Of a stretch of DNA of 15,788 nucleotides, positions 1-15,788 are shown piece after piece. The stretch lies in the NCBI GenBank assembly GCA_043816965.1, contig JBDRHK010000046.1, positions 1 through 15,788 on the forward strand, written 5' to 3'. The notes beneath the pieces were generated by a model. That model was not told the origin of the DNA. It saw nothing but the letters and a program-made list of their open reading frames with translations, and searched no databases. Made by a program: the position numbers and the translations under genes. How positions within the stretch are numbered: position 1 is the stretch's first letter; each line of letters opens with the position of its first letter. This stretch comes from Candidatus Iainarchaeum sp. (GTDB lineage: Archaea > Iainarchaeota > Iainarchaeia > Iainarchaeales > JAFCCJ01).

Positions 1-501
1 AGCTGCCTTGACTTTACAGGTGTGCCTGTGTATGAGGCATTTGATTATTCGCCTGACAGGGCTGCAAAAGAGAGTGACCTGCTCAATTGGGCGAACTCAT
101 ATGGTGTTGACTGGGATGAATCCCTTTACGCAGGGAATGTGTATCTGAGGACAATTATATATGGAAACCAGAAGGATGACCTTGCAATCCATGCTGAAAT
201 GCCTTTGGGGGATTTGAGTTTCCTCACCCCTGATGAAGAGGGCAAAGATGTCTCGCTGAACGGGATAAGGACAATGCCCTACAACAGGCTTGGTGCAGGG
301 GAAAATGATTTGGTGAACAGCATTGAGGATGTTTTCAATTTGGTGGAAGAGGGAAATATCTGCGTAACCAGCACAGGAAATAAGATGGAATTCTGGTGGA
401 ACCCTCAGATTATTTATGAATATGCGGGAGCCAAGAGAAGCATCCATGATGAGACTGTTGGATTGGTTGCTGATTCCACATGTATCGGATATGGCTCCTA
501 A
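1..501 (+). CDS. 3' end (5'-truncated by window edge) of a surface protein paralogous to the 2406-aa protein
   Basis: Frame is open from base 1 (SCLDFTGVPVYEAFD...) to TAA at 499-501. A manual alignment to the last ~161 aa of ORF 1030..8250 (from 7765, SCLDFSGVPVYEAFD) gives about 92 identities (~55%). Shared blocks include PDRAA, YGVDW, VYLRTI, FLTPDE, FWWNPQ, RSIH and the terminal CIG. The GTG start at 22 in the ORF track is internal. Confidence 0.93.
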   Translation, partial: SCLDFTGVPVYEAFDYSPDRAAKESDLLNWANSYGVDWDESLYAGNVYLRTIIYGNQKDDLAIHAEMPLGDLSFLTPDEEGKDVSLNGIRTMPYNRLGAGENDLVNSIEDVFNLVEEGNICVTSTGNKMEFWWNPQIIYEYAGAKRSIHDETVGLVADSTCIGYGS

Positions 502-520
502 GGATTTGCACAAATAAGGG

Positions 521-880
521 TTAGAGCAATATCTCGTCTTCTGGTTTCCAAGCAGGGTCAACGATACATAAGAAAATCAGGTCTTCTTCTCCAGAATTCT
601 TGATTCTTTGCTGAGATTTAGGAGGAATATAAATGGCTTGACCTTCTTTTACTTCAGCTGTTTTATCATCAATATACATTACACCATTCCCTTGAAGAAG
701 ATAATATACTTCCGATGTTTTGAGTTTATGATTTCTCGTGGTTTGCCCTGGTTTCAGAATTGCATGTGCCAGACTATACCTCAAATCCAAGCTATCTTTT
801 AAAGGATTGAAGAGCTCTCTTAAAACAGTGTTATCTCCTGCAATAAACTCTTTACACTTGGACAAATCTCTTATGAACAT
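521..880 (-). CDS. Cupin-domain protein (single cupin_2-type beta-barrel, 119 aa)
   Basis: Cupin motif 1 (LKPGQTTRNHKLKTSEVYYLLQGNG) and motif 2 (GQAIYIPPKSQQRIKNSG) are present. ATG at 880 is preferred to the track start at 916 because a TATA-like TTTTTTAAG lies 23-31 nt upstream on the minus strand. Confidence 0.9.
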   Translation of the reverse strand: MFIRDLSKCKEFIAGDNTVLRELFNPLKDSLDLRYSLAHAILKPGQTTRNHKLKTSEVYYLLQGNGVMYIDDKTAEVKEGQAIYIPPKSQQRIKNSGEEDLIFLCIVDPAWKPEDEILL

Positions 881-902
881 ATCCAAATAATAACACAAAA
901 AT

Positions 903-911
903 CTTAAAAAA
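903..911 (-). promoter_or_regulatory. Putative archaeal TATA box for the cupin gene (likely leaderless transcript)
   Basis: TTTTTTAAG on the minus strand, 23-31 nt upstream of ATG 880. No obvious SD sequence. Confidence 0.45.
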
Positions 912-989
912 CCCAAAAATTGTACAAAAACTCTGATTCGGAATTAAAATTGTAGTCCATTAATGTGCAAAGATAGCCCTTAAGGAACC

Positions 990-1000
990 TTAATATATAA
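990..1000 (+). promoter_or_regulatory. Putative TATA box for the giant surface-protein operon
   Basis: TTAATATATAA 30-40 nt upstream of ATG 1030 in an AT-rich intergenic region. A second TATATAA follows at about 1002-1008. Confidence 0.5.
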
Positions 1001-1029
1001 CTATATAATTAGTATTATCAGGGATAGCC

Positions 1030-4000
1030 ATGGCATCAGCTGAATCTTCTAATAACATCTACACCAAACTTGAGGACAAATGGTATGGCTTTCTGGACAA
1101 AATTAATTCCACAATTCCGATATATGGCATAATTGACCCAATAGACAAAATAATCCCCTCATTTATGCTTTTTTTGCTTGGCATAGTTTTTCTGCTTATT
1201 GTTGCAGGAGTTTTTGGAATTTTGCTGCTTGCTCCAGGCGGGCCGCAGACAGGGGAGCTGAGGCTGGAAATTATTGATGAAACCGGTGCGGGAATTGATG
1301 GTGCCTATATTTCAATAACTAATATTTCCCCCACCGCAAGTGGCTATGCTGATGGGGATGGAAAGATAACGCTTAAGGTGCCTGCGGAAACAGATTTGGA
1401 GGTGGAAATATCCAAAGGCGATTATGAAAGCGAGGACCGGACACTTAAAGTAAAGGGGGCCAAGCTTGAGAAAACAATCACCCTGCGTTTACTGCTAACT
1501 TCATCTTTCCCAAAAACCATTAAATTCACAGGGCCTGACGGCAAGAAAATTGTGAACAAGGAAATCAGGGTTGAATTCAGCTGTTCAACAGGCAAAATAA
1601 TGGAGCAATCGGAATTCTTAGTTAACAGCGGGGAGATAACCATTACTCCGCCACAGGGCTGCGGCATACTTAGCGCAAATGTAATTTCCGATGGCTATCT
1701 TTCCAACAGCTATTCCATAACCAATTCAGGGGAAATAATAAGCCTTGAAAGGGAGGATGTCCCTGAGGGAGGGATTCTTATCCATGTCAGGGATGCGGAA
1801 AACAACAATCCCTTGAGCGGGATACATGTAACAATTAGGGACGATGCAGGGATTAAGAAAGAGGGCATTACACAAACAGGGGAACTGAACCTGACTCTGG
1901 AGGTTGGCAGCTACTATGCAAGCTTTTCTGATGACACATTAAACTATGCGACAAAAACCATTAATTTTACCATAACTGAGGGGGATATTGAGAGCATAAC
2001 CGCAAGGCTGACAAAAGATGTCAAGGCGTTTTTAAGGGTCAGGGTTATCGATGACAACAATGATGAGTTGATTCCAAGGGCAAAGATTGTTGTAAGGGAT
2101 GGGGATGGGAAAACAATTGATGAGCAAATTAGTGATTTCAATGGCAATGTGGTTTCTTTCCCTATAGAGAAAAATGGATTGTATTACATCAGCGCCTCTG
2201 CCGAGGATTATGTTATGAGTGGGGAAAGGGAGGTTGATTTGACAGCAAAATCAGATGCCGCAACAGTTGAGGAAACAATTGCCCTGGAAAGCTGCACCCC
2301 CGCAACCTGTGGAAGGGTTAGGGTAAGGGTTTATGATGAGGACCGTCTGGCTGTTGAGAATGCAAGGGTTTCCTTCTATAATGCTGAAACAGGGTTTTTG
2401 GTTGCCGCACTGGGAACTGAAATAACTGATGTTAATGGCGAGGCTGAATTCACAGGAATTCCCTCAGGAGAGTATTATGCAATCGCGCAGAAATACCCTT
2501 CTTCAGGAACATCTGAAACAAAGGCCATTGCGCAAAGTGAAGTTACGGAATTCACTGTCTGGCTTGAGATAGGGGATGGGGTGCTTGAGATAAAGGCAAG
2601 GGATGATGATGGAATGCCTGTTCCCTTTGCATTTGCGGAGCTGAAAAGCGAGGGAGGGGAGGAATTGGGAATTATTCCCCTTGATGCCGAGGGCTATGGC
2701 GCTTATCCATCAAAGGCGGACAAAAGGCTTTATGTAAGGGTTTATGCCGAGGGCTACACCTCATGGACATCAACTGCGCAGCAGATTGTGAAAGGGCAGA
2801 CTGTTTCTGTTGATGCCATCCTTGTGGAGGAAATTTTGGGGGATTCTCCTAGTGCAGAATTGATAGGAGTTTTCAGGGAGGGAAGCAAATCTGCGGTTGA
2901 CAAGCTTGAGGCAGGAAAAACCTATATTGCGAGATTTTCCATAACAGTTCCAAGCGAAACAGATTTCGAATATCTGGGTTTGCATGTGAGAACAGGGCAG
3001 ATGGAAAAACTGGAAAAGGACCAGATTTTCATAAATTATGTAAATGCCCCGAATGCGTCTGTAATAAAGGCCACAACTTACACACCCCCAAATGGCTATT
3101 CATTTGATGAACTCCATGTGACAAACGGCGATGCAAAGTGGGCAAACGCGGTATTTGGAAGATGGGTTAACCCCGGGATTTACAATGTTGAAGTTGAATT
3201 GAAGGTAAGGGCCGACACAACTCCAGGTTATGTGCTGCCATTGCACTACCGTGTATGGGCAGTTACAGAAGATAATGAATTTTTAAGGGCGCCATATGAT
3301 GAGGAACTTGGGTTTAGTGAAAGTGCCGCCGGAAAACATGCATTGTATGCAAAGGCATTTGACAAGTTCTATGTTGAATCCGCGCCTGAAATCTGCGACG
3401 ATGATTTCTGCTACAGTGAGCGCGTGATTGACATCTCCCAGGATTTAATTCTGGGCGACTCCCCCTATGCACTGAACCTGTTCGATGATTTTAATGTTGT
3501 TTTCTCAATCACCAACAATTCAAGGACTGTGCATAATGATTCAAATTTGAGGCTGAAAAACACCATGGACGGGGCCACGGTTGATGACACATTGAGCATT
3601 GAAAGCTACAGGGTAACAAATGCCGATGAGGAGAGCTTTTCCTCGGATTTGCCTGTTTATGAATTTGCGGATTCAATTGACCTTGGAAATTTCACCCAGA
3701 ACAAATCTGTAAGAGGTTCACTTGTCCTGAAACCAAAGAAGGTTGGCGAGAGCCAGATTCAGGTAAGGGTTGTAAGCGATATGGCCCAGGTTTTTGAAAA
3801 GATTATCCCTTTCACTGTTTACAGTTCTGAGGATTTGAATGTAAGTGTCTGGCCGGATAATCTGCCGGCTTTTGTTGATATTGCCCTGAGGATTAGTGTG
3901 GAACTTGAGGGAGGGGATGATGATGGCCTGGAGATTGAGGATGCATTTGTGAGGGTTACAAGAATTGCCCCTGATAAATCCGAGACTGAGTTTAGCGATT

Positions 4001-7000
4001 TCACTTCTCCCGCAGGGGAGGCTAATTTCACAATTCCTGCCTCTTCCCCTGGAACTAAAATTATTGTTGAGGTTGAGAAGGCCGGCCATAAAAGCGAGAA
4101 AATAACAAAGGAAATCAGCAGGAATATTATTGAATTTAAGCCGAAAACCCTGGAAAGCAATCTGGATGTCAGCGATATTACTGAGGAATTCCTTGAGCTT
4201 GAGCTGAAGAATCTGGTTCCGCCAACACTTAAGATTGTTGAACTCAGGTTTTCGGGAAATTTCCAGGGGCTGCTTGATGAGGAAAAGATGGGGAACTGGC
4301 TGCAGCAGTATGAGCAATACCTTGAGCTTGAGCATATGGATGTTGAAACAATCCAGGTGCAGACCGCGATAAGTGATGAGGCAAAACTTATAACTAAAAA
4401 CAAGGAGCTGGCTGGGAGTCTGCTTATTGATGTGAACAATCTTGGGGACACCGCAAGCTATCCCTTTGTGGTGCCTGTAACAGTTAATGTTTCCCTTGGG
4501 CAGAAGCCATCCAATGCCCCATGCATCACTGTTTCCTTGAAGGAATGGAAGGACTCGGCCCTTGAGGAAAAGATTTCCAGGGAATTCGAAATAGAGAACA
4601 ATTGCCTTAACAAGAACAATGAGCCAATGCAGCTTCGGAACCTCCAGGCAAGGATTGTCTGGAAGGGCAACAATCTGGGGAATGTTGAGCTGCTTATAAG
4701 CGACCCTGAAAACGGGAGCCAGTCCGAGATTTTGAAAGAAACTGTTTACACCACATTTTTTGAGGGAATTCCCCCTGAACACACCTATAACGCAACCCTT
4801 TCCTTCACCCCAAAAGTGGGCCATTTGGGTGAAACCGCCAAATTTGATGTTGAGATTGATGCAGAACTAATTACATCCTCAGGAAATCAGTTGGTTGGGG
4901 CAAGCAATTCAGTGGATGCCGAACTGCTTATTATAAACCTCAGCAAGTGCATTAAGTTTGACCCAAATCCGGAAATGGGAATTAAGATTGATAGTGATGA
5001 GGAGGAGACTGAATTCAGCATCGATACAAGTGGCTGCGGGGATATTGACATTGACCTCAAGTTTTGCGATTCTGGGAGGGATAATTGCAGGGGAGGGGCA
5101 AGTGAGGGAAGCATTCTTGTCCATCCATGGAGTTTCACTGATGTCAGTTCAGGGGATGAAAAAACAGTGAGGGTAACAAGGCAGGAGATTCCGGGAATTT
5201 ACGGGATTAATATTGATGCAAGGCCTGCCGGCGGGGGATTCAGGCAGGTTGCTGTAATGGATGTAATAATTGAGCCTGATGGGCATTCCTTCTTTGAAAT
5301 GGGCAAATATGATTTCTCGATTGTGGGAGATGGGGCAATGGATGCCACAACCCTTTACAACCACATGGTTGAGGAGCAGGTTTATGTCAGGGCAGACCAG
5401 TGCTCATGGGGAACGGCAATCGATAACCAATACTGGGGAGCTGCCGGTTTATTGATGAGCGCTGCAGGGGCAGGGATGATTGCTGCGAGTGCGATGACTG
5501 TTGGAGCAGCTACAACAGTTACTTATGCTAGTGGATTAGTCATTAGCAATGCAGTAATAGGGGCAGGAAGTCAAATAATAGGAGGTACTGTTACTGCAAC
5601 AGGATATTCTGGTGCGCCGTTAGGTCTTACATACAGTTCAGCATCTCCTATGGCGCTATCAGGGGGCGTTGTTGAAACAGTACCAGGCACAACCTTAGGC
5701 TCATCAACCACGGCAGGCAGCACCTCAATGGGCGCCTTGGGCGCGCAGCTGCTGGCGGTGGGGCTTATTATCCTGATTTTATACCTCACAGGAATTATTG
5801 GGCCTGCGGATTGTGAGGATGTTTTCCTGACCAATCCCCTGCCGGATTATGTGGTGAATTTGGCTGGAACTGATGATTTGCCTGCAGATGCAAGGGCAAT
5901 AATTATGGACAGAGGTGAAATTGACTCTGAATTCAATTTAGATGTAAGGGATATTTATGCCGAGGGTGCCCACAACACCGAGGAGGTTGGGATGGTTTTC
6001 ACAAATGAGGGAATCAGTGAGGGTGAACCGGTTTATTCATTGGCGAGAGTGCGTTTTACTGAGCACATACATGGCGATGACAGCCATAGCGATTCGGCTT
6101 CGGATTATGATGTGGAATGTAGTAACGGGAGCTTCGCCCCTTACTGGATTGGCGGTGAATCCAGCCAGGGCTCGTGCAATGGTGTGCGCGAAATAAGCTC
6201 TGAGGAGAAATTCCACTTAAGGTTTAAAACGCTGGATATGGTGGAATCCCTCCCTGAAGTAAATTTCGATACATTTGCATGTGCAAATGGTTTGCAGATA
6301 GGAAGGAGCGGTGAAGGGGCCCTTCCAAGGGTGAAACTGAACTGGGAATGGACAGAGCCCAAAGGCATTGCATATGATGAATGTGATTCAGGCAATGCGG
6401 ATTACATTTACTGCGACGCCGCCCAATTTACGATTGAGACCAACAAGAGGTTGAAAAGGCTTTATGAATTCCTGCAGGCAAACAATTTCGACCTGCGGTG
6501 CCCGAAGCAAATTGAATCCACAGGCATAAAAGGATTCAATGACACCAATTCAACACATGCTGTTGAGCCAGATAGTATAGGTTTGCAAAGTATTTCTGCC
6601 ACAAAAACCGTAAATTCGGCACAAGTCGTGGCAACAGTGAGGAACAATAATGCCATCCCGGCCGGTGCAACAGTTCATATTATCCTTACAGGCCAGGGGG
6701 CGCCAAGCCTTGAATGTGATGCATTGGTTGTCGGCCTGGCGCAAAATGGTGCTGAAAGTGCCAGCTGTAATTTCACACCATTGGAGGAAACGGTTTATGT
6801 TGCAACTGCAATTATTAGTGCCAGCAATGTGGATATTGACACAACCCCTGTTTCTGTTGGGTTCATAATAGGTGAATCCGGGGTGGCACTGGATTGCGAA
6901 TTGCCAAGAACGACAGAAACCCTCTATGGAGAACCGATGATTAACAGGTTTATTGACGCAGACCAGACAGTAAACTGGACATCCGCCATTCCGAACAAGG

Positions 7001-8250
7001 AAACACTGAATGATTTGCTGAAATTCAATGCCTATTTGATTAAGGATTCCTACAGCCCTGACTTTATGAATGATTTCGTTAATTACTACACTTCAAGCCC
7101 GTTGGCAGATACCCCCACATTTTTCACAGATTATGAATTTGACAGGATAATGCGCTATGGGGCATTGCAGGTCAGGCAGAAATATATTGAATCCTACCAG
7201 CTCTCTGCCCCTGGTTTGTATGATGTGGAAATTGCGGCATACTTTGATGATGACTGGCGCTTTATAGATGTGGACGGAAATGTTTCTGTTTCAGTGGCAG
7301 TGGTGTTGCAGCATATTGATGACCCCTCCCCCAACAGCCCGTTCTACAGCATGCCATTTGATGGGCTTGTGGGTTTGGAGGGGAACAGCTTCAACAGGCA
7401 ACTTTATGGGGCTGCATTCATTAATGAAAATATTGAGGATCTTGTAAGGATAGATGAGAATGAAACCCCATTGAACACTTTCCCAGATACTGGCTCAAAT
7501 CCTGTGGCAACTGTAAAGGTTGAGATTGAGGACAGCATATATAATCTCAATTCAGCCCTTGGCACAAGGGGCGAGGTTTTGGCCATAGAAAACAAGTCAG
7601 GCGGGGTTAAGGAATTGACCTTCTCCCCATCACTTGCAACGCCAGTGATGCTTAAAGCAAGCAGCGAAATAACAGATGAGCCGCTTTCAGTATTTTATGG
7701 GGCAAGCGTAAACGACGCCACTGTGGAGGTTGGGGGCACTCTCACCTACTGGAGCGGGGCAGGAAGCTGCCTTGATTTTTCAGGAGTGCCGGTTTATGAG
7801 GCGTTTGATGAGAAGCCGGACAGGGCGGCAACAGACAAGGACAGGCTGCAGTTCTGGACAACGATTTATGGGGTGGATTGGGCAAATATGAATTATTCAG
7901 GCGATGTATATCTAAGGACAATCTTTTACAGCTCCCCTGAGGGAGATTCATTGCTCCAGGCAACCTATCCTTTGGATCAAATGGAATTCCTTACGCCTGA
8001 TGAAACAGGGGATTCTGTTGCACTGAATGGGATCAGCACAATGGCTTACAATGGAAATGACACCATCAATTCCATACAGGATGTGTTTGATTTGGTTGGG
8101 GAAGGGCAGCTCTGCGCAACCAATTCAGGAAATAAAACCACATTCTGGTGGAACCCGCAGGATGTTTACCTGCAGCAGGGAAGCCGGAGAAGCATACATG
8201 GCTTAACTGAGGGATTGGCTGCAGGGGAAAGCTGCATAGGCTTTGATTAG
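1030..8250 (+). CDS. Giant (2406 aa) membrane-anchored cell-surface glycoprotein with tandem carboxypeptidase-regulatory-like/PEGA-like beta-sandwich repeats
   Basis: Uninterrupted 7.2-kb ORF. N-terminal TM segment (FMLFLLGIVFLLIVAGVFGILLL). About six tandem ~85-aa units (~1255-2826) with patterns like VRVYDEDRLAVENARV...TDVNGEAEFTGIPSGEY, and one more near 3925-4100. Asp/Glu-rich, with many N-x-S/T sequons and paired cysteines. Internal hydrophobic region at 5425-5808. C-terminal domain shared with the upstream paralogue. Confidence 0.88.
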   Translation: MASAESSNNIYTKLEDKWYGFLDKINSTIPIYGIIDPIDKIIPSFMLFLLGIVFLLIVAGVFGILLLAPGGPQTGELRLEIIDETGAGIDGAYISITNISPTASGYADGDGKITLKVPAETDLEVEISKGDYESEDRTLKVKGAKLEKTITLRLLLTSSFPKTIKFTGPDGKKIVNKEIRVEFSCSTGKIMEQSEFLVNSGEITITPPQGCGILSANVISDGYLSNSYSITNSGEIISLEREDVPEGGILIHVRDAENNNPLSGIHVTIRDDAGIKKEGITQTGELNLTLEVGSYYASFSDDTLNYATKTINFTITEGDIESITARLTKDVKAFLRVRVIDDNNDELIPRAKIVVRDGDGKTIDEQISDFNGNVVSFPIEKNGLYYISASAEDYVMSGEREVDLTAKSDAATVEETIALESCTPATCGRVRVRVYDEDRLAVENARVSFYNAETGFLVAALGTEITDVNGEAEFTGIPSGEYYAIAQKYPSSGTSETKAIAQSEVTEFTVWLEIGDGVLEIKARDDDGMPVPFAFAELKSEGGEELGIIPLDAEGYGAYPSKADKRLYVRVYAEGYTSWTSTAQQIVKGQTVSVDAILVEEILGDSPSAELIGVFREGSKSAVDKLEAGKTYIARFSITVPSETDFEYLGLHVRTGQMEKLEKDQIFINYVNAPNASVIKATTYTPPNGYSFDELHVTNGDAKWANAVFGRWVNPGIYNVEVELKVRADTTPGYVLPLHYRVWAVTEDNEFLRAPYDEELGFSESAAGKHALYAKAFDKFYVESAPEICDDDFCYSERVIDISQDLILGDSPYALNLFDDFNVVFSITNNSRTVHNDSNLRLKNTMDGATVDDTLSIESYRVTNADEESFSSDLPVYEFADSIDLGNFTQNKSVRGSLVLKPKKVGESQIQVRVVSDMAQVFEKIIPFTVYSSEDLNVSVWPDNLPAFVDIALRISVELEGGDDDGLEIEDAFVRVTRIAPDKSETEFSDFTSPAGEANFTIPASSPGTKIIVEVEKAGHKSEKITKEISRNIIEFKPKTLESNLDVSDITEEFLELELKNLVPPTLKIVELRFSGNFQGLLDEEKMGNWLQQYEQYLELEHMDVETIQVQTAISDEAKLITKNKELAGSLLIDVNNLGDTASYPFVVPVTVNVSLGQKPSNAPCITVSLKEWKDSALEEKISREFEIENNCLNKNNEPMQLRNLQARIVWKGNNLGNVELLISDPENGSQSEILKETVYTTFFEGIPPEHTYNATLSFTPKVGHLGETAKFDVEIDAELITSSGNQLVGASNSVDAELLIINLSKCIKFDPNPEMGIKIDSDEEETEFSIDTSGCGDIDIDLKFCDSGRDNCRGGASEGSILVHPWSFTDVSSGDEKTVRVTRQEIPGIYGINIDARPAGGGFRQVAVMDVIIEPDGHSFFEMGKYDFSIVGDGAMDATTLYNHMVEEQVYVRADQCSWGTAIDNQYWGAAGLLMSAAGAGMIAASAMTVGAATTVTYASGLVISNAVIGAGSQIIGGTVTATGYSGAPLGLTYSSASPMALSGGVVETVPGTTLGSSTTAGSTSMGALGAQLLAVGLIILILYLTGIIGPADCEDVFLTNPLPDYVVNLAGTDDLPADARAIIMDRGEIDSEFNLDVRDIYAEGAHNTEEVGMVFTNEGISEGEPVYSLARVRFTEHIHGDDSHSDSASDYDVECSNGSFAPYWIGGESSQGSCNGVREISSEEKFHLRFKTLDMVESLPEVNFDTFACANGLQIGRSGEGALPRVKLNWEWTEPKGIAYDECDSGNADYIYCDAAQFTIETNKRLKRLYEFLQANNFDLRCPKQIESTGIKGFNDTNSTHAVEPDSIGLQSISATKTVNSAQVVATVRNNNAIPAGATVHIILTGQGAPSLECDALVVGLAQNGAESASCNFTPLEETVYVATAIISASNVDIDTTPVSVGFIIGESGVALDCELPRTTETLYGEPMINRFIDADQTVNWTSAIPNKETLNDLLKFNAYLIKDSYSPDFMNDFVNYYTSSPLADTPTFFTDYEFDRIMRYGALQVRQKYIESYQLSAPGLYDVEIAAYFDDDWRFIDVDGNVSVSVAVVLQHIDDPSPNSPFYSMPFDGLVGLEGNSFNRQLYGAAFINENIEDLVRIDENETPLNTFPDTGSNPVATVKVEIEDSIYNLNSALGTRGEVLAIENKSGGVKELTFSPSLATPVMLKASSEITDEPLSVFYGASVNDATVEVGGTLTYWSGAGSCLDFSGVPVYEAFDEKPDRAATDKDRLQFWTTIYGVDWANMNYSGDVYLRTIFYSSPEGDSLLQATYPLDQMEFLTPDETGDSVALNGISTMAYNGNDTINSIQDVFDLVGEGQLCATNSGNKTTFWWNPQDVYLQQGSRRSIHGLTEGLAAGESCIGFD

Positions 8251-8255
8251 GTGAT

Positions 8256-8645
8256 TTGTTGTTCCCGTTGTTTATGGAAGGGTTTTTCGAACTTTTAGGT
8301 GATTTGGACCTGATTTTGAAAATCTTTGTTTTAATGACGATTTACAGCTTTGCAAAGAACCATTTGGGGAACAATTTCCTGGCGATTATAATTGTGGGGG
8401 CATTTACTTATTTCATTTTCTTCAGCGGCCTTTGGTTCATTTTCGGGGGAATCTACCTGCTCTACATGCTCCTGACATTCGGCATTGCAGGAATCATGAT
8501 TGATTACTTCTTTGTTGGAGGGGGGCAAACAGCCGGGGAGGGCAATGAATCACCAGTGAGCAGTGGTGCGGATGTTGCAAAAAGGATGGCATCTCAAAGG
8601 GCAAGGCAGGGGCCGGCACAGCGAAGGGTTTTTGGGGGGAAATAA
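8256..8645 (+). CDS. Small multi-pass membrane protein (paralogue family member 1)
   Basis: About three hydrophobic helices plus a polar, basic C-terminal tail. An AGGTGA SD overlaps the stop of the giant gene. Start is uncertain (TTG 8256, TTG 8259 or ATG 8274). Confidence 0.85.
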   Translation: MLFPLFMEGFFELLGDLDLILKIFVLMTIYSFAKNHLGNNFLAIIIVGAFTYFIFFSGLWFIFGGIYLLYMLLTFGIAGIMIDYFFVGGGQTAGEGNESPVSSGADVAKRMASQRARQGPAQRRVFGGK

Positions 8646-8647
8646 AA

Positions 8648-8968
8648 ATGGACGACAGGGGGAATGTTGTATTTATCATTATCGGGGCCTTTATCGTTAT
8701 TGCCCTGCTTCCGCCTATACTGATGTTTCTTTTCCCGCCAATACAGATTCTTTTCCAGATAATGATGATTTTCATGCTTTATTCAATAGTCAGGGCATAT
8801 ATGGGGGATGGGCCTTTAACACTGGTGCTTAGCGCAATTCTCATCTATTTCCTTGTTTTCAAATACACATATATTTTCGCGTCATTATGGGTTTTCCAGA
8901 TGCTTTTAGGGGTGCAGTTCCTTTCAGTAGTTATCTGGGGAGTCGGAACCACTATGAGGGGGAAGTAA
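8648..8968 (+). CDS. Small multi-pass membrane protein (paralogue family member 2)
   Basis: 106 aa, almost entirely hydrophobic (~4 TM). ATG is 2 nt after the previous stop. Shares the YSxx(K/R)xx(L/M)GxxxL motif with its neighbours. Confidence 0.85.
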   Translation: MDDRGNVVFIIIGAFIVIALLPPILMFLFPPIQILFQIMMIFMLYSIVRAYMGDGPLTLVLSAILIYFLVFKYTYIFASLWVFQMLLGVQFLSVVIWGVGTTMRGK

Positions 8969-8980
8969 AAATGACTGACC

Positions 8981-8994
8981 AAAAAGGATATATA
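8981..8994 (+). promoter_or_regulatory. Possible internal BRE/TATA promoter upstream of the 9029 gene
   Basis: Purine-rich AAAAAGG followed directly by ATATATA, about 35-41 nt upstream of ATG 9029, in the only sizeable gap of the cluster. Confidence 0.4.
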
Positions 8995-9028
8995 GAATGC
9001 AAGGGTTTAATTTCATAGGGTGAATGGA

Positions 9029-9295
9029 ATGCTGGGAATAATACTTAATGACCTGTTCCTGAACATCCAGATAGTGTTAACCTTATTCATTTTTGTGTGG
9101 ATTTTCAGCTGGGCAAAGCAGGCACTGGGCTCGGCAAAACTTGCGATAATTTTTGCGCTGATTGTTGTCTACCTTACCTTTGTCCAGTTTCCTGAGCTCA
9201 TATGGCTGGCCGTAATTTTGGTCATACTTGCGACATTTGGCTCGGAAGTTTTTTCTAAAATGAACCCCTTTGGCGGGGGAGACCATTTGCACTGA
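9029..9295 (+). CDS. Small multi-pass membrane protein (paralogue family member 3)
   Basis: About three TM helices; motif FSWAKQALGSAKLAII. GGTGA SD at 9019-9023 lies 5 nt before ATG 9029, which favours this start over GTG 9020. Confidence 0.85.
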   Translation: MLGIILNDLFLNIQIVLTLFIFVWIFSWAKQALGSAKLAIIFALIVVYLTFVQFPELIWLAVILVILATFGSEVFSKMNPFGGGDHLH

Positions 9296-9304
9296 GATGA
9301 TTTT

Positions 9305-9622
9305 GTGGAAACGATTATTTTCCTGTTCTCCATACTTTTGCTCCTCTTAACCTGGAGTGCGGGCTATGGCTGGATTGCGGGCGGCATCCTTATCATAATG
9401 GTGCTTTCCACCCGCTCGGCAGGAACCATCATTGTGTTCGCAATAGCCATGGCGGCCATTTATTTTCTGAGTGAGAGTTTCAGCATGCAGGACCTGTTCA
9501 TCCCGCTGATATTCGGGCTGATAGTGCTTTTCCTGATTGTAGGGATGGGCAAGAAACCGGAACAGCCGGAATACTATTCCCCTGATGCCGGCGGCTATGG
9601 AAACCTCCTTGGCGGAATGTAA
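9305..9622 (+). CDS. Small multi-pass membrane protein (~4 short TM helices, Pro/Tyr/Gly-rich tail)
   Basis: 105 aa hydrophobic ORF with GTG start 9 nt after the previous stop. Tail reads KKPEQPEYYSPDAGGYGNLLGGM. Confidence 0.82.
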   Translation: METIIFLFSILLLLLTWSAGYGWIAGGILIIMVLSTRSAGTIIVFAIAMAAIYFLSESFSMQDLFIPLIFGLIVLFLIVGMGKKPEQPEYYSPDAGGYGNLLGGM

Positions 9623-9623
9623 A

Positions 9624-10013
9624 ATGAAATTAGGAATGTTTCTCCTGCTGCTGGTTCTTATTTTCCTATCCATTCATTTCGATGTTATGTGGCTGGGCTT
9701 TTTCCTGGCATTTGTCCTGATAATATATCTTCTTGGTTTGGCCGGCTATAAAACAAAAAATGCCGCAGTATCTGTTGGGAAGGTTGTGGGGGAGGACATT
9801 AATAGGGAAGTTGAGGATTTGAGAAATGCCAAGGGAAAATACCCTGCCTTCAAGGAAATTAAGGGGCTGTATAAGGAGGGCTCGAAAAGGCTTGCGATGG
9901 AACTGGACACAAAAGAGAAGGGTAAGAAGAAATTTGTTGATAAGGAAGTTCTTGATGCTCTTGGAAAAGGCTCAAAGAAATTCATAGCTGCAATGAAAAA
10001 AATATTTGATTAG
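9624..10013 (+). CDS. Membrane protein with N-terminal TM hairpin and Lys/Glu-rich helical domain (129 aa)
   Basis: ATG at 9624 lies 1 nt after the previous stop (TAAAATG), so it is preferred to the overlapping track start at 9585. Two TM segments are followed by a charged amphipathic region. Confidence 0.82.
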   Translation: MKLGMFLLLLVLIFLSIHFDVMWLGFFLAFVLIIYLLGLAGYKTKNAAVSVGKVVGEDINREVEDLRNAKGKYPAFKEIKGLYKEGSKRLAMELDTKEKGKKKFVDKEVLDALGKGSKKFIAAMKKIFD

Positions 10014-10030
10014 TTAAAATATTTGATTTG

Positions 10031-10555
10031 CTATTTCTTGCCCAGCAGGATTTTCCTGTTGGTTTCGAGAATCTTCTCAAGAATTGATTTTAATGCAGAG
10101 GTGTTTGCCTTAACCTCTCCCAAATCCGCCTCAAGGGTATTCATCTTCCGGTCAATAATCTGGAGTCTCTGCGAAAGGTCGCTCTGGGTAGAAGAGTCAA
10201 TTTTGGCGTGGAGGTCATCAACCCTTCTATGGACCTCATCAACCTTTTGGGCATGCTCCTCGAATTGGGTTTGGGTGGTTGTATTTGCCAAATCATGGTC
10301 TTCCCTTATCCCCGCGATCTGTTGGTTTATGTCTTCCCCTGATGCAGGAACTTCCCCTGCACCGGCAACAGGGTCTTTTTCAGAAGGATCAGGTTCTTCC
10401 CCGGATGGAATGCCTCCCTTTACTTCATTAATTATGGACTTAATTTCCCCCTCCTCCAAACCAATGTCCCTGAGGGTTGATTTCACAGTCTCATCATCAA
10501 TTCCGGATTCATACATCTTCTTTACAGTTGAAAGAACCACTTCTTTATTTACCAT
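10031..10555 (-). CDS. Hypothetical protein: small N-terminal helical bundle, acidic Pro/Gly linker, C-terminal coiled coil
   Basis: 174 aa. GAGGCG SD upstream of ATG. N-terminus SGIDDETVKSTLRDIGLEEGEI; heptad pattern in VDEVHRRVDDLHAKID and MNTLEADLGEVKANTSALKSILEKI. Confidence 0.85.
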   Translation of the reverse strand: MVNKEVVLSTVKKMYESGIDDETVKSTLRDIGLEEGEIKSIINEVKGGIPSGEEPDPSEKDPVAGAGEVPASGEDINQQIAGIREDHDLANTTTQTQFEEHAQKVDEVHRRVDDLHAKIDSSTQSDLSQRLQIIDRKMNTLEADLGEVKANTSALKSILEKILETNRKILLGKK

Positions 10556-10698
10556 ATAAACGCCTCTTAAACTTCCTATATATTAAATCAAACCCAAATA
10601 TAAACATTTCCGGGGACCCTTTTTCCTGAATTATGCCTCCAAGGGAAAAGCAATAAATACTCAATTGCCTATATCTTTATGCTGAATTTGGTGGTTTA

Positions 10699-12207
10699 AT
10701 GCCTGAACTGTTTAAGATTGGAGACGGGCCATGGAATATGATGTTTTCCGGGAAATTTATGGACCATGAGGTTGATATTTACTCCAATCCAGATAATGTC
10801 CTGCTTGTGCTTATATGGGACAGGCAAGGTGGAAATTACAAGGGCGCTGTTATTGAGATATATAAGGTTTTTGCAGCAATGGGAGAAACCGAAAATTTTG
10901 TTGAAAGCCTCCCGAGAGAGGTCATAGTACTTGCAAAGCATACTAAGGAGCAAACGGTTAAATTTTTCCTTCTAGGTGGAGGGGCAAGCTATGTGAAATA
11001 TGAGGAAAGGGGCTTTGTAAAGGAAATTGATTCCCAGCTGAAAAGCCTTTCCATCTCCGCCAAAATGATAAAGGATGTTTCAAAGGCATATGATTTAACC
11101 CTTCAGGACCTTAAGAACGCTGATGAGGAGGTAAGGAATTCATTCTTTGCCCAGCCCCTCCTTATACCTATTGTGACCACCGCAGCCCATGCCGCAGGAG
11201 GGAGCACAGAGGCCTCTGCCATTGGAAAGGGGGAAATAATGCTCGGCCTCACAAAGGATAAAAACAAGGTTGTTGAGCCTATCAGCCTTTTCACAAGGAC
11301 AATTGTAAGTGGCGGGAGTGCATCAGAAAGGGGCCATTTCCTGCACATTCTTGCCGAGGGTTTCCTGCTTTCAGGAATTCCTGTTGTTATTTTTGAACGT
11401 GGGAGCAAGTTTTCAGGGCTCGGGGAATCATCAAAGGAACTTGCCGAGCTGCAAAAATACCAGGTTGAGGCAGACCCAATGGGCTTTCCTGTAAAACATT
11501 ATTATCTCTCAAAGCAAATCTTCGGGGATTTGGAATTTCTCAGCCCTGAAGGAATGCTGGATTCCTTTGGGGTCGGGGAGAACAACGTAGGCAACCTAAT
11601 TGTTGATTTAATGAAAAGCGAACCAAGCAGGGGCATGGCAGAACTGGCATCAAAGATAAGGAAAACCAAGCCCAAAGACAATGCCACCTCTTTTGAAATA
11701 TTCAAGGCCGCGAGGATTATTTCGCTTATGGGCTCCACCTATCCTAACTTGTTTGAGGGCAAAAATGATTTGGATGACCTTTCCAAAAAGCCCTCAAAGG
11801 GAATTGGCCGCTCAGGAATAATCCACTTCGAGGACTATGATTTAAGGGCCTCACTTATTGTGATTCACAACATTCTGAACGGCCTGATTCAGGAAAGCAA
11901 GAAGATGGGGGCAACAAGGACTGTTAAGCTTGTGGTTATACTTGCAAATGCCGGTGAAATAATACCAAAAGACAACCCAAATAGTTATGCAAAGCAGTTT
12001 TCCGCACTGCTATCTGAACTGAACAAATATGGGATTGCATTTGTGCTGGATACTGAAAGTACCATAGACCTGCTCCCAGATGTTGCAAATCTTGGGGAAT
12101 CAAAGATAAATATAGTCGGCGGAAATGAGGCAGGAGTGCAGATCAAGCAGAGAAAGGGTTACAGGGTTTTGTTGAGGCCAGGGCTTAGTGCCTGTTCTGA
12201 AAAATAA
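10699..12207 (+). CDS. HerA/FtsK-superfamily (DUF87/DUF853-like) P-loop protein with degenerate catalytic motifs
   Basis: HerA-like motif order: IMLG...RTIVSGGSASERG (Walker A position, 11311-11334), IPVVIFE (strand 2), LVVILANA (Walker B position, 11929-11952), ELNKYGIAFVLDTESTIDL (equivalent to ExRKxG...TQ). Extra ~170-aa N-terminal domain. GGTGG SD. Confidence 0.78.
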   Translation: MPELFKIGDGPWNMMFSGKFMDHEVDIYSNPDNVLLVLIWDRQGGNYKGAVIEIYKVFAAMGETENFVESLPREVIVLAKHTKEQTVKFFLLGGGASYVKYEERGFVKEIDSQLKSLSISAKMIKDVSKAYDLTLQDLKNADEEVRNSFFAQPLLIPIVTTAAHAAGGSTEASAIGKGEIMLGLTKDKNKVVEPISLFTRTIVSGGSASERGHFLHILAEGFLLSGIPVVIFERGSKFSGLGESSKELAELQKYQVEADPMGFPVKHYYLSKQIFGDLEFLSPEGMLDSFGVGENNVGNLIVDLMKSEPSRGMAELASKIRKTKPKDNATSFEIFKAARIISLMGSTYPNLFEGKNDLDDLSKKPSKGIGRSGIIHFEDYDLRASLIVIHNILNGLIQESKKMGATRTVKLVVILANAGEIIPKDNPNSYAKQFSALLSELNKYGIAFVLDTESTIDLLPDVANLGESKINIVGGNEAGVQIKQRKGYRVLLRPGLSACSEK

Positions 12208-12285
12208 TTGCTAAAATAAAGGCGGTTGCCAAGATAAAAGTATTGTTAAAATTGTTGGGAAACGTAATTGCCAAAATATTTCAGT

Positions 12286-12741
12286 TTATGATTTTGCCTT
12301 TGCATTTTTTCCCTTAATCTTCTCCCCGACCAGTTCCTCTACGTCCTTATAGGTTACAAACTCGAGCGGGTTTATGGAGTCAATTACAAATTTCATTTCC
12401 TTTACGTCCTCGGCCTTGGCATAGACTGCCTGAATCTCGGCAACCGATGACTTCAGCTCCTCTATTGCCGAGGAATTCCTTGAAAGCTGCGAAATTATTT
12501 CATCAAGTTTGGCGGCAACTTCCCCTGTGGCGACTTCCCCGCCAGTGGCAGATGCCTTTCCGCCCTCAAATTCCTTTATCCTCTTGTTCAGCACAAGAAG
12601 ATTCCTCCCCAAAACCTTCTCATTCCTAACCAAATATTTCATTTTTTGGGAAATAATCATTATGGAAGAATTCAGGGCCCTTACATCTGTCTGCAATTGC
12701 GTTAAAATGAATCCTGCTTTTGAGGGGGCTCCATGCGGCAT
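12286..12741 (-). CDS. Hypothetical coiled-coil protein with C-terminal AKAEDVKEMKFVIDSINPLEFVT motif
   Basis: 151 aa with two heptad-rich helices separated by a Gly/Ala/Thr linker. AGTGA SD-like sequence upstream of ATG 12741. Confidence 0.85.
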   Translation of the reverse strand: MPHGAPSKAGFILTQLQTDVRALNSSIMIISQKMKYLVRNEKVLGRNLLVLNKRIKEFEGGKASATGGEVATGEVAAKLDEIISQLSRNSSAIEELKSSVAEIQAVYAKAEDVKEMKFVIDSINPLEFVTYKDVEELVGEKIKGKNAKAKS

Positions 12742-12789
12742 ATCAAATCACTTTAATTAAAATAGATGTTGTTGCTTAAAAACATATCT
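12742..12789. promoter_or_regulatory. Compact divergent promoter region
   Basis: 48-bp AT-rich gap between divergent ATGs (12741 on minus, 12790 on plus). Contains TTTAATTAAAA (plus, about 12752-12762) and TTTTTAAG (minus, about 12775-12782). Confidence 0.45.
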
Positions 12790-15204
12790 ATGGTTTCTGC
12801 CAAAATACGTGGAATTTTGCTTGATGTTAGCTATTCTGTTGATGGGCAAAAGGAAATTTCGCTGCTTCTTTATGTGAAAACCAAAAAGGGGATGGAAGTT
12901 TTTAAGGAGAAAAAATTCAAGCCATATCTTTATGCATTGGTTGATGACGCAAAGAAAAGGGCTGCTGAGATTTCTGAAAATGAATTTGGTGAGGACAAGG
13001 CAAGGCCGCTGAAAGCTGAGGCGGTGAAGATGGCAAATGCCCCTGAAGTTGTGAAGATTTTTTTCCGCAACACCAATCAATTGGTGCAGGCAAGGGAGGA
13101 GATAAAGGGGCTTAAGGGAGTGATTGGGGTAAGGGAGTACGACATTCCTTTCACCCGCAGGTTCCTTATCGACAAGGGAATTGAACCCATGAACTGGGTG
13201 GAAATTGAACTGGATGGGGATGAAATAGAATCAATTAAGAAGATGGATTTGAAAAAGGATGTTATCGGCGAGATGAATATCGGTGCCTTTGACCTTGAGA
13301 CCTATTCTCCAGGGAGGTTCAGCAATCCTGAGAAGGACCCTATATTGATGGCTGCTGTTGCAGGGAAGGATATGGCCGAGGCAATTACATACAAAAAGCT
13401 TTCCGGAAAGGGGGCAAAAGTTGTAAAGTCCGAAAAGGAAATGGTTCAGGAATTGCTTGGCTGGTTTGTGGAAAAAGAGATTGATATTGTTGTCACCTAC
13501 AATGGTGATTCATTTGACTTCCCATATCTAAGGGACAGGGGTAAGAAGATTGGCGTTGACGTAAATTTTGGAATTGGCGGCGAGCCAAAATTTAGGAAAA
13601 AGGGGCTTGACCATGCCGCGCAGCTTAAAGGGATTCAGCATTTGGACGCCTACCAAATGTTGAGGCTGCTTGCAAAATTCGGCGTGGTTTCGCTGATTAA
13701 ATATGATTTGGAGAGCGTTGTTGAGAGGATTTTTGGGAAAACGAAGGAAAAGATTGGCCATAATGAGATTAACGAGCTCTGGGATAGGGGCGAATTGGAG
13801 GGGCTGGCGAAATACAATCGAGAGGATGCGCTCTACACGCTGAAGCTCGCTGAGGAGTATTTGCCATTGCTTGTCGAGTTCTGCAAAATTGCGCACATGA
13901 CACTTTTTGATGTCAACCGCGCGAGTTCCTCGCAATTGGTTGAATCTTTGCTGATTGAAAAGAGTTTGGGGGCAGGGCACCTGATTCCCAACAAGCCCTC
14001 AGAGGAGCAGGCAAAGCAGAGGATGATGCAGACCTTTAAGGGAGGGTATGTCAAGGAGCCTATTGCCGGTCTGCATGAGAATATTGCGGTGCTGGATTTC
14101 CGCTCCCTGCACCCCACAATAATCATCTCCCATAACATTTCTCCCGAAACTTTAAAGTGCAATCACGAGAGCTGCAAGAAAGGGAAGAATATCTCCCCGG
14201 ATAAGGACTGGTTCTGCGAGAAGCAACGGGGATTCTTCCCTGAAATACTGGAGGAGATTCTCGCAAACAGGATTGCGGTAAAGGGCGAGATGAAGAAACA
14301 CAAGCCAGGCTCAAAGGAATACAGGCTGCTGGATGCAAGGCAGCATGCATTGAAAATCCTGCTGAATTCCCACTATGGCTATCTGGCTTTTGCAAGGGCA
14401 AGATGGTATTCGAGGGAGTCGGCAAGGGCAGTTACCGCCTGGAGCAGGCACTACATAAAGGAAGTTATGCACAAGGCGGAGGAGGATGGATTTACTCCAA
14501 TCTACAGCGACACTGACAGCTTATTTATTCTTGTCCCGAAAGATAGGGGTGAGAAGGAGGTTGAGCAGTTTGCAAAGAAGATAAACTCCGAGCTCCCTGG
14601 TGCAATGGAGCTGGAGTTTGAGGGTTTCTTTAAGCGCGGGATTTTTGTAAGCAAACGGGATGGCGGAGCAGCAAAAAAAAGATATGCATTGATTGATTTT
14701 GATGACAATTTGAAAATAGTGGGATTTGAATATGTGAGGAGGGACTGGTCAGGAATTGCAAAGCAGACTCAGAGAGATGTTTTGCAGGCGGTTCTTAAGG
14801 AAGGAAAGCCTGAAAAGGCGGGGGAGATAATCCGCGAAAGGGTTAAGGCACTGAAGAATGGTGAAGTGAAGAAAAAGGACCTTACAATAATGACCAATAT
14901 TCAAAGGCCGCTGAATAAATATGTTGCAATAGGGCCGCATATTGCCGCCGCAAGGAAGGCTGTTGAAAGGGGGAAGGAATTGGGCGTGGGGTCAACAATC
15001 AGCTATATAATTACACGCAAAGGAAAAAGCATTTCTGATAAGGCGGAACTCGAAGAATATGTAAAAGAGGGAGAGTATGACGCCGATTATTACATCTCAA
15101 ATCAATTGCTTCCAGCAGTAATCAAAATAATGCGCGAATTGGGCTTCACTGAGGAAGATTTGAAAGAGGGGGGGAAGCAAAGGACGCTTTCCTCCTTTAG
15201 TTAG
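12790..15204 (+). CDS. polB: Family B DNA polymerase (archaeal PolB3-type) with 3'-5' exonuclease and PIP box; no intein
   Basis: ExoI FDLET, ExoII YNGDSFD, ExoIII YNREDA. Motif A DFRSLHPTII, motif B RQHALKILLNSHYGY, motif C YSDTDS. Also KKRY, GFEYVRRDW and YYISNQLLPAV, with C-terminal PIP box QRTLSSF. Start is ATG 12790 (alternative 12766). Confidence 0.97.
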   Translation: MVSAKIRGILLDVSYSVDGQKEISLLLYVKTKKGMEVFKEKKFKPYLYALVDDAKKRAAEISENEFGEDKARPLKAEAVKMANAPEVVKIFFRNTNQLVQAREEIKGLKGVIGVREYDIPFTRRFLIDKGIEPMNWVEIELDGDEIESIKKMDLKKDVIGEMNIGAFDLETYSPGRFSNPEKDPILMAAVAGKDMAEAITYKKLSGKGAKVVKSEKEMVQELLGWFVEKEIDIVVTYNGDSFDFPYLRDRGKKIGVDVNFGIGGEPKFRKKGLDHAAQLKGIQHLDAYQMLRLLAKFGVVSLIKYDLESVVERIFGKTKEKIGHNEINELWDRGELEGLAKYNREDALYTLKLAEEYLPLLVEFCKIAHMTLFDVNRASSSQLVESLLIEKSLGAGHLIPNKPSEEQAKQRMMQTFKGGYVKEPIAGLHENIAVLDFRSLHPTIIISHNISPETLKCNHESCKKGKNISPDKDWFCEKQRGFFPEILEEILANRIAVKGEMKKHKPGSKEYRLLDARQHALKILLNSHYGYLAFARARWYSRESARAVTAWSRHYIKEVMHKAEEDGFTPIYSDTDSLFILVPKDRGEKEVEQFAKKINSELPGAMELEFEGFFKRGIFVSKRDGGAAKKRYALIDFDDNLKIVGFEYVRRDWSGIAKQTQRDVLQAVLKEGKPEKAGEIIRERVKALKNGEVKKKDLTIMTNIQRPLNKYVAIGPHIAAARKAVERGKELGVGSTISYIITRKGKSISDKAELEEYVKEGEYDADYYISNQLLPAVIKIMRELGFTEEDLKEGGKQRTLSSFS

Positions 15205-15269
15205 GCTTTTAAATGACTTAAAGCATTATAGTAACACTTAGTGTTTGTTATTGGCAGGAAGAGGGAAAC

Positions 15270-15620
15270 ATGAACTTGGATAAGAATCAAAAGTTATTGA
15301 TTGTTTTGGGAATTGTCCTAGTTGCGATAATTGCATTTGCTTACATTATGGGCTGGTTTGGCATGGGAGGGGTTACCTCTGAAGAGGTCGCAGAACTGGA
15401 GAATTTAGAAAATAATTTTGAGGAGGGAATTGGCGTAAATTTATCATGTAGTTTTGAAGCAGACCAGATTGCGGAGGATGCCAGAACAGTTTGTTGCAGA
15501 CCTGACCAGGGAGAGGATATAGGCATGCGATTATCACCGGATAATATGCCTCCTATCTGCAGTATTAGGCTAGAGGGCTCAACTCAGATTCTTTGCTGCA
15601 TCTTTGCAAACACTTCTTGA
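15270..15620 (+). CDS. Small membrane-anchored or secreted Cys-rich protein (116 aa)
   Basis: GAGGG SD. N-terminal TM (LLIVLGIVLVAIIAFAYIMGWFG), an acidic helix, then six Cys (C, CC, C, CC) and sequons NLS and NTS. Confidence 0.8.
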   Translation: MNLDKNQKLLIVLGIVLVAIIAFAYIMGWFGMGGVTSEEVAELENLENNFEEGIGVNLSCSFEADQIAEDARTVCCRPDQGEDIGMRLSPDNMPPICSIRLEGSTQILCCIFANTS

Positions 15621-15625
15621 ATCTA

Positions 15626-15639
15626 TATTTCTTGTTTTT
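15626..15639 (+). terminator. Possible archaeal oligo-T terminator
   Basis: T-rich tract ATTTCTTGTTTTT just after stop 15620, between convergent genes. Confidence 0.3.
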
Positions 15640-15672
15640 GGCAGATAAGGCTGTGGGACAAAATTGAGTGAT

Positions 15673-15786
15673 TTAACGTTTTTTACTGATTTTCTTTGGT
15701 TTTTTGCATATTATGAGGTATGCGTGCCTGCCTAGATAGCGTTTTGGGCAGTCTACTTTTGCGCTTGTTCCCAGCTTTGTTACTGT
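15673..15786 (-). CDS. 3' end (5'-truncated by window edge) of a DUF2080-like small protein (annotated as putative transposon-encoded)
   Basis: Manual minus-strand translation gives TVTKLGTSAKVDCPKRYLGRHAYLIICKKPKKISKKR*, with stop at 15673-15675. It matches my recollection of the DUF2080 pattern V-x-x-x-G-x-S-A-K-x-x-x-P-K-x-(Y/F)-x-G-x-x-x-Y-h-h-h. Absent from the ORF track because it is truncated. Confidence 0.75.
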   Translation of the reverse strand, partial: TVTKLGTSAKVDCPKRYLGRHAYLIICKKPKKISKKR

Positions 15787-15788
15787 TC

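Follow-up and report, generated by a model that had tools for sequence, protein, structure and literature searches.

A natural histidine at the steric-gate position of family B DNA polymerases in Candidatus Iainarchaeota, accompanied by a second-site serine

In a family B DNA polymerase (PolB) of Candidatus Iainarchaeota (Diapherotrites, DPANN), the steric-gate tyrosine of motif A is replaced by a histidine, His449, and in the order to which this archaeon belongs the histidine is essentially always accompanied by a serine at residue 560. The gene occupies 12766..15204 of the window, by which we mean the whole stretch of 15,788 nucleotides that was analysed (contig JBDRHK010000046.1 of Candidatus Iainarchaeum sp.); it lies on the + strand, as do all the features given below. 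The best explanation, to which we give as a whole slightly better than an even chance, is that the gene product would be an active proofreading polymerase and that its histidine, derived from a Tyr ancestor within this order, would be a working, Ser-buttressed alternative gate, evolved and selected rather than a defect. The literature is cited by PMC identifier.

Membership of the protein in family B is not in doubt, the gate tyrosine being the one consensus residue that fails. Counted from its first ATG, the reading frame has 812 codons; gene call P0002 of the database (804 aa) begins at 12790, 8 codons downstream, and His449 in our numbering is hence His441 in P0002. Two Pfam profiles match the product (DNA_pol_B, 5.1e-64; DNA_pol_B_exo1, 1.1e-27), and it passes the NCBIfam superfamily model TIGR00592 with 290.6 bits against a cut-off of 239.95; none of the NCBIfam equivalog models reached its cut-off. 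When PDB chains were searched with phmmer, the PolBs of Pfu, KOD, Tgo and 9N came out on top (E-values of 1e-155 to 4e-166), and the alignment to these Thermococcales enzymes, whose type we take to be the 'B3' class of archaeal PolB, covers residues 18-801. A single PolB copy was found in the genome (1.34 Mb assembly, 86% complete).

The enzyme shares with the Thermococcales PolBs its domain order, the exonuclease motifs, the motif A Asp, and the Kx3NSxYG, YxDTDS and KxY motifs. Exo I reads FDLET (13288..13302, aligned to FDIET in Pfu), Exo II reads NGDSFDFPYL (13501..13530, identical in Pfu) and Exo III reads YNREDA (13813..13830, aligned to YSMEDA in Pfu). Motif A, of the Dx2SLYP type, is DFRSLHPTII (14095..14124) and carries the catalytic Asp444. 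Motif B, of the Kx3NSxYG type, is KILLNSHYG (residues 530-538, 14353..14379) and contains a second histidine, His536, at a position where Pfu has Phe and where the His-type homologues have either His (54) or Phe (42). The Tx2GR motif appears as TAWSR (14434..14448, aligned to TAWGR in Pfu), with its Thr and Arg retained and its Gly replaced by Ser560, encoded by AGC at 14443..14445; phi29 DNA polymerase has Ala at this Gly position. Motif C is YSDTDS, with the catalytic Asp pair (14503..14520), and the KxY motif is KKRY (14674..14685). The first-pass annotation had described the catalytic Asp residues, the exonuclease motifs and the PIP box as intact. This holds for the first two, and for the PIP box in part: the C-terminal tail QRTLSSFS (15178..15201) retains the Q-x-x-L-x-x-F portion but has Ser in place of the second aromatic residue, and by this resemblance it would be a putative PCNA-binding motif. 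In contrast to the Thermococcales enzymes, then, this polymerase has His449 for Tyr, Ser560 for the Gly of Tx2GR and His536 for the Phe of motif B; parts of the N-terminal region differ as well, and the host is an uncultured DPANN archaeon represented by metagenomes only.

Could such a protein be a decaying or catalytically dead PolB, tolerated because PolD replicates the genome? PolD is indeed near-universal in the phylum, its DP2 subunit being present in 205 of the 215 species genomes, and PolB was not found in one genome that is 90% complete (G015). However, the domains and the catalytic and exonuclease motifs of family B are all matched in an 812-codon frame that is unbroken, and PolBs within the order are 56-70% identical, their active-site residues being invariant. 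Furthermore, the compensatory substitution described below implies selection on the pocket. We regard a dead enzyme as very improbable.

The replacement itself is encoded plainly. Positions 14095-14124 read GAT TTC CGC TCC CTG CAC CCC ACA ATA ATC, translated as D F R S L H P T I I, with the CAC codon (14110..14112) in frame with the rest of the ORF, and the phmmer alignment places His449 beneath Tyr410 of Pfu, which we take to be Tyr409 in Tgo/KOD numbering. The first-pass annotation had called this a histidine in place of the steric-gate tyrosine, with the caution that CAC is a single transition away from TAC and that an error in sequencing or a mutation private to this genome had to be excluded. 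Its caution is understandable at the level of reads, since support, taken as assembled Logan contigs of public runs, comes down to one low-depth contig (depth 3.1). Three runs were involved: the first (X1) gave three pieces, the second (X2) gave one piece that falls short of the gate codon and the third (X3) gave none. The only contig spanning the site, 151 bases from a related strain with 13 differences over 14071-14217, matches the window at 14110-14112 and does not read TAC, which is consistent with a true histidine but too thin to serve as independent support. The homologues are what settles the matter. Histidine is found at the gate column in 101 of the 119 nearest database homologues, from many independent assemblies, and a DNA pattern for the His form matches 87 of the 215 species genomes of the phylum (0 control matches). 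A closed chromosome (L104) has it as well. Both His codons are in use (CAT 23 and CAC 20 in the fetched loci), and a matching second-site change, Ser560, goes with the histidine. An error of sequencing or assembly, or a private mutation, is ruled out for the clade, and for the window its probability is negligible: the replacement is natural and real, the PolB around it is intact, and among the orthologues His, not Tyr, is the majority state.

About half of the phylum has the His gate, the corresponding Tyr-form pattern matching 79 of the 215 genomes and neither pattern matching 50; because both patterns miss variants such as SMYP, these genome counts are lower bounds. Among the closest named relatives, where labelled Candidatus Iainarchaeum or Iainarchaeota, His was present in 16 of 16, the closed chromosome included, whereas PolBs of other lineages among the 62 loci had Tyr in 45 of 45 (one locus gave no motif). 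In other orders of the class (19 genomes) the His pattern had 0 matches and the Tyr pattern 13. One family missed by the His pattern (f9) carries the His form DFRSYHIS in both genomes examined. A wider PolB set covered 150 of roughly 14,000 representatives. The distant representative P0240 combines SLHP with KIIAAGFHG as motif B. In reviews and engineering work the sugar gate of family B is regarded as fixed and as the Tyr of motif A (PMC13492167, PMC12634111, PMC11828419); the reviews give it as Tyr or Phe (PMC13492167, PMC12634111). Full-text literature searches yielded no account of a naturally occurring His at this gate in family B, and no paper on Y409H, Y410H, Y412H, Y416H, Y254H or Y645H in polymerases. 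The main text of Kazlauskas et al. 2020 (PMC7544198) does not contain 'steric', 'tyrosine' or 'SLYP', and its figures or supplements could show the gate column.

The gate has been gained or lost repeatedly, at least about a dozen times. On an IQ-TREE tree of 77 genome-derived sequences the minimum number of His/Tyr changes is 12, and constraining all His forms to a single clade is rejected (lnL 1406 lower, p-AU 2e-36). Alternation reaches down to the level of a single genus, g73, in which 5 species have His and 8 have Tyr, with the remainder of the 16-residue motif A identical. Within the catalytic core of this genus the only columns fixed between the two groups are 449 (H5 versus Y8) and 560 (S5 versus A8).

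The coupling between these two positions extends well beyond g73. The gate and 560 pairs in 266 aligned PolBs were His with Ser in 104, Tyr with Gly in 104, Tyr with Ala in 38, Tyr with Ser in 5 and Tyr with Cys in 4. Coupling was first tested on 257 database proteins, using a FastTree tree. Of 8 contrasts, 3.9 went in the same direction, 1.0 went in the opposite one and 3.1 showed no change; this is not significant (p about 0.38), column 560 ranked just 11th, and we do not rely on the result. The test was repeated on the 77 genome-derived sequences and their IQ-TREE tree, and here 10 phylogenetically independent contrasts gave Ser changing the same way in 6.0, the opposite way in 0 and unchanged in 4.0. 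The sign test yields p 0.031, a value uncorrected for the scan of about 811 columns, in which column 560 ranked first with a score of 5.96 against 4.58 for the next. The codons point to separate origins of the pair. In the main clade Ser560 is AGC, one step from the Gly codon GGC, and in g73 the His forms have TCG or TCA at 560 where their Tyr congeners have Ala encoded by GCG or GCA; these two routes, GGC to AGC and GCN to TCN, imply that the His and Ser pair was formed at least twice. Among 81 PolB sequences sampled across the phylum (this order supplied 77), His was never seen with Gly or Ala at 560. The combination of Tyr with Ser does exist (G078, G153 and G001), and outside the main clade His occurs with Val (P0122, P0128, P0263 and family f9), Thr (P0170 and G175) or Ala (P0240), so that Ser is not the sole solution.

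How would such a gate work? In archaeal PolB the incoming dNTP rests its sugar against the aromatic residue of motif A, whose ring contacts the C2' carbon (PMC5718519, PMC7763228) and is the group nearest to it (PMC5718519). By alignment to Tyr409/410, His449 should sit beside the same 2' carbon, and its imidazole would stack beneath C2' of the deoxyribose much as the Tyr ring does, providing the platform under the sugar. The space vacated by the shorter side chain would be occupied by the hydroxyl of Ser560, perhaps with a hydrogen bond, so that the ring is held in place and exclusion of the 2'-OH is largely kept. Physical contact between residues 449 and 560 is our inference; the available parts of PMC5718519, PMC7763228 and PMC4974454, the last of which uses the name Tx2GR, describe stacking of the sugar on Tyr and do not mention the Gly of this motif.

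A histidine that excludes ribonucleotides is known from other polymerase families. In PolD, His931 of DP2 (Thermococcus sp. 9N) has been established as the gate by mutagenesis (PMC7708050), and in PolC the gate is His1275/His1268 (PMC13492167); in both cases an imidazole by the 2' position shuts out rNTPs (PMC7708050, PMC13492167), and the PolD residue has also been proposed to aid dNTP positioning (PMC7708050). PolD has a double-psi beta-barrel and PolC a Pol-beta-like fold, both unrelated to family B, whereas His449 sits in motif A of the palm, and the likeness is one of mechanism by analogy, with no common descent or fold. The His/Tyr alternation, the compensating Ser and the His gates of families D and C all point towards a preserved gate, in which 2'-OH exclusion would be retained in the manner of these other families. 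PolD would presumably be the main replicase in this archaeon, with PolB in a supporting role in lagging-strand synthesis or repair. Its DP1 and DP2 genes adjoin on one contig (C3) of this genome; the genome also has two RNase HII-family genes, and a check for PolD and RNase HII, proposed in the first-pass annotation, is thereby answered in the affirmative.

The same annotation had favoured altered discrimination of ribonucleotides or modified nucleotides. Read as a relaxed sugar gate, this would mean that the smaller His is adaptive in admitting ribonucleotides or 2'/3'-modified nucleotides far more easily than Tyr does, while RNase HII removes what is misincorporated. Some loosening is plausible because His is smaller than Tyr and, when the gate side chain of PolD was made smaller, more rNTP was incorporated (PMC7708050); KOD and 9N likewise admit modified nucleotides once Y409 is replaced by a smaller residue (PMC11828419), and the second His in motif B and the two RNase HII-family genes can be added on this side. 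RNase HII, however, occurred in all 14 of the 14 control genomes; being near-universal, it reveals little about the gate. Close relatives, even of one genus, alternate between His and Tyr on the same background of PolD and RNR type, and a gain of side chain at 560 resembles compensation rather than opening. Selection acts on the gate even in T. kodakarensis, which can do without PolB: variants of Y409, which weaken the gate, are ill tolerated there (PMC13136892). Nor does the link to nucleotide scavenging that had been drawn from the sequence survive. A class III ribonucleotide reductase (RNR) is encoded in this genome, and across the 215 genomes, of which 104 have class I/II and 112 class III, gate state goes neither with the presence of an RNR nor with its class; the classes are complementary by family, families without one mostly having the other, and neither tracks the gate. 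We reject the scavenging explanation and consider a much-relaxed gate unlikely.

A somewhat weaker case can be made that the ionisable His tunes some other property, such as pH dependence, translocation, the extension of mismatches or the fidelity of base substitution. For Tx2GR, the motif of the partner residue, a tie to primer-terminus stabilisation is reported, going by the title of Mendez et al. 1994 as listed in PMC3762793. In phi29 polymerase the gate tyrosine sits in the insertion site between cycles. This residue, Tyr254, enters and leaves the insertion site during translocation (PMC4974454), and changing the gate to Ala halves PolB fidelity and alters the error spectrum (PMC12634111). 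Against this, a gate that reverts so often would seem to have two states of nearly equal fitness, and we find it rather improbable that such tuning is what the histidine is for. The Ser-buttressed gate remains our preferred reading.

Our results show that in about half of one archaeal phylum a residue held to be fixed is a histidine, coupled to a specific second-site Ser, and that this pair was reached more than once. For annotation, it follows that Dx2SLYP and Tx2GR are unsuited as strict signatures. For enzymology, these polymerases offer a natural double-mutant cycle, with His or Tyr at 449 and Ser or Gly/Ala at 560, and g73, with both gate states in an otherwise identical motif A, offers a natural comparison. 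Position 409 is already the one that governs acceptance of sugar-modified nucleotides in the engineered PolB variants Y409V, L, A and G (PMC11828419, PMC13136892, PMC7708050). Those variants carry small aliphatic residues and have lost discrimination on purpose, whereas the natural form keeps an aromatic ring together with a second-site Ser, and position 517 (Tgo numbering) is indicated as the partner of position 409. It is possible, though we lean against it, that His449/Ser560 is a second natural gate design of family B, chemically unlike Tyr in being ionisable and hydrogen-bonding, whose discrimination against nucleotides with a 2'-OH or a 2'/3' modification would be relaxed or would depend on pH, and that Iainarchaeota have toggled it, in about a dozen switches, with some ecological variable. 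If the pair is a distinct gate design, ready scaffolds for polymerase engineering would exist in these enzymes and in the near-isogenic Tyr forms of their congeners.

The family B DNA polymerase (PolB) of the window is an 812-residue ORF at 12766-15204 on the forward strand, identified in the ORF list and by translation. Pfam assigns it DNA_pol_B (5e-64) along with the PolB exonuclease domain (1e-27), and residues 18-801 align with the solved Pyrococcus and Thermococcus PolBs with E values down to 4e-166. Read from the DNA, motif A (14095-14124, forward strand) is DFRSLHPTII, with a CAC codon at 14110-14112 encoding a histidine at residue 449, the steric-gate position. Pairwise alignment places this residue under Pfu Tyr410, or Tyr409 in Tgo/KOD numbering. 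Exo I-III, motif A Asp444, Kx3NSxYG, YxDTDS and KxY are intact. The first-pass annotation was hence right about the His gate and the catalytic and exonuclease motifs, but not about an intact PIP box, the C-terminal QRTLSSFS being only a partial match to the consensus. The possibility that the gene is decaying is very improbable and effectively excluded, given that all these motifs are kept. The 1.34-Mb genome (86% complete) has this one PolB.

Motif B, in the nucleotide pocket region, reads KILLNSHYG, with His536 (14371-14373) where Pfu has Phe (NSFYG). This column holds His 54, Phe 42, Thr 5 and Ser 1 in His-gate homologues and Phe 17 and His 1 in Tyr-gate ones; His536 is a sub-clade trait whose linkage to the gate is not strict, and one genome (G078) pairs Tyr with NSHYG. 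In the N-terminal domain (~13030-13060, residues ~89-98), RNTNQLV aligns opposite Pfu EHPQDVP, which presumably includes the uracil-sensing pocket residues of Thermococcales PolB (Pro90, Val93); judging from this alignment, read-ahead uracil recognition may differ. Elsewhere in the window, a 2406-aa ORF (1030-8250, forward strand) with Pfam matches only to CarboxypepD_reg and a SpaA prealbumin-like fold, near residues 430-488, is probably a giant surface protein. Between it and PolB lies a run of forward-strand ORFs (8256-12207; 129, 106, 91, 105, 142, 178 and 502 aa) with no Pfam match at E 0.001.

A word-indexed protein search listed 120 proteins at 55-70% identity. Without the window's own entry (P0002), the gate column of these listed matches is His in 101 of 119 and Tyr in 18. 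When 1.84 billion cluster representatives were searched, the matches listed included 150 more distant PolBs, in which the gate is mostly Tyr, and a joint alignment of 266 PolBs gives Tyr 153, His 112 and Trp 1. Protein P0201 has a Trp gate (DFRSFWPS) and Gly at the Tx2GR position. At the DNA level, a degenerate pattern encoding His-form motif A matched 87 of the 215 species genomes of the phylum (no control matches) and a Tyr-form pattern 79 (one control match), both being lower bounds because the patterns undercount. Other orders of the class (19 genomes) yielded the His pattern in none and the Tyr pattern in 13. Both forms coexist in one genome only, G102, whose Tyr form belongs to a second, divergent PolB. 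G102 (locus L021) and G160 (L024) each carry such an extra, shorter PolB beside the main one (752 and 760 aa), with motif A E[IL]DFSSLYPSIMV and motif B WLLV..SFGYT. Outside both patterns, two genomes of genus g73 carry SMYP, and family f9 (22 genomes, none matched) has a further His form, DFRSYHIS, in 2 of 2 examined. In these loci (L087 from G027, L088 from G031) Leu is replaced by Tyr and Pro by Ile around the gate His, the Tx2GR region is MYHLVR and motif B KILLASTYG, that is, the active site is remodelled further; P0122, P0128 and P0263 resemble this type.

Among 62 named loci, the closest 16 are all His, and the labelled ones among them are Candidatus Iainarchaeum/Iainarchaeota or 'ainarchaeum'; all 45 labelled Woesearchaeota, Nanoarchaeota, Pacearchaeota, Aenigmatarchaeota, Micrarchaeota and others are Tyr, and the motif was not recovered from one. 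Support at the read level is slender: a single related-strain contig of low depth covers codon 14110-14112, without a change there. Nevertheless, a sequencing or assembly error, or a private mutation, is effectively excluded and retains next to no probability, as His recurs in homologues and genomes in the numbers given, in a closed chromosome (L104, among the closest 16) and through both codons (CAT 23, CAC 20 in fetched loci). The first-pass annotation had left to be checked whether SLHP is clade-wide; roughly half of the phylum has a gate His.

With motif A columns removed, a FastTree tree of 257 proteins places the window in a pure-His subclade of 44, nested in a clade of 126 (support 99) with 102 His and 24 Tyr, and implies at least 14 changes in the gate column. 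On an IQ-TREE tree of 77 PolBs from genomes across the order and sister orders, the changes number at least 12, and forcing all 39 His rows into a single clade is 1406 lnL units worse (p-AU 2e-36). Since outgroup orders and basal families have Tyr, His is the derived state. In g73, 5 His and 8 Tyr species share an otherwise identical 16-residue motif A.

The strongest difference between His and Tyr rows is residue 560 (14443-14445), where all 102 His rows carry Ser and Tyr rows carry Ala (10), Gly (3), Cys (3) or Ser (2). It aligns to the Gly of Pfu TAWGR, the G of Tx2GR, as the motif is named in PMC4974454. Going by its title, Mendez et al. 1994 (cited in PMC3762793) ties this active-site motif to stabilisation of the primer terminus. 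A first independent-contrast test on the 257 database proteins was not significant (8 contrasts: 3.9 same, 1.0 opposite, 3.1 unchanged; p ~0.38), with column 560 ranking 11 of ~811. A second sample comprised 80 PolB loci fetched from mixed and pure families, plus the window, and its pairs at 449 and 560 were His+Ser 39, Tyr+Ala 28, Tyr+Gly 5, Tyr+Ser 4, Tyr+Cys 1, Tyr+Glu 1 and His+Thr 1, two more rows having an intein or truncation at column 560. On an IQ-TREE tree built without motif A and columns 556-564, Ser changed the same way in 6.0 of 10 independent contrasts, the opposite way in 0, and was unchanged in 4.0 (p 0.031, uncorrected for the column scan, for which the column ranking is the control); column 560 ranked 1 of ~811.

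Within the catalytic core, moreover, the His and Tyr groups of g73 show fixed differences at residues 449 and 560 and at no other column, with codons CAT and TCG/TCA in His forms and TAT/TAC and GCG/GCA in Tyr congeners. In the main clade, Ser560 is AGC, a single step from Gly GGC. Because AGY and TCN serine codons are not interconvertible in one step, the His+Ser pair arose on at least two occasions, and these codon routes are independent evidence for the pairing. Tyr+Ser exists (G078, G153, G001) and His with Gly or Ala was found in none of the 81 sampled sequences, which fits Ser560 acting as a permissive residue for His449. Other pairings exist outside the main clade: in some, an aromatic residue stands just ahead of His and position 560 is Val or Thr; one is His+Ala.

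The first-pass annotation also called for a search for PolD and RNase HII, and both were found in the window's own genome (G000), with PolD DP2 adjoining DP1 and two RNase HII-family genes. DP2 is present in 205 of 215 genomes of the phylum. In genus g76, which belongs to a different order of the class (G206-G211, 78-94% complete), DP2 matched in 0 of 6 genomes and a Tyr-form PolB in 5 of 6; PolB may be the sole replicase there. No class I/II ribonucleotide reductase (RNR) was found in G000 (86% complete), which has class III; across the phylum class I/II (104/215) and class III (112/215) complement each other from family to family. Among His families, f13 and f14 use class I/II and f4 and f11 class III, Tyr families also split (f10 versus f15 and f19), and mixed-gate groups are uniform (f12 all class III, g73 all class I/II). 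Gate state is therefore independent of RNR presence and class, and the proposed link to nucleotide scavenging finds no support. The DP2 of G000 (G000:C3:6238-7053; frame of 1649 aa versus ~1140-1170 aa in most relatives) and its class III RNR (G000:C9:2309-5344; match in two stretches inside long frames, one TAA counted) look like intein insertions, and several PolB relatives of 1200-1400 aa contain intein Pfam domains.

Full-text literature searches gave no account of a family B polymerase with a natural His gate: reviews from 2025 and 2026 give Tyr, or Tyr/Phe (PMC12634111, PMC13492167), and the gate column is undiscussed in the main text of a 2020 PolB diversity survey (PMC7544198). In KOD/Tgo, the incoming dNTP sugar packs on Tyr409 with C2' nearest the ring (PMC5718519, PMC7763228). 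A substantially relaxed gate, close to the altered rNTP discrimination first proposed, is unlikely: smaller residues at His931 of PolD do lead to rNTP use (PMC7708050), but gate-weakening PolB variants were difficult to obtain in T. kodakarensis, an organism that can do without PolB (PMC13136892). A change in something else, for example in translocation, fidelity or the response to pH, seems slightly less probable still. We lean modestly towards His449 working as both platform and gate, kept in position by Ser560 through a predicted contact, because of that poor tolerance of weakening, because His is the proven gate in PolD (His931) and the proposed one in family C (PMC13492167), because Ser is present in compensation, and because His and Tyr switch readily among close relatives; discrimination would then be roughly preserved.
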